DNA from: Patellaria atrata CBS 101060
Taxonomy: Eukaryota
Assembly: GCA_010093705.1 (NCBI GenBank)
Contig: MU006090.1
Span: 1,391,817-1,455,816 of the forward strand
Direction of reading: 5' to 3'
Length of the DNA stretch: 64,000 nucleotides
Shown here in pieces: positions 1 through 64,000 of this stretch (position 1 is its first letter; each line of letters begins with the position of its first letter). A program made the position numbers and the translations under genes. The notes under the pieces were generated by a model. It was not told where the DNA came from. It saw only the letters and a program-made list of their open reading frames with translations, and did not search any database.

Positions 1-1035
1 CATAAGCGGCGCGGCCAACGCTGCTTTTCGGAGGATTTGAGCACACCCACCGCACCGTGTGTGAGATGTGAAAGCGCCTACAGACCTGCATGCACGTGGT
101 GTAGCTGTACTGTACCTCCCTACTGTATGTACTATGGAGGTCTTGAGCTTGAGGGATACGGTATGTACAGTACAGATGCCTCGTACATACGAGGCAAGCG
201 GGAGTTTTCTTGTGCACTAGGCGCTTTCGATGTGTTGCTTCGGCTTCTCCGATTACCGGGATCGTGTCGCCGCGCGGTTGGGAGGGATTTGAAGATTCTA
301 CTGTACGAGTAGGTACTGTAAATGTGCAGAAGAGGATCGATGTTACACGACCTTAAAGTACAATATCTTACCGGACGTTGAGACTAATGGGGATTACTGT
401 TTCTGCAGCACTTCATCGCTTGGAAATTAGAAGAACTTCATTCTCCATTCCTTCCCACGTGAGAGCACCGATGCTGGTCTGCTGGATTGCAGATGACAGC
501 TGTCAAATCTTGTAGGATGAAAGGGTACTGCAGTAGACCCATTCGTCCGGTAGACTCCAAAACCTATCTCTCACCATTGGTCAATGTCAATGACGAGAAT
601 CTCTAGTGAGTGCACAGGAGTGACAACACGCGCTACGAGTATAATGTAAGTTAGAATTGAAGTCATAGACGAAAGTTTCTCTCTACCTTACTGCCATGAT
701 ATGAAAGTGGATGATGTCGATTCAGCATCATCAACCTCTCGAAAAGCTCAAGGACGTCGATCTTCCATCTCCCTTACATGTCACCGCTTGTCAATCGAGT
801 CGATTGCAACATAACAGCCAATGATAATATTCACGTACCTGACGCTGAACGACCACAGCGAATGCCGCAATATATTCCATCAATAAGCCGCAAGGTACCT
901 GGTGTAGCTCTTCATAGCTATGCCCTTGCCATTATTACCGATGACGTTTGATTTACAAGCCAGCTCTTCTCACATAAACCTCTGTATGACAAGAACTCGC
1001 CATGGCAGTAGAGCATCTCAGAAGACTCATCCACA

Positions 1036-2417
1036 ATGACACTGAAGATGCTATCAAGTGCACAGATAGCAATTGTTGGCCTGCTTGCGAGTGCAATATC
1101 AATTGGAGGCCAAGGGCTGATCACAGACCCCGGTGTTGCTGGACTACCCCTAGAAATAGCCCACCTTTACTACGATCAATCGCCTACAGGTATAGCTGTT
1201 TCTTCAACGGGGCGCATATTCTCCAACTATCTAGCCGGCCTCGATGCAAATAATACGAATAATGGGAGCAATGGCAAGTATCAGGTGGCCGAATTTACGA
1301 GCAATAACACCGAGAAACCGTATCCGAGCCTGGGATGAACACCCCTCCGGGTGGTGCAATTGATTATTGCGAATATCGTCACAGTGAGTTCCGCATGTGG
1401 AGGTCGCCAGCGCAATGTCCAGACTCCTGATCGATCATATTAGCTGCCAAGGGTCTCTCCACCTAATCGGCGTCCAAAGTGTGGTGATAGACTCGCTCGA
1501 CCGTCTCTGGATACTTGATACGGGAAGAGCCCAGACGGAAAATGGGACTCAAGCTACTGCGTCATACGGCGGCCCCAAGCTGATTGGAGTGAATCTCGAA
1601 GATGACACCATCATCAAGACGATCGTATTTCCTCCCAGTGTAGCATATGCAGACTCGTACCTCAACGATATCCGCTTCGATCTTCGAGCAAACGTAACCT
1701 CTTCCGGAGGTGGGATTGCATATATAACTGACTCCAGCGCCCAGCACAGCGGCATCATCATCGTTGATCTCGGTACCGGCGAATCCTGGCGTCATCTAGG
1801 CGGCGCTATGGCCGTTCAACCAGAGGAGAAGTTCGTCCCTTTCGTTTGGGGACAACCTCTCTACCGGGTCCCAGGATCGGAGCAGCCCCTTTCCTATGTC
1901 AATTTTGGTTCTGACGGTATCGCACTGTTGACAGACGGAGAAAACCTCTTCTTCTCGCCGGTCGCTTCGCGCTACATTTACTCAGTCCCCACCGCACGTC
2001 TCCGTGCTAAAGACAAGACATCTGAGGTTTTGGCTCAAGCTGCGATTCAGAGATGGAACCAGAAGGGTGTGAGCGATGGTCTGGAAACGGATACGAATGG
2101 ATACATCTACGCAGGTAACGTCGAACAGAATGCCGTAGTGTTCTTCAACCCAGCAAATGGAACCACGACGCTATTCGTCAGGGATCCGCGCACCAACTGG
2201 GTGGATATGTGTAAGTTTTCAGAGTATAGTCGATCTATTGGGACAATATACTCACATATTTCCAGTTTCCGTCGCTACGGACAGATATATCTACTTCACG
2301 GTGAATCAACTGCATATGTCGAAGTCGTACTATCCCGGGACTGATAGACGCGTGAAGCCTTGCGCGGCTTTTAGAGCGCTATTACCAGATGGAGGTACCA
2401 AAGTGAATCTCTCGTAG
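1036..2417 (+). pseudogene. Major royal jelly protein / yellow-like secreted beta-propeller protein, disrupted
   Basis: Signal peptide and MRJP-type motifs (PTGIAVSSTGRIFSNY, GVQSVVIDSLDRLWILDTG, YLNDIRFDL, SDGLETDTNGYIY). Introns 1384-1443 and 2211-2265. The frame breaks at ~1335 (TGA; MNTPPGGAIDY continues in another frame) and again at ~1460. Confidence 0.75.
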
Positions 2418-4682
2418 ATACCCCTGAGGTGTCTTGGCATCATTGGTATCTGTACTGTAAGATGTGCCGAGTATATGCAACTGAGATTAGTACGCTCGGT
2501 ATTCCGGAATCATTGTAATCTTATCTGTATATATCTAACGCTTTTATTGTAATGTCCTCCACAATGATAAGATTAATACATATTTTCTGTATTATAGCTC
2601 TTCAGTTTGCATGTGAGTATACAGCTAATATCATTACGCACTTAGCTGGAGCTCCATCGCCGTTCCTCGTTGATGTACAGCGAATGCACACGTCTCGTGC
2701 CGTCGTGAATTGGCGCTCTTGCCGTACAACGCACACGTTGGCGTTCACGTTCGAAAGGAACTTGGATGATCTATATATCGCTCGCCGACTATATAGGGAT
2801 AAGTGCTTTTCTGCTACCGTACATCTGAAGAAAAATCTTCCTTACGCATCGCTACTATGAGGTGGATTGACGAATCACGTCTAAGTGCGAGTTTATAAGC
2901 AATATAAGGCAGGAATAGGGGTTTTTTGTACGACATACCGCGGACAATAACGGCGCAGATTCTAGTTCCGATATATACCAGATAAGACTCATAAGAACTC
3001 CCTGGATGTTGTACTCTCGTGTAATTCGCGGATTGTTGAAAGATGACCTGGAAACTGAACTTTGTCCTTTGATGTCTGGAATCCCCGTTCAGCCAGTATC
3101 GGCCGAGATGGTTGTTCTACTAGCTTGTAATGCAGATATGTGATCCTGAGCACCCTGTTCTGGGAGTTCAGAGAGAATGTGGCCAACGACAAGCTGAAGG
3201 TATCTCACCTCTTGAAATGGATTCCTAATAGGATAAGCTAGTGGGAATTGAGATCTATTCGCTCTATACTATTCTAGGAATCACTTTTAGATGAATGTCA
3301 CTCCTGGGTGTCAATATATTGAGTTGAAGAGTAAGGTATCACCATCGAAAGGTAGAGCTCCGTACTCATCAAACAACTGAATGCTAGAAAGAAAGCCTTC
3401 ATCAAAATTATGGTCAAGTAATCACTAAGGTAATGCGATATAAATAAAAAAAATAAATCAAAGAGTAAGAAAACAAAAAAGAATCCACCTTTCGGTGCTT
3501 ATCGCGGTAGATGCACGGCATTATGAAACTATACCAAGCGCGCCCTAGTGGACTCGAACATGAAACTAAAGGTGAGTTGAGTCGCTGACGGATGTCTCCC
3601 CCAACTAGACCATATGACCAGGTTTTGATACCGACATATTTCTCCGCGGGCAAATATGTAGATGGTTACCAGCAAACGGAAAGAGCTACCGAGACTTGGC
3701 GAAAAGGAGAGGGAAAGGGAAGCAGCGGGTTTAGGGGAAGGAACGACAGAGCTGTTATCTTGCTCTTGAACCTGTACACGTGATTTATGAATGGGTAGTA
3801 TTTGATGATAATGGAAATCCGCTGAATGGCTCCAGGTTCGAGCTATCACAAGGAAAAAGGTGAACATAACAGTAAGAGAAGTCTGTCCCCTATCCTCGAT
3901 GAAGATTAAAAGGAAATTCGCCCAATGCTTAGATTTCCTTAAGCACAAATTCAGATACTAAGTACTGGTGTAGCTTGGATCTAGATAAGGAATCACACCA
4001 GGTTTTGACTTGTTGGAACAGACTATGACATTTTATATGGACACTAACTATAGGACACGGACATTAGGAATTTGATGATCTCTGGTGTGAGAATAGTGTG
4101 AGAACAGGGTGGTAATCTGATGTGGATGAATTCGTTTATCATGATTTTGATAAAGTCCGTTAGCTGAGCATACCGCCAAGGTGAAGCTCTTACTTTATGT
4201 TACTTCTGTCTTTTCAATTCGTTGACTATGTGATTTCACTGGATGACTACTGCTTAACTCTGGAAAAAAGTAAAAATTAGAACGTGGATTAGAGAAAACT
4301 TGCATTCAGATGAAGATCACGTCTTCGCAAAGTAACGGATCCACGGGAGAGATAAAGTAGAAGATAGATGACTTGTTCTCACTGCTCTTCAAATCACCGG
4401 AAATCAGTTAAAAGGAGTTTATCACATAACACTGAACTTTACGCGAATACAGGTGCAACCGTCGCAAAATTCCAACAGGTAGTTCCACCTTCTCATAACG
4501 CCATCATTGTCTGCTCGTATGGAGACTCTCTAACCTAAGCAATCAATCCTCCCATAGAGTGCTTCAAACGCCAATCCCATGCATATCCGATCCGCCCCCG
4601 GATCCTGGGGATTAATGCACACCAAACACATGGATAGAGAAGAGAAACAGATGGTGAACAGTGGGAGGATGTTCTTGAACAG

Positions 4683-6552
4683 TTAGTCGACAAGCATCGC
4701 AAGATTTGGAGGCAGGCGTGCAGTGGGTGAAATCGTGCCATCCGGTCGATATATTGCATGGGGCTGAGGAGAAATGGTGATCTTTTCCGGTCTGACGGGC
4801 TCTGAATATGGTGGTGACGTGTTATTTCGAGCAGCCTGAGGAGAGAGTGGAACCATCGGTCCAGGCGCTTGTGATAAGGACGGCAAGCTTTCTTTTCTAG
4901 TTTTGCTCTGGCCTTTCGATTTGGTTTGGTTCGTTTGTGAAGTTGCCTTGGAAACTTTGAGAACATTGCTGATCTTCTGGTTGGTGATTGCTTGCTTCTT
5001 GGTTGCTGCGGGTCTCCGTTTGACTGCTGGTTTGGTAGTCTTCGGAGCGGCCTTCTTCTTCTCGGGAGCCTTTTTGCCTCCCTTCGTATTTGCTGATGCG
5101 CTCTTTTTCGTGGGAGTGGAAGGTTGTTCCTGTCCGGATAGTTTCCCAGTTGACAGCGCGATTTCATCCAGAACCATTGGTTTAAGTCGAGGGCTCGACA
5201 CAGGTGTGAGCATTCCTTGAATTCTGTCAAGTGTCCTATTCTTGGTGGGAGAAGGAATTTCGACCGAGACTTCGCATGCATCCTTCTTCTGCTTTACTTC
5301 CTCATCGGTAACCTTTGTAAGGTCTAAGGGTTCATCTTCGTCTGGTAGTGCAGCCTGTCTAGCAACTTCATCACATGGTCCTTTCACCACGATATCCCAA
5401 CAATTCTCGAGATCTTTCCCAATCGGGACTGGATCGTTATTGATCCAAATAGAAAGACCATCTCGGCTATCTCTCACTATATTGCACATTTCGCGGGCAA
5501 TTCGACGAACCCCAGGGACTTTCAAGGTAGTCCCAACTACGATCACTGCGTCAGGTCGTCGACGCAAGTCCGAAGCCGTTACAGATCCGATAGCCTCACC
5601 GTCTGGATTGTGCTCGTTATAGAGCACCATTCGGGGGCGCAATCGTCCAATGCCTTGGCCTCTTTTGCTCGCAAGTTCACGAGCTAATTCGTCGTTTTTG
5701 CAATCTCCACAAGGTGGTGGAGTTGGGCCCTCAAACTTTTCCGGCTGAAACTTCGAAAGTTTATGACACTTAGTGCATACCATGTGATCAAGTCCGCCGT
5801 GAAGTTGAATGGTCTTTGGCCAAGGGCCCTTCTTTGGAAGAGGGACTTCCGTCGCAAGACTTTTAGACTTGATGTCTATTCCGTCTACATTCTGAGTGTA
5901 GAGACGAAGAAGGCGCTTCTCTTTTGCGAGTCTCGCGAGCATTTTGTGGAACAGGGTAGGTTCAGCGGACTTTGTAAGTTGGGAGAGCGAGCGAACCATA
6001 TCATGGAAGGAGGATGTTGAAGAGTCATCACTGTAGACTGATGCGTCAAAAAGATCCTTGCCAGAAGACTTCAGTTTGTATTGTGACCGCAATGAGTTAA
6101 AGAGGCCTTTGGAAGATCGAAAGTCGGGTACTAAAACGTGTGTTAGCGACCGTAAACGGACAGGCGATGGGGTGTAAGCACATACTTCCAGCAGAGACGG
6201 ATATTCCAGCACCGGCAATTACGACAATTTTTCGCTTTTTGTGTAGACATTTCAATAACCGAGCGAGGATTGCTTTATGATCGAGGTCGAATTCGTCAGT
6301 GCTTAGGTCGAGGTATTCGGTTGTTCGCTCTTTCGGTTCCGTAACCCGCCTTTTCTTCTTTGGGGGACCCTCGTCATCGCCAGCACTCGAAGTTTGACGC
6401 GACATATCTTCCGGAAGTGGAGAGGACTCTGTCGAAGAGGACTGTTGAGAAGAATAAGGAGTAGGATACAGAAGATCAGGCGGGGGAGATGGTGAAAGAG
6501 ATGCAGGCGAGCTCAACCGGGAGCTCGCATCGGAGAGGGCGTCGATATCCAT
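4683..6552 (-). CDS. HST4: NAD-dependent histone deacetylase, Sir2 family (Hst3/Hst4 type)
   Basis: GAGISVSAG|IPDFRS joined across intron 6185-6131; YTQNVDG, QLHG, CTKC..CGDC zinc motif, GTTLK; Lys/Pro-rich C-terminal tail. Confidence 0.9.
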
Positions 6553-7673
6553 TGTAAGAAAGAGGAGGTTCGTCGCACGACAAGCGAGAGTGTATATACC
6601 GGTATTAGATAAGTGGAACTAAATCATGAGCTTAAATGGTCGGTAAAATGTCGCGCATTTGGGTCCGGGAACAAAGAAGCAACGCGACGTGGTCGTGATT
6701 GCTTTCAGTGAGTGAAGGGAGAGGAAAGGGAAGCGGGTGGTAGAGCAAAAGGATGACGGGGAGGTGAGAGGGTGAGAGGGTGAGAGGTGGTTTGTTGCCA
6801 AACTCGCTCGATTTGGGGATTGGCGGCTCCCGGAAAATCAGGGACGGATGCTCCACCCAAACGAACAGTAAACAGACCAGTGCGACCACTTGTTTTGCTT
6901 CAAATATGGACGATCCTTAACTTTATTTTGGCCTCTAGTCAAAAAGATAACACTGCAGACAACTCAAAGAATTGACTGAAAGATTTATATATGCTCTGAT
7001 CCTTATATATCGGGCGAATGCAGTATTCACGCCCAATGACTCCTCTTATTGTGTCATTGAAGGTATTGTCCTTACCCATTGTCATCGTCAGGAATGAAAT
7101 GATTCTCCCACCTAAAGGCAGATAGCGTAAAGCTCTTTATCGTACAGTCGTATTTGATCTTTCCCCTTTTGCAACCAATCGTAATTTATATTGAAATAAG
7201 ATGATACAATAATTTCTATACTTACTGCACCATAAAGTAGATGTTAACTTCCCCTAAGCGCGAGTCGTTCTATTTTCGCGCGTCTCACGTATCTTCGCTT
7301 ATTCGCTTATCTCTCTCTGTCCGCGCATTTTCTCCTACTGGTCAATACCTCCCAAGGTCCCGTCAGACCTCGTATCCCACACCTCTCACGAGACTGTCAC
7401 CACTTACCACTGGATCACAGCTATTGTACTGGCTACTTTTTCTTTACACATCAGCTCTGAATATGTCGTGAGTAGGTGACGCGTATCGACTCAGTTTACC
7501 ATCGAGTCTTGTGAGAAAACTTGACTATGCCTTCCTAACCTCACTCTTTCCGTTCGCCTTGAGGTTCGTTTTCTTCATCTAAGGCTGCTCTATATCCCCT
7601 TATCGTATGGTCTTTATGTACAATCATTGTCAGGATTTAATGGTACTATTATAGTGCATGTATTCTATCTGAG

Positions 7674-10600
7674 ATGCCTTTGATGATGGAGGACGATCAG
7701 TACATGGAAGACCTCTTCGGAGATTCTGAAACTGTTCAACTACCTACATTCACTACCCTCAAAGGCTTATCTCAGCGTCTAGATGAACTACAGGAGAGTG
7801 GTTGCTGTCAGTAAGTCTACTAATAGACCTAGTATATCAGTCAAAAGTCCCTTAATCCACTCGATACGCCGCTCACCCGTTTTCTAGGAAAATTGCATGG
7901 TCTAAGGCCGGAGGTATCGCAACTATTACCCGCGACGGACGTGGAATAACGTTGCGAGCACTTGTACGAAACCCAGAAAATGGAAAATGGGAACTCAGCG
8001 ATGAGATACCCATACAGATACCAGAGTCACATGATGACCATTGCTTCGTTCACCTAGCCTGGAGTTACATGGGCAATGATCTTGCAGTCGTTGACGATGC
8101 CGGCCGGATTATGATTTTCTCTACTGAGACAGTACTTGGTAAAATGAACATCAGCCGATCAAGTGCCGTTGATTCGGAAGATGAGTTAGGGGCTATTGTG
8201 GGCTTATATTGGCTACCTGTCGCGCCTCACAAGGAAAAAGTACCTTTACATCATCCATTCGATCAATCACATCTAACGTGGATCTAGTCCGCAGTGTTCT
8301 GGTCTGGACAACGTGATAGTGATCAATGGGTTTACCGTATGTCTCATCACCTTCCAGCCGGTCCGCACAATCCGGTTCAGAATAGGTCTGCACTAGTATG
8401 CGTTACAAGGAGCGGGACTGTCCGATTACTGTACCAGCAAGTCGATGGACAATGGCTCGAAACTGTCACTGAGCTAGAGAATATCACCACTGCTTCTGAA
8501 ACCTTGACTCATGCGTCGTTTACTGAACATAGTAATGTACAGAAAGCCGGTAAATCCGAAGAGAATGGTGAGATAACCAGGGTCCTTTTTGTTCGGACAT
8601 AGCTCTAAAGTAATCTTTAGATGACTCTCTCTTTTTAGCTATACACGACACATCTGGTCTGGTTAGATTATACAGAATCAAAATCAATTGGAATGGGTTT
8701 CCCCAGCAACCGAACCAGACTCCTGCTTTTGCAACAATGTCTCTGAAGACGGAAGATCATTGTTTCCCGAGCCGACCAAGTGGGGAATTTGATGGCCAAA
8801 ATCTACCCTCCTCCCGCCAACTAACCTACCTCGAGATGATTCCAATAGCACTTGAGCAGAGAGAAGTAACTTCCTTGACTATCATGGCTGTGTTCTCATC
8901 CGCTCCTATGCCACCAAGTCTGATGGACACTACACAGCAAGCACATAGCCCGTCGAGTGTAATTGTCCGATGGGACTTCCAACAGACGATGAATAAGCTT
9001 CATCCGAGTTTCGATCAACTGAGCTCCAAAAAAAAGCCAGCTACTAGTATAGATGCCAGGGTAAGCATCCTGATGTGCTCGTCATAATTTGTGTTAACCC
9101 CCTGTTAGAAGTCATTTGTATTAAAGCGACATCCCGACGTTGTAACTAATAATGTAGTACTTGCAGTCTTCCCGCTGATACAGAACACTCTGTACGCATT
9201 CTATCTGGGCGACGGTAGCGTAGAGTTCCGGAGCAGGAATTCGATGGAGCCTGTGGCTGCGGACTACAACAATGACCTAGTCAGCTCCCTTCCCCAAGCA
9301 GGGTTTGGATTTCCAATAGATGAAGCAGGTATTTGAACTTACTTGATTCGTTCCTGTCGACATGGTTAACGCTATTCAGGAATTCAGACTGCACTCTCGC
9401 CAAATTTCTGTCTAGCAGCAGTTATGAAGGCTGATGGCTCAGTCCACTTGAAAAGGATGGAGTATACATTAGGCTCGCTGGCTACTGCTGACGATGATCC
9501 GAAATACTCCGCTGCTGCTGCAGCTATAGCTTTGCAACACGGTTCTGCTTGCTATCAATACTTCATCAGCGATGATCTGTTTGCTATGATCCCAGAAGAT
9601 ATAAGCCCATCATTTAGACGAAAGCTACTAAGTTTGATTTATAAAGGCCTCAACAATAACCTCGACTTCACAGCCGAAGAGACACAACAGAGGCAGTCAC
9701 AGAACCTCTTCCGCTCCCCAACCTTACACAAATGCCTCAGCGCGCAATGCATTCTCGGTTCCAGCACCCCCTTCAAACGCGACTACGCCGCCAAAGTCTC
9801 CTGGGTGACTATGAACATCCGTCTCTCCACCTACATCCTCACCATGACCGTAAAAAATAACCAACCCCTAGATGCCGACGTCGCCATCTCCGTCGTCGGC
9901 ATAATCCGCTGGTGCGGCGACCTCATGGCTTATCTAATCGGCGAACTCATGGACGCCGCCAATGCCCTCCGCGGCCACGAAGACGACCTCGAAGCCATCC
10001 ACGCGCACATCGTCACGACAAACTCGCCCGCTCTTCCGTTACTCTTGTCGTCAATACCAAGACTGCTGTTGAGATATGCCTTGAGGCCACTAAGATACGC
10101 ACAAGGTCATGCCGCCCAAGCAGCTAAAAATGCCACCCCTACCGCCGCAACCCGCGCAGCCCGCGCAGCCTTCGCAACGCTCCTTCAACTCTCTGCCGCG
10201 CGGCCTGTCCAGCCCCCCGTCTTCGACGAGCTGATCGGCGCCGTCGACTCCGCTATCCGCAACGCTTACAAGGACGCCGGCCTCGACGAAAAAGCCCGCG
10301 GCTTCGCCGAACGCGAGTTGCTCACCCGCGGCGAAGTCCCCGGCCCCCTCGCCAAAGTGGTTAAGTCCCTCCTGACGGAAATGCTCGACAAGACGATCTC
10401 CGACGCGAGCGTTGATGCCGCGCGTGTGCGCTGGACCGATACCGTCACGTTAGGGGTTACCGACGATGAGAAAGCGCGGAGATGGTGGAAGAGCCATACG
10501 TGGGATATCATCCGGAAGTGTACGCTACCGGAGGGCCGGAGGTTGAGGAGGTGCGCGCGGTGTTGTGGGGTCATGGAGGATGCGGGACCGGTGGGGAGCG

Positions 10601-10731
10601 TGTATGGGAAGGACGAGAAGGGGTCTAGCGCGGAGAGGGGGGGATTGCACCAGTGGGTCTACACGACGCAGAAGATCTGCGTGTGTTCGGGGAGTTGGGG
10701 CGTTGGGGGCTTCAGTGGGGTTGGGAAGTGA
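7674..10731 (+). CDS. MED16: Mediator complex subunit 16 (Sin4)
   Basis: Multi-exon gene. N-terminus MPLMMEDD..RLDELQESGCCQ|KIAWSK, WD-like region (HLAWSYMGNDLAVVD), LHPSFDQL, and C-terminal RRCARC..W..QKICVCSGSW zinc ribbon typical of fungal Med16. Confidence 0.9.
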
Positions 10732-10825
10732 GCGTTTGGAAAAGTCATATTGGAAACATCGTAAAAGTAGTTGGGAAATGTGTGATTTGTTTACGTATCT
10801 CGTTTTATCTTACATCGCTCTATAT

Positions 10826-11406
10826 CTATTGCTTCTTCGCACTCTCTGCGCCCTCGTTCTGCATCCCCTCACACCCGGTTGCGCGGCCTAGCATCTCTTC
10901 GGGCTTTCCATAACCCTGGTTTTGCGGCTCGCGGCCCTCGCTCGCGTGTTTCATGTCTTCGACCGCTTGGGACTTTTGCTGCGCGCCGGATTGTTGCCAT
11001 TCTTGGGAGCCGGTCACGCTGCCGATAGTTTCCTTAAAAAGGGCGTTAGTGGGAGGTTTTGTTACGGATACGGTGAGTGTGTTGGAGGGATGCTGGGTAA
11101 GAACTGGCGAAGGTGGGGGAGATATGGTGTAGGCTGTATAGCAAGTATAAAGGGGTTAATGGGTGCGAGGTTTGGGCGAGGGGAGACGCGTACGGAGAGT
11201 GTACAGTGGGGAGAAATTTGATTCTCGGGAAGGGGAATATGTACAGCGACGGTACAAGAACATGAACATGAAAGTGAGAATTGTATCAAGGGAAAGGAAG
11301 AGGTGTGTCAAGCAGGGGAGCACGGGATACATACGACAGCGGCTGCTTTGACGTATTCCGCATGGCTGGCAACGAGGCCGGGTTGTTGGTTATTGTTCGA
11401 GGACAT
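10826..11406 (-). CDS. Small hydrophilic CsbD/LEA-like stress protein
   Basis: Exon 1 11406-11335 (MSSNNNQQPGLVASHAEYVKAAAV), ~300-nt intron with CTAAC branch site, exon 2 11032-10826 (ETIGSVTGSQEWQQSGAQQK...GKPEEMLGRATGCEGMQNEG). Confidence 0.75.
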
Positions 11407-11547
11407 TCTTGTATGGTGTGAATTTGTGATTAAGCGTGGAGTATTAAAGGATCTATTTGTATGGTGTTTTGTGTAGCAATGGATAGTATGGAAATTTTGG
11501 AGTACCTCTGTTCTATATACCTTAGCTGGCGTAGCTGTCCTAAATAG

Positions 11548-11555
11548 TGACGTCA
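11548..11555. promoter_or_regulatory. Perfect CRE palindrome TGACGTCA (putative Atf1/AtfA site) upstream of the CsbD-like gene
   Basis: TGACGTCA lies ~140 bp upstream of the ATG at 11406, with a TATA-like TATATAG at ~11513-11519 on the minus strand. Confidence 0.35.
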
Positions 11556-11720
11556 AGAGCCGTGTCCTCGGGTCGCTGCGAACTACTGTATGAAACGCGT
11601 GTGACGGAAACAGAAACGTGCAAGTCTAGGGACAAGTCCTAAGGTGTATGCCATCTTGAATAATTGATACTCGTCTTATTTCAACATTGTAGACTGGTAT
11701 TCCCTGGCGGTGTACTGGGA

Positions 11721-11802
11721 CTGTACTCTACTCCACTGGCATGAACTGCACTCTACTCCACTGGCATGAACTGCACTCTGCTCCACTGGCATGAACTGTA
11801 CT
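11721..11802. repeat. 25-bp minisatellite, ~3.3 copies
   Basis: CTGYACTCTRCTCCACTGGCATGAA at 11721, 11746 and 11771, plus a partial copy at 11796. Confidence 0.9.
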
Positions 11803-13227
11803 AATGGCATTACAATACCTTACTAACAAGAGACATTCTGAATATGTAGGATTGCTTCTTCTCAGTAGTAGACTGTTGAGAGATCCGGACAGCGCCAGCG
11901 GCTACTATAAACGTGCAACTTGGCACAGTGAAGTTCAAAAAGAGCACGGTTAGCAGAGAGGAATAAGAGATCTGGCCACGTGAGCCAGTCAGCGGGGAAG
12001 AGATGGCAACAGCGGCCAGATTTACCGGTGCTGTACAGAATCGTGGATCTGACCCGCTTGAAATATATGTGATACGGTTCCAGAGTAGAACCACTCAATC
12101 GGGGGGAGAAAGATTGATCAGAGTGTATCGGAAGGATCGCCACTGTAGAGCATAAAAAAGAGCGAGATCGCTTTAAAGCGTTCTACCTGCTCTTTTAGGA
12201 GAGGTTCCAGGCTTGTCCATGCGGTTTGATATACTCTTCTCAAGATCTAACGTTCTGAGACGGGAAGATTTGGTCGGGAGGCAAATTTCAAGTTGGACCG
12301 GAAATTTCACCACCCTTAAGACAGAACGTGCAAGCACGCGAGTTTAGGAATAGCAGAAAAATACTGAAAAGCTGTTACTTTGGTAAAGAGAAGTACGGAC
12401 CGTAAAGTAGAACACAGCCTCACAGCTTGGAAATCAAGTTGTCTCGGAGAGAGCCGTGAGAAACCCCCATAAGTGCGGTGGTAGAAAGGGCTGATGGACA
12501 AAACGAAAGGACTAAAGACCGGCTGATTCTGTAAGGCCCTTTTGACAGTTGACGATACGTCGCCGACGTGCTGTTACAGTGGCATCCTGCTGTGACATTT
12601 CAGACGGTGGAGAAGGCTGAAAAAAGTACTGTACAGTTTAGACGATACAATGATACGAGTAGCAAATATCCGATTCTTCAAGTGCTGTTTCGTTTGTAGT
12701 TCTACAGTAGGTTCCCAGAGTCGTGGGCGTCGTGGGCGTCTGGCCAACCCTAAGCACTCAAGACTAGCCGGCACTGGACCCCACTCTGCACCGTTCCCCC
12801 CATATCGGCTCTGATTGATCATCAAGCAACTTCACCACGCACAAGTTACTTTCGAACTACAAACGAAACCTCTGCTCCTTCACATCACCTCTCTGACCTT
12901 CTGCCTTCTCCGCTTACAACATACCTTCCAACCCTTTATTTAGTACATGCTGTCACCTACCACGCGGGCATACTCCGCAGCACGGATCGTCTATAACCAT
13001 TGACCTGCTAACACTTCATCACCGCAACTCACTCTGAGGGACATCAGCTTCGGCCGCTGATAATTCCTTCAACTGCACCTTACAAGATATGGCTTAGTAC
13101 CCCGGTGCTTCAGCCAGGCCTTTCACCGTGTTCCCTGTATTCCTTCGCGTTACAAATAGTACCTTGAAGGCTCAAAATCTGTACAGCTTTTCAAGTCTCC
13201 AACATTCGTCCCTTGACCCTCTCCTCA

Positions 13228-15299
13228 ATGACACAATTCTTCAACTCCCCGTCGAGCCATTCGACCACGCCGAACGAGAAACGAGGATTCAGTGGATTAT
13301 CCTTGAGCTCGAACAAACCCGTCAGTGGCTCAAACAACCAGGTCTCTCAGAAGATCAAGAACTTCTTTAGGATAAACAGTCTCGGAAGTAGTGAGAGTAA
13401 AGATGCCAAGCAAAACGAAAATGGCACCTCCACTCCAAAGTCCGAAACAAGATCGATTTCCCGTCATTCTAGATTCCTCCCACATATCTCCCGTAACCGT
13501 TCTCAAACCGTCGCAAGTGAAGGAAACCCGCTCGAAGATGGTCTGTCCCCAGTAGCCCATGCGAACCCTTATTTCAACCACCAAGGTCTACCCGCAATAC
13601 GTCACCACAATGAAGGCAGTGTACCTCCGTCCCCCCCAGATACTCCTCGCACTCCTAAACAAGTGGATGCTGTGAGTGGTGCGAATGACAAAGCGACCAC
13701 AGCTGGCAAAGAAGAGTTGGCAAGAAAGCTTAGGCGAGTGGCCTCAGCACCAAATGCTCAAGGCTTATTCGTACATGGCAAGGGTGATGATAGGCCCCAG
13801 ACCGCAGAACTTGGAAAGGAACCTCTCGTGCAGCATGCTAATAACTCGACCTTGAGCATGGTAGAGGCTGCTTCAGATGGCCACCTTTTGCCAATACCGC
13901 CCACAACTGGCACCAATGGCATACCCTCTCCAGGTCAAATTCGTAATGCCGTCGCATTCAGGAGGACATACAGCTCCAATTCTATCAAAGTTCGAAACGT
14001 TGAAGTAGGTCCTGGTAGTTTCGATAAGATCAAATTGATTGGTAAGGGAGATGTAGGTAAGGTGTATCTGGTTCGTGAGAAGAAGTCCAGTAGACTTTTT
14101 GCCATGAAAGGTGAGGTATAACACGATGGTGCGCGAATAGTCATATGCTAATTTCCATTCCAGTACTCAGTAAGAAGGAGATGATCAAGCGTAATAAAAT
14201 CAAGCGCGCATTGGCCGAACAGGAAATTCTTGCTACTAGCAACCACCCCTTTATCGTGACGTTGTATCACTCTTTCCAATCCGAAGACCATCTCTATCTC
14301 TGTATGGAGTACTGCAGTGGTGGTGAATTCTTTCGGGCGCTCCAGACCCGCCCGAACAAATGTGTTGACGAGGATGCTGCTCGTTTCTATGCAGCAGAGG
14401 TGACTGCTGCGCTTGAATATCTTCATTTAATGGGATTCATTTACAGGGATCTCAAACCAGAAAGTACGTTGATATTCTTCCACCAACTCTTTATGCCGAG
14501 CTAATGGCAAAACTAGATATTCTGCTGCATCAATCCGGCCATATTATGTTGTCTGACTTCGATCTCTCCAAGCAATCGGATCCCGGTGGGAGACCTACGA
14601 TGATCTTGGGGAAGAGTGGTAGTTCATCTAATTCCCTACCTACCATTGACACGAAATCGTGTATCGCAAACTTCCGCACAAACTCTTTCGTCGGGACCGA
14701 GGAATACATTGCCCCTGAGGTCATTAAAGGATGCGGACACACGAGTGCAGTTGACTGGTGGACTCTCGGAATTCTTGTCTACGAAATGTTGTACGGTACG
14801 ACCCCTTTTAAGGGCAAAAACCGTAATGCGACTTTCGCCAACATTCTCCGCGACGATGTACCGTTTCCGGAAGGCGCAGGTCATCCTCAAATTTCTAAGT
14901 AAGTTCTCAATACGGTTCATGAACAGACAATATCTAATAGTTCATAGCTTGTGCAAATCGCTTATTCGAAAGCTGCTCATCAAGGATGAGCTCCGTCGGC
15001 TCGGATCTCGTGCCGGTGCTTCAGATGTCAAGACCCATCCTTTTTTCCGCACCACTCAATGGGCCTTACTACGTCATTCTAAACCTCCTATGGTTCCCCA
15101 TCAAGGCAGGGGAATTGATACCGTAAACTTCAGGAATGTGAAAGAGAGTCATAGCGTTGATATTAGTGCGAGCAAGGTCAAAGGTGTACCATTGGATAGT
15201 GGTTTGGCTACTCCAGGAAACGAGATTGCCGATCCGTTTGAAGAGTTCAACAGTGTGACACTTCATCATGATGGTGATGATCATCATGAGCAGAGGTAG
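13228..15299 (+). CDS. nrc-2: AGC-family Ser/Thr protein kinase nrc-2 (Fpk1/Kin82 ortholog)
   Basis: [69 protein letters not shown]. Introns 14111-14163, 14464-14516, 14899-14947. Start codon uncertain. Confidence 0.93.
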
Positions 15300-16038
15300 A
15301 TAGCCTTTTAGTGTTATTGAGGGTGTTTCCTTATGATGATGATTGTTGCGATGGCGGAAGATTAAGGAACAGGCGGAGGCAAAACTGGAGACCGGGAGAA
15401 ACATCACATCGCGGCGTATACCACGCCTCTTCCTCTGCCTTTACAGGCAATGTACCGAGTCGGCCTCAGTGCTCATACTCTACCTTTGAGTTTATCTACT
15501 CCTGGAGCAAGAAATGGATCTTGGGATTTCCTGCTCTTTTCCTGTTGCATGTCCATAGTTTGGCGTTGGACAGGTTCAACTGGGTGGAATGGCTACAGGC
15601 GTGTCATTCTCTATGAAATGCAATCTGCTGTGCTTCTATACCTCTGAGATCTTCGTGCTTTCAAAATTCGGTGAGATATTTTGTTGTATGACATAAATAC
15701 CCTTTTCCAGGGGTTCGGCATGATCTCGTGGAAAGAACGCGTCTTGGACCCCACCTCCACACTACCCGATATCTAAATGTACACACAATTATAGTCAACA
15801 TACTTCAATTATCACAGAGAACCTCCAATCGAATCTAGCTACATCTATCCGTTCGGAGGCCTAAAAACCGCACCCAAAGATCCTGCTTTCCCACCTTGTC
15901 CCGCCCGCTCTTCCACTGCCTTAACCGCAACCGCAACCGCAACCGCAACCACAACCTCCAACCCGGCGCTCATTTCGCATCCCTCCTTCAGCTCAAACTT
16001 CAGACAATTTTCCTCCCACCATAAAATAACAACGCACA

Positions 16039-16422
16039 ATGTCCTCTCCACCTGCCGAATCCGTTACCCCTTCCCCGCTCCCCACTTCTACCCCAACCGG
16101 TCCCGGCGCAGACACCCTCTCCCCGCTGGAACAAGAGCTATTAGACGAATATGCACGATTGGTTGGGAATTTGAATAATGTAAGGACCCTACATTCTCCC
16201 CACACATGAACTCCAACATCAGTAGACCATGAGACTAAGACTGGACCGAAACAGTTATCCTCCCTCCTCTCTTCCCTGGCTACATCCCCCTCAGCTGAGA
16301 TATTGGATCAGTTGAGGGGACTGGAGAGGAAGACTGCGCTGGTGTTCACGCTTCTCAAAGCGAGCGTGTACTCGATTGTGCTACAGCAGCAGATTTTGGG
16401 GGAGGGGGAAGGCGGGGTCTGA
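16039..16422 (+). CDS. DAD3: DASH/Dam1 kinetochore complex subunit Dad3
   Basis: Not in the ORF track. Exons 16039-16179 and 16255-16422 give 102 aa: ...LSPLEQELLDEYARLVGNLNN|LSSLL...ILDQLRGLERKTALVFTLLKASVYSIVLQQQ. Confidence 0.9.
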
Positions 16423-16866
16423 ACTGAGTTGGGGGTTTTAGGGAGTGCTTTTTCATGATACCCAAGTTTCGGTTAGGACTTTTTTGAGGTTGTGCGAGTT
16501 CGGAGGGTTAAACAGTACGATGGGAGCGTGCAGTTGCTGGTCTCTCGACATGTACGCGATAGTTGATATGATGTGTACTGAACCGCGACTAGTACGTCCT
16601 GGCGGGATTAGAATGCGGATGGAAAGAGGATGCAACTTCGGAGTCAGAAATAGGGTTATGTACAACTACTACAAGGATGTGCTTAGGATATACAGTCGAG
16701 TGGAACTCCTCTAAACGCTGTATAATGCTCTACTTATTTGCATATTCGCCATATGAGGCTCAGTATGCAGGACCATACAAACAGCCGAACACCTGTCTTA
16801 TCTTACAAACAAACTTACGATATCTACGAACGGAATTCGGACTCTGGTATTCGTCTTCAAAGACAC

Positions 16867-18268
16867 CTATAGTACCTGGCCAGCGTAGTACACCTTTCGC
16901 ACATCGACCATCTTCCGGCCCCTTGCTCTAGCAATATCTTCAGGATTCTTCTGCCTCATTAACGCTTCAAATGTAGCCTTGACGACGTTCATCTTGTTGC
17001 GCGACCTCATAACTTTAGCAGATAGGTCGTATATTCCCGCCACCCTCGCTATCTCGAAGATGAGATGCTGGCACCTAAGGCCGAATCCTACAATCATAGA
17101 GCCATTAGCAAATCCCATTCAGCTAATTTAACAGGGCAAACTCACCAGGGGGTCTTTGACACAACTTCAACTCCACTGCGCCCACCTTCCCCTCCACATC
17201 GCCATAGATAGTCCTCTGCTCGTACCGCGGGATCGCCTTCATATTCCTGATCGCCGCCATCCTCGCGCCCATCGAAGCCTCATTCGGCTCTACTGATTTG
17301 CTCTCCCCGATTCCGAGAAGCCCGTTCCCGTTCCCGGCAACCGCAAGGATGTACGCACTCCTTATTTTACCCATGCGCGTCTGGTTCACGACGAAATGGT
17401 CCACCAAGATCTTAACCCTGACCTTGCGGATCTCATCTAGGGAGAGCCCAGTTTGTTGGGCGAGCCGGATGAGGCGAGGATCGGTATCATCAGAATCAGA
17501 GGAATACTTGACGCTGGGGTCGTCGATCTTAGGGATCGTGGGGGCAAGGGCGCTGAATGCGGGCCCGTCAAGCTTCTTGCGTACGGCTTCGGAGACCGGG
17601 TCGTCGGCGACGAAGTAGTTGGAGGTTGAGTGCACGGTGGATTGGTATATCGCGTCCCATTTCTCCCACCCGCCGACTTGGGACATCAGTCTCGATTCTT
17701 GGGCTTCGCGGCGCTCGCGGCTCAGGGAATTGTCTTGGTCCAGCTTGAGCATCTCGCTGCCGACTGAGAGGATCTGATCCCGCATTCCGGGCTCAGCGTC
17801 CAGGAGTGAGTTGGAGATATTGTTGGCCATCTCGGTCGGTTTCGCGATGCGTAGTTTCTTGGGATCGAAACCGGGAGGGAGGTCTTCCCGTAAAGGCTTA
17901 TCGACGAGAGGATGGTGCCGCGAGAAATCGTCGAGGTAGTTCAGTCGCCATGGGTCGTCTCTAAATGCAGCCTGTGTCGCTAGATCTCGCGGGTCGATGG
18001 AGGTCTCGCCAGCTTCGATTGCGGCGAGCTGTTCGGGGGAGTATTTGTGAGGCAGGAGGTTTTTGTCGGCCTCGGTGTAGGGCTTGAATTTCGAGGCCTG
18101 TTCGTCTATCAATCCAAGCTCTGAAGCTTTAATGCTTGGATAGTGCGGACGTCGTCGTTTTTGCTTGGGAGAGCTGCAATGGAAGGATCGTATAGGGATG
18201 GTGGTGGTGGATTTAGGTACGGAGGATGCGGAGAAGAGGCAGCGTGCTGCCGGCCGTGATATGCTCAT
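16867..18268 (-). CDS. MRPS5: Mitochondrial ribosomal protein uS5m
   Basis: Mitochondrial presequence; VVNQTRMGKIRS..VAGNGNGLLGIGE, IPRYEQRTIYGD, RPPG|FGLRC (intron 17145-17088), RGRKMVDVRKVYY. Confidence 0.92.
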
Positions 18269-18495
18269 TATAGCCCTTTAGATCTCCCGATGGAATTGGG
18301 AAGTTAGATGATGCTCTCAAAGAGCAATTGTGGTTGTGAGTAAATACTTCCTGGTGGTTGGTTGATGGGATTGAAGATCTCATCAAAAAATGTCGTGAGC
18401 CGCGTCGGTTGTTCACTTTTGGGAATTTCCGCTACCACTTTTTTCTGGCAAACAATCTACAACTTCCCCAGCTTACGACCACAGTGCCTCAACGC

Positions 18496-20229
18496 ATGTT
18501 TAAACCTCAATCGATTCGAGCGCTCAGGAGTATTCCTTTGGTTTTTCTAAGAGGTGCATGTCTCGGACCATCAATCATGGACTCCGTGGAGAAGACTAAC
18601 AGCGTTTTCCCTAACGCGTCGAAGAAGAGGAGCTTCAATGAGGGGAAACGGCATTTCAAAAAGAATAAGAAGCAAAAGGGTAATCCGTTAGGAACTGAGG
18701 GTTCAAACGAAGAAGTGTTACTTGCAGACATACGTGCATTGCTCCAAAGACAGACCCTCAACGATACAAGTGCATCAGATTCCACTCAAGCACTACCCGA
18801 ACTATTTGCAGAGCTTGATGTCACGGTATCGGAGATCTCATCCACAGGAGACGGACTGGCATTTGCCCCAAACACCAAACATGTATATGTAGTTCCATTT
18901 ACTGCTCCAGGCGACACAGTAACCGCCAAAATCTACAAACAATTTCACGACGAGTCCTATTCCCTCGCAGATTTCGTCAAGGTAGTTACTCCGTCAACTC
19001 ACCGCGATAGTAGTCTAGTGCGCTGCCCGTACTTTTCTACCTGTTCTGGATGCCAGTTTCAGATGCTACCTTACGAATACCAGCTCAATCATAAAAAGAC
19101 CATTGTGGAGAAGGCGTATCGTAACTTTTCAAAGTTGAAAGCAGAACTTATACCTCCGGTTGGGAACACAATCGGTTCTCCTTTGCAATATGGATACCGA
19201 ACAAAGTTGACGCCACATTTTGACGGTCCCCCAGACGCAAAGCATAGCGATGGAAGAAATGGGATCAGAAGAACTTTCAAAGAGGTGCCGCCCATTGGAT
19301 ACATGAAAAAGGGTACGCGAACTACGATTGATATAGAGGAGTGCCCTATAGGGACAGAAGCTGTGCAGATGGGTTTACGGAGGGAAAGGAGAAAAGTGGC
19401 TGAAAACCTACAGAAATACAGTCGTGGAGTGACTATCCTGCTCCGTGAGAGTACAAAACGAATACCGAACGATGCTCTAAGCGGAGCAGATTCGAAAAGC
19501 AGTACGACAGACACTGATGATGTGATCCTCGAAGACCGAGGCCCACATATACACCAGAAGAATTGCATTTCAGACCAGAATGCTGTCTCAACCGAATATG
19601 TTGACGACTTCGTTTTTACTAATCCAGCAGGATCCTTCTTCCAGAACAATAATTCAATACTTCCGGTTTTTACCCAATACATCCGCGACAATATTCTTCC
19701 CAAGGATGCCTCTGAGAACAAAATTACGAATCTAATAGACGCTTACTCAGGAAGTGGACTATTCACTGTCACACTCTCTTCCATGTTTAAGAAGAGCCTT
19801 GGAATAGATGTTGCAGCGAAGTCGATAGAGTTCGCTTCCAAGAACGCACGTCTAAATGGTCTAGATGCTTCCCGTGCCTCATTCATCGCCGCAGACGCAG
19901 CGGACCTCTTCGCCAAAATTGACTTTCCGGGTGATGAGACAGCTGTGGTTATCGATCCATCGAGGAAAGGCTGTGATGAAAGCTTCCTTAGGCAGTTACT
20001 CAGATATAGCCCAGCGAGGATAGTGTATGTAAGCTGCAACGTCCATACACAAGCGCGGGATGTGGGTTTCCTGGTTAGGGGAATGGATGGCGTAGACGGT
20101 GGGTTTGGTGCGGGAAAAGGAGCTTATGAGATAGAGAGCTTGATAGGCTTTGATTTCTTCCCGCAGACGGGCCATGTTGAAGGTGTCGCTGTCCTCAAGC
20201 GTAAGGTTACCAGAAAGAGGGAGAATTAA
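18496..20229 (+). CDS. TRM2: tRNA (uracil-5-)-methyltransferase Trm2
   Basis: TRAM domain, CPYFSTCSGCQFQ, YGYRTKLTPHF, SFFQNN, IDAYSGSGLF, IDPSRKG, YVSCN, FDFFPQTGHVE. In-frame ATGs at 18496 and 18577. Confidence 0.93.
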   Translation: MFKPQSIRALRSIPLVFLRGACLGPSIMDSVEKTNSVFPNASKKRSFNEGKRHFKKNKKQKGNPLGTEGSNEEVLLADIRALLQRQTLNDTSASDSTQALPELFAELDVTVSEISSTGDGLAFAPNTKHVYVVPFTAPGDTVTAKIYKQFHDESYSLADFVKVVTPSTHRDSSLVRCPYFSTCSGCQFQMLPYEYQLNHKKTIVEKAYRNFSKLKAELIPPVGNTIGSPLQYGYRTKLTPHFDGPPDAKHSDGRNGIRRTFKEVPPIGYMKKGTRTTIDIEECPIGTEAVQMGLRRERRKVAENLQKYSRGVTILLRESTKRIPNDALSGADSKSSTTDTDDVILEDRGPHIHQKNCISDQNAVSTEYVDDFVFTNPAGSFFQNNNSILPVFTQYIRDNILPKDASENKITNLIDAYSGSGLFTVTLSSMFKKSLGIDVAAKSIEFASKNARLNGLDASRASFIAADAADLFAKIDFPGDETAVVIDPSRKGCDESFLRQLLRYSPARIVYVSCNVHTQARDVGFLVRGMDGVDGGFGAGKGAYEIESLIGFDFFPQTGHVEGVAVLKRKVTRKREN

Positions 20230-21017
20230 AGGTCTTGTAAGTCAACTTATCTTACTCTAATAGGGATGAATGGGCTGCAATGTCTTTGCAAAGCTGAAAG
20301 TGGCAGTGCTATTACTTCCATTCCCTTTTACAAACACCTTGTCCATATCCGCTATAAATCCAGTTGACGATCACGTGCTGATGTACCGTCCGATATTGTA
20401 CCGAACGGATATTAAAAGAAGCATGAAACCTCCACGGGTCTCCCTTGATCGCTCTAACGGTCTTGCTAGTTCTAACGCAACAGCTGTCCATAAAAAAAGC
20501 TTGTTACCCGGTCTTTATACCATCAGAGTTCCTCCCTAAGGATTCTAACTTGCTGTCACACGCGTCATGCACCTTTCCACCTGCCCATTCCCTAAAGGCA
20601 TAGCTTTAAGCTACCCTCTACGAGTAGGAGCTCGAGACTTCATCACGCCTCGTACATCAACCACACCTACAACATTTACATCCGGGTTTTCTCTTCACAT
20701 GGTCACAAATGTAGATTGCATCTCCTCCAGTCTTTGGAGCAGGTAAGCTCATAGTATTCTCCTACTGGGTAATGAAATGCCAAGTACGTCAGGGGAAGGT
20801 AGGTGATTTGCGCTGGGGAATATATCATGCATCCCAGGGTTCCTAGTCGTTTGTTACTTTATAAATGTGTCCAAGGTAGGAGTTGCGGAGGTTGTTTACG
20901 CGCTTTCTCCTCTTTGCTCTTTCCTCTTCATCGAGTGCTAGTATATCGTTTTACCTTTTGCCGTGCTCAAGTGTAAGCTTGCAACCATCGATATCTCTAT
21001 ATCCTTTTTCTTTAATC

Positions 21018-22252
21018 ATGCGCTCGTTTACCGCCTGGATCGTGTCGCTCTTTGTGCTCACGGAGACTACCTCTGCTATTAATATCCTTCTAAATAACGA
21101 CGATGGGTTTGCCAGCGCCAACCTGCGGGAGCTGTACCGGTATATGAAGCAACAGGGACATAACGGTAGGCTTACATACCAGTAAAACTCACAAAGTATC
21201 TAATGCTAACGAGTGTAGTCTGGATTGTCGCGCCTTCCAACCAACAAAGCGGTCAAGGCGGCCGAGTACAGACTGATCCGTCCCATAAAGCCTTTTTACA
21301 AGTAGTAACCTCCAACAGTCCTCCTTCACCTCCAGCCGCAACCTCACCCGCCCCTCTGACTATGATATTATCCCCAAAGGTGCACCCTCAGTCCGTCTCC
21401 CATTCCCATCCACCCACGTAAACTAGGACCCGTGACAGCCCCATTAATATTTCCTAGGTCGGTCCTGATCCTGAAGACCCCCACATCTGGTATTACGATG
21501 GGACTCCCGCCGCCTGCGGCTTCGTAGGCTTGGACTACGTACTCCCCAGATTCGGCGACTTCGAGGTCCCCGACCTCATCCTCACCGGGCCGAACTTCGG
21601 AAACAACCTCGGTCCGTTCCTCTTCACCCTTTCCGGCACTCTCGGCGCAGCCTACACGGCCGTCGAGCGTTCTGTACCCGCCATCGCGTTCTCAGGATCC
21701 AACGGCGGGCAGAGTTATAAGGACTTAACGGACGAGGAGAACCCGGCGAGCTGGACGGCTAAAGTCGCAGCAAAGATAGCCCAGCAATTCATCAACGCCA
21801 CGGAACCCGGCAACCGGATTCTCCCCCTCGGCTACGGCGTTTCCGTCAATATTCCCCCTCTCACCAGCTCATACCACGACCCTCCAATCGTCCTGACGCG
21901 CATCACAGGTGGCGCGCGCGTCGACGCGGCGGTCTACAACGAAGAAAAAGGAACCTTCGAATACGGCAGCGGCCCGAACGTAGACGGGGCAAACCAGTGC
22001 ATCAACGGCGACTGTAACTTACCGGGTGAGTCGATCGTCGTAGGTGATGACAAGGTCTCAGTGAGCGTTTTCACAGTGGACTATGATGCGCCCCTGGGCG
22101 AGAAGACGACCGCGGTACAGGAGAAGGTGAAGGTCCTTACGGAGAGGTTTGAGACTAGCGAGGCGAGGAGACGCGCGGCGCCGTATTGGAGACCAGAGGG
22201 TGGGGATACGGGGTTTAAGGGCGTACCGAGGAGAACGTGGGATCGGGATTGA
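21018..22252 (+). CDS. Secreted SurE-like 5'/3'-nucleotidase / acid phosphatase
   Basis: Signal peptide, NILLNNDDG, VAP..QSGQG, YDGTPAAC, GPNFGNNLG, SGTLGAA; three short introns in the 5' part. Confidence 0.88.
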
Positions 22253-23508
22253 TGTAGACGTCTAATGAATGTGTGACAGGACGTGAAAGGCTAGTGTTTG
22301 TATCTCCTTCTTCTTTTTACCGTAGTTAGTGTTTCTAGGTCCTGTTACGCTTGTTATACACGCAATAGTATATTGTTAATCATCCCCATCCTATATTTCG
22401 TTACTCCGTATACCTAATTTAGAGATTGAATTCACTTATAGGTAGGTGTATAGTACGATGTAAACTTTTAAATATAGCTCGAGCCGCCCCTTAGTCTAAT
22501 ACTATACTTAGGTTAAATAATTAAGAATCGTGGTTTCCCTTTTTTCTACCTACTATAAAGTATAGTACCCGATACTCCCCGATACTTACTTCCGCGCCGG
22601 ATACTCTCTGATACGCACTTCTGTACCGGATACTCGCTAGTAGATACCTAGTACTATAACACGTATTACTCTTATATCTGAGTTTAAACTTATTTTCTAA
22701 CACGTAGTATATAGCAAGATATAAAAGGACATGGAAAGAAGAGTATTTAAGTCGACTCGCTATCCTAGTCCGAGCTTTTATTATAGTACTTAGAAATACT
22801 TTTTGATCGAGGGACGCGAGATAGATGGCTTCTTAGTTACTGCATGCTTTTGTGAGTAGGAGAGTGTGATTATCGAATAGATCGGTCTTTTGTTCGTCAG
22901 GACAGAAAAGTCAGACGCTCTTTATCACTCACGGGAAACGCGGTAGGACTCGCACACTCCGGGCGATTTTTTATTTATTTTTTTTGTTGCTGGGGGGGGG
23001 GGGGAATGGGCTATCATCTCCCCCGTCACGGTTAGGGTTTCTCGGTCTCTGTCTGATTATCGAATGGCTGCTGGTAGATTGTTAATCATGTAGTATCAGC
23101 GACTCGATAATCTGAACTGCGAAGTTCTATGTAGCGCTCGTGGTCATTGGAAAAGTTTCGAACTCATATAGGGGAACTGGGAACACCACTTCGAGAGCGA
23201 GACTATAATAGGTTGGGAATGCGGCAACGAGGGGAAAGATAGGAGGAAAGATAGGGGAAAAGGGTTCATGGTGAAGTAACCACAGGGGAGAGCTCAACAA
23301 TGGGTTATGTAGTTGAAGAATTGTGGGTACGCGGTTGTATTTTAACCTCTACGTAAGAAAATACTGTTTCCCAGCCCCTATGCGTGTCTTCTGAAAGTGG
23401 TACTCGCCAACGAACCGGATTTGCCTATGCTACGCGCCAATTCACGTCATAGCAAAGTTCGAATAGACCGAATCTCACGTCAATTGATCATTCGGACACA
23501 TATCCAGC

Positions 23509-24339
23509 TTACATGGAGCTGTTCACTAAACGACAGTCAGATGTTGGTTCACCCCAATCCAGCGTCTTATAGCAAGGAAATTCGGTTCCATGAGAGTGAT
23601 AGTAGCAATTACTGTTAGAATCCCATGGCGGGATACCAGGAAGCCGACCCCAGGTTTTCTTCGACAGTGATCGGACAAGTCCCATCAGGAAATCTTTAGG
23701 TAGATCATCAGCAGTCTGTCTGTCCAGTGATTCGGAAAAATCTGAATATGTACATTTGTCGACCATAATGCGGCGTAAGGGAGAAGAGGGAGCTGTGCCG
23801 TAGTAAATGGAATACGTGAGCGAAACGGGAATCTTGCTGTTCTCTTCCATCTTCTGACTAAACGTGTCCATCATAATGTCTTTGAACGGATGATCTAGAA
23901 TCCTATCCCCAAAGAGGTATGCGTTGATAAGGAAACTATAGAAAGAAGTACCACTGGGATCACGTTCTGAGGTATAGACTGCATTCGTATAGAGCCAACA
24001 CTGATAGAGGTCGAAGGTCTCCGAGCTAACATCATTGAAGCGCACGATCTTTTCTTCCCCTTCCTTCCATTCCTTTTTCATAGCGCTTCGGAAGAACAAC
24101 GATGTCTTCGTCAAGATCGACTCATGAATAAGGTACTTTGAGTCCAATCTTTTGCCAACAAGGATGACCACACCAGATGAGCCGAGTCTGGACTGTGTCA
24201 ACTACAACCATATTGCCTGAAGCTGTATCGGTGTAGGATCACTTCTTTACCTCGATCGTTCTTTGAGCGTCAATCGCTGCTTCTTTACTACCTTGCCATC
24301 CTCACCGCCATCTTTAACCGTTGCAATTTTCGAGGTCAT
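23509..24339 (-). CDS. BTB/POZ-domain protein (fungal lineage-specific family)
   Basis: Exon 1 24339-24251, intron 24250-24188. VILVG..YLIHESILTKTSLFFRSAMKKEWKEG..FDLYQCWLY, AYLFGDRILD, YYGTAPSSPLRR, C-terminal CYYHSH. Confidence 0.85.
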
Positions 24340-25423
24340 GGCCAGTCTTCAGCACTCGCAAGGGCGCTCGAAATAACTAAGATTTGGCGTTTACTCTTGT
24401 ACTTGATTGGAACCCTCCACTAAGAGAAAATTACGCTGCAATGCCCAGGGCAATTGGGCGGTAGGAGGACATGAGAGTGAGTGAGTTAGAGAAAGAGAGA
24501 TGTGTGAGCTTGAATTGAGATTTTAGTAAAGATCGAGTGTTTAAAAGGGAAGGAAGGACCTATTCCTGCTGAACCAAACGAACCTCGTTTGTCGCGTGCT
24601 CACACCCTTCAATTTTAAGCCGAACATAAAGTAAACGTCGCCCTGCAAACCTCAGTAAGATTCTTTAGGAAGTACATGACTACCCATTCCTTCACTGTAT
24701 GCATACTGCCACACGTAACAGCTAACCTGACGAGCCAGACTACCATCTTTACAGCTAAGTTGAACCCATTACGCTCATGAGTGTATAGTAAGGTAGTAGT
24801 GGTTTCCTAAACAAATGGATAGCTCGGGAGATAACTGATCCCAGTCCTGAACAGACGGAGACCTCTATTTATACGATTTGACTCTTGTGCTACTGTACTT
24901 TAGGATGAGAACTCGCTGACACAATCGCTAACTCTAGGTATTCCGTAGCTTTTCGGAATCTATGTGATCGAGACTACCCGCGGCTATGAATCTACCCGTA
25001 TGTGCTACTTGTAGACAAAGGATAGATTCAGGAAGCCATACTAAAGTAACCATATATTTAGAAAGAGAGTCATAGGAAAAAGAGCAGTATCTATTGCATT
25101 TTGAGGGGACCACATCGTTAGCTCCCGTGTGATGCTGTTAGGATATGGAATGAAGGAAAATTCGAGATAAGTGCGTCAGCAATGACAGATTTTGGGCCAT
25201 AGAGCCTTCCCAATAATAGATCGTAGCCTAGAACCTCATGATGATAGTTGAATATGACCGAGATGACCAAAACCTATTCAACTCTCGTTTTCGTACAAAT
25301 GATCTGGGGCGCCTGCCGAGCCCTGAATTCGGAATCCTAGTATATGCTACCAAAAGTCATCAGCCTGATTCGCATCTACTGCAGGCCCCGTATAGCGTAA
25401 GAGCCTTGCAGCATGCCACTATT

Positions 25424-26194
25424 TCAGGGTCTAATAGCAAGCATCATCTTTCCCATGGCTGTGATATGCACATCCAATCGTTGGCAGGTACAACTTTTAG
25501 GCTGCTTCTTGATACTGTCCACTTTAAGGTCTTGAACGCAGAATAGAGATAGTTCGAATAGGAACTCATGATTTACTCCCTCTGGGGAATATTCTTGGAG
25601 TATGCTGCTGATATCTTCATACGTGAATATGTCTATGACGAGACGCCGGAAGGGAGAAGAACGAAGGGTATTAAAGAACACCTTATTGGAACGCTCGATA
25701 GTAAGTGCTTGGTAATTCCATGCATGTGTGATCAAAGTGATACTATCAATGACACGATCCTTAAAAATCGTATCTTGAATCCTGTCACCGAAAAGATACG
25801 CGGAGGAGAGAAGATCCCAGAATTTGTCGCGGTCCATCGCTCCTCTTGAGGGAAGGCCATTCCAGAAGAGCCATTTCTGGTAGAACCCGAACACATCGGG
25901 AGTAACATTAGGAAGGGTAATCACGCGCTCAAGTGACCCTTCCTAAGCATCTTCTATAGCATCTTGAAAGTAGATCGAACTTCGAGTCAATATCAGCTGA
26001 TAGTTGATAAACTTCGCCTTTGGATTTGTCTCAAGTTGGATGGTCACAAAATCGAACCCGAGGCTATATGGAGTTAGAAGCATCCAAAGCAAGATCTCTT
26101 ATGAGACTTCTTACTCCTGGGCATCCTACGGCCTCAGGCATTGCTTTTTAGTAACCTTTCCGTCCGAATCCACAGCTCGCGCTTTGGAAGCTAT
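25424..26194 (-). pseudogene. BTB/POZ-domain paralog, pseudogene
   Basis: Same exon structure as the adjacent BTB gene (intron 26114-26064, phase 2). The start codon is ATA (26194), there are in-frame TAG stops at 26126-26128 and 25943-25945, and a frameshift near 25490 precedes CAYHSHG. Confidence 0.85.
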
Positions 26195-26811
26195 ATTTGG
26201 TAAGATTGGTTCCTTCGTTTGAAGAATAGACTTCCTATCCAGAACTCAACCCCCTTGAGCTCAAATGCTGGGTTATGGAAGGAATTTAACCTGAAATTCG
26301 CAGGACTAAATTGTAAAGAGATCGAGTGATCGAATGATAATGACCGAACGAGACGTAGCTTCATTGGTAAAGATGACATTGAGAACGTAGGACAAAAGAT
26401 AAAGGATGAAAGGCCAAAAGAGACGGAGTGCTGTTAAGCCAGAGTTTACACATGATATTGGTCGTATGGAGGAAAGGCCTTCCTACGAATGTCTGATTGA
26501 CACATGACTCCAAACGGTCAAACGGGGATTGAAAGCGGGAGCACATTTTAGAAATACCCTCATCTATCACCCCTCACCCCTATCTTCATAGGGAGAACGA
26601 GAACTAGACATCTCGGTGTTTCTATGTATTTTGAGGTGAAAAACGGACGGGAGATGTTACGAAATTGTCGTGACTCGTTACTCGTTACCTTCACCCTTCC
26701 AACCTGGTGAACATACTAAACCCCTTTCGTAATCACCGCGGAAGACTCGGACTCTAGCTTGACTTGAACCACCAGCACCTCCACCCTCAACCCTCCTCAA
26801 ACCACCATGAA

Positions 26812-28047
26812 ATGCCTCGCCAACTTCCCTGGCTAAAAGACAACAAACCTTCGACCTCTGCGCCTAAACCCCCCCGCGCAGCGAAAAAGCCCCGCCTCTC
26901 AACACCCTCGGACGATGACGATGACGACTTGAACACAACTGGCGTCTCGACGCCTAAACGGCGCGAGAAACTTAGAGGAGGTACATATTTCCAGACCAAC
27001 GTAAACAGAGGAAAAGTCTAAAAGTCCACAGCGCGCACACCCTCGAGTTCTCCGCCTCCCGCTCCTCCCAAACAAGAGTATGGCTACCCCTCTCCGCCTA
27101 TAGACACTCCCTTCTGACATGTGATACTTAGACCGATGCGGCCCGGCCTCGCCGCCGATGACATCTACATCATGGTCGAAGATGAGTTTCTATCGACCGC
27201 GCACTTGTTCACCGCACACCTCCACCGAGCCGAGTACAAACGACTTAAAGCACGGTTGGCGCAACAGCACCCTATTTCCATCGCACGGCCGGTACTAGGC
27301 GGACGGCTAAGCGCAGAGCGACAGAAAGCGATTGAAGCCTCGGAGAAAGAGAAATCGCGGAGATCTGTGCTGGTGGGTGAGACTAGCGATGATGACGAAG
27401 AGGGCGAAGGTGAACTCGCGGGTCTGATGAATAGACCGAAAGAGCCAGGGTTAAATATCGCGGGGCTGGTGGAGCGGAAGGCTAAGACGAGAGCCGCGGC
27501 AGGGTTTGGGGTCAGTTCACAAGGTGACGGGAAAGGGACGACTAGGGCTGATGTATTGAATAAATATGCGGGAGGGGGGCGGGATAGAAAGACAAAAGAG
27601 GAGGAAGAGCAGGAAGAAGATTACGACCTGGACGCTTCGCCAAAATTCAGAAAACCAGCGCCTAAGGTCCACAGCAGGACGTCGTCAGTTACGCCGTCTT
27701 CCTTCTCCTCTTCCTTCTCGCACAGAGTCAGGGACGGCGAGATATCAGTTTCGGTATCCAGATCTCGGCCTCTACATGCAGCATCAATTATAGAATCATC
27801 TTTCTCTTTCTCCTCATATTCACGGTCCCGAGAGCCCTCCATCAGCACATCCAAGAATAAATCCGAGCCATCCCAAAACGAGGTTCACCCTTCGCTGTCG
27901 AAATGGAATGAGCCGTCCTCGCGCTCGGCCCGGTCCTCAGAATATGAGGCACGGATGGCACGACGAAAAGCAGCGCAGGCGAAGAAAGAAAAGGATGAAA
28001 AGCGGAAAAGTGTTAAGTTGGATGAGATACCCATCTTCTTGGTATGA
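26812..28047 (+). CDS. Conserved fungal hypothetical protein (low-complexity, probably nuclear)
   Basis: MPRQLPWL start, two introns, RTPSSSPPP, DDIYIMVEDEFLSTAHLFTAHLHRAEYKRLK and C-terminal DEIPIFLV; these blocks are recognisable from Pezizomycotina hypothetical proteins. Confidence 0.75.
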
Positions 28048-28348
28048 AAACTAATTCTTTCTGTGTTCTTTCATGAAGGGTAATGTGGATGATACCCAAT
28101 ATAGACGGCGGCAAGGAACTATTCTTACAGGCGTGTCACGGAAGGTGAATTTTTAATGACGGTACTGGAATATATCACGATATATGTAATGAAATATCTC
28201 TATGTCGTAAACCCTCGCTGTTCGCAAGAGGGCCTCTCCCAAGGAGATCGGTCTCTCCGGGCTGAGAACTCCACAAACACCACACTAAGATACACCAAGT
28301 GTATCTTACGCACTAATCCGAGATGTAGCCACCCCACACCTATCCGTT

Positions 28349-30795
28349 CTAACTGAAAATCTTGTTGAACCACTTATCGACGGCGTTTCTATCGCAACAA
28401 TTAGTAACCCATCAACATCCAAACAGGGTAGAGGTCCAAGGGGAAGAAAAAAAAAAAGAAAATAAACCTACCTCGGCGGCGTCGGAACAAAGCTCCTGGT
28501 ATACTCTTCAATCTCCTCGACTCCCGTATAAAGATCCGCCTCCTCGGGCTTGACCCACTTCGTCTTCTTCACCAGCTTCCAGCCAATAAACAGCACCGGG
28601 AAAATGAACACCATCATATAGCTGAACAAGAAAGTCGGGACATCCCAATTGTCATCCAAAAACACCGTGTAACCTCCAACAAAAGTCATGATAAACGTGC
28701 CGGTGAGGCCATAGTACGCCGCGAAGGGCATCCAAAAGGCCTTGTAGGGAAGCGTGTTCCTGTCCAGGCCCTGGGCCTCGCACGCCTTCTTCCACTTGAT
28801 GAACGTGAAGCACATGACGCTGAAGTTGATGAGCTGCGACGCGGTGACGAGGTTGACGAACCACTGCAGCACGACGGCCGCGTTGTTCGAGACCTGCAGG
28901 AAGCTGAGGAGCGAGATGAGCAGCACGACGATGACGCAGTAGATCGGGACGCCGTTGCGGGTGCAGCGGCGCAGGAACTTGGGCGCCTTGCCCTCGAGCG
29001 AGAGACCATACAGCGAGCGCGACGCGCAGTAGACGTAGCTGTTACCGGCCGAGAAGGCGGACGCGAGCACCATGGCGTTGACGATGTGCGGGAGGACGCC
29101 GATCTGGAGGCGCTTCATGGCGACGACGTAGGGCGAGGCCGCAGCTCCGGGTTTACCGGATGCAAAAGCCTCGGTGAGTTCGGCATCGTCATAAGGCACT
29201 AAGATACCCACACAAAGGGACCCGAGGACGAAAAAGGTCGTCAACCGATAGAATACCGCATTATACGCTCTCGGCATGACAACTCTCGGATTTTCCGCCT
29301 CTCCTGCGGCCATGCTTACATAATCCGGTCCAGCTATGGTAAAAGAGGCCTGAATGAGACACTGCAGGAACCCGAGGAAGCGGCCGGTGCTTCCGGAGCG
29401 GTAGAGCTCGGTCATAGCGCCCGGGTTATTCCAGTACCGGAACCCGAAACGATCGCCGAGTGGATTGCCGCCGACCATGGTAATGAAGGTGAAGATGATG
29501 AGGCCAATGATCAGCAGAACTTTGCCTAGCGCGGCCCAGAATTCGGTTTCACCGTACCATTTTACGGCGAGCACGTTGATGAGACTAAGGAGTGTTATCA
29601 AAACCGGAGATAAAATGGTATTCTGATGTAACTTACGCGTAAAGTATCAGCACGATGGCGATGATCACACCAGCTGGAACAACATCGTCCCAGAAGTGAA
29701 TGATAACATTACAAGCTACGATTTCGAAAGGGACGAGAGCCGCTTCAAAGATGAAGAAATTCCAGCCGGCTGCAACACCGAAAGCTTCATCTACATAACG
29801 ACCGGCGAATCGGATAAATGGCGAGGAGATGGGAAGATAAGTCACCATTTCCGCCATACCTAAGAGTAGCATATATCTGTTAGCAAAGTCTGTTTCGAGG
29901 AGAATGAAGACAAGAAAATATAGCTGCTTTTGGGCCAAGATGGATCGCAGAGCTTCGTGAGTAGGGGTGGAAAGTAATTCGATACGCTGTGTTGGTTTGT
30001 CGTAGTTCTCGAGACTGATGCTTGCGGGTATTGAACATGCTATGTTTAGCGCCATGAGTTTCAAAATGTTGCATTCGGTTATCGTCATTATCAAGAATGG
30101 TGGTTTCAATGAGTTGGATATCTGGCGTGTGTGTTCAGGTTCCTGACTGCTTAGGATCCCGCTCTTAGGTTTATAATCTCGGGATATTACTTTGGAAGTC
30201 GTAGATATTCGTTATACTGCGTTGGGCTGCTCTTTGTCCGATAGCTGCTCTGGTCCTAGGGGCTTTCTGAAGCGCTTTTTTCACGATCTCGTAGCACTCG
30301 TGATGTCACAGAAAATGGAAAAGGAAAGAAAGGAAGGGGTATTCATACATAGTGTAACAGCTAAAATGAACGAACACCTATTGCATCATTCATAAGTCTC
30401 TGTTCTGCATACATTCTCTACGAGGACCCTAAGGACCGCCGTTTCCATACTCTCCACTGCAAGTCGAAGCTCGTGGCGCTTCGTCTTAACTTCAGGGGAG
30501 ATGGGAAAACTTACCAGATGGTGAAAGCTAAGAATAAACTCGCAGGACCGCCATTGAGCAAACCACGACCAATCTGAACATACAAGGCTGTACCGATAGT
30601 ACCGCCAATACCGATAAGCTGAATATGCCTGGGCTTGAGTTTACGGTGGGTAGCATCGAAGCCAGCGTTATAAGAGATCACTGACTGGCGACGATCATCG
30701 TTGTCGACATAGGAGTCCTTTTCCCCGTCCGTAATCTTCTCGTCGGCGAGGTAGCTAGGGGGTTGTAACGTGTGGTCTATATTGGTAGACGTCAT
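28349..30795 (-). CDS. Amino-acid permease (APC/YAT family, Agp2-like)
   Basis: HRKLKPRHIQLIGIGGTIGTALYVQIG, micro-exon 30377-30349, ~490-nt intron, YGETEFW, FGFRYW, AGEAENPR, NSYVYCASRSLYGL, final exon NAVDKWFNKIFS*. Confidence 0.92.
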
Positions 30796-31587
30796 GGTGG
30801 AAGAGGGCAGCAAGCTGCCAGAAAGCTGTCAGATCCGATTTACGGGTGTCAACAGTATTTAAACTACTGACGGTCCAAGTTCCACAAACTGAAGAGATAC
30901 CGTACGGGATTTGACCGGGGGAGCGCCCGAAGATAAGTAAAAGAGTTCTACAGAGACCAAACTTCATCGAGCGGAAATCTGAAGGTATCCTTGCTGTGGC
31001 CAGCACGACGTAAACAGAGGGTCGGGTGTCGTCTGCAGGGACAAGGCTCAAAAGATTTCCTCAGGCGTAGCTTCACAATTAGATTTTGGATTAGATCGAT
31101 CCCAACCACCCACGCGGGGCGTTTTTCGAATTGAAGTTAGGACTCTGAAAGATGCCCAAGTACAAGGGCTAGAACCTTGGCTGTACATGTCTTGGACTGA
31201 CCGTCTGATGAGATCTCATCATGGTCCAATTGTACTTTTGTAAAGTCGAGATAGCTTGACTGGGTTTACAGGGGGAAGGTCAGTAGGGATTAAACGATAA
31301 AGACGCAAGGACGCAAGTGAGATGATTCTTGCAAAGACAGTGCATATCTCCACCACGCCGGATAGCTTGGCTGACGGCAGGTATCTGTCGAGGCTGTGGA
31401 AGTGTTTGTTGACCTCTGTGACCTCTTACTCTTAGAGGTCATAGACGATCAAGAGGATATAGAGACGCATATGATCTGCATACTGGTAAGTAAGCGAGCA
31501 CGGCGGGCGAGCAGTTCGGTTTTTCGAACCCTTTTTCCTTCTGGATAAGAACAGCAGTACTCGTAACACTATACTAGGCTTCTCCAA

Positions 31588-31650
31588 GGCTTTTTCATAG
31601 CCTTTTCCTAGCCTTTTCCTAGCCTTTTCCTAGCCTTTTCCTAGCCTCTT
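31588..31650. repeat. 11-bp tandem repeat (TAGCCTTTTCC) x ~5
   Basis: Period-11 repeat read directly from the sequence. Confidence 0.9.
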
Positions 31651-33479
31651 CTTTCTAGCAGTTACGACGATACATATGGAGTACTCATCACTTAACCGTA
31701 CCGTAGCTCAGGATAGTTTCCTCTTTGCATTATCTTCTCCATAACACGTAGTCAAATACCGTATAACTTTCCACCCCTCCTTAGCATACGTATCCATACA
31801 TACTAGTGTAGGTAAATACGTACAATAATGGAATCTAAGTACCTTACTTCTCCGCTCTCGGGCCCTCCGATGAAGGCGTTACGCCCCATGAGATACTCCA
31901 GAGCGCCGGCCGAGATCCACGGACCAACCTAAACGCTGCCTCGTGCTTTCGCCAATGCTAGGCACGAGTGCAGTTCGCCGCCCTTGCTCGAACCATGTGG
32001 TACTGTACAGTAATAAAGTACTGTAGCTTGTCATAAATAATGGCCAGCACAAAGCTCACAACCGCGTGAAAGAGTAGGTGACCATGGAACCCTGGAGAGA
32101 TGCCGTAACTCAGTTACCGGGGCGGAAACACGGCAGACTGAGTACAGTAGTGCAAAGTTCTTGAGCAGTACGATAGGGTCGTAGTTCACTCTCTTGTCAT
32201 GTTCGGTGAGACAGTGAGACGGTAAAAAGACGGATATCATTTCGATTTTGATGCTTAAGAACGATCAAGCGAGCAAAAGCTCGGAGTGAGGCATTGGCAC
32301 AGCTTGACACACGAAGCTTTTGGAGAAGCATGAGAAGCTCGCTATGAGGCGCTTGCGTCATCTGGGCGCCAACATCAACAACGGCCTGGAGTTACAACAG
32401 GGTACGGAGTACAGTACCAAAGGTCAAAAGTTCTGGTAGGGTGACATTCCAGATAAGACATGAAAGTAAATAGAAGGACCTCTTCGCCTGCCATATTGTA
32501 AAACTAGCTGCAGGAAAAAGAGATGCAAAGTCAACATGAGAACTCCAAAACTCCAAAATTTGATGCTCTTCCCTCTTGTCTCTTGTTCGAATTTGTCACA
32601 AGAGTGGGATGGATCGTATGCCAAGTCTCCTCACGCAAGGAGCGCCACATCTGACGAGGAAGAAACTCCAACATGTGCCCAAAGCTTCACTGGACCTTGA
32701 AAAGACTGTAATTCAACGTAACCCATCCCAAGATCTCAAAAAATTCCGATTTTGCTGACCCAAAGGTTGAAGTTACGGTATCTGAATCATTTCTCAGGAG
32801 TCCAACGACAGCATGAGTAAGGTTTTCAGGGGAGAGTAAGGTGACCTTGGTGCATCGAGAGGCTTTACCTAGACAATAGTACGTACGATTAGGGTAGAAT
32901 TTGACTATCAACTACGTAACTCTGGATCCCTTTAGCTCTAGAACTACGTCGTCATTAGATCGATTATAACCTGTTCCTATGGCGGGTATCCATTCAATTT
33001 TTAGGGACATCCAGCTAGGGAGCGTACCGTAAGGTACTGTACTCCTATCATCATCCCAGACCTGGTGGGTTTTGCGGTCAAGTACGTAACTCAAAGTACA
33101 CCAATACCCCCAAGAATTTGATGTTTATTCCATTGTATGTACATTTTGAGTACATCTTTTGAGTACGCATAAGTCGGATCCGAGTGATGATGCAACGCTA
33201 AGCCAGGAATAAATTTGGGACGCTGAGTTGTGTTGAATTCAAGACTGTACTATCTACCATCTTACTGTACGGGGTCCCATCCTGATTTAACGAGGGAGAC
33301 CTGGATACAGAAACGACCGCTTGCATCGGAACTCCAACCAAACAAGCCGCCTTACCTCTTAACGCTATGCAAGAACAAATGCCCCGATGCAGCACCCCTA
33401 TTTGCGTTTTAGTGAACCCATCATTTGCAACGTCCTTTTCATCTACCTCACCTTTCTGGCAGTGACCCTAGCTTCCCAG

Positions 33480-36400
33480 CTACCTGTCCATGGTTCTCAA
33501 CTTATGCTTCTCGTTCTCTGTCAACGACTCGAAAACAGCTTCGAAATCTGGTCTAGTGCCCAATCCTCGAAACCACCCGATGAGGAAGGTCTGCGTCTCG
33601 TCGTCCGACCATTTGTGCGAATATGCTTCCGGTCCTTCATTCACATATCCCATTAGTTCATTTTTGACTGCCGGATTTGATAGGTCTAGATCTCCCGGCT
33701 CGTCTTCCCAGTCACCATCATCAGAACCAGCTTCATCGGCCAACTCGGCGGCGGCGTCAAGCGTGCGTTGTGATGGCTGTGAGGTGACAAGCAGTTCTTC
33801 GACTAGCACTTTCAAAATCTTCAGTCGCATGGGGATGATCGTGTATTGAGGAGGGTCTATTTGGCGGTGGTAAGTTTGATATTCATACTTTAAGAATGGT
33901 GTTGAATGCTTACTTTGCCGTGCACGAGAGCGCGTCATGATGCGCGTGCTCTCAGAGACTATGAGCTCTCCTTTGGCCGTTATACTATCCAGGCGGGGAT
34001 CCTCGAGTTCATAAATCTTAGTTAATGCCACAACGCTGTTGGGTATTAGCAGTTACATCTCCACTCATGTCAAATGAATGTACCTTTGACGTATCTCTTC
34101 ATATCCCGCGAAGCTGATGGAATTCTCCAGCCACTTGGTCAAAACCACCTGCAGCCCACTCTCTTGTCCGATTTGTACCTGCGCAAGAAATTCAACTACA
34201 TCGTTCGCACTGACCAAACACAGTCTTGCAAACACAAGAATGAGACTTTGAATAAGGGGTGCATGTTCTGCGGTTTGCAACCGGACGGCTACAGCCCGCA
34301 GAAGTTGCATTAGGTACGGACCAAGTCGTTCTGAGCCAGCCTTTTCTACAAATTCGGCAGCAAGACCACCAACTTCGGAAGCAGCATTATCGTCTATGTT
34401 GGTACCCAACAAGCGATCGATAATCACTAGAATGACTTCAAGACCGCCTTTGCCGGTCTCATCGTGCCAATTGAAAATCTGTGGAGCGTCATGTTCAACT
34501 ATGTTTTTGACCGTCACAGTAGCGGCTTTCAAAAGCTCGTCGTCATTTGAACCAAGGAGCATTCGGTTCAACTTAGGCATGACTGTCTGGACAAAACCTT
34601 GTGGGAGGGGTGTCGATCCATGTTGCGTAAAAACGGCGAGCAATTCCGCAGCGAGCTACCCGGAGATCAGTCATTGAGGTCTATCGCAAGGGAAATGAAC
34701 GTAGCAAAACCACTTACATTTGTTAGTGCATTCTCTTCTGTCAACGCACCCACATCAAATGCTCCGGTAAGGGAAGGAAGAACCTTCGTACAAAGTTGGA
34801 CGTATGCATCGTTGCCAGTCTCTGATAGAAGTCTTGTAATAAGCTCAAAAGCTTCGGTAACAATAATGGTGATTTGGAAAGTTCTCGCGCCGTGATTGGC
34901 AAGAGTAAAGAGCAGATCCAACCCACTGCCCGTTAAGCAAATTCGAGGATCGAGAAGAATTGCGTCTCTTAAAGTTTCGACAATAGTGACCATGAGATCG
35001 TCACCGTCTGTTAGCTCGTTCAGATCCTGGCCGGAGATGTACTCTGATAGGCCTGATATCACCGCAGATTGCATGGGTTTCGTGATACTCGGTGGCAGAG
35101 CAGACAAGTAACATTGCAATGCCCTGATACAAGAGACCTTTACAACATCCGACTCGTCTCTGACCATAGCTTGTAGTGTCGCTTCCATAAAAGACCCAGC
35201 GACTAGTTGTAAGACATCGCCGGAAACTTCGACAAGATTACCAGCGACCAGATACCCTCGAGCGCGTAGAAACTCTTCTGGCTGTTGCATGGCATATCTG
35301 ATGAAATCCACAAAACCATTGGCAGCATCCGCATTGATATTTTTCTCCCTATCTTGGTAATCGCCTAACATAGCGTTAAGGACGAAAAGAGCTGCTTCTT
35401 TTTCCTTCCAGCCTTGATTTGTAGAATATAGCGACCGTGTATATGCAAGTAGTGCTTCGACAGTAGCTGTGTTCAACCATTCGCCAAGTTTTATAAGTAG
35501 ATCCCCACATGCTGTTCTTGGAGTGTAGTTAGCGGTGACGCTTGTCTCCTCTGAGAGAAACACGTTCACGTCAATATTCCATAAGCCCTCCTCCTCTGTG
35601 GTAATTTTGGCGTACGCAATAGCAAGTTGTGTGAACTGGTACACCCAATTCTCTGGCCCGTTCTGAGAACTGAGTTGGGATTCCAATTCTTTACGGACTG
35701 GAGGTGCACGCAAGCACGTTTGCATGAAATCAAGGTCTTCAAGCACAAGGAAATCTAGGGTATATGGCAAACCATCAGCGTCCTCGAGCCGGCCTTGACG
35801 CTCATCTTCGATATACATCTCACGATAGGCCTTTTCTAATGCTGTGAGCTCCTCCCATGTGGAAGAGAATAGAATTGGCGCGTGGGGTTGTAAAAGTGAC
35901 GGGAACACGCACCGGATACGGAAGAGAACCTTTACTAGCATCAGTACTGTGATTCCCCTTACTTGTCCAATTCCATACCTTGACAGTCTGAAGTTTCAAG
36001 GCAACGAGCCCCCTATATGTAGACGAAGCAACAGTATTCCGCATATCTTCGTCTTCAGACGGCGGATCCGGCAGTTTCGATTTGAGTATTTCAAGGAAGA
36101 ATGGTATCCACCCGCTAATCGTCTCGTCCGCAAATGCCTTGACTGCGGCTTTATGATCTTCAAGAAACATTTCCAGCATATCGAAGCAGCCACGAAATAC
36201 GGAGAGCGCGAGGGCTCGTAAGATTGGAGGTTTCGAGTCGTTCACCGCAACGTCATATATTATCTTAACCATACTCCTAGCGACGGCAAGAAACTGTTCA
36301 TCCCCCAGGGCCTCCTCTACCAATTCTCCTAGCACCTTCAAGGTTCCGTGTATCTGTGCATCGTTGCCGATGGGAATTATCTGCAGGAGTGTTTGTAGCA

Positions 36401-36788
36401 AGTCCGGCCATTCGTCTGGATAGTCCGCAGTGGCTATTTTACTGACGACATAGCCTGCAGCAGTTTCTATCTTTCTCTCTTGCCGACCGTTTGTGGCTAG
36501 GTCGAGCAGCATATGCCGCAGCCTGTGTTTGTTCTCATCGCTGATGTTTACTTGGCCAGTGTATTCATCGAACTGGGGAGACCAAGCGGTTGAGATGAAT
36601 TTCCTGAGAGTAAGGAGTGCAGACTGACGAATATTGATAGGTACGGATTCGTGTGAGCCCACAGAGGCGAGGGCAATTGGGAAGTCTGGGTTGGAGTGAT
36701 GTTGTTGGAGTTGAGCTTCCGCCTGTTTTCTGACACCCTCCTCCGCGGTTTGGGTTTCGGCAAGCAATCGCACTAATTGCTCCTCCAT
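33480..36788 (-). CDS. KAP114: Importin-9 / Kap114 (karyopherin beta)
   Basis: IBN_N start (MEEQLVRLLAETQ..RKQAEAQL), ADYPDEWPDLL, FLSEETSVTANYTPRTACGDLL, WKEKEAALF, RIMTRSRARQ..YTIIPMRLKILKVLVEEL; three introns. Confidence 0.92.
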
Positions 36789-37157
36789 TGTTTCCTTAGC
36801 GGAGAGTGCAGTCTGGTGTAACAGGTAGAGAGTCTATCGGGCTCGACTAACTAATATTCGCGGCGTCAGGCTAATTGCACGAGCAATTCGTAGTACAACG
36901 TATTTGATGGATGACACAGGAATAAAGGCTTAGACTGGGGGTTTCGAGGTGAATTGTAGGACTAGTCAAAGACGCGTAGACGATGTTCTCTAATAAGAAG
37001 ATGCAAGGTAATCGTATATCAGTGGAAACTGTAAATTTCGATTTTCCTTGACGTGCTGTGTGACGATGGTGTGTTGTCGCGTCTTGGAAGCGTTGATGGT
37101 TCAGGTTCACCGTTTTCCGCGTTTTCCTTTTTCACTCGACCCCTCCTCAACCCCACC

Positions 37158-37919
37158 ATGGCCTCTCCCACGCCCCCGAACACCTTCAATGCTCTCATAT
37201 CGACCTTCACCTCCTTCCTTACCGTCGCAATCCACACTATAATCTATATTCGTTCTATCTATCCCCACGACACTTTTCTCACCGTTCGCGCCTACAATTA
37301 CCCTATCTACCAGTCAAGACACCCCGCCGTCTGCTCCTGGATCAATGATGCCGTCGCCGCCATCGAGGCCCAGCTCCTTTCGGGAATCGTCGAGCGTATT
37401 GCCATTGTTATATTCTCTCCAAACCAAAAGCCTTTGGAACGGTTCGTGTTTGATGTTGCGCGCTTCCCAGATGTTGGCAGGGAGGATCGGGACGTCCCAT
37501 TTGCGCCCGTAAATACAGAAGAGGGAGGGCTGGTGGAGGGCAATAACATCGGAGATCTTCGAATGGACACACCTACAGTGGACTTGGAAGAACAGTTTAG
37601 GGCGACCATGTCTAAGTTGGTCATTTACGGCTCGCAACTCAAACCATTGCCTCCCAATTGCTCCTTCACGGTCGCTGTCGAAAGCAAGAAAAAGGCGGAT
37701 CCTCTAATTGGTCACCCCCAACCTTGGATCCCAACACAGCCATCTTTTCAAACGCATAGGCTTACGGATGATAACGAGGACACACGGGGGGGAAGTCTAG
37801 GAGGAACAATGACGCTTCCTGTCAGATCAGTCGCTGCTGGTGAAATGGTTTTTGAGATGTGGATCGAAGAGGGCAAGGAGAAGTCGATTACCCTGAACTC
37901 ACTTAGCGGTGAGACTTAA
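37158..37919 (+). CDS. REV7: HORMA-domain protein Rev7/MAD2B (DNA polymerase zeta subunit)
   Basis: FLTVAIHTIIYIRSIYP..F..RAYNYPIYQSRHPAVCSWI, PLERFVFDV, LEEQFRA, PVRSVAAGEMVFEMWIEE. Confidence 0.88.
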   Translation: MASPTPPNTFNALISTFTSFLTVAIHTIIYIRSIYPHDTFLTVRAYNYPIYQSRHPAVCSWINDAVAAIEAQLLSGIVERIAIVIFSPNQKPLERFVFDVARFPDVGREDRDVPFAPVNTEEGGLVEGNNIGDLRMDTPTVDLEEQFRATMSKLVIYGSQLKPLPPNCSFTVAVESKKKADPLIGHPQPWIPTQPSFQTHRLTDDNEDTRGGSLGGTMTLPVRSVAAGEMVFEMWIEEGKEKSITLNSLSGET

Positions 37920-38272
37920 TCAAGCGCAGTTTGGTAGGGGTATTTTAGAATGTAAGGGGATTTTTGATAGTCTTCCCAACTCTATACACAATAATAGGTG
38001 ACTGCAGACGCAAATGCGAGAAGTATGTGATCTCGAAGGGGATATCTACAAAGTATAATACACAGTGAAATTAAAACCTCTGCCAATCATCGACCCATAA
38101 TAGCTCCAGCCCATATTGCCACCGAATGCATAGGCAGACATCGTAGTGAACATGTGTTTCCACAAGTAGCAACTTTGTCGTTTTGGACCGCACTTTGCTG
38201 AAGATTTTGAAACCTCTTTCCAGCAACCAGATCTGTTGATTTATCAAGAACCTTTACTCTTCATGAATAATC

Positions 38273-40566
38273 CTATCGCTCCGGCCCTTGTAGATGCTCA
38301 CGCCACCTGATTCCCTCTAACCTAGGGTCTGGTGGAGGTAGTGCTCCTGCCCTATTGTTTACTTGTTCGGCAATCAACTGAATATTATCATGAAGGACGC
38401 CATAATCTCCCTCAGCTGGACGCGTCCACATAGGACGATGTATCGGACCGGGTGCTTCGAGGAAGAGGTTACGTTGTTCTCCTGCAAGTCGGATCCTTTC
38501 TGCTTCATCTGCGCTCTCGAGTCGGACTCTTTCCTCTTCTTGAACGGCGTCCGATACACCGATCTTCAGATCATCCGCGGTCAGATACGGGTTCTCCGCA
38601 CGTACTTTTGCTGAGGCTTTTGCCTCTGCATTTTTTACCGTCTCGTCGTCGCGGCGGACATAGTTGTCGTAGAGTGGGCATGGCCCTCTGTGGAAATGAT
38701 CATAATTTTGGCCTTTGACAGACTTGCTACACACATAACTAAATATTATTAGTGTCAATTAGTGAGTTATATAAACAAATCTAATCTCAAAACTATCGTA
38801 GGACCTAACCGACATACCATTGATACGCCTTACACATTGTGCACATCATCTTATTACAGCCGCCCTCCTTAAGGAACGCCGTACCGCATTTGCTATGTTA
38901 ATCAGCTATGAAATCTTGATTTATTTGAGTGTGTACATACTTGCAATGCCGGATCAATGCTGTTGACATTGCTTCTTCAATCTGGCGGCGCACGTCGAAT
39001 TTTTTGTGCCCTCTTGCGAACTCTTCGCAAGTTTGCGGAACATGGCTTTCAGCTTGGCATAACCTACAACTAATCTTTTGGCAGCAGGAGTCTTGACAAC
39101 GAAACTCCCGGTCGATCTCAGCGGGTGGACATATGGCCTTGAAGTCACAAAAAGGACATTCCTCGAGACCCTCCAAGCCCGCAAGCCTGATGTCGTTTTC
39201 TTGTTGCAGCTTCTCTAACTTCTCGAAATTCCTTTCGTGAAGACACGCTCGCAACTGCACACTTGAGAAAACCCCCATACAGCCGCTGCTATCAATACAG
39301 TTGGTTCTGCATTGATTCATACCGATTTCAGTCTCGATGTACTTGTTGACACAAACAATACAAGAGTAATGAGGATTTGGTGCATCACAGGATGCCATGC
39401 GATTTAGCGGATAGTCGGAACAGCAAGTCGAACCGAGGGACCGTAAGCTAAGCAATGGGGGTGTAACTGTGAGCACTTACCATTCAGCTATTGCGTTGTT
39501 CTGCAATGCGTGTCGAAGATTTTCAGCTTCTTGAGCAGCGTTCTCTTCGACGAGTTTTCTTTGAGCTAGCATATTCGTTAGGAGACGTAGGCAAAACTTC
39601 TAGCAGTACAACGTACCAGCCTCTTGAGTAGATCTCTTCTTCGCTGCTTCTAGTTCCCTCCTAAGGTCAACTACGACAGGGTTGGTAATATCAAAATCAA
39701 TTGTTCGCTGTTGAGCCTTCCTTCTATATGGAGGATCCTTCGCAGGGTCATATTGTCGTTCAGCTGTTTCGATGGCGAGATACGCATGTATTAAGAATGT
39801 ATGCGTTTTGAGAGTGTTCTGAATGAACTTCTTCGGCACATTAGGGAACTCATTTTGTAAGTATATGATTCTGAGGTGTTGTGAGCTTTCGGTCTACCAA
39901 TATACCAGCAAACCAGGAAAGCGTTTATCCTGCTTGGGAAGGGGTACATATCCCTCCGTATCTAGAGGTATGGATTGTCTTATGTAGTACAACAAAAGAT
40001 AATATCATAGGTGGGACTGGGAAGCAGACTTACGCGAGTCTTGTATACGAAACGGTGATCGCCTCCCGATCAGGATTCTTCCATTCCTCAATTTCATCCT
40101 GCACGCTCTCTCGCCTCTTCCTCTTCAACCCTTGACCCGTATTCTGCTCCTTCGGGTAGCTTTCTAAGCCAAGCGTGCTGTCGATGAAAAAGTTGCACCA
40201 CATGTTTACATCAGTGCCAACTTGGAATGTATCTGCAAAGTTCTCTTTGACGTATTCATGGGAAATACCCGGAAAAATTTCGGAAATCCTCAGAAAGAGA
40301 TCTGGCTCCATGGTGTTCGACTATTGATATCGTGGCTGTATTGATGTTGAGTCAACGAAATTCTTCTGATGTCCGAAACCCGCAAACTCTGCGATTCGAA
40401 AGATTTCACCCCACTCCTGTTCTGTCGTCTCTGCAATGTCGAATTGGGTCTGTGGACCGACTGCTGCGTTGAAAAAAGCGTCGTTTCCGTCGTCGTGAGG
40501 ATCGCTGTCGGAATCCAGGTCAATGACCTCAAACCGTTGAGCTTGAAGTCTGTTGTGGCAAGGCAT
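38273..40566 (-). pseudogene. RBR E3 ubiquitin ligase, RNF216/TRIAD3-like, probably disrupted
   Basis: RING1-IBR-RING2 (EC|STCC..YPLNRM, LEECPFCDF, SCRLC..SHVP, C|KCGTAFLKEGGCNKMMC..CYVCS, CPLYD). An in-frame TAG at 40321-40323 separates an EVIDLDSDSD N-terminus from the rest. The intron 39480-39433 acceptor reads GG instead of AG. Confidence 0.7.
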
Positions 40567-41925
40567 TCTTTGTTGACTTAACAGGTCGCGAAAATAGTAC
40601 GGGGGAGTCTGGAAATTGCACGTGGGTTGAAGAACTCCCGTGTAGTGAATGCTCTCATTCACGTGGCACGTGTGCGGTTTTGATCTCTTAATTCAACAGC
40701 GATATGAATATCACAAGTGACTTAGAATGAATGTTGCTTTACTCCTTGAACACTGTAAGACAGTTGAAATTGATATGAACAATGGAATGACTGAAAGAGA
40801 GAAGTTCAGTAGCATCATTCTCACTATCTTGAGTATCATCGTCGTTCTCTTGCGTCACTGAGCATGATCATGAAGCAGTTGCTACGAATACTTCTTGGCA
40901 GAATAGATTTATCGTAGTTGAACTTTTTCGAAGCGTGACCCTCCTAAAAGTACTCTTCCTTACCTTCAGTCTTTCACGTACGGTATAGAAGGTTATTGGG
41001 TTAAGTTGAGGTTTACAACCACGTGACGTTCGATGGCGCTAAAGCGGAATCACTCTAGCGTATTGTAGAAAAAGGAAAACTGGACGGCTTCTTCTGTATG
41101 CTCGTTCGGTTTTCTGATACCTGTATTCCACCTTATTCATTACTGGATGCTACAAGCTCTCAACCGTAAAAGGAACTAAGGTTTATGATGAATTCATGAA
41201 GCAAGCCTGTGCGCGATGGTTTCGCACCTTGATCACGTCTCTATGCAACCCCAAGAAGTCAATTGAGATTACGCGCAAGTACGGATGTGCAGTAGAGCAA
41301 TCAGAGTATTAGTAGACTTATCTACCCATTGCTCTTTTGTCTAGACTTACTAGACAACTTGACTGGTGAAGTAAAAAGCGTAAATATAACTTCACACCTG
41401 TGATGGTTTTGTTTGCTCCCTTCAATTTCATCTTCAACCTATCGTTTAATGCAAGATATTTTTTGTTTCTCGCTTGATTATTCGATCGCTCAACACAGAC
41501 GTAACATCTCTACCTATGGGCTTAAATGTAACTTTAATTGCTGAAGCATGCCGTGTTACGCTTTCTAAACTCCCTTTTCACCTCTTTTAGTTTCATAGTA
41601 CCCGTTATCCAGCTAAAATAGGCCTACCTCATCGCTTTCCTACGGGATGGGGCGGGTTCCATCGGCCTGGATGCGGACGTGTTCTTCGATTGTTGAGGCA
41701 AACCTTACGTACAACCTACTACTACAAGCTTAACTACGCTGTGTAAGGGCTCACATTGTCTTCTAACTATTTCATGAGACTGGAAAGAAGATGGGGTGGA
41801 GCAATCAATCATAAACATTAAACATAATATCTTCTGAACAACTCTCCCTTTCCGCTCCGTATTTTCACTGCTATCAGAAAAAAAAGTCTACGATAGTGTT
41901 CTTACAAAGATTCAACAGACTAGTT

Positions 41926-43150
41926 ATGGGTTCTCTTCCTTTACCGGAGCGTGACTCTCCGACTCTCACTCTTGTCCAGCCCACAGAAGATGAGAAAATC
42001 GCCCAGTGGAAGCTTAATGGGACTTCCTGGAAGGGGGCTTTGCCGAATGTTGAATCATACGTTGCTCGGGAAGCATATCTTGAGCAGCAAGAACTCACAC
42101 GTAACGGAGGCCTCACGCTATGGGTCCTGGTTGACATTGCAGCTAAGAATCGACAAGTCCTCTGCGGTTGTGATACATACCGCAAGAAAGCTATGATGTG
42201 GAAGGATGGCCGTGTTAAGGATGTTGTAAGCTATGGGATAGGGAGTGTCTTTTGTCCTCCGGACAAGAGAGGAAAAGGATATGCTGGACGCATGATGAAA
42301 GAGTTGGGCAAAATTTTGAAGACATGGAAATTGGCAGACGGTGAGCAATGTCTGTTCACTACCCTCTACTCAGATATTGGTAAGGTAAGTAGACTTCTGC
42401 ACAGATGTTGTTAGCAATCGCTCAATCAGATTTTAGAAATTTTATGCCAATCATGGTTGGAACCCATATCCGTCTTCCTATATCTCTGTACCCGCATCCT
42501 TCACGCTCCCTCAATCACTCCCAGCAGTGCGTGCATTATACGCCCCCGAACTTGCGGAACTTTGCACTATTGACGAGAATCTTGTGCGTCAACGTCTGGA
42601 ACTGTTACCTAAGGACAGTAAAACGACTGTGGCCCTAACCCCAGATGTAGCAACCATTCGCTGGCTCCATGCACGCGAAGAATTTGTCGGCCGAGAAGTA
42701 TACCACAAAGTCCCGGATATCAAGGGTGCCCTCGTCGGTACTGAAAAGGGTGGACGTGTCTGGGCTATTTTCACACGAATGTGGTATAACTCAGATCCTA
42801 AAGCAACCAATGGTAATATCCTTTATTTTCTTCGTCTGGTTATCGAGGACAAGGTGACGGATGAACCGACAGAAAAACCAACGGACTTCCAGGAGTCAAA
42901 GCACACGCTAGCTATTGCTGCTATAATCGCATTCGCTCTGAATCAGGTAAAAGAGTGGGGAATGGAAGAAGTTCAAGCATGGAATCCCACTGCTGATGTC
43001 GTTGCTGCTGCCAAATACCTGTATCCTGAAGCCAAAGCAATCAACAGGGACGAGGAAAGTATAGCCAGTCTAATGTGGTATGGTACCGAAACGGGTAACA
43101 ATAAAGAGGATGTCGACTGGATAGAATGCGAAAAGTATGTCTGGTGCTGA
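41926..43150 (+). CDS. GNAT-family lysine acetyltransferase, LYC1-like
   Basis: GIGSVFCPPDKRGKGYAGRMM, LYSDIGK|KFYANHGW (intron 42385-42436), WLHAREEF, C-terminal SIASLMWYG..W..CEKYVWC. Confidence 0.85.
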
Positions 43151-43550
43151 GCGACGATATCATGTCAGGGAGACCAATACCGTCCTTATAAAATACCTTT
43201 TATTATTATAAATTTAACTAAGTTAGCGGGAATGGATTACCTAAGGTAGATAGCAACTTCCAAACGCAGCCCCCATGTTTGCTTTGTTTGACCACTATTC
43301 CGTGGCCGAGACGTAGGGGGCAGCCCAATCAAAATCTAGCACCGAACTTCGGAGCGACAAGTAATTTTCAAGTAGCCACTACGATTCCATATTTTATAAT
43401 GTTCACGCAACGAATAATCAGGGATCATTTCTACAGTGAAGCAATTGAGCTTGATAGAATACACTATAGAAGTAATTGGTGGATTTACAACAATTTATTT
43501 CTGACCAAGCACACCCCTTCCAGCTCTTGTTGGTAAAAGCATCTCAAAAT

Positions 43551-45382
43551 ATGAATACTCACACCCCTTCTCAGAGATATCTCAGTACCAGAGCTGGATC
43601 GTATGATGTGAGTAATTCGATACTCCCGCTTCTTATACTGATCTGTGATAGCTCTCCTTTGAGGAGGTCGTGCTCAAAGGCCTCGCAGCAGATGGGGGCT
43701 TGTTTATCCCTGAAGAGATACCAACTCTACCAGGAGACTGGGCTACATTGTGGAAGGACTGTTCCTTTCAGGAACTAGCCTTCCACATCTTCTCGTTGTA
43801 TATCTCTCCTTCTGAGATTCCCTCGGATGACCTGAAGGATATTATCAAACGGAGTTATTCTACGTTTCGTGCTTCAGATATCACGCCCGTAGTTCAACTT
43901 GATGAGAAGAAGAATATCCATCTACTTGAACTGTTCCACGGACCAAGCTGGTCATTTAAGGATGTCGCGCTCCAATTCGTTGGGAACCTATTTGAGTATT
44001 TTCTCGTTAAGAGAAACGAGGGTAAGTCAGGCAGAGAGAGGGAGCACCTTACAGTCATAGGAGCAACTAGTGGAGACACTGGTTCTGCTGCAATATATGG
44101 TCTTCGAGGGAAGAAAGATGTTTCCGTTTTCATCATGCATCCGAAAGAAAAAGTCAGTCCTATTCAAGAAGCGCAGATGACTACTGTACTGGATCCGAAT
44201 GTGCATAACTTAGCAATAAACGGAACATTTGATGATTGTCAGGTAGGTTATGGAAATTTCATAGCTATCCTAGTTCTAACGGTGCCTTTAGGACTTTGTA
44301 AAAGCGCTATTTGCAGATCCGGCCATTAATTCGACGCATAAACTCGCTGCGGTCAACTCTATTAACTGGGCTCGTATTTTGGCCCAGATAACATACTATT
44401 TTGCTTCGTACTTTTCTGTAATCCGATCGCCTACGTTCGTTTCTGGTGCTGAGATAAGATATTGTACGCCAACTGGAAACTTTGGAGGTAAGCAAGGTGG
44501 TATACTGCCGCTCAGCTTCCACAGGCTAACCCGCTAGATATCCTTGCTGGATACTTCGCAAAGAGAATGGGTCTACCTATCGCGAAGCTAGTCATCGCAA
44601 CTAATGAGAACGATATCCTTCATCGGTTTTGGCGGACGGGTCATTACGAAAAGAAACCGGTCCATGGACGTGATGCGGAAGGGGGTATCGTTGAGGATGG
44701 AGTCAAAGCGCATGAAGATGGTGTCAAGGAGACGTTGAGTCCAGCAATGGATATTCTTGTCAGTAGTAACTTTGAGCGGCTGCTGTGGTTCCTCGCATAT
44801 TCGATATATGGTGACTCGTCATCTTCCGTCGAAGACAAGCGCAAGGTTGCGGGAGAGCATGTCAAGCGGTGGCTGGAGGAGCTAAAAACTTCGGGAGGTT
44901 TCGGGGTCGAGCCGCAGATACTTGAAGCTGCGAAACAAGACTTCGAGTCGGAGAGGGTTAGCGATGCGCAAACATTGGAGACCATCAAGAACGTCTATTC
45001 AAATCCACTTCCTCCTATTATAGCGAAGAAAGCAGTTCAAGGAAGCACTGGGACATTGATTGGACATAACTACGTTCTGGATCCCCATTCGGCCATCGGC
45101 GTCACAGCAGCATATCGTTCTGTAGCGAGGAATCCCGGACCAACAACGCATCATATTACGCTCGCTACGGCACATCCTGCAAAATTTTCTCATGCGGTCG
45201 AGAAGGCCTTGCATGGCTCAAGTAGTTTTACATTTGAAAAGGTACTTCCAGAGCAATTCATTGGGCTAGAAGAAAAGGAGAAAAGGCTCACGGACGTACG
45301 AAAAGAACTTGGCATGGAAGGTGTTCGAGAAATAGTCGTGAGAGAGGTAGAGGAAGAAAGACGAGAGCGAGGCGAGATCTAG
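43551..45382 (+). CDS. THR4: Threonine synthase
   Basis: RYLSTR, GLAADGGLFIP, ELFHGPSWSFKDVALQ (PLP lysine), GATSGDTGSAA, AVNSINWARI, TGNFG|DIL, TLSPAMDILVSSNFER, ATAHPAKF; three introns. Confidence 0.96.
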
Positions 45383-45612
45383 ACTTAATATGGTATAATG
45401 CTGGATATTAAGGGTTGTTTTATGAATTAGTTAAAAAGTCAACAAACTTGAGCGTTGTGGATGGCTTCATAGGGTTTAATTATCACCATCACGTGCTACG
45501 CGGCAACCTTTGACGCGTTACGCGTGTTACCGCACGTTAACCCATTAGGTTCAACCCCACAGTTTACTTTTGTGTGTCACACGGTCCAATATCTCATTTC
45601 ACTCTGGTTACT

Positions 45613-47891
45613 ATGCGATTTGTGATCCAGGACTCTGATGATGACGTCGACAATGACTCTTGTCGCTCTCCACCTGCAAATCGGAATACTTTGTCACCAT
45701 GTAAAGACATAAGCACCCGTGAGGACCAGTTGCCCTCGCAGAGAGGCGCAACCTTTTCAGGTATGTTACATATTATTCTTGCGCTGCACAATACTGATAA
45801 GCGCCGCCATCATAGGGGAGAAAGACGCTCCAGCCCATGAACCAATCGATGTCGCATCCCTAACTTTCTCACCAGCGAAAATGTCGGAACCTATATCGCC
45901 CATAAATCAACGTCTAAAACGACGAAATACAATGGCCGATACACTATTGCGGAGCTCTCCGAATACCAAATTAGAGCGGAGGAAAACCTTAAAGACGTAC
46001 GGCCAGACGAAACACAAGTATGATAACCTTGACCAATTCAACGCCACTTCTGAAAGATTGAAGGAACCAGGGAATATCCAGGATAGTGGTGCTAAGAATA
46101 TTAAATCACCAGAGAAGAGTTCGGGAAATGACACTGCATCATTTGGATCCTTGGTTGCCAGAAGCCTGGAGAGCGCGGAGAAATGGGAAATCTCTGCATC
46201 TCTGCGTGACGATTTTGCACAACATGAACCCAATGTCATGTTTCCAACCTCGAGTACGGTTCTTAATACGACCCAAACTCAGAAGTACATCAGTGATGCT
46301 ATTGCTGCAGGCAATAGCGCACCAGTTCTCGATATAGCAATACCTGGTAGCAACAATTCGTTCTCGTTCTCCCAGTATCTTGCTACGCAAACTGTAAAAG
46401 TTTCCCAAGTGCCCTTATCATGTCTCATTATAAGCTAACTTTCTCAAGACATCTCAACCGCAACCCGAGAACCATGATATCTCATATGGGCTTTCTCCGG
46501 TTGTGGAACTAGATGAAGGAGCTTCTACTCACTATTCCTCCCTGAACACTAAAAAACAAGTCGTTGCAGAATCTCATACGTCTTACCCGCAGACCATTCA
46601 AGAGAAGTCTGTACACGAGTTACCTGTTGCTTTTGCATCTCTTAGTCAGATTGCGCCCGTGAAAGTAGGAACGCGTCCGAGAATCGACCCCGCCAATGAT
46701 CTCTACTCAGATGAGCTTGCAATAGGCCTGCCAAAAGAATTATACAAACCGAGACCTAGTCGCTCGAGATCTGCTCAAGTCATACCTCAGGACGACGGAA
46801 GTACCTCTATCAAGGCCACAGACTCAAAAAAGTCCAAGATCCAGAGACGGAAGACCACTAACCATGGGGAAGGTTCTTTAGCCAAAATTTCCCAGACCCA
46901 CTTGGAAACGGTTCAGGATATAGATCCGCAGGTTATTCCCGAACAGGGAGTCGAAAATAGAATCTCTGGGACGCTCCAGGGTCCTTCCACTAATAAGAAT
47001 TCCATATCCACTCAAGTCTCCCTTGAGGATGAGATAGCGGATGTTAAGACAGCTGCTCGTCCACAACTATTCTCAAGCGAAAACCAGAGAGATGAAACTC
47101 GCCCAGTCGATACCACTAGTATTGAGCAGGAAAACTCGGATCCCTCGAAAACAAAAAAGCGCAAAAGAGGAAGACCAAAAACTGTAAGCAACGATGAACT
47201 GCAGTCTTGTCGCTTGGCGACAGAGACCGATACGCATAAAGTAGAACCACCTCGTGAGGCGCCAAAAGGGAGTGATTTGGAACCTATTGGAATGGCACAA
47301 TCTGTGATTGAAGCGAGTGCGAGAAACGAAGTGGTACAACACGTAGATAGGAATCAAATAGAAGAGTTAAACAAGAAAAACTCGAAAGTAAAGCGAAGAA
47401 AAACGGCTCCGACAACAGTATCAGACGCAGATGGGGTGGTAGACGAAGATCTTCAAGACGAGAATCCGATTGTAGAAAAAACAAAGAGAAGCCGTGGAAG
47501 GCCACGTTCGATACAAAAGGCGATCCAGACCAGCAACGTCATTCCCAGTGCTAGGAAGGTACAAAGAGTGGAGGATAAACCTCAGAACGAAGACCGGAAG
47601 ACGCCTGAAGGAGAACCACTCCAGAATGTTGACCCAAATCTAAATCATGTTGAGGCAAGGTTGACGAAATTTGTCGGCGAAGTTCCTCCAAGCACTCCGC
47701 CCACCACGAAAGAAAAGGATTCGAGAATTGACGAAGACAATAGATCCTCAACTGTCACGATGAAAGGAAAGGGAGAAACTTCTTCTAGTCCTACAAACCA
47801 CTCACCTCTAAACAAAGGCAAGGTACCTTACAGAGTTGGCTTAAGCCGTCGTGCTAGGATACCCTCTCTTCTACGAGTACACAAAAAGTAG
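45613..47891 (+). CDS. Conserved fungal hypothetical protein with AT-hook motifs
   Basis: Three exons; IGLPKELYKPRPSRSRS, AT-hooks KRKRGRPK and RSRGRPR, C-terminal VPYRVGLSRRARIPSLLRV. Confidence 0.72.
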
Positions 47892-49670
47892 GAAGATCTC
47901 AAAAGATGGAAGGGGTTCTGACGATGGTTCGATGTGACTGATATACCACCTGTTCCCTGTATCTTCTTCCCATTTGTTACGGTCGGCATTTCATGGCGGT
48001 GAATTGCTATACGACAGTGGTATACTATCAAATCGGCACCTTGTTCAATCTTCGCACTTGCCCGTACAGCTACGTTGGGATTCTCAATCGATCATGAGCG
48101 TGTAGTATGGCATTAAAGCTCTGACAAGGGATGAGTATACCACGCTAAGATATTATTTGTGCCTTATGATTTCTATTTACAAGCGATAATAGAGAGTATG
48201 AGATATGATGTATCTACCAAACATGAAATGATATAAAATCTCTTACAGACTTTATTGTTGGTCTGTTCTAGAACACATCCGACTATTTCGGATAGAGAAC
48301 TCACTCACCGCTTCAAGTGGTCAGGCGGAGACGAATTGGAAGTTGCCATATCAACTTGCAGCAGTTGTGGTTGACTGTCTGTTAAACATTCTGAACAGTG
48401 CAAGTGATCGCGTGCCTCTTTTCCCGTTCCTGGCACTACTGTAGAATTAGAATTCGAGCTGCCCACCCCCCACCGATATCCTCCGCTCCACCAGACCAGA
48501 CCTACCGTCCTACATTACATCCCACATATACTGCGTTACTATCAAAGAACTAGTCATAGGCTCTAGAATTCCCTGAGACCAGTCTGCACTGCTTGGTCGA
48601 AGGCTCATCCAGTATCTTCTGTCCTGTTAATACTTTGTATAACGAACCTCCGATCGTTGGCCCCTTACCGTAGCGTGCCGACTCGTCCCGTAGGTACATG
48701 CAGGACAAAATCCTTGATGAGACACATTCAGCAACGTTCGGGAAGCTGGCAACTAGACTTCGATACTTCTCCAATGGCCAGCGCGCTTGCTGCATATTGG
48801 GGTGTTGGCTTGCAGGGTGGTGGCGACCAACCTATTAGCGGAAGTAAAAAGCAAGCCTGGCTGGCTACCTTACGGTATGGACTTAAAAGAATCTTTTCTG
48901 AGGATGAACTTTTACAATACATATAAAATGGTATCCGTGAGGTGGATTGTTTAAGTTGAGGAAGGGTTATTACCTGGCAGTCATGGCCTAACAAAGACGA
49001 CGTCAGCTCTACTGTACTGTACAGTACAAGCGAGCATCCATCCCTTGTTGCGATAGATTCCAACAATTGTCTTTTCTTGTCCATGTTCCGACATATTGTA
49101 ACCGCATCAAAAACTGTCAGATCCTCCATGTCCCTGTCGAGCTGTTTTGAGAGTCATACATCATAGGTATGGAATGCTCACAGCCCAGCGCATCGTTACG
49201 ACAACCTATTCCACATCTTGACGATGTGCTCAAGGGCTAGTCACTAATGTATTCACTATAAGACAGTTAATACTTAGATTGCCGTATACTATGTAAGTCA
49301 TCGTTTTCGGCAGACGGGGGGTTCTCTATGAGTAACCTTAAACTGACGGTTATCAAGATTAGTTTTAACCAACGAGCTTCCTTGACGCGAGCACGTTAAA
49401 AATCACCTGCTTCACATTTAACAGTAGTAGTACCTTACTATTAACTGGGCACCAACAAATCCTCCAAGCTTTACAAATCTTCAACATTATTTGAAGCGAC
49501 CGAATGGCTCCTAAGCCTTTCACACCTCTGAGAATTTCAAAAGTCTACGATCTCTTGTTTTCACGCGTCCGTAAATGAACCTCTCCATGACCTCAAAAGG
49601 TCCAACCTGCTTAAAGCAAGTTTATATTACTCTCATAGAGCTCTAAAGACGCGTCAAAACGTTACGGAAA

Positions 49671-52600
49671 ATGAAGTTTGGACATAACCTTCCACGCAAT
49701 CAAGTCCCAGAATGGGCGGCTTTTTATATCAATTACAAAGGCCTGAAGAAGCTCATCAAAGTCGCAGCGGATGCTTCTAAAACTGGTGCTGATGCCGACC
49801 TGGCGGGTATGTTTTTCTGGCTTTGTTTACAGATGTGGAAGGAGAATTAATAAATCTAGAATTCTTTTACTCCTTGGATAGGAACCTTGAGGATGTTGAC
49901 AGTTTCTATAACAAAAAGTACGCGGAGATCGCCCGGAGAGTAAAGCTCCTGCATGACCGATACGGCCATGCGGTTCACTTAGCGGAAGGTCTCGATAAGG
50001 ACGAGGTGGAGGACTTGATGGGTGCATTACTTGAACTCCGGAAGCAAGTGCGCAACCTCAAGAATTATGGTGAACTCAACCGCAAAGGCTTTCTCAAGAT
50101 TACCAAGAAGGTTGACAAGAAGATCCCTAAAGCCAGTTCCCAAAATCGTTATATGAATACCAAGGTTGATCCGAAACCTTTTGCGACGAATTTCCGTTTA
50201 TCACAAGATGAGAAAGCAATCAATGATTGGATGTCTAACCTGGGGGATCTCAAGACCTTCGATGATACTGGTTCTTCACATTCAATCAGCTCGTTGAATA
50301 GAGTTTCTGCTCGAGCGATACTCAATCTCCCGGCAGGTCTACTCGACACCGTTGACCAAGCCATCCGCAATGATGACGCGCCCATCTTAGCTGAGTTATT
50401 GATGGAAGCTAACACGGTTGATGATCATAAAAATGCGGCATACCAGAGGCTCCTATTGAGTCTTTTACAGAGAGCTATATCTTGCAAGTCTAAGAGCTGT
50501 ATTGATAACCTGCTACCACAGACTGTCTCTCTGGATGAAGAAGAGGACATCAATAAGCGGAATTGCATACACCGGCTTGTCATCACTATCGGTAGGTCAA
50601 AATCCAACAACGGGCAGTATGTGCATGGTCAGACACTTCAGCTTCCGTTTGAAAACAACGAACCTCCAACGTTAGCTCTTTCCCGCTGTACCACTTCTGA
50701 GGAAGAATCTACACAGCTTCTTAGCAAGAATGACGAGTCCGTTCAACTTTTAAGCTACCTGTTACGCAAACTTCAGCCAAACCATCGTCAAGCTCTGGTC
50801 ACACCAGACTCATATGGACGTTTACCACTTCATTATGCTGCCCAGTATGGTTTGGCCGTCATATGTCAGATAATCATCAAGCATATGCAAGATTGGGGTC
50901 AATTCAATGTTTCTCATGGTATTGATTCTACTGAGTGGCAAGACCTTGAGGGATACGCACCTTTGCATTTAAGCGTTATTGGTGGTCATCCGCTGACCAC
51001 TAAAGCTTTACTTAAGGCCGAAAATTGGAAAGGTGGAACAGACGAGAGGATCAACGCTCGCAAGTCTATTTCCAAGTCTGGTGCTGCTTTAGCTCTTGCC
51101 ACCAAATCAAATTATGTGGTTATTGTGAAACTGCTTGTGGAAGCCGGTGTGGATATCAACTTCCAGGATGAACAAGGCGAAACAGCACTCCATGTTGCCG
51201 CACGCTTCGGCCACAAAGATTGCGCACAAGCTCTCTTGGAGGGCTCGTCAAGCCAAAGGATTAACATCGAATTAGCCGAGAACACGTTCTCTTGGACTCC
51301 TCTTTTCATCGCTTGTGTTGACGGTCATCTTCCCATTGTCAACTTACTTATCGATGCTGGTGCCCAATTGGAGACAGCCGACCAATCTGGGTGGACTGCC
51401 AAAGAACATGCAGCCTTAAGAGGGCACATAGACATTGCGAAACGCCTTGCTGAGGTCACCCAGTCCCCACCGGATCCTGACAGACTATCGAGAGGGAAGA
51501 AACAAGCCAACTCTTCTCTAAGCGCATCCTCAATTGATGAGCGGAGATCCAAAGGGTTGGTAAAGGACAACCGGGTGGCATCGGCCCAGGACCCTGTCAA
51601 GTCATTTGGCCACCGATACCTGACAAAAGAGAGCATGATTCTTGTGAGTTTAGGTTCTATGGACATGCGAAAGAATATCTTACCTATTAAGTTGGACGAC
51701 ATTCCACTATCGGATGCTCATGCCACTCAACTTGACACGGCCCTGTCCATTGTAGTGTCCGCTCAGGGTGCATCTGGTGAGCCTACTGTATTTGACTTAC
51801 CAATCCAAGAGAATCTCAGCACAGATCCAATCACGTTCATGACCATGGATGCGAGCAAGGTGAAGATAATGTTTGATATCGTACCCACGTATGCCGGAGA
51901 TAAGGACCGCATTGTTGGCCGTGGAGTAGCCATGCTAGGATCAGTCAAACCAAGTGTAGGATCCAAGCGGACTTCTCTCCAAGGAGACGTGAGTGTCCCG
52001 ATCATAGCGGCTACGACTATGGAGGTTGTTGGTACTGTCAACTTCAACTTCTTAGTTATTACCCCGTTCACACATCCGAACATGTCGATCACTGAGAACC
52101 ACACATACTGGAAGACCATAACATCTACAATGATTATAGGACATAGAGGTCTGGGCAAAAATATTGCCTCACGTAGATCTCTTCAGCTTGGCGAAAACAC
52201 CATTCAGTCTTTCATCGCAGCAGCTAATCTGGGAGCTACATACGTTGAATTCGATGTTCAATTAACAAAAGATCTTGTTCCTGTCATTTACCACGACTTT
52301 CTCGTCAGCGAGACTGGTATTGACGCGCCAGTGCACACTCTTACTCTAGAACAGTTCCTTCATGTTAGCGACTCCCAGACTCCACGTCCATCAAGGCCAC
52401 CGTCCCCGGATGAAGCCAAAGATTCCAAACAGCTCACGAATGGAAAGAGCAAATATAGGCGCGCTCGTTCATATTCACTTGGACAATCCGAAGAAACTCA
52501 GTACGCCGAAGCCAGTGAAAGAATGAAGCACACTCGAGACTTCAAAATCAAGGGGTACAAAGGTAATAGCCGTGGGAATTTCATTCAAGCACCTTTCACA

Positions 52601-53290
52601 ACATTGGAAGAGATGCTCAAAGTGCTCCCAGAGTCAATGGGCTTCAATATCGAAATGAAATATCCCATGCTCCATGAATCCGAAGAGCATGAGATGGACA
52701 CATACGCCGTTGAACTCAACTCGTTCTGCGACACAGTCCTTAACAAAGTGTACGAGCTTGGAAACAAACGGAACATAATATTTTCTTCCTTCAATCCCGA
52801 CATATGTCTCCTACTGTCGTTCAAGCAACCGTCCATTCCCATTCTATTCCTCACAGACGCAGGCACATGCGCCGTCGGAGACATAAGGGCTTCATCCCTC
52901 CAGGAAGCTATTCGCTTCGCATCTAGGTGGAATCTGCTAGGTGTAGTCAGCGCCGCAGAACCCCTCGTACTATGTCCGAGGTTAATAAGGGTGGTAAAGG
53001 AATCCGGGCTTGTATGCGTCAGCTACGGAACCTTGAACAACGATCCTGTAAATGTCAATAAGCAGTCCAATGAGGGTATGGATGCTGTGATTGTGGACAG
53101 TGTGTTGGCTGTTACACGAGGTATGCTCACGGATGCTAATAAGGTCGCGGCTCAAGAAACGCTGGTGCCAGAAGGGGAGGAGGTGATTGGATATGTGAAC
53201 AGGATTGTGGACACTATCAATGGTGTGCCTATCTATCTCAATGGACCGGAGCCAGATGGAGATCACCCACACGGGGCAGTCTTCACTTAG
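49671..53290 (+). CDS. GDE1: Glycerophosphocholine phosphodiesterase Gde1 (SPX + ankyrin + GDPD)
   Basis: MKFGHNLPRNQVPEW..YINYKGLKKLIK SPX start, intron 49807-49859, ankyrin repeats, IIGHRGLG, VEFDVQLTKD, FNIEMKYP. Confidence 0.96.
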
Positions 53291-53644
53291 GTAATTGGTT
53301 TCTGTATTTCTGAAGTGGGAAGCCACGGTTCGGTGGTGTTTGCATATCGGCATGGTCTTTGGGATTGCGATCCATTCAACTTAGATGTGCCTAGGCATGG
53401 AGAGTTTTCCGGTCTTTCTAATAGTGGGCGGCACTACTGGTCTTCATCACCCAAGAACCCGCTCTAGATAGAATCGGGATATTACTGAATAAAGTGTAAT
53501 CACACAATCTTGATCGCCTCATAGAAGGCTTAATGCAACTCTCATACTCCAACCTAACCTCACTCGAGACTATGTCAAAAGCCCTCCCATGCCCCTTAAG
53601 GTCACTTTCCTTCCAACTATGCTATGCCCCTCATCCCTCATCAC

Positions 53645-54339
53645 TCAAGCTCTCCGAATCTCCCACTTCACCTCCTTAATACTCACCTCTTCGCCCGCCT
53701 TTTCATCATACTCATACCATTCCCCCTCAGAGAGATCTATCCCAGTAAATGGGGTGTTCGACTCGATACCGGTAGCCAGGAACTCGCCCTATGATAAACA
53801 ATCAGACACTCCCTTCCCACGAGCCATTATGGAATGGAAGGCCGTCCTACCTCAGGCTTAAACTCAAGAAATTCCAACCCCCTACAATCAAACTCAAGTA
53901 TATTAACCCTCTTCGGGGGCTCCGACTGCTCATACGGCACCGGCGGCGCCTTGATGTTCGCCGAGTGTTCCCTCTGTCATCACCCAAAACCCATTAGCCC
54001 CGCGTCTCGTCAAATGTACAGTTTCATTTGCTTTTTGTAGTCTTGGCTGAAGTTGGCGGACCTTACAGTTCTTACACTTCCATACGAAATTCGCCTCCCC
54101 GCGGCTCCCGCTCTGCTCGTGCGTCTCGTGCCGATTTAGAGTCACGAAGTTTGGATGCGTTTCGCGGCAGGACGTGCATTGCACTTTGAAGGTGTAAGAG
54201 AAGGGGTTGGAGGCATCGTCGAGGGGGCGGAGGGAGGTTACGCTGGTGAAGAAGTTAGTGGGTTAGTTTGGATATGTCGGCAGAAGAAGGGATGGGAGTA
54301 CCCGATGAGTTCGGCGGTTAGGGCAAGGGCGAGGACCAT
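53645..54339 (-). CDS. CXXC-motif zinc-binding protein (CZIB / UPF0587 / C1orf123 family)
   Basis: Four exons: MVLALALTAELIG|VTSLRP..FKVQCTSCRETHP..GSRGEANFVWKCKNCK|REHSANI..FDCRGLEFLEFKPE|GEF..DLSEGEWYEYDEKAGEEVSI. Confidence 0.9.
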
Positions 54340-55144
54340 GATGTGCTTGAGCTTGGAGGGTAGAAGAGGTTATGGTATAGGTTTATGAGAAAATTAGCTC
54401 TGGAGGTTATGTTGTTATGGTGGAGCATCGAATGACATAATATTATGAGGTGCAGGATTACTAGTGATTCCAAGGTGGGGTAGCTTTATATAGGACAGGA
54501 AATATTACAAGTTCGAAGAAGAATATCTTTGTAATATCTGGACACTTTATCAGTAATTGAATTTCTAGCTAGTTCCCCTATCTGATATAAGGTAGCTACA
54601 AAGTACTCGAAGCTTTCGCACCACCGGTGCCTCCGGCTAATATTTCGTATGAGACTCGGAATACCGATAGGGCTTGCAAATTGTCCTTTGCAACGAATCC
54701 ATGGTAACCTCTTGGTTTGACCGATTCGTCTTGACACCGAGTCTTTCCTTTGTTCATTCTATTGCTAATGGATTTTTTGAATTATCACTCCGCCAACTCA
54801 GGAATCCCCATGGTTAGAATGTACTAGTCGCAATGTACGGGACGTGGGGAATGCGTCTGTTTTGATAGAAACAGTACGAAAGACACGAAATGGTTATAGC
54901 TGCTGGCGTAAGAAATCCCCATTAACCCCAGTCGGACCTAACGCTCATTCTGGATCTAGACGTTCTGCCCGCCGTAATGGACCCAGTCAGAATCCGCGAA
55001 GGATGGGAGCTGCCTATTAAGTCATGTCTCCCCTTGGGGAGAAAATATGGCTCCTTTCAGACCTTGTGCCAAACGTGACCCGCATCTTTCTCTCGAACAA
55101 TCTCTTCAAAATAAGTTCGATCGACACCAGGGCCATCAGAAAGG

Positions 55145-55975
55145 TTATCGTTCGTATATCTCGGATGGGGTCTGAGTTAAGAACGCAAAGCCGGCTGCGA
55201 TTTCCACTAGTTCCTCATTTCTGCGCTCTTCCCGCTTCTTCTTCTCCATCTTATAGTAAGGCAGTGTCGTAGCTGCACTTAAATCAATCCACCGAACGTT
55301 TTGGGAGTTGTCCAGAATGTTAGTGGACTTGATATCCTCATGCAGTATCCCTGGCGCGTGTAAGCCTTTAAGACCCTCCCATACACTGTCCATGATGTCT
55401 TTAGTGAGCTGAAATTCTGCTAACGGCAAGCCTGGGACATATTCGTAGACTAATGCGCGTACAAGGAATCGCATGTCCTAGGCATCCGGTCCCACGAAAA
55501 CTCTTGGACATTAAAACGCCTAGCGATATGACTCTCTAGAGAGCGATCAACGCACATCCATCCGTAGCAGAATGGTGTAAATTTCCGTTTAATTCTTGGG
55601 ATATTAGAGAGGAATTCGCCCGGCACTCTCTGATGAAATGATCGCAGTGTGCCTCTATCTCTTCCTGGGAAAACTTCAATCTTCTTAATGGTATATGGAG
55701 ACGTGGATTTTAAAACTTGAACTGGAGTAGATATGTAAGTTTGACACAAAAAAATGTGTGATATCATCTTACCATTTTAATAGCATATCTCTGAGAACCC
55801 TTGCTAGCTCTAAATACATATCCAGCACCGCCAGAGCCGATCCGTGCTCGAACCTTAAGCTCCGAAGGGTCGAACATAGGAATACCTTCACAGCATTTGG
55901 GGGGAATAGCGCCTTGCAAAGACCTGATTAGGAAGAGAAGTGTTGAGTAAAGGAGCGGATGTTGTGTTTCGAAGT
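55145..55975 (-). pseudogene. Atypical protein-kinase-like gene (fungal 'FTA2-like' type), pseudogene
   Basis: RIGSGGAGYVF..YAIKM| (intron 55772-55722), FIRECRA, FTPFCYGW, VRALVYEYVPG, GILHEDIKSTNIL, WIDLSAATTLP. In-frame TAA at 55710-55712 and frameshifts near 55585 and 55470. Confidence 0.75.
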
Positions 55976-56815
55976 CGTATTGTTAGGCATCCGACAAATA
56001 TACCCGAATAATCAAGGTCACGTGCACAAGTGGTGCGTGCTCGTGTCTTGTTAAGGTACGGTACAGTACTTACCTCATCTTGGGTTATCTTAACAACTCA
56101 CGATCCATCGTCACCAGTATCAGCTAATAGAAGCTTACGTGCATCAAATATGTATAACTGCGCAAATATCTCTAATTGAGCTGATTGCTCGCAGAAAACA
56201 GGACTAACCAATGTAAAAGTTACACTCGATCTATCATCGGATGTATCACGGGATGAACTCTAGGTGGACGAGTCCTCATGGGAATAATGAATGCCATGCT
56301 TATCTATAAGATTTGTCTCTACTGTTCCAGTGATTATGCATATCGGGGGCTACTCTAGGGTGTCACAGCAGTTCCTAAAGAAGGTTGATAACCCGATACT
56401 TTTCACACACATATGACCGCGCAAAGCCAGTTTTGAATGCAGGATGTCACACTGAGGTGGGCGCCACATCTTTGGCCAAAATGAGGGCTTAAATTGAGTC
56501 AAACGACTTCACGCAAAGCAATAACATGCGTGCGCGCATTTTCCGTTAAGTTACCCCATGAGCTCTGCAAAATCAGCCCTTGTCTAGTGACTTCGATAGC
56601 TTTTATAACTATTTCCTTCTTCCCTTTATTTACCAGTCTTCTGTTATCTAACTCACTACCTGATCATACGAATTGCATAAATGGTCAGACAATAGGGTTC
56701 CCCTTATACTTCAGAACTTCCGTACCAGCCATTCACTGGGTGTTTTTAAGTGTATAGGGGGCGACTGATTCCAATGTAACTTCAACACCGGTAGACTGAT
56801 CATAAATCCATCATC

Positions 56816-57481
56816 ATGGCAACGACGTTGCTCGAATATCTAACACAACCGAATCCTCTGGTCAATCGCGATTATGCTAAGACAGGTTCAAATACGGAGT
56901 TGGAGAAAGAGGGCCAGTTTGAAGGTTCTCGACCATGGGAAGACTTCAACTACGAGCATGTCATAGCATGTTTCGGTGACATTCTGCAGCTCCCGTTGCC
57001 ACCGCAACGCTTTCCCCCTCCAAGCGCGATATCTCCAGATCATCTATTCATAATCGACGAATCTTCGGTGACAAATATTCTCGTTAAGTCAAATCATACA
57101 ATAGTTCAATGTGCTTGAAAATTGCATCAGAGCTCTTGAAGAAAGATTACGGTCTTATTCTACCGATATCGTGGTCTTGGGGCTCTCTATCTACCCTGGA
57201 AGAAGATTCACGGTACCGTCCTGACTGGGCTGGTACTACTAAGCAAAGGAATCATCCACCATTTCCAAGTCGAATGCCTGGAGAAACGAAGGATTCTGGA
57301 AAATGGAAAAGCTCGAATCGAAGAAACATAGTACAAGGACGCAGGGTGAGAAGGTTCGAATAAAATTTCGACCAATTCAAGAGGGATAGGAGAGGGCAGT
57401 CGGTCAGGAGAAAGTAGTCGGGCAGGAGAGAGTAGTCGGGTAGGAGCGAATGCTGGAAGGAGAGGACGGTGGGGAGTCTGA
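56816..57481 (+). pseudogene. PD-(D/E)xK nuclease-like fungal protein, frameshifted and truncated
   Basis: MATTLLEYLTQPNP..RPWEDFNYE..IIDESSV, a -1 frameshift at ~57115, then RYRPDWAG..MPGETKDSGKW; the frame is lost soon after. Confidence 0.55.
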
Positions 57482-58258
57482 TACGGCTTTCTCATCTTGT
57501 CCGTACAGTATCGCCTGAGGGAGCTTGAAAAGGGAGAGTGTAGTAGACCGAAGATAGGACGAGAAGGGAATAGATACATTGGTGATATTTATGGGTGTGC
57601 ATAATATCCACAGTTTAGCAATTGGTATTTTTTTTTTTTAATCCATTGTATTGCGTTATCTACAATACTGCGCATGCAGCCTCTTGGGCTATGGCGCTAC
57701 TCTTCTATCTACATAAATCCCTATTCTAGGGCTATAATATGTCTAGTGAGAGTGTCTGGGGATTGAAGCTCCCCAGTTGTTCAAACTCTGTAGTTTAATC
57801 CAAACATTAGAAAAGCTGAACCAACTTCACTATATCCTTTGTTCTTCAATTCCCTGCATTATATAGCGATCTAGTTTCTCCCCTATGTTCTATTTAGCAA
57901 TTGGTATAGCGGCTATGCTGTGCGCACAATTCGGATATTGTGAATAATCAAGTTGAAGGAAGATCAAGGGTAACCATATAGTGAACATGTTGGCCTAAGC
58001 AAGCGGCCATCTTATACAAAGCTTAGCACTAATCATTGCTCATTCTCTAGTAGAAGTGCAAGCATTTCTTGTGATGAAGTGAGGAAGCTCCCCGGATACT
58101 CTTCCGATGTGGTTTAGCTTACTTTTAAGTCGTGAGGGTGACCTCAGCCGACCACCCAGTTGTTCCGCTCAGGAACCGACAACACAACTATCTTAAATCA
58201 TTCATATACTCTCCATAACTGATTCCCTTCAAATCTCCTACAGTATGCTCCGATAACA

Positions 58259-60502
58259 ATGCAATCTCTCTGGTCGCGGACAGCCCAAGCTCGATCCGCC
58301 TGCGGCTGTCCGTCATGTTTAGCTACTGCGTCCGCAATTGCACGTTGTAGCAGTCTCGCCAATGCGAAGCGATTGTTCCAGCTCAATTCCTCGTCGACGA
58401 TATTTTACTCTACTATCTTCGCCGCGGCTGCGGTCGCGGATGCTAGTGCGAAGCAGAAAAGGAGGAGTCAGTGGGATAGGGCTATCACAACCGCGAGAAG
58501 GGAGTTGGACCAATTGAGAGCCCGGTCAGATCTTGCGGTCGCAAGTAATGGGGAGGTCGCTTTGCTAGAAGTGGGAGATGAAGGGTCTAGTCAGTTAGAA
58601 CAGGCGAGGGACAGTAACATCAATGACGAAGAAGAGCTGAGGACTGGTTTATCAGAACCGGGAGAACGAGAGCATGGTCAATTGCATTCTAACCACGGGG
58701 ATGTAACCGCACAATCTCATTGGAAATATGCCGAGGAACCAGTTATACCGAGGCTGGATGATGGAGAGCAGGTTCCTCTCTCCAAGGCAACGGGGTTTAC
58801 CATTAGGACATATCGATTTATGAAAACTACAACCAAGAACGTGGAAAAAAAGAGTGCATATCCCACAAATGAGAGTGAGCCAATCTCGAATAAGTCTGAT
58901 TTAAGTCAGTATTCTTTGCTTCCGGGAGCACGTCGTCCCAAATGGCCTGCTAATACCGGACCTACTCTCAACGCTCGTCATCTACCTCCTCAATCCCTGT
59001 GGTCAACCGACGAAGCGAGGAGAAAAGCTTTAGAACACCGATATACTCCTAAAAAATTACGACTCACTGGTCTCATCGTCATGCGTTTAGTCCTGGTCTT
59101 ATTTCTTTATGCACGGATTCATGACTTCTCCCCGAGGCATGCAAGTGATTTGCCCATTACGGTCAAAGCGTTAGCTTGCAAAAGTCGGGAGCAATTGCTC
59201 GACCTACTTTTGGAGGTACAGAGTGAAACAGATTATTGCAGATCTACCTCTGTTGCCGACGATGCTGGAGAAGGTCGAATACTATCTGTCCCCATACCGA
59301 GATATCACCAAGATGATGACGGTGTATTTCATATGGTAACAGCAGATATGAATAATTCCATCATGAACATCTGTGAGAAACACCATCATAAGAAGGGGAT
59401 GACATTTAAAGATTTGATAATCTTTCTATCTGATTTACTTCTGGATTCATCATCACCACCAAATGTCAGCACTTGGAACGCACTAATCTCATGGTTTGCC
59501 CGATGGGGGCGTGGTGGCATTGTTGATGCACTCGTCAGCAGCATTATTGACGGCTATGTCCGTCCAAACGAGTATACCTGCGCTGCCACACTCACGCATT
59601 ACACTCGACGTAACGATGCTAAGAGCTTCGTCGATTTTGTTGCTAGGATGCGAGGCGCAGGTTTCAAGCATTTGATGCTTGCGAGACCGAATATCGCGAT
59701 CACAGACGCTGGCCGGTCACGTTTATTGCTTATTCCTGGTACCAGCAAGATCATTCAGAAGGTCTACCCAACACCGACGGTCTTCAACGCTCTCATGGGT
59801 GGAGTTCTCCAATTCGCCGGTTTCGAACGTGCCGTGGAAATCGCTGCGGAGATGCGTGAGGATGGCTGGGGATTAGATATTCCAGGTCTCACGCTGCTGA
59901 TTCGAGATTGCGTGAAAAGAAGAGATTGGAATTCTGGCTACGCAGTATGGAAACAGCTGCTCAAGGTCGCTCGCATGTCAGACGGTCGGAAACCTGTCGA
60001 TGTCGTCGCATACCACACTATGATACAGTTATGTAACGTTTGCGAGAAGGATGATAATGCAGAAAAGATCTACAAGGATGCCGAGGAGAGAGGTATCACG
60101 AGAAACAGAATAAATTCCATCCATCGAAAGATACCTGTCGCCACGCAATCTGCCGAGGATAATGTGCCCGCCTTGGAGAATCCGGAGATCGTGGCTGCTG
60201 GAATCGAGAATCTGGCTCCTAAGTTCCGCAAATGGGGAACGGTTTATGAAAACACTTCGAAGATTTACTTTTTCAATCAGGAGGCCAATCACGATAGTAC
60301 CGTCGAGGCTAAGGTATCTGACATCACTGACCGGGAAAATAATAATGAGGCTGAGGCGCCCGAAACCAGCGAGCTCAATAACGATGATGATCATCGTGTT
60401 TCCATGAACAATCGGCCTCCTTCTATTTCGAATATGCCAGGACATCTTCTCTCGCATAGCAACCAGCTTCCTACGGTGACTGTCAGCCCTGGTGCCGCTT
60501 AA
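58259..60502 (+). CDS. Mitochondrial pentatricopeptide-repeat (PPR) protein
   Basis: Presequence MQSLWSRTAQ..CGCPSCL; PPR-like motifs PNVSTWNALISWF, RPNEYTCAATL, PTPTVFNALMGG, DVVAYHTMIQLC. Confidence 0.82.
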   Translation: MQSLWSRTAQARSACGCPSCLATASAIARCSSLANAKRLFQLNSSSTIFYSTIFAAAAVADASAKQKRRSQWDRAITTARRELDQLRARSDLAVASNGEVALLEVGDEGSSQLEQARDSNINDEEELRTGLSEPGEREHGQLHSNHGDVTAQSHWKYAEEPVIPRLDDGEQVPLSKATGFTIRTYRFMKTTTKNVEKKSAYPTNESEPISNKSDLSQYSLLPGARRPKWPANTGPTLNARHLPPQSLWSTDEARRKALEHRYTPKKLRLTGLIVMRLVLVLFLYARIHDFSPRHASDLPITVKALACKSREQLLDLLLEVQSETDYCRSTSVADDAGEGRILSVPIPRYHQDDDGVFHMVTADMNNSIMNICEKHHHKKGMTFKDLIIFLSDLLLDSSSPPNVSTWNALISWFARWGRGGIVDALVSSIIDGYVRPNEYTCAATLTHYTRRNDAKSFVDFVARMRGAGFKHLMLARPNIAITDAGRSRLLLIPGTSKIIQKVYPTPTVFNALMGGVLQFAGFERAVEIAAEMREDGWGLDIPGLTLLIRDCVKRRDWNSGYAVWKQLLKVARMSDGRKPVDVVAYHTMIQLCNVCEKDDNAEKIYKDAEERGITRNRINSIHRKIPVATQSAEDNVPALENPEIVAAGIENLAPKFRKWGTVYENTSKIYFFNQEANHDSTVEAKVSDITDRENNNEAEAPETSELNNDDDHRVSMNNRPPSISNMPGHLLSHSNQLPTVTVSPGAA

Positions 60503-61819
60503 AGGACATCTCATCCCCTCAACTTTACCCAACTCAGAGTTGACCTTGGAACTAGATGTCTCTGAAGACACAACCAAGGTCAGCTGTACAAGCACCCGCG
60601 GTGGAAGGGGAACGTACGGATATTTATACGTTCTCAAACCCCCCACAGGCCCTCAAACCCTTTCCTGGGACCGCACAGAGCTATCCCCGACACTCCAAGC
60701 CTCTGGCCACCACGTCTTCTCGCTTCATTGTATATAATTTAGAACGCTAGACCAGGGAAATAGAGGGATGCGGGACGTCCGTTACGTCCTTGATGTATAT
60801 ATGGAGTTGTATATAGAAATTATTATGCATGTGTTTGAAATTTAAATGGTCTTCTTACCTCTTGACGTTCCTTTCTGTCCTTGGAGAATATATCCTCGTC
60901 TCTGACTTGAAAGCGTGCGTCACCAGTACGATGGGTAGGGGATCCCGAAGACCATGGAACCCACATATCGAGGGGTTTGAGCGAATGGGTGTGCTGGACT
61001 GTATAAGATGGTTGTACCATACAGTGTATATGACAAGGGAGGAGAGGGGGTTATGTACAATGCGTTCATAGCGATGGGCGATCGACGGCGTATGTAAGTA
61101 TGCATGCGGGTATGCAAGGGACTGGGAAGATGCGTAACGGATATGGTATGGGAAGTTTATCAGGCCTACCGCGGTGGAGGATAGGTATTCAGTTAACTCC
61201 AAGGGCCGGGGGGAATAGGTCGCTCTACAACGCCAACAACTTGACCAGCATCGATCAACGACGCAGTATAGGTGTGAGAGAGCATTTCGAAAGACTTGCA
61301 TGCAGGTATCTGGGGGACTGGGGAGATGCGCACGGGGTATGGTATGGCAAGTGAATCAGGTCCACCACGATAGAAGGTATACAGTAACATGATGACACGA
61401 AGACGGATGGACATGTCTCAAAAGAGTCAAATTAATCTCCTATCCATTACAGAGTCCCACTTCGGACTCACTTCTCCCCACCGCAGTCGCAATTAGTATA
61501 CAAGAAAGAGACAGAGCAAATCAAAAGACCCGAAGACTTCTTTTTTGCTCCAGGGATGCTGTGCTGGAAAAAAAATGCAGGTTGATGATAAATAGATAGA
61601 TGCAGTAAGGATCGTGGGTAACATCGCGCCATGTCGCTCATTATGCCTGAACAAGTTTGAGAGGAAGATAAAAAAAAAAAAGAAAAAAAAAGGGGACTTC
61701 CGCTATCCCTCCGCCTGACTCCACACTTCGTGCACTTACTTAACAATCATCCCACCAGAGTGTGAAAGAAAAATCCAAACCTCACACTATTAAGATTAAT
61801 ATTATTCATGTTCGAGAAT

Positions 61820-62891
61820 TTACAATGCGGCCACGACGGCGGCGGCACCGGCGGCAATGGCGTACCAGTCACGGACGGCCATCGGGGCGGCGGCGCCGGT
61901 GTACATGGCAGGAGTGGTGAAGGAAGCGGTAGGGACGGGAGCCTGGGGCTGCCCGTCGGAGATCTGGGTGACTGGTGCGCCAGTGGGAACTGGAGCTTGA
62001 GGCTGGCCATCGGAGATCTGAGTAACCGGAGCTCCAGTGGGGACGGGGGCTTGCGGTTGACCATCAGAGATCTGAGTGACGGGTGCGCCGGTGGTGGGGA
62101 CGGGAGCTTGAGGCTGACCGTCGGAGATCTGGGTGACTGGTGCGCCAGAAGTGGGAACGGGAGCCTGAGGCTGGCCGTCTGAAATTTGGGTTACGGGAGC
62201 AGTTGGTACTGGAGCCTGAGGTTGGCCATCGGAGATCTGGGTCACCTCGGTCGGCATAGGAGCCTGGGGTTGACCATCAGAGATCTGGGTGACACCAGTT
62301 GGTGCTTGTGGTTGACCGTCGGAAATCTGAGTGACTGGAGGAGTGGCCTGAGGTTGGCCATCGGGAAGCTGAGAAGCACTTGGTGACGTAGAGCCGCCGC
62401 TGACCATGATGAAAACTGGATAGCAGTGCTCTGCCCACTCGCGGTTGTAGAGGTTGTTGATCTCTCCGCTAGGGCATTGGTACCACATAGCGGAACCATC
62501 AAGAGCAAGTGTTCCATTAGCACAGACGGAGAATCCTTCAGTGACGAGGGCATTTGCTTGTGGAGGGCTATCGAATTGAAATTGGAAGTTAGAGGCAATA
62601 TAACCAGTGCGGTCCTCGCTATCCATAAGGACGCCGTCCGAGAGGGTCAATTCCAAAGTTTGGGCTTGCTAAGAGATATATGTTAGAGACGAAGGACATT
62701 AGGTAGACAACGAGCACACTCACCCTGCGTGATAGCCAACGCTTCGCGGACGATGAAGTAACATTTGCAGTGGTGATGGTGAACTCGCCATCATATGACG
62801 GTGAGCATTCTGATGAAGTTTCTCCCGATTGAGGTAATGGGGACGCAAAAGCGTGAGCAGCAAGTGCAACAAGAGCGAGAGAGTACTGCAT
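61820..62891 (-). CDS. PIR-repeat cell-wall mannoprotein with predicted GPI signal
   Basis: Signal peptide MQYSLALVAL, KR site, intron ~62724-62670, Cys domain (DRTGYIASNFQFQFDSPPQ..FSVC..WYQC..C), 9 Q[I/L][S/P]DGQPQA repeats, C-terminal YTGAA plus hydrophobic tail. Confidence 0.92.
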
Positions 62892-64000
62892 CCTGACGAT
62901 GGTATGCAAATTAGATAACGCGGGGGACAGGCAAGGACGATGTTGATGCAGGGACTATGAGTAGATACAGAATTGATAGCAAGTAGCCGCAACAGCGAAG
63001 GTAAAAAGACTGATGAGCGAGGTATCAGTCCTTAAATGATGAATTGATGTTCTGAGGAATCAAACAGCAGAAAAGTTGACAGGAAGGTGCATATATAAAA
63101 GAGGAAAATACTGGAGGCTGGACAGCGGAGGCATATATGACCCAACATGTATCATTAGCTCGCAAACACTTACAGCTAGTGAACCCTAGCAACGTACATC
63201 GACATCTGCATGAATCACTGTAGGATGGGAGGCAATTGACCTATCAGCAGCCATGTAGCTACGATTGCCACGAATGGTGGTGAAGCGGAAATGCATCAGA
63301 ACCACATCGGAACACATCATTACCCACAACGAACGTTGTAGTTCTCAACTAGGGCCATGTGAGTATGTGCAAGTATGTGCCCACAGGGGGCTGGTTGGTC
63401 ATAGTTGGCTGGGGGATGGCAAAAAAAAGAGCAGCACTAGGGGAACTGTTGAGCATGATGGTCCATCTGGGTCGTGGTAAGCAGCACTTTAGCCTCCTTC
63501 ACCATACTGGCCCATATAGAGGAATACGAACGATTCGGCCATTAAGGTAGTGGCTTGCATGTCGTTACACGGTTGCACTATATGCTCTCACGCGGCATAG
63601 CAACCCCAGTCAGTTGCCTCCAAAATTGATAGCGGGACTTTATGGTGTAGATGTACTGTACTGTACTGTACCATGTACTGTACCCTCGACCTGCTCACCG
63701 AGACTTTGCTGATGGTTTGAATTTGTTTGTAGCATTGTTGCATTTCTGCATTTTTTTTTTGCTTCATCCGGAGATTTTTGCGGTGCCAAAGAAATTCGTG
63801 AACGATAATGTTTGCCGTGGTAGCAGGTGGTGCTTGGTGGTGTGTGAGGTTCGATTGACGTTTAGATGTCGAACTACAACTCTCACCACTCACTAGTCAG
63901 TGGTGGATAGTCTCGTAGATCTTTTGCCTCCCCAATCCCCGCTCCGCCCAGCCATATCATGCCGAACATGCCCGCCGACAATCCTTTCCCGCCAGAAGCT

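Follow-up and report, generated by a model that had tools for sequence, protein, structure and literature searches.

The window analyzed here is the whole 64,000-nucleotide stretch of contig MU006090.1 of Patellaria atrata CBS 101060. Within it, an island of about 3.9 kb lies between a CZIB gene (CXXC zinc-binding; minus strand) and a PPR-repeat gene (plus strand). The 5′ exon of the CZIB gene occupies 53930..54342, with a start near 54342 read from the sequence and a PF05907 match (E = 3.7e-24) on the ORF at 53930-54262. The PPR-repeat gene occupies 58259..60502, with an ATG at 58259 and matches to PF13041 (E = 6.1e-10), PF01535, and PF13812. The island holds a head-to-head gene pair, a kinase gene on the minus strand and a nuclease-like gene on the plus strand, and both copies are broken. 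A preliminary description of this DNA had placed two divergent genes in an island of this size between the CZIB and PPR genes, and so it proved, but the spacing of about 0.85 kb given there does not hold: the divergent intergenic region (55878..56815) measures 938 bp from ATG to ATG, against 264 to 525 bp in L001 and L003, two intact relatives discussed below. The locus as a whole is an ordinary housekeeping region, neither a transposon-rich nor a giant-transposon setting.

The minus-strand gene is a small FTA2-type protein kinase pseudogene (55145..55877), delineated from reading frames, tblastn, and Pfam. Exon 1 (55877-55773) begins with an ATG at 55877-55875 and is followed by a 51-nt intron (55772-55722; GTAAGA..CAG) that relatives have at the same place, and exon 2 (55721-55145) ends in a stop codon at 55147-55145. 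The small, broken kinase-like gene reported in the preliminary description is therefore present with the motifs named there, namely, a GSGGAG loop (55838-55821), the lysine of AIK (55778-55776), HEDIKSTN (55342-55319), and IDLS (55288-55277), and it also retains ECRA. The gene carries three lesions, a nonsense codon and a pair of frameshifts. The nonsense codon is an in-frame TAA at the fourth codon of exon 2 (55710..55712), where relatives read FKFY or FKFF. The first frameshift (55584..55596) falls between ..QELNGN and FTPFCYGW, where tblastn alignments switch frame, and the second (55462..55480) separates ..WDRMP from DMRFLVRAL, the frame downstream of it containing a TAG (55480-55478).

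The last ORF of this gene (55145-55477) reaches 34.0 bits with Pfam Pkinase, above its cutoff of 31.7 (E = 2.7e-8), and the window fragment also gives sub-cutoff matches to FTA2 (E = 1.3e-3; 18.8 bits against a cutoff of 30.2) and WaaY (E = 1.4e-3). By tblastn, the L002 kinase matches the window in three frames (joint E = 4.2e-34, 39 to 49% identity), and exon 1 of the L001 kinase matches 55865-55773 (E = 3e-5). The kinase is atypical in that it has neither an APE motif nor a long activation segment. Among PDB sequences, the window fragment found weak matches to ordinary kinases (the best being RIPK1 at 9.9e-5), and its nearest clusters were Ascomycota Kdo/RIO1/FTA2 proteins. A word-index search with the C-terminal fragment, at the lengths classed as "longer," gave no match, which is weak evidence.

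What is left of the plus-strand gene (56816..57345) is the N-terminal half of a PD-(D/E)xK nuclease-like gene, which starts with an ATG at 56816 and covers residues 1 to ~174 of ~351. Its frames contain PD at 57220-57225 and E-T-K at 57283-57291. Five relatives (P0003, P0005, P0007, P0009, and P0010) match the window by tblastn over these residues only and in two frames, placing a single frameshift at approximately 57103-57133. In alignment A1, the relic keeps the helix Glu (DESSV), the PD, and the ETK; the QxxxY helix and everything beyond it are gone, and the window copy does not contain a complete PD-(D/E)xK catalytic domain. The gene had been described as frameshifted, which is correct, but it is truncated as well, its C-terminal half missing. 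Directly past the end of the homology lies an 18-bp tandem repeat of 3.3 copies (57388..57446), and the ORF at 57350-57481, once taken to be part of the gene, runs through this repeat and is excluded. A 91-aa plus-strand fragment had no match among PDB sequences, nor did the N-terminal fragment have one in the word-index search ("longer" lengths, again weak evidence). With three lesions in the kinase, and with a frameshift in the nuclease and its C-terminal half lost, neither window gene can yield a functional product, and the earlier statement that both partners are broken is confirmed.

The island also contains a SINE-like, high-copy insertion of 264 bp on the minus strand (57629-57892, or 57614..57907 with its duplications). 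It is bounded by 15-bp target-site duplications (57614-57628 and 57893-57907), and its left end carries a poly-T run, which reads as poly-A in the minus-strand direction. Exactly two occurrences of the 15-mer exist in the window, a number of matches reached in 0 of 100 shuffles. In run X1, contig depth is ~25,400 for the insertion versus ~325 for its flanks. Scans of the island, including this insertion, for tRNAs and Rfam families gave no match, and elsewhere in the window neither of the two genes, nor this SINE-like repeat, turned up a second time. The island is reproduced with 0 differences in Logan contigs of runs X1 and X2; this agreement is non-independent support because those runs probably represent the source sample. 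From run X3 came an identical stretch of 285 bp and copies of the SINE-like repeat, and nothing more. Neighboring ORFs of 1165 and 759 aa are free of breaks.

The 91-aa fragment, searched against 1.84 billion representatives, matched 10 proteins at E ≤ 1e-3, and a profile search found 17 family proteins (157 to 767 aa) among 7,999 scored candidates. The named members are "hypothetical" proteins of Glutinoglossum, Geoglossum, Brigantiaea, Fonsecaea, and Ophidiomyces, and, judging by sequence similarity, the plus-strand gene is a member of an unannotated Pezizomycotina family. The patchy distribution anticipated for this family is what these searches returned, as it is both rare and scattered. 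A Pfam scan of eight members (E ≤ 1) gave nothing for seven of them and only a C-terminal WW domain for the eighth, and PADLOC and NCBIfam had no match for the five family members and the L003 kinase exon 2 scanned. Member N termini start MPTLL.. and give no sign of a leader.

An AlphaFold model of the full-length family member P0005 (pLDDT 75.2, pTM 0.78) has, in this order, a helix at 81-107, a strand at 116-120, the PD followed by a strand at 136-140, a strand at 148-155 ending in D-T-K, a helix at 171-190 with QxxxY, and strands at 195-199 and 203-208. This is the alpha-beta-beta-beta-alpha-beta core of the PD-(D/E)xK superfamily. When the model was used in a VIA-align structural search of 48,161 chains, restriction-endonuclease-fold nucleases took 8 of the 10 best rows. 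The top match was BpuSI (Z = 10.4, rmsd 3.1, 145 residues aligned); further matches were DrdV (Z = 9.4), 9y1l and 3ijm (both Z = 8.1), and Vibrio vulnificus HsdR (3h1t_A; Z = 7.8). Foldseek of the model against the PDB gave 0 matches at E ≤ 0.001, its weak rows being mostly restriction-type nucleases, and the family profile (A3) had no match among PDB sequences. Across 21 aligned sequences, D135, G153, T155, and K156 are invariant, and conservation is at least 90% at P134, D154 (E in a few), E81, Q183, and Y187. The catalytic Asp and the (D/E)-x-K of the superfamily are thus represented by residues that include the invariant D135 and K156, located at strands 136-140 and 148-155. Together, the model and the structural matches show a predicted PD-(D/E)xK nuclease core in this family, bearing out the fold that had been proposed for the plus-strand protein.

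The preliminary description also raised the question of whether homologs of the two genes recur as divergent neighbors in other fungi. In 5 of 5 metagenome loci (L001 to L005, which represent only two lineages, with the window besides), an FTA2 kinase lies head-to-head upstream of a nuclease family member. L001 and L002 share 99.3% DNA identity, and L003 is about 94% identical to L004; the proteins of L003 to L005 are 25 to 27% identical to the family query P0005, versus 59% for those of L001 and L002. The partner kinases of L002 (E = 4.5e-11, 43.3 bits), L003 (E = 4.6e-28, 98.8 bits), and L004 (E = 5.6e-28, 98.5 bits) all pass the curated FTA2 cutoff (30.2 bits). L005 agrees with L004 in its ORFs and its frame pattern, and the L001 kinase is cut by the contig end. 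The kinase-fold residues of L003 are SGGTQG, AIK, ECRAY, SRDVSPRN, and VDFG; exon 2 of this kinase had no match among PDB sequences, and its AlphaFold model, built on 6 alignment rows, was unusable (pLDDT 32.8). These loci show that the linkage and orientation of the nuclease and the FTA2 kinase are conserved. A complex prediction for binding between the two partners gave a median of 0.52 (runs of 0.52, 0.00, and 0.63) against a best control of 0.25, with a partner pLDDT of at least 66 and a between-run agreement of at least 0%, which amounts to weak support. Solved complexes attain the mark applied in this prediction in 51 of 78 cases and mismatched pairs in 2 of 108, and scores of 0.60 or below are more often wrong than right.

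The five loci differ in their state of decay. Both genes are open in L003. In L004 and L005, the nuclease carries 4 frame-changing indels and a stop, and the kinase is open. In L002, kinase exon 1 is interrupted at the G-loop by an element of 1,421 bp whose 254-bp LTRs are identical and whose target is duplicated over 5 bp; the nuclease ORF is intact, and its protein is identical to that of L001. Because the LTRs are identical, the insertion is taken to be very young. A disrupted kinase next to an intact nuclease is unexpected for a constitutively lethal nuclease and fits poorly with one, although the youth of the insertion tempers this point. Between L003 and L004, dN/dS is 0.32 for the kinase (233 codons) and 0.46 for the nuclease, values that are not clearly different. 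Joint decay had been offered as a sign of a functional module; both partners have indeed decayed in the window, but the argument is weak, as they decay singly in other haplotypes.

We consider it probable that the island is the dead remains of a conserved Pezizomycotina two-gene module. When intact, such a module consists of two head-to-head genes across a short shared intergenic region. The nuclease, of about 350 to 410 aa, has the helix Glu, the P-D, the D/E-T-K, the QxxxY helix, and a disordered loop that is conserved and rich in Ser/Thr/Arg, and the FTA2-family kinase, of about 270 to 330 aa, keeps the G-loop, the lysine, the alpha-C Glu, the catalytic Asp/Asn, and the metal-binding Asp. 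The module may work like a split Spok. In that case, the nuclease would act as a DNA-damaging effector, and the kinase, expressed from the promoter region that the two share, would restrain it by phosphorylating either the nuclease itself, perhaps on the conserved Ser/Thr-rich loop at residues ~213-266 of P0005, or the target of the nuclease.

By analogy with known systems, the module may be a two-gene toxin-antidote or conflict system, a possibility that we take seriously while stopping short of calling it probable. That the pair might be an unfused Spok killer of Pezizomycotina, i.e., a toxin-antidote of two genes, and perhaps a meiotic-drive element, whose HsdR-like nuclease (killer) and Kdo/FTA2-like kinase (antidote) come as distinct proteins from one bidirectional promoter, is a reading that we regard as doubtful. 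The unfused-Spok reading would tentatively make L004 and L005 natural "antidote-only" haplotypes, L002 a "toxin-only" haplotype, and the window a haplotype with "both dead." The split-Spok or toxin-antidote interpretation put forward earlier is thus supported in part: the fold, the linkage, the patchiness, and the SPOK3-like composition speak for it, and its link to Crinklers does not stand.

The pair might instead be an enzyme of DNA or RNA processing together with the kinase that regulates it, lineage-specific and dispensable, serving an ordinary rather than a selfish function and being often lost. The core-genome setting of the window locus would agree with this, as would the dN/dS of <1 for both genes between L003 and L004, the intact nuclease ORF adjoining a disrupted kinase in L002, and the fact that the loci were seen without a transposon or giant-element context. 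We nonetheless think it unlikely, given that relatives are very few (the 10 and 17 proteins noted above) and spread over three classes, that pseudogenes occur in 3 of 5 distinct haplotypes, and that in SPOK3 this combination of domains is proven to kill and to confer resistance, according to the available text of that report (PMC6660238). A non-self-recognition or immune system, in which the kinase senses a trigger and activates the nuclease (compare bacterial kinase-plus-nuclease defense and fungal allorecognition loci), would draw on the same data as our preferred explanation, i.e., conserved linkage, patchy occurrence, rapid turnover, and broken alleles, and an activating kinase would account for the tolerated kinase-null state of L002 with its intact nuclease. 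Against it, neither the two proteins nor their immediate neighbors have a sensor domain (NLR, HET, or repeat arrays), and the kinase of L004 and L005 is open and constrained after nuclease decay, which suits an antidote better than an activator; we rate this mechanism as quite improbable. Finally, although a single window was examined, chance adjacency of unrelated pseudogenes, or assembly errors posing as breaks, is scarcely credible, as chance adjacency is already contradicted by the head-to-head linkage of both families in all five other loci and two lineages, and the unbroken neighboring ORFs, the agreement of the X1 and X2 contigs, and the complete absence of the nuclease C-terminal half speak against errors.

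A module working like a split Spok would be of experimental interest. In Spok, both activities reside on one protein, which makes the neutralization of the nuclease by the kinase hard to study. If our proposal is true, a natural split pair under common regulation would allow each activity to be expressed, mutated, and purified separately, and natural haplotypes in which a single partner is broken would reveal the consequence of losing it. A full-text literature search found no description of such a two-gene module, and the survey of nuclease-kinase architectures by Zhang et al. (2016) may bear on the claim. Even without a Spok link, these results define a fungal PD-(D/E)xK family that is unnamed in the libraries searched here, and they show a portion of Pfam FTA2, the "kinetochore" family, to be a nuclease-linked kinase. 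For the annotation of Patellaria atrata, the two genes are to be entered as pseudogenes rather than as coding genes.

Among known nucleases, the family most resembles the nuclease domains of BpuSI, DrdV, and HsdR (type IIG/IIL and type I), which were its best structural matches and share its PD...(D/E)xK...QxxxY arrangement. Unlike these restriction enzymes, it stands alone as a eukaryotic protein that lacks methylase, helicase, and specificity domains. The structural alignments show 7 to 13% identity, and the family has an extra N-terminal segment of ~80 residues and a disordered Ser/Thr-rich insert.

On the kinase side, Pfam FTA2 (PF13095) takes its name from the S. pombe kinetochore protein Fta2. 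We take the family to belong to the protein-kinase clan, and the overlapping Pkinase and WaaY matches agree with this. On sequence grounds, the window kinase is assigned to FTA2, a small Kdo/RIO-like kinase family: its partner-locus homologs pass the curated cutoff, and it shares the identity reported above with one of them (L002), although the window fragment on its own stays below that cutoff. A kinetochore role was considered and rejected; these kinase genes occur rarely, are dispensable, and accompany a nuclease gene. Crinklers (CRN) also combine a restriction-endonuclease-fold domain with a kinase, in a eukaryotic conflict setting, as stated in the available text of PMC12693581, which cites Zhang et al. 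(2016). The present genes are separate and have no header/translocation domain; the Pfam scan of eight members described above gave no sign of a header domain, and the Crinkler membership suggested earlier was rejected.

The comparison with Spok is more mixed. Spok is one protein of ~700 to 800 aa, whereas the present pair consists of two genes that are transcribed divergently and stay separate, one per strand, both in the window and at 5 of 5 loci. In Spok, a cysteine cluster (C-x3-C-x13-C-x5-H-x7-H) sits between the nuclease and the kinase on one polypeptide. Neither this cluster nor the N-terminal coiled coil was seen in either protein, and A3 has no conserved cysteines. The family proteins from the profile search included no kinase domain and no Spok-named protein, and no HMMER-level similarity to Spok was detectable. 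Moreover, unlike the Spoks of Podospora and Fusarium (SPOK1-4 and FuSpoks), the window copy is dead.

The likenesses are nevertheless specific. As the available text of Vogan et al. (2019; PMC6660238) describes it, SPOK3 has a PD-(D/E)XK motif at 219-240, a QxxxY, V. vulnificus HsdR as its best HHpred match, and an ELK/Kdo-like kinase working in cis as well as in trans. Our nuclease model likewise resembles HsdR and has a QxxxY (Q183 and Y187), its catalytic D...K span (D135 to K156) is about equal to that of SPOK3, and its partner is a small ELK/Kdo-like kinase; the domain pair matches that of SPOK3, in line with the Spok parallel drawn in the preliminary description. Both systems are also scattered in Ascomycota with many pseudogenes, to go by the available text on Spok (PMC12693581). 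A further lead comes from an ESM Atlas language-model search with P0005, which points to clusters carrying the Pfam domain SPOK2_N, PF27653 (5 of the 30 nearest; score 0.93, 189 of 256 features). The unfused pair could represent the ancestral state of the fused Spok genes or, alternatively, a later fission.

Both relics lie in a 3.9-kb interval of the window, between a minus-strand CXXC zinc-binding gene on the left (PF05907, E = 3.7e-24) and a plus-strand PPR gene on the right (Pfam). The surrounding sequence, from a filamentous ascomycete, is gene dense and of housekeeping character; Pfam matches on its large open reading frames (ORFs) include Sir2, Med16, mitochondrial ribosomal S5, importin-9, HORMA, threonine synthase, and a GDE1-type phosphodiesterase. 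The island is unremarkable in composition (38 to 49% G+C versus 44 to 53% in the flanks). Frame reading, lesion mapping, and tblastn bore out the preliminary description of a broken kinase gene diverging from a broken nuclease-like gene, with small corrections.

Read in three frames, the minus-strand gene is a small kinase that starts at an ATG at 55877, has a 51-nt intron (55772-55722), and stops at 55145; its motifs run in the order GSGGAG (G-loop), AIK, ECRA (with the alpha-C Glu), HEDIKSTN, and IDLS. It carries three breaks, namely a TAA at 55712-55710 and frameshifts near 55584-55596 and 55462-55480. The intact kinase relative from L002, one of five metagenome contig loci (L001 to L005) discussed below, matched three successive frames of the window (tblastn, joint E = 4.2e-34, 39 to 49% identity), and exon 1 of the L001 kinase aligned to 55865-55773. 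The last kinase ORF scored above the Pfam Pkinase cutoff (34.0 versus 31.7 bits), with FTA2 (PF13095, a kinase-like family) and WaaY matches that were both below their cutoffs. Among PDB sequences it weakly matched ordinary kinases (best, RIPK1, 9.9e-5), and the ESM Atlas placed it among Ascomycota clusters with members carrying Kdo, RIO1, APH, or FTA2.

On the plus strand, the 91-amino-acid (aa) ORF containing RPDWAG...PGETKDSGKW retrieved 10 proteins from 1.84 billion representatives at E ≤ 1e-3, of which 6 scored ≤ 1e-10, and the family to which it belongs is ~350 aa at full length. With five full-length family members and one lacking the N terminus as tblastn queries, similarity in the window was confined to residues 1 to ~174, in two frames that change at 57103-57133. 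The C-terminal half had no tblastn match anywhere in the 64 kb, so the gene has been cut short in addition to its frameshift. An 18-bp tandem repeat (57388-57446, 3.3 copies) follows directly after the end of the homology; ORF 57350-57481, which had originally been included in the finding, is a spurious product of this repeat.

The stretch separating the nuclease relic from the PPR gene holds an inserted high-copy SINE-like retroposon of 264 bp (57629-57892; 57614-57907 including duplications), identified as such by its poly-T left end, its exact 15-bp target duplications, and a contig depth ~75-fold that of the flanking sequence in runs X1 and X2, probably from the window's source sample. Scans for tRNAs and Rfam families found no match to it. 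Copies of the element also occur in run X3 of another organism from a different study. That run also yielded a 285-bp contig (depth, 2.9) identical to 55946-56230 in the divergent intergenic region; apart from this contig and the repeat, the island was absent from X3, and the contig may be due to carry-over or to traces of the same organism.

The plus-strand family is sparse: a profile search recovered only 17 members among 7,999 scored candidates (157 to 767 aa). Those with names are annotated as "hypothetical" and come from Glutinoglossum, Geoglossum, Brigantiaea, Fonsecaea, and Ophidiomyces, genera that span three classes of Pezizomycotina. Seven of eight members scanned lacked any Pfam match, and the eighth matched only a C-terminal WW domain. 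None of five members matched PADLOC or NCBIfam, and neither the 91-aa ORF nor the family profile matched a PDB sequence. The WW domain (residues 376 to 401 of P0007, E = 4.3e-7) is also present at the C termini of P0014 and P0010 in the 21-sequence family alignment; it suggests proline-rich or phospho-Ser/Thr-Pro binding partners. Eight short members (P0001, P0004, P0006, P0008, P0020, P0022, P0032, and P0033; 97 to 231 aa) are incomplete, mostly spanning the N-terminal half as in the window relic; they may represent additional pseudogenes or have been cut off at contig ends.

Across the 21 sequences, D135, G153, T155, and K156 are invariant and E81, P134, D154, Q183, and Y187 are at least 90% conserved. 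An AlphaFold2 model of the full-length member P0005, built from this alignment (pLDDT 75.2, pTM 0.78), has a helix (81-107), a strand (116-120), the P-D followed by a strand (136-140), a strand ending in D-T-K (148-155), a helix bearing QxxxY (171-190), two further strands (195-199 and 203-208), a disordered insert (213-266), and one more strand and helix. The order of elements that defines the textbook PD-(D/E)xK core is an established topology rule, and the predicted structure is such a core, as the preliminary description had proposed. Foldseek of the model against the PDB returned nothing at E ≤ 0.001, and most of its weak rows were restriction-type nucleases. In the VIA-align structural search of 48,161 chains, 5 reached Z ≥ 8 and 24 reached Z ≥ 5. 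Eight of the 10 best rows were restriction-endonuclease-fold nucleases, namely BpuSI (Z 10.4, rmsd 3.1, 145 residues aligned), DrdV (9.4), 9y1l and 3ijm (8.1 each), Vibrio vulnificus HsdR and TT1808 (7.8 each), and NgoMIV and DUF820 (7.0 each); the other two were a human mitoribosomal protein. Because best Z values of 7 to 8 are common even in models without a relative, we place the weight on the top two Z values, the near uniformity of the list, and the location of the catalytic residues on the right elements. The insert (alignment columns ~290 to 420) is Ser/Thr/Arg rich, conserved yet disordered (pLDDT < 50), with the pattern ..FRRTKSxEP..RPxRQ..HxRxxSIxS..SGSxYTDxGNPDINE; it is a candidate site of phosphorylation by the partner kinase.

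The expectation that homologs would recur as divergent neighbors was upheld, and this linkage is the principal result. Of 16 stretches of metagenome contigs that matched the family profile, 5 encode a relative, and in all five an FTA2-type kinase lies immediately upstream on the opposite strand. The nuclease-like (plus) and kinase (minus) genes lie at 9959-11209 and 7453-8212 in L002 (FTA2 E = 4.5e-11, with WaaY and Pkinase matches too; tblastn with the window kinase fragment, E = 7.9e-24), at 9899-11134 and 8322-9485 in L003 (FTA2 E = 4.6e-28), and at 2838-4019 and 1472-2649 in L004 (FTA2 E = 5.6e-28). L001 has the nuclease-like gene at 612-1859 and kinase exon 1 with the start of exon 2, the contig end cutting off the rest; L005 has both genes, with ORFs laid out identically to those of L004 and a matching frame pattern. 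The five cases are not independent, L001 sharing 99.3% DNA identity with L002 and L003 ~94% with L004, and thus amount to two lineages besides the window. L003 to L005 share 25 to 27% protein identity with P0005, versus 59% for L001/L002, and retain the E, PD, DTK, QxxxY, and RYGYLITD strand. The intron after AIK(M/L) has an identical position in all copies; ATG-to-ATG spacing varies (264 bp in L001, 525 bp in L003, and 938 bp in the window). Up to 10 kb away on either side, the neighboring kinase is the sole FTA2 match in L002 (34 ORFs) and L003 (23 ORFs), the remaining neighbors are unlike between lineages, and the CXXC zinc-binding (CZIB) and PPR genes are absent from both neighborhoods. 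The conserved divergent pairing is real.

An AAA ATPase gene lies a few kilobases from the pair in both lineages, on differing sides (L003 5011-7135, with DUF7025 and a fungal AAA lid; L002 11879-12409; L001 2535-3053). This AAA family is abundant in fungi, and the proximity may be chance.

When the L003 proteins were modeled as a complex (nuclease residues 1 to 335 with kinase exon 2), the median score was 0.52 (runs, 0.52, 0.00, and 0.63). Of 78 solved complexes, 51 reach the mark, as do 2 of 108 mismatches, and passes at ≤ 0.60 are more often wrong than right; the best control reached 0.25, partner pLDDT was at least 66, and run-to-run agreement was at least 0%. The prediction lends weak support to binding between the two proteins.

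The copies differ in decay. Both genes are open in L003. In L004 and L005 the kinase is open (dN/dS versus L003, 0.32 over 233 codons) and the nuclease gene carries four frame-changing indels and a stop, in a pattern common to both contigs (dN/dS 0.46 over 368 codons). In L002, a 1,421-bp element (8191-9611) interrupts kinase exon 1 exactly at the G-loop codons; it is noncoding, with internal ~100-bp tandem repeats, and is missing from L001. It is a very recent LTR-type insertion, given its identical 254-bp terminal repeats, TG..CA ends, and 5-bp target duplication. The L002 and L001 nuclease proteins are identical, and the state of L002 speaks against a nuclease that kills every time the kinase is absent. 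In the window both genes are lost: each is a pseudogene, and the copy serves no function at present. Turnover of this kind is what dispensable conflict genes typically show.

The fold and the conserved divergent pairing, the interesting part of the finding, uphold that much of the original interpretation; its Crinkler link was not supported. Full-text literature searches, which did not extend to one relevant survey (Zhang et al. 2016), yielded no account of a two-gene module like this one. The closest comparison is with the Podospora Spok killers. Vogan et al. 2019 (PMC6660238) describe SPOK3 as having a PD-(D/E)XK domain (motif at residues 219 to 240) with a QxxxY motif, a best HHpred match to the V. 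vulnificus HsdR subunit, and a kinase domain that resembles Kdo-type eukaryotic-like kinases more than typical protein kinases. There, K240A abolished killing, D667A abolished resistance, and the kinase protected in cis as well as in trans. Urquhart and Gardiner (PMC9972908) report that DNA is disrupted, and a Fusarium study (PMC12693581) reports the same toxin/antidote logic in yeast and remarks that many copies are pseudogenized. The likeness comprises the set of motifs, a D...K span of similar length (here D135 to K156), the resemblance to HsdR, and the kinase type. Among the 30 ESM Atlas clusters nearest P0005, 25 were unnamed Ascomycota clusters (score up to 0.97), and the other 5 were headed by one in which 76% of members carry Pfam SPOK2_N (score 0.93, 189 of 256 features), a lead rather than a test. 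The pair is not a Spok gene, because its parts are two genes and it has neither the cysteine cluster nor the N-terminal coiled coil. By analogy, a Spok-like toxin-antidote function is a reasonable hypothesis, and the pair may work as Spok does.
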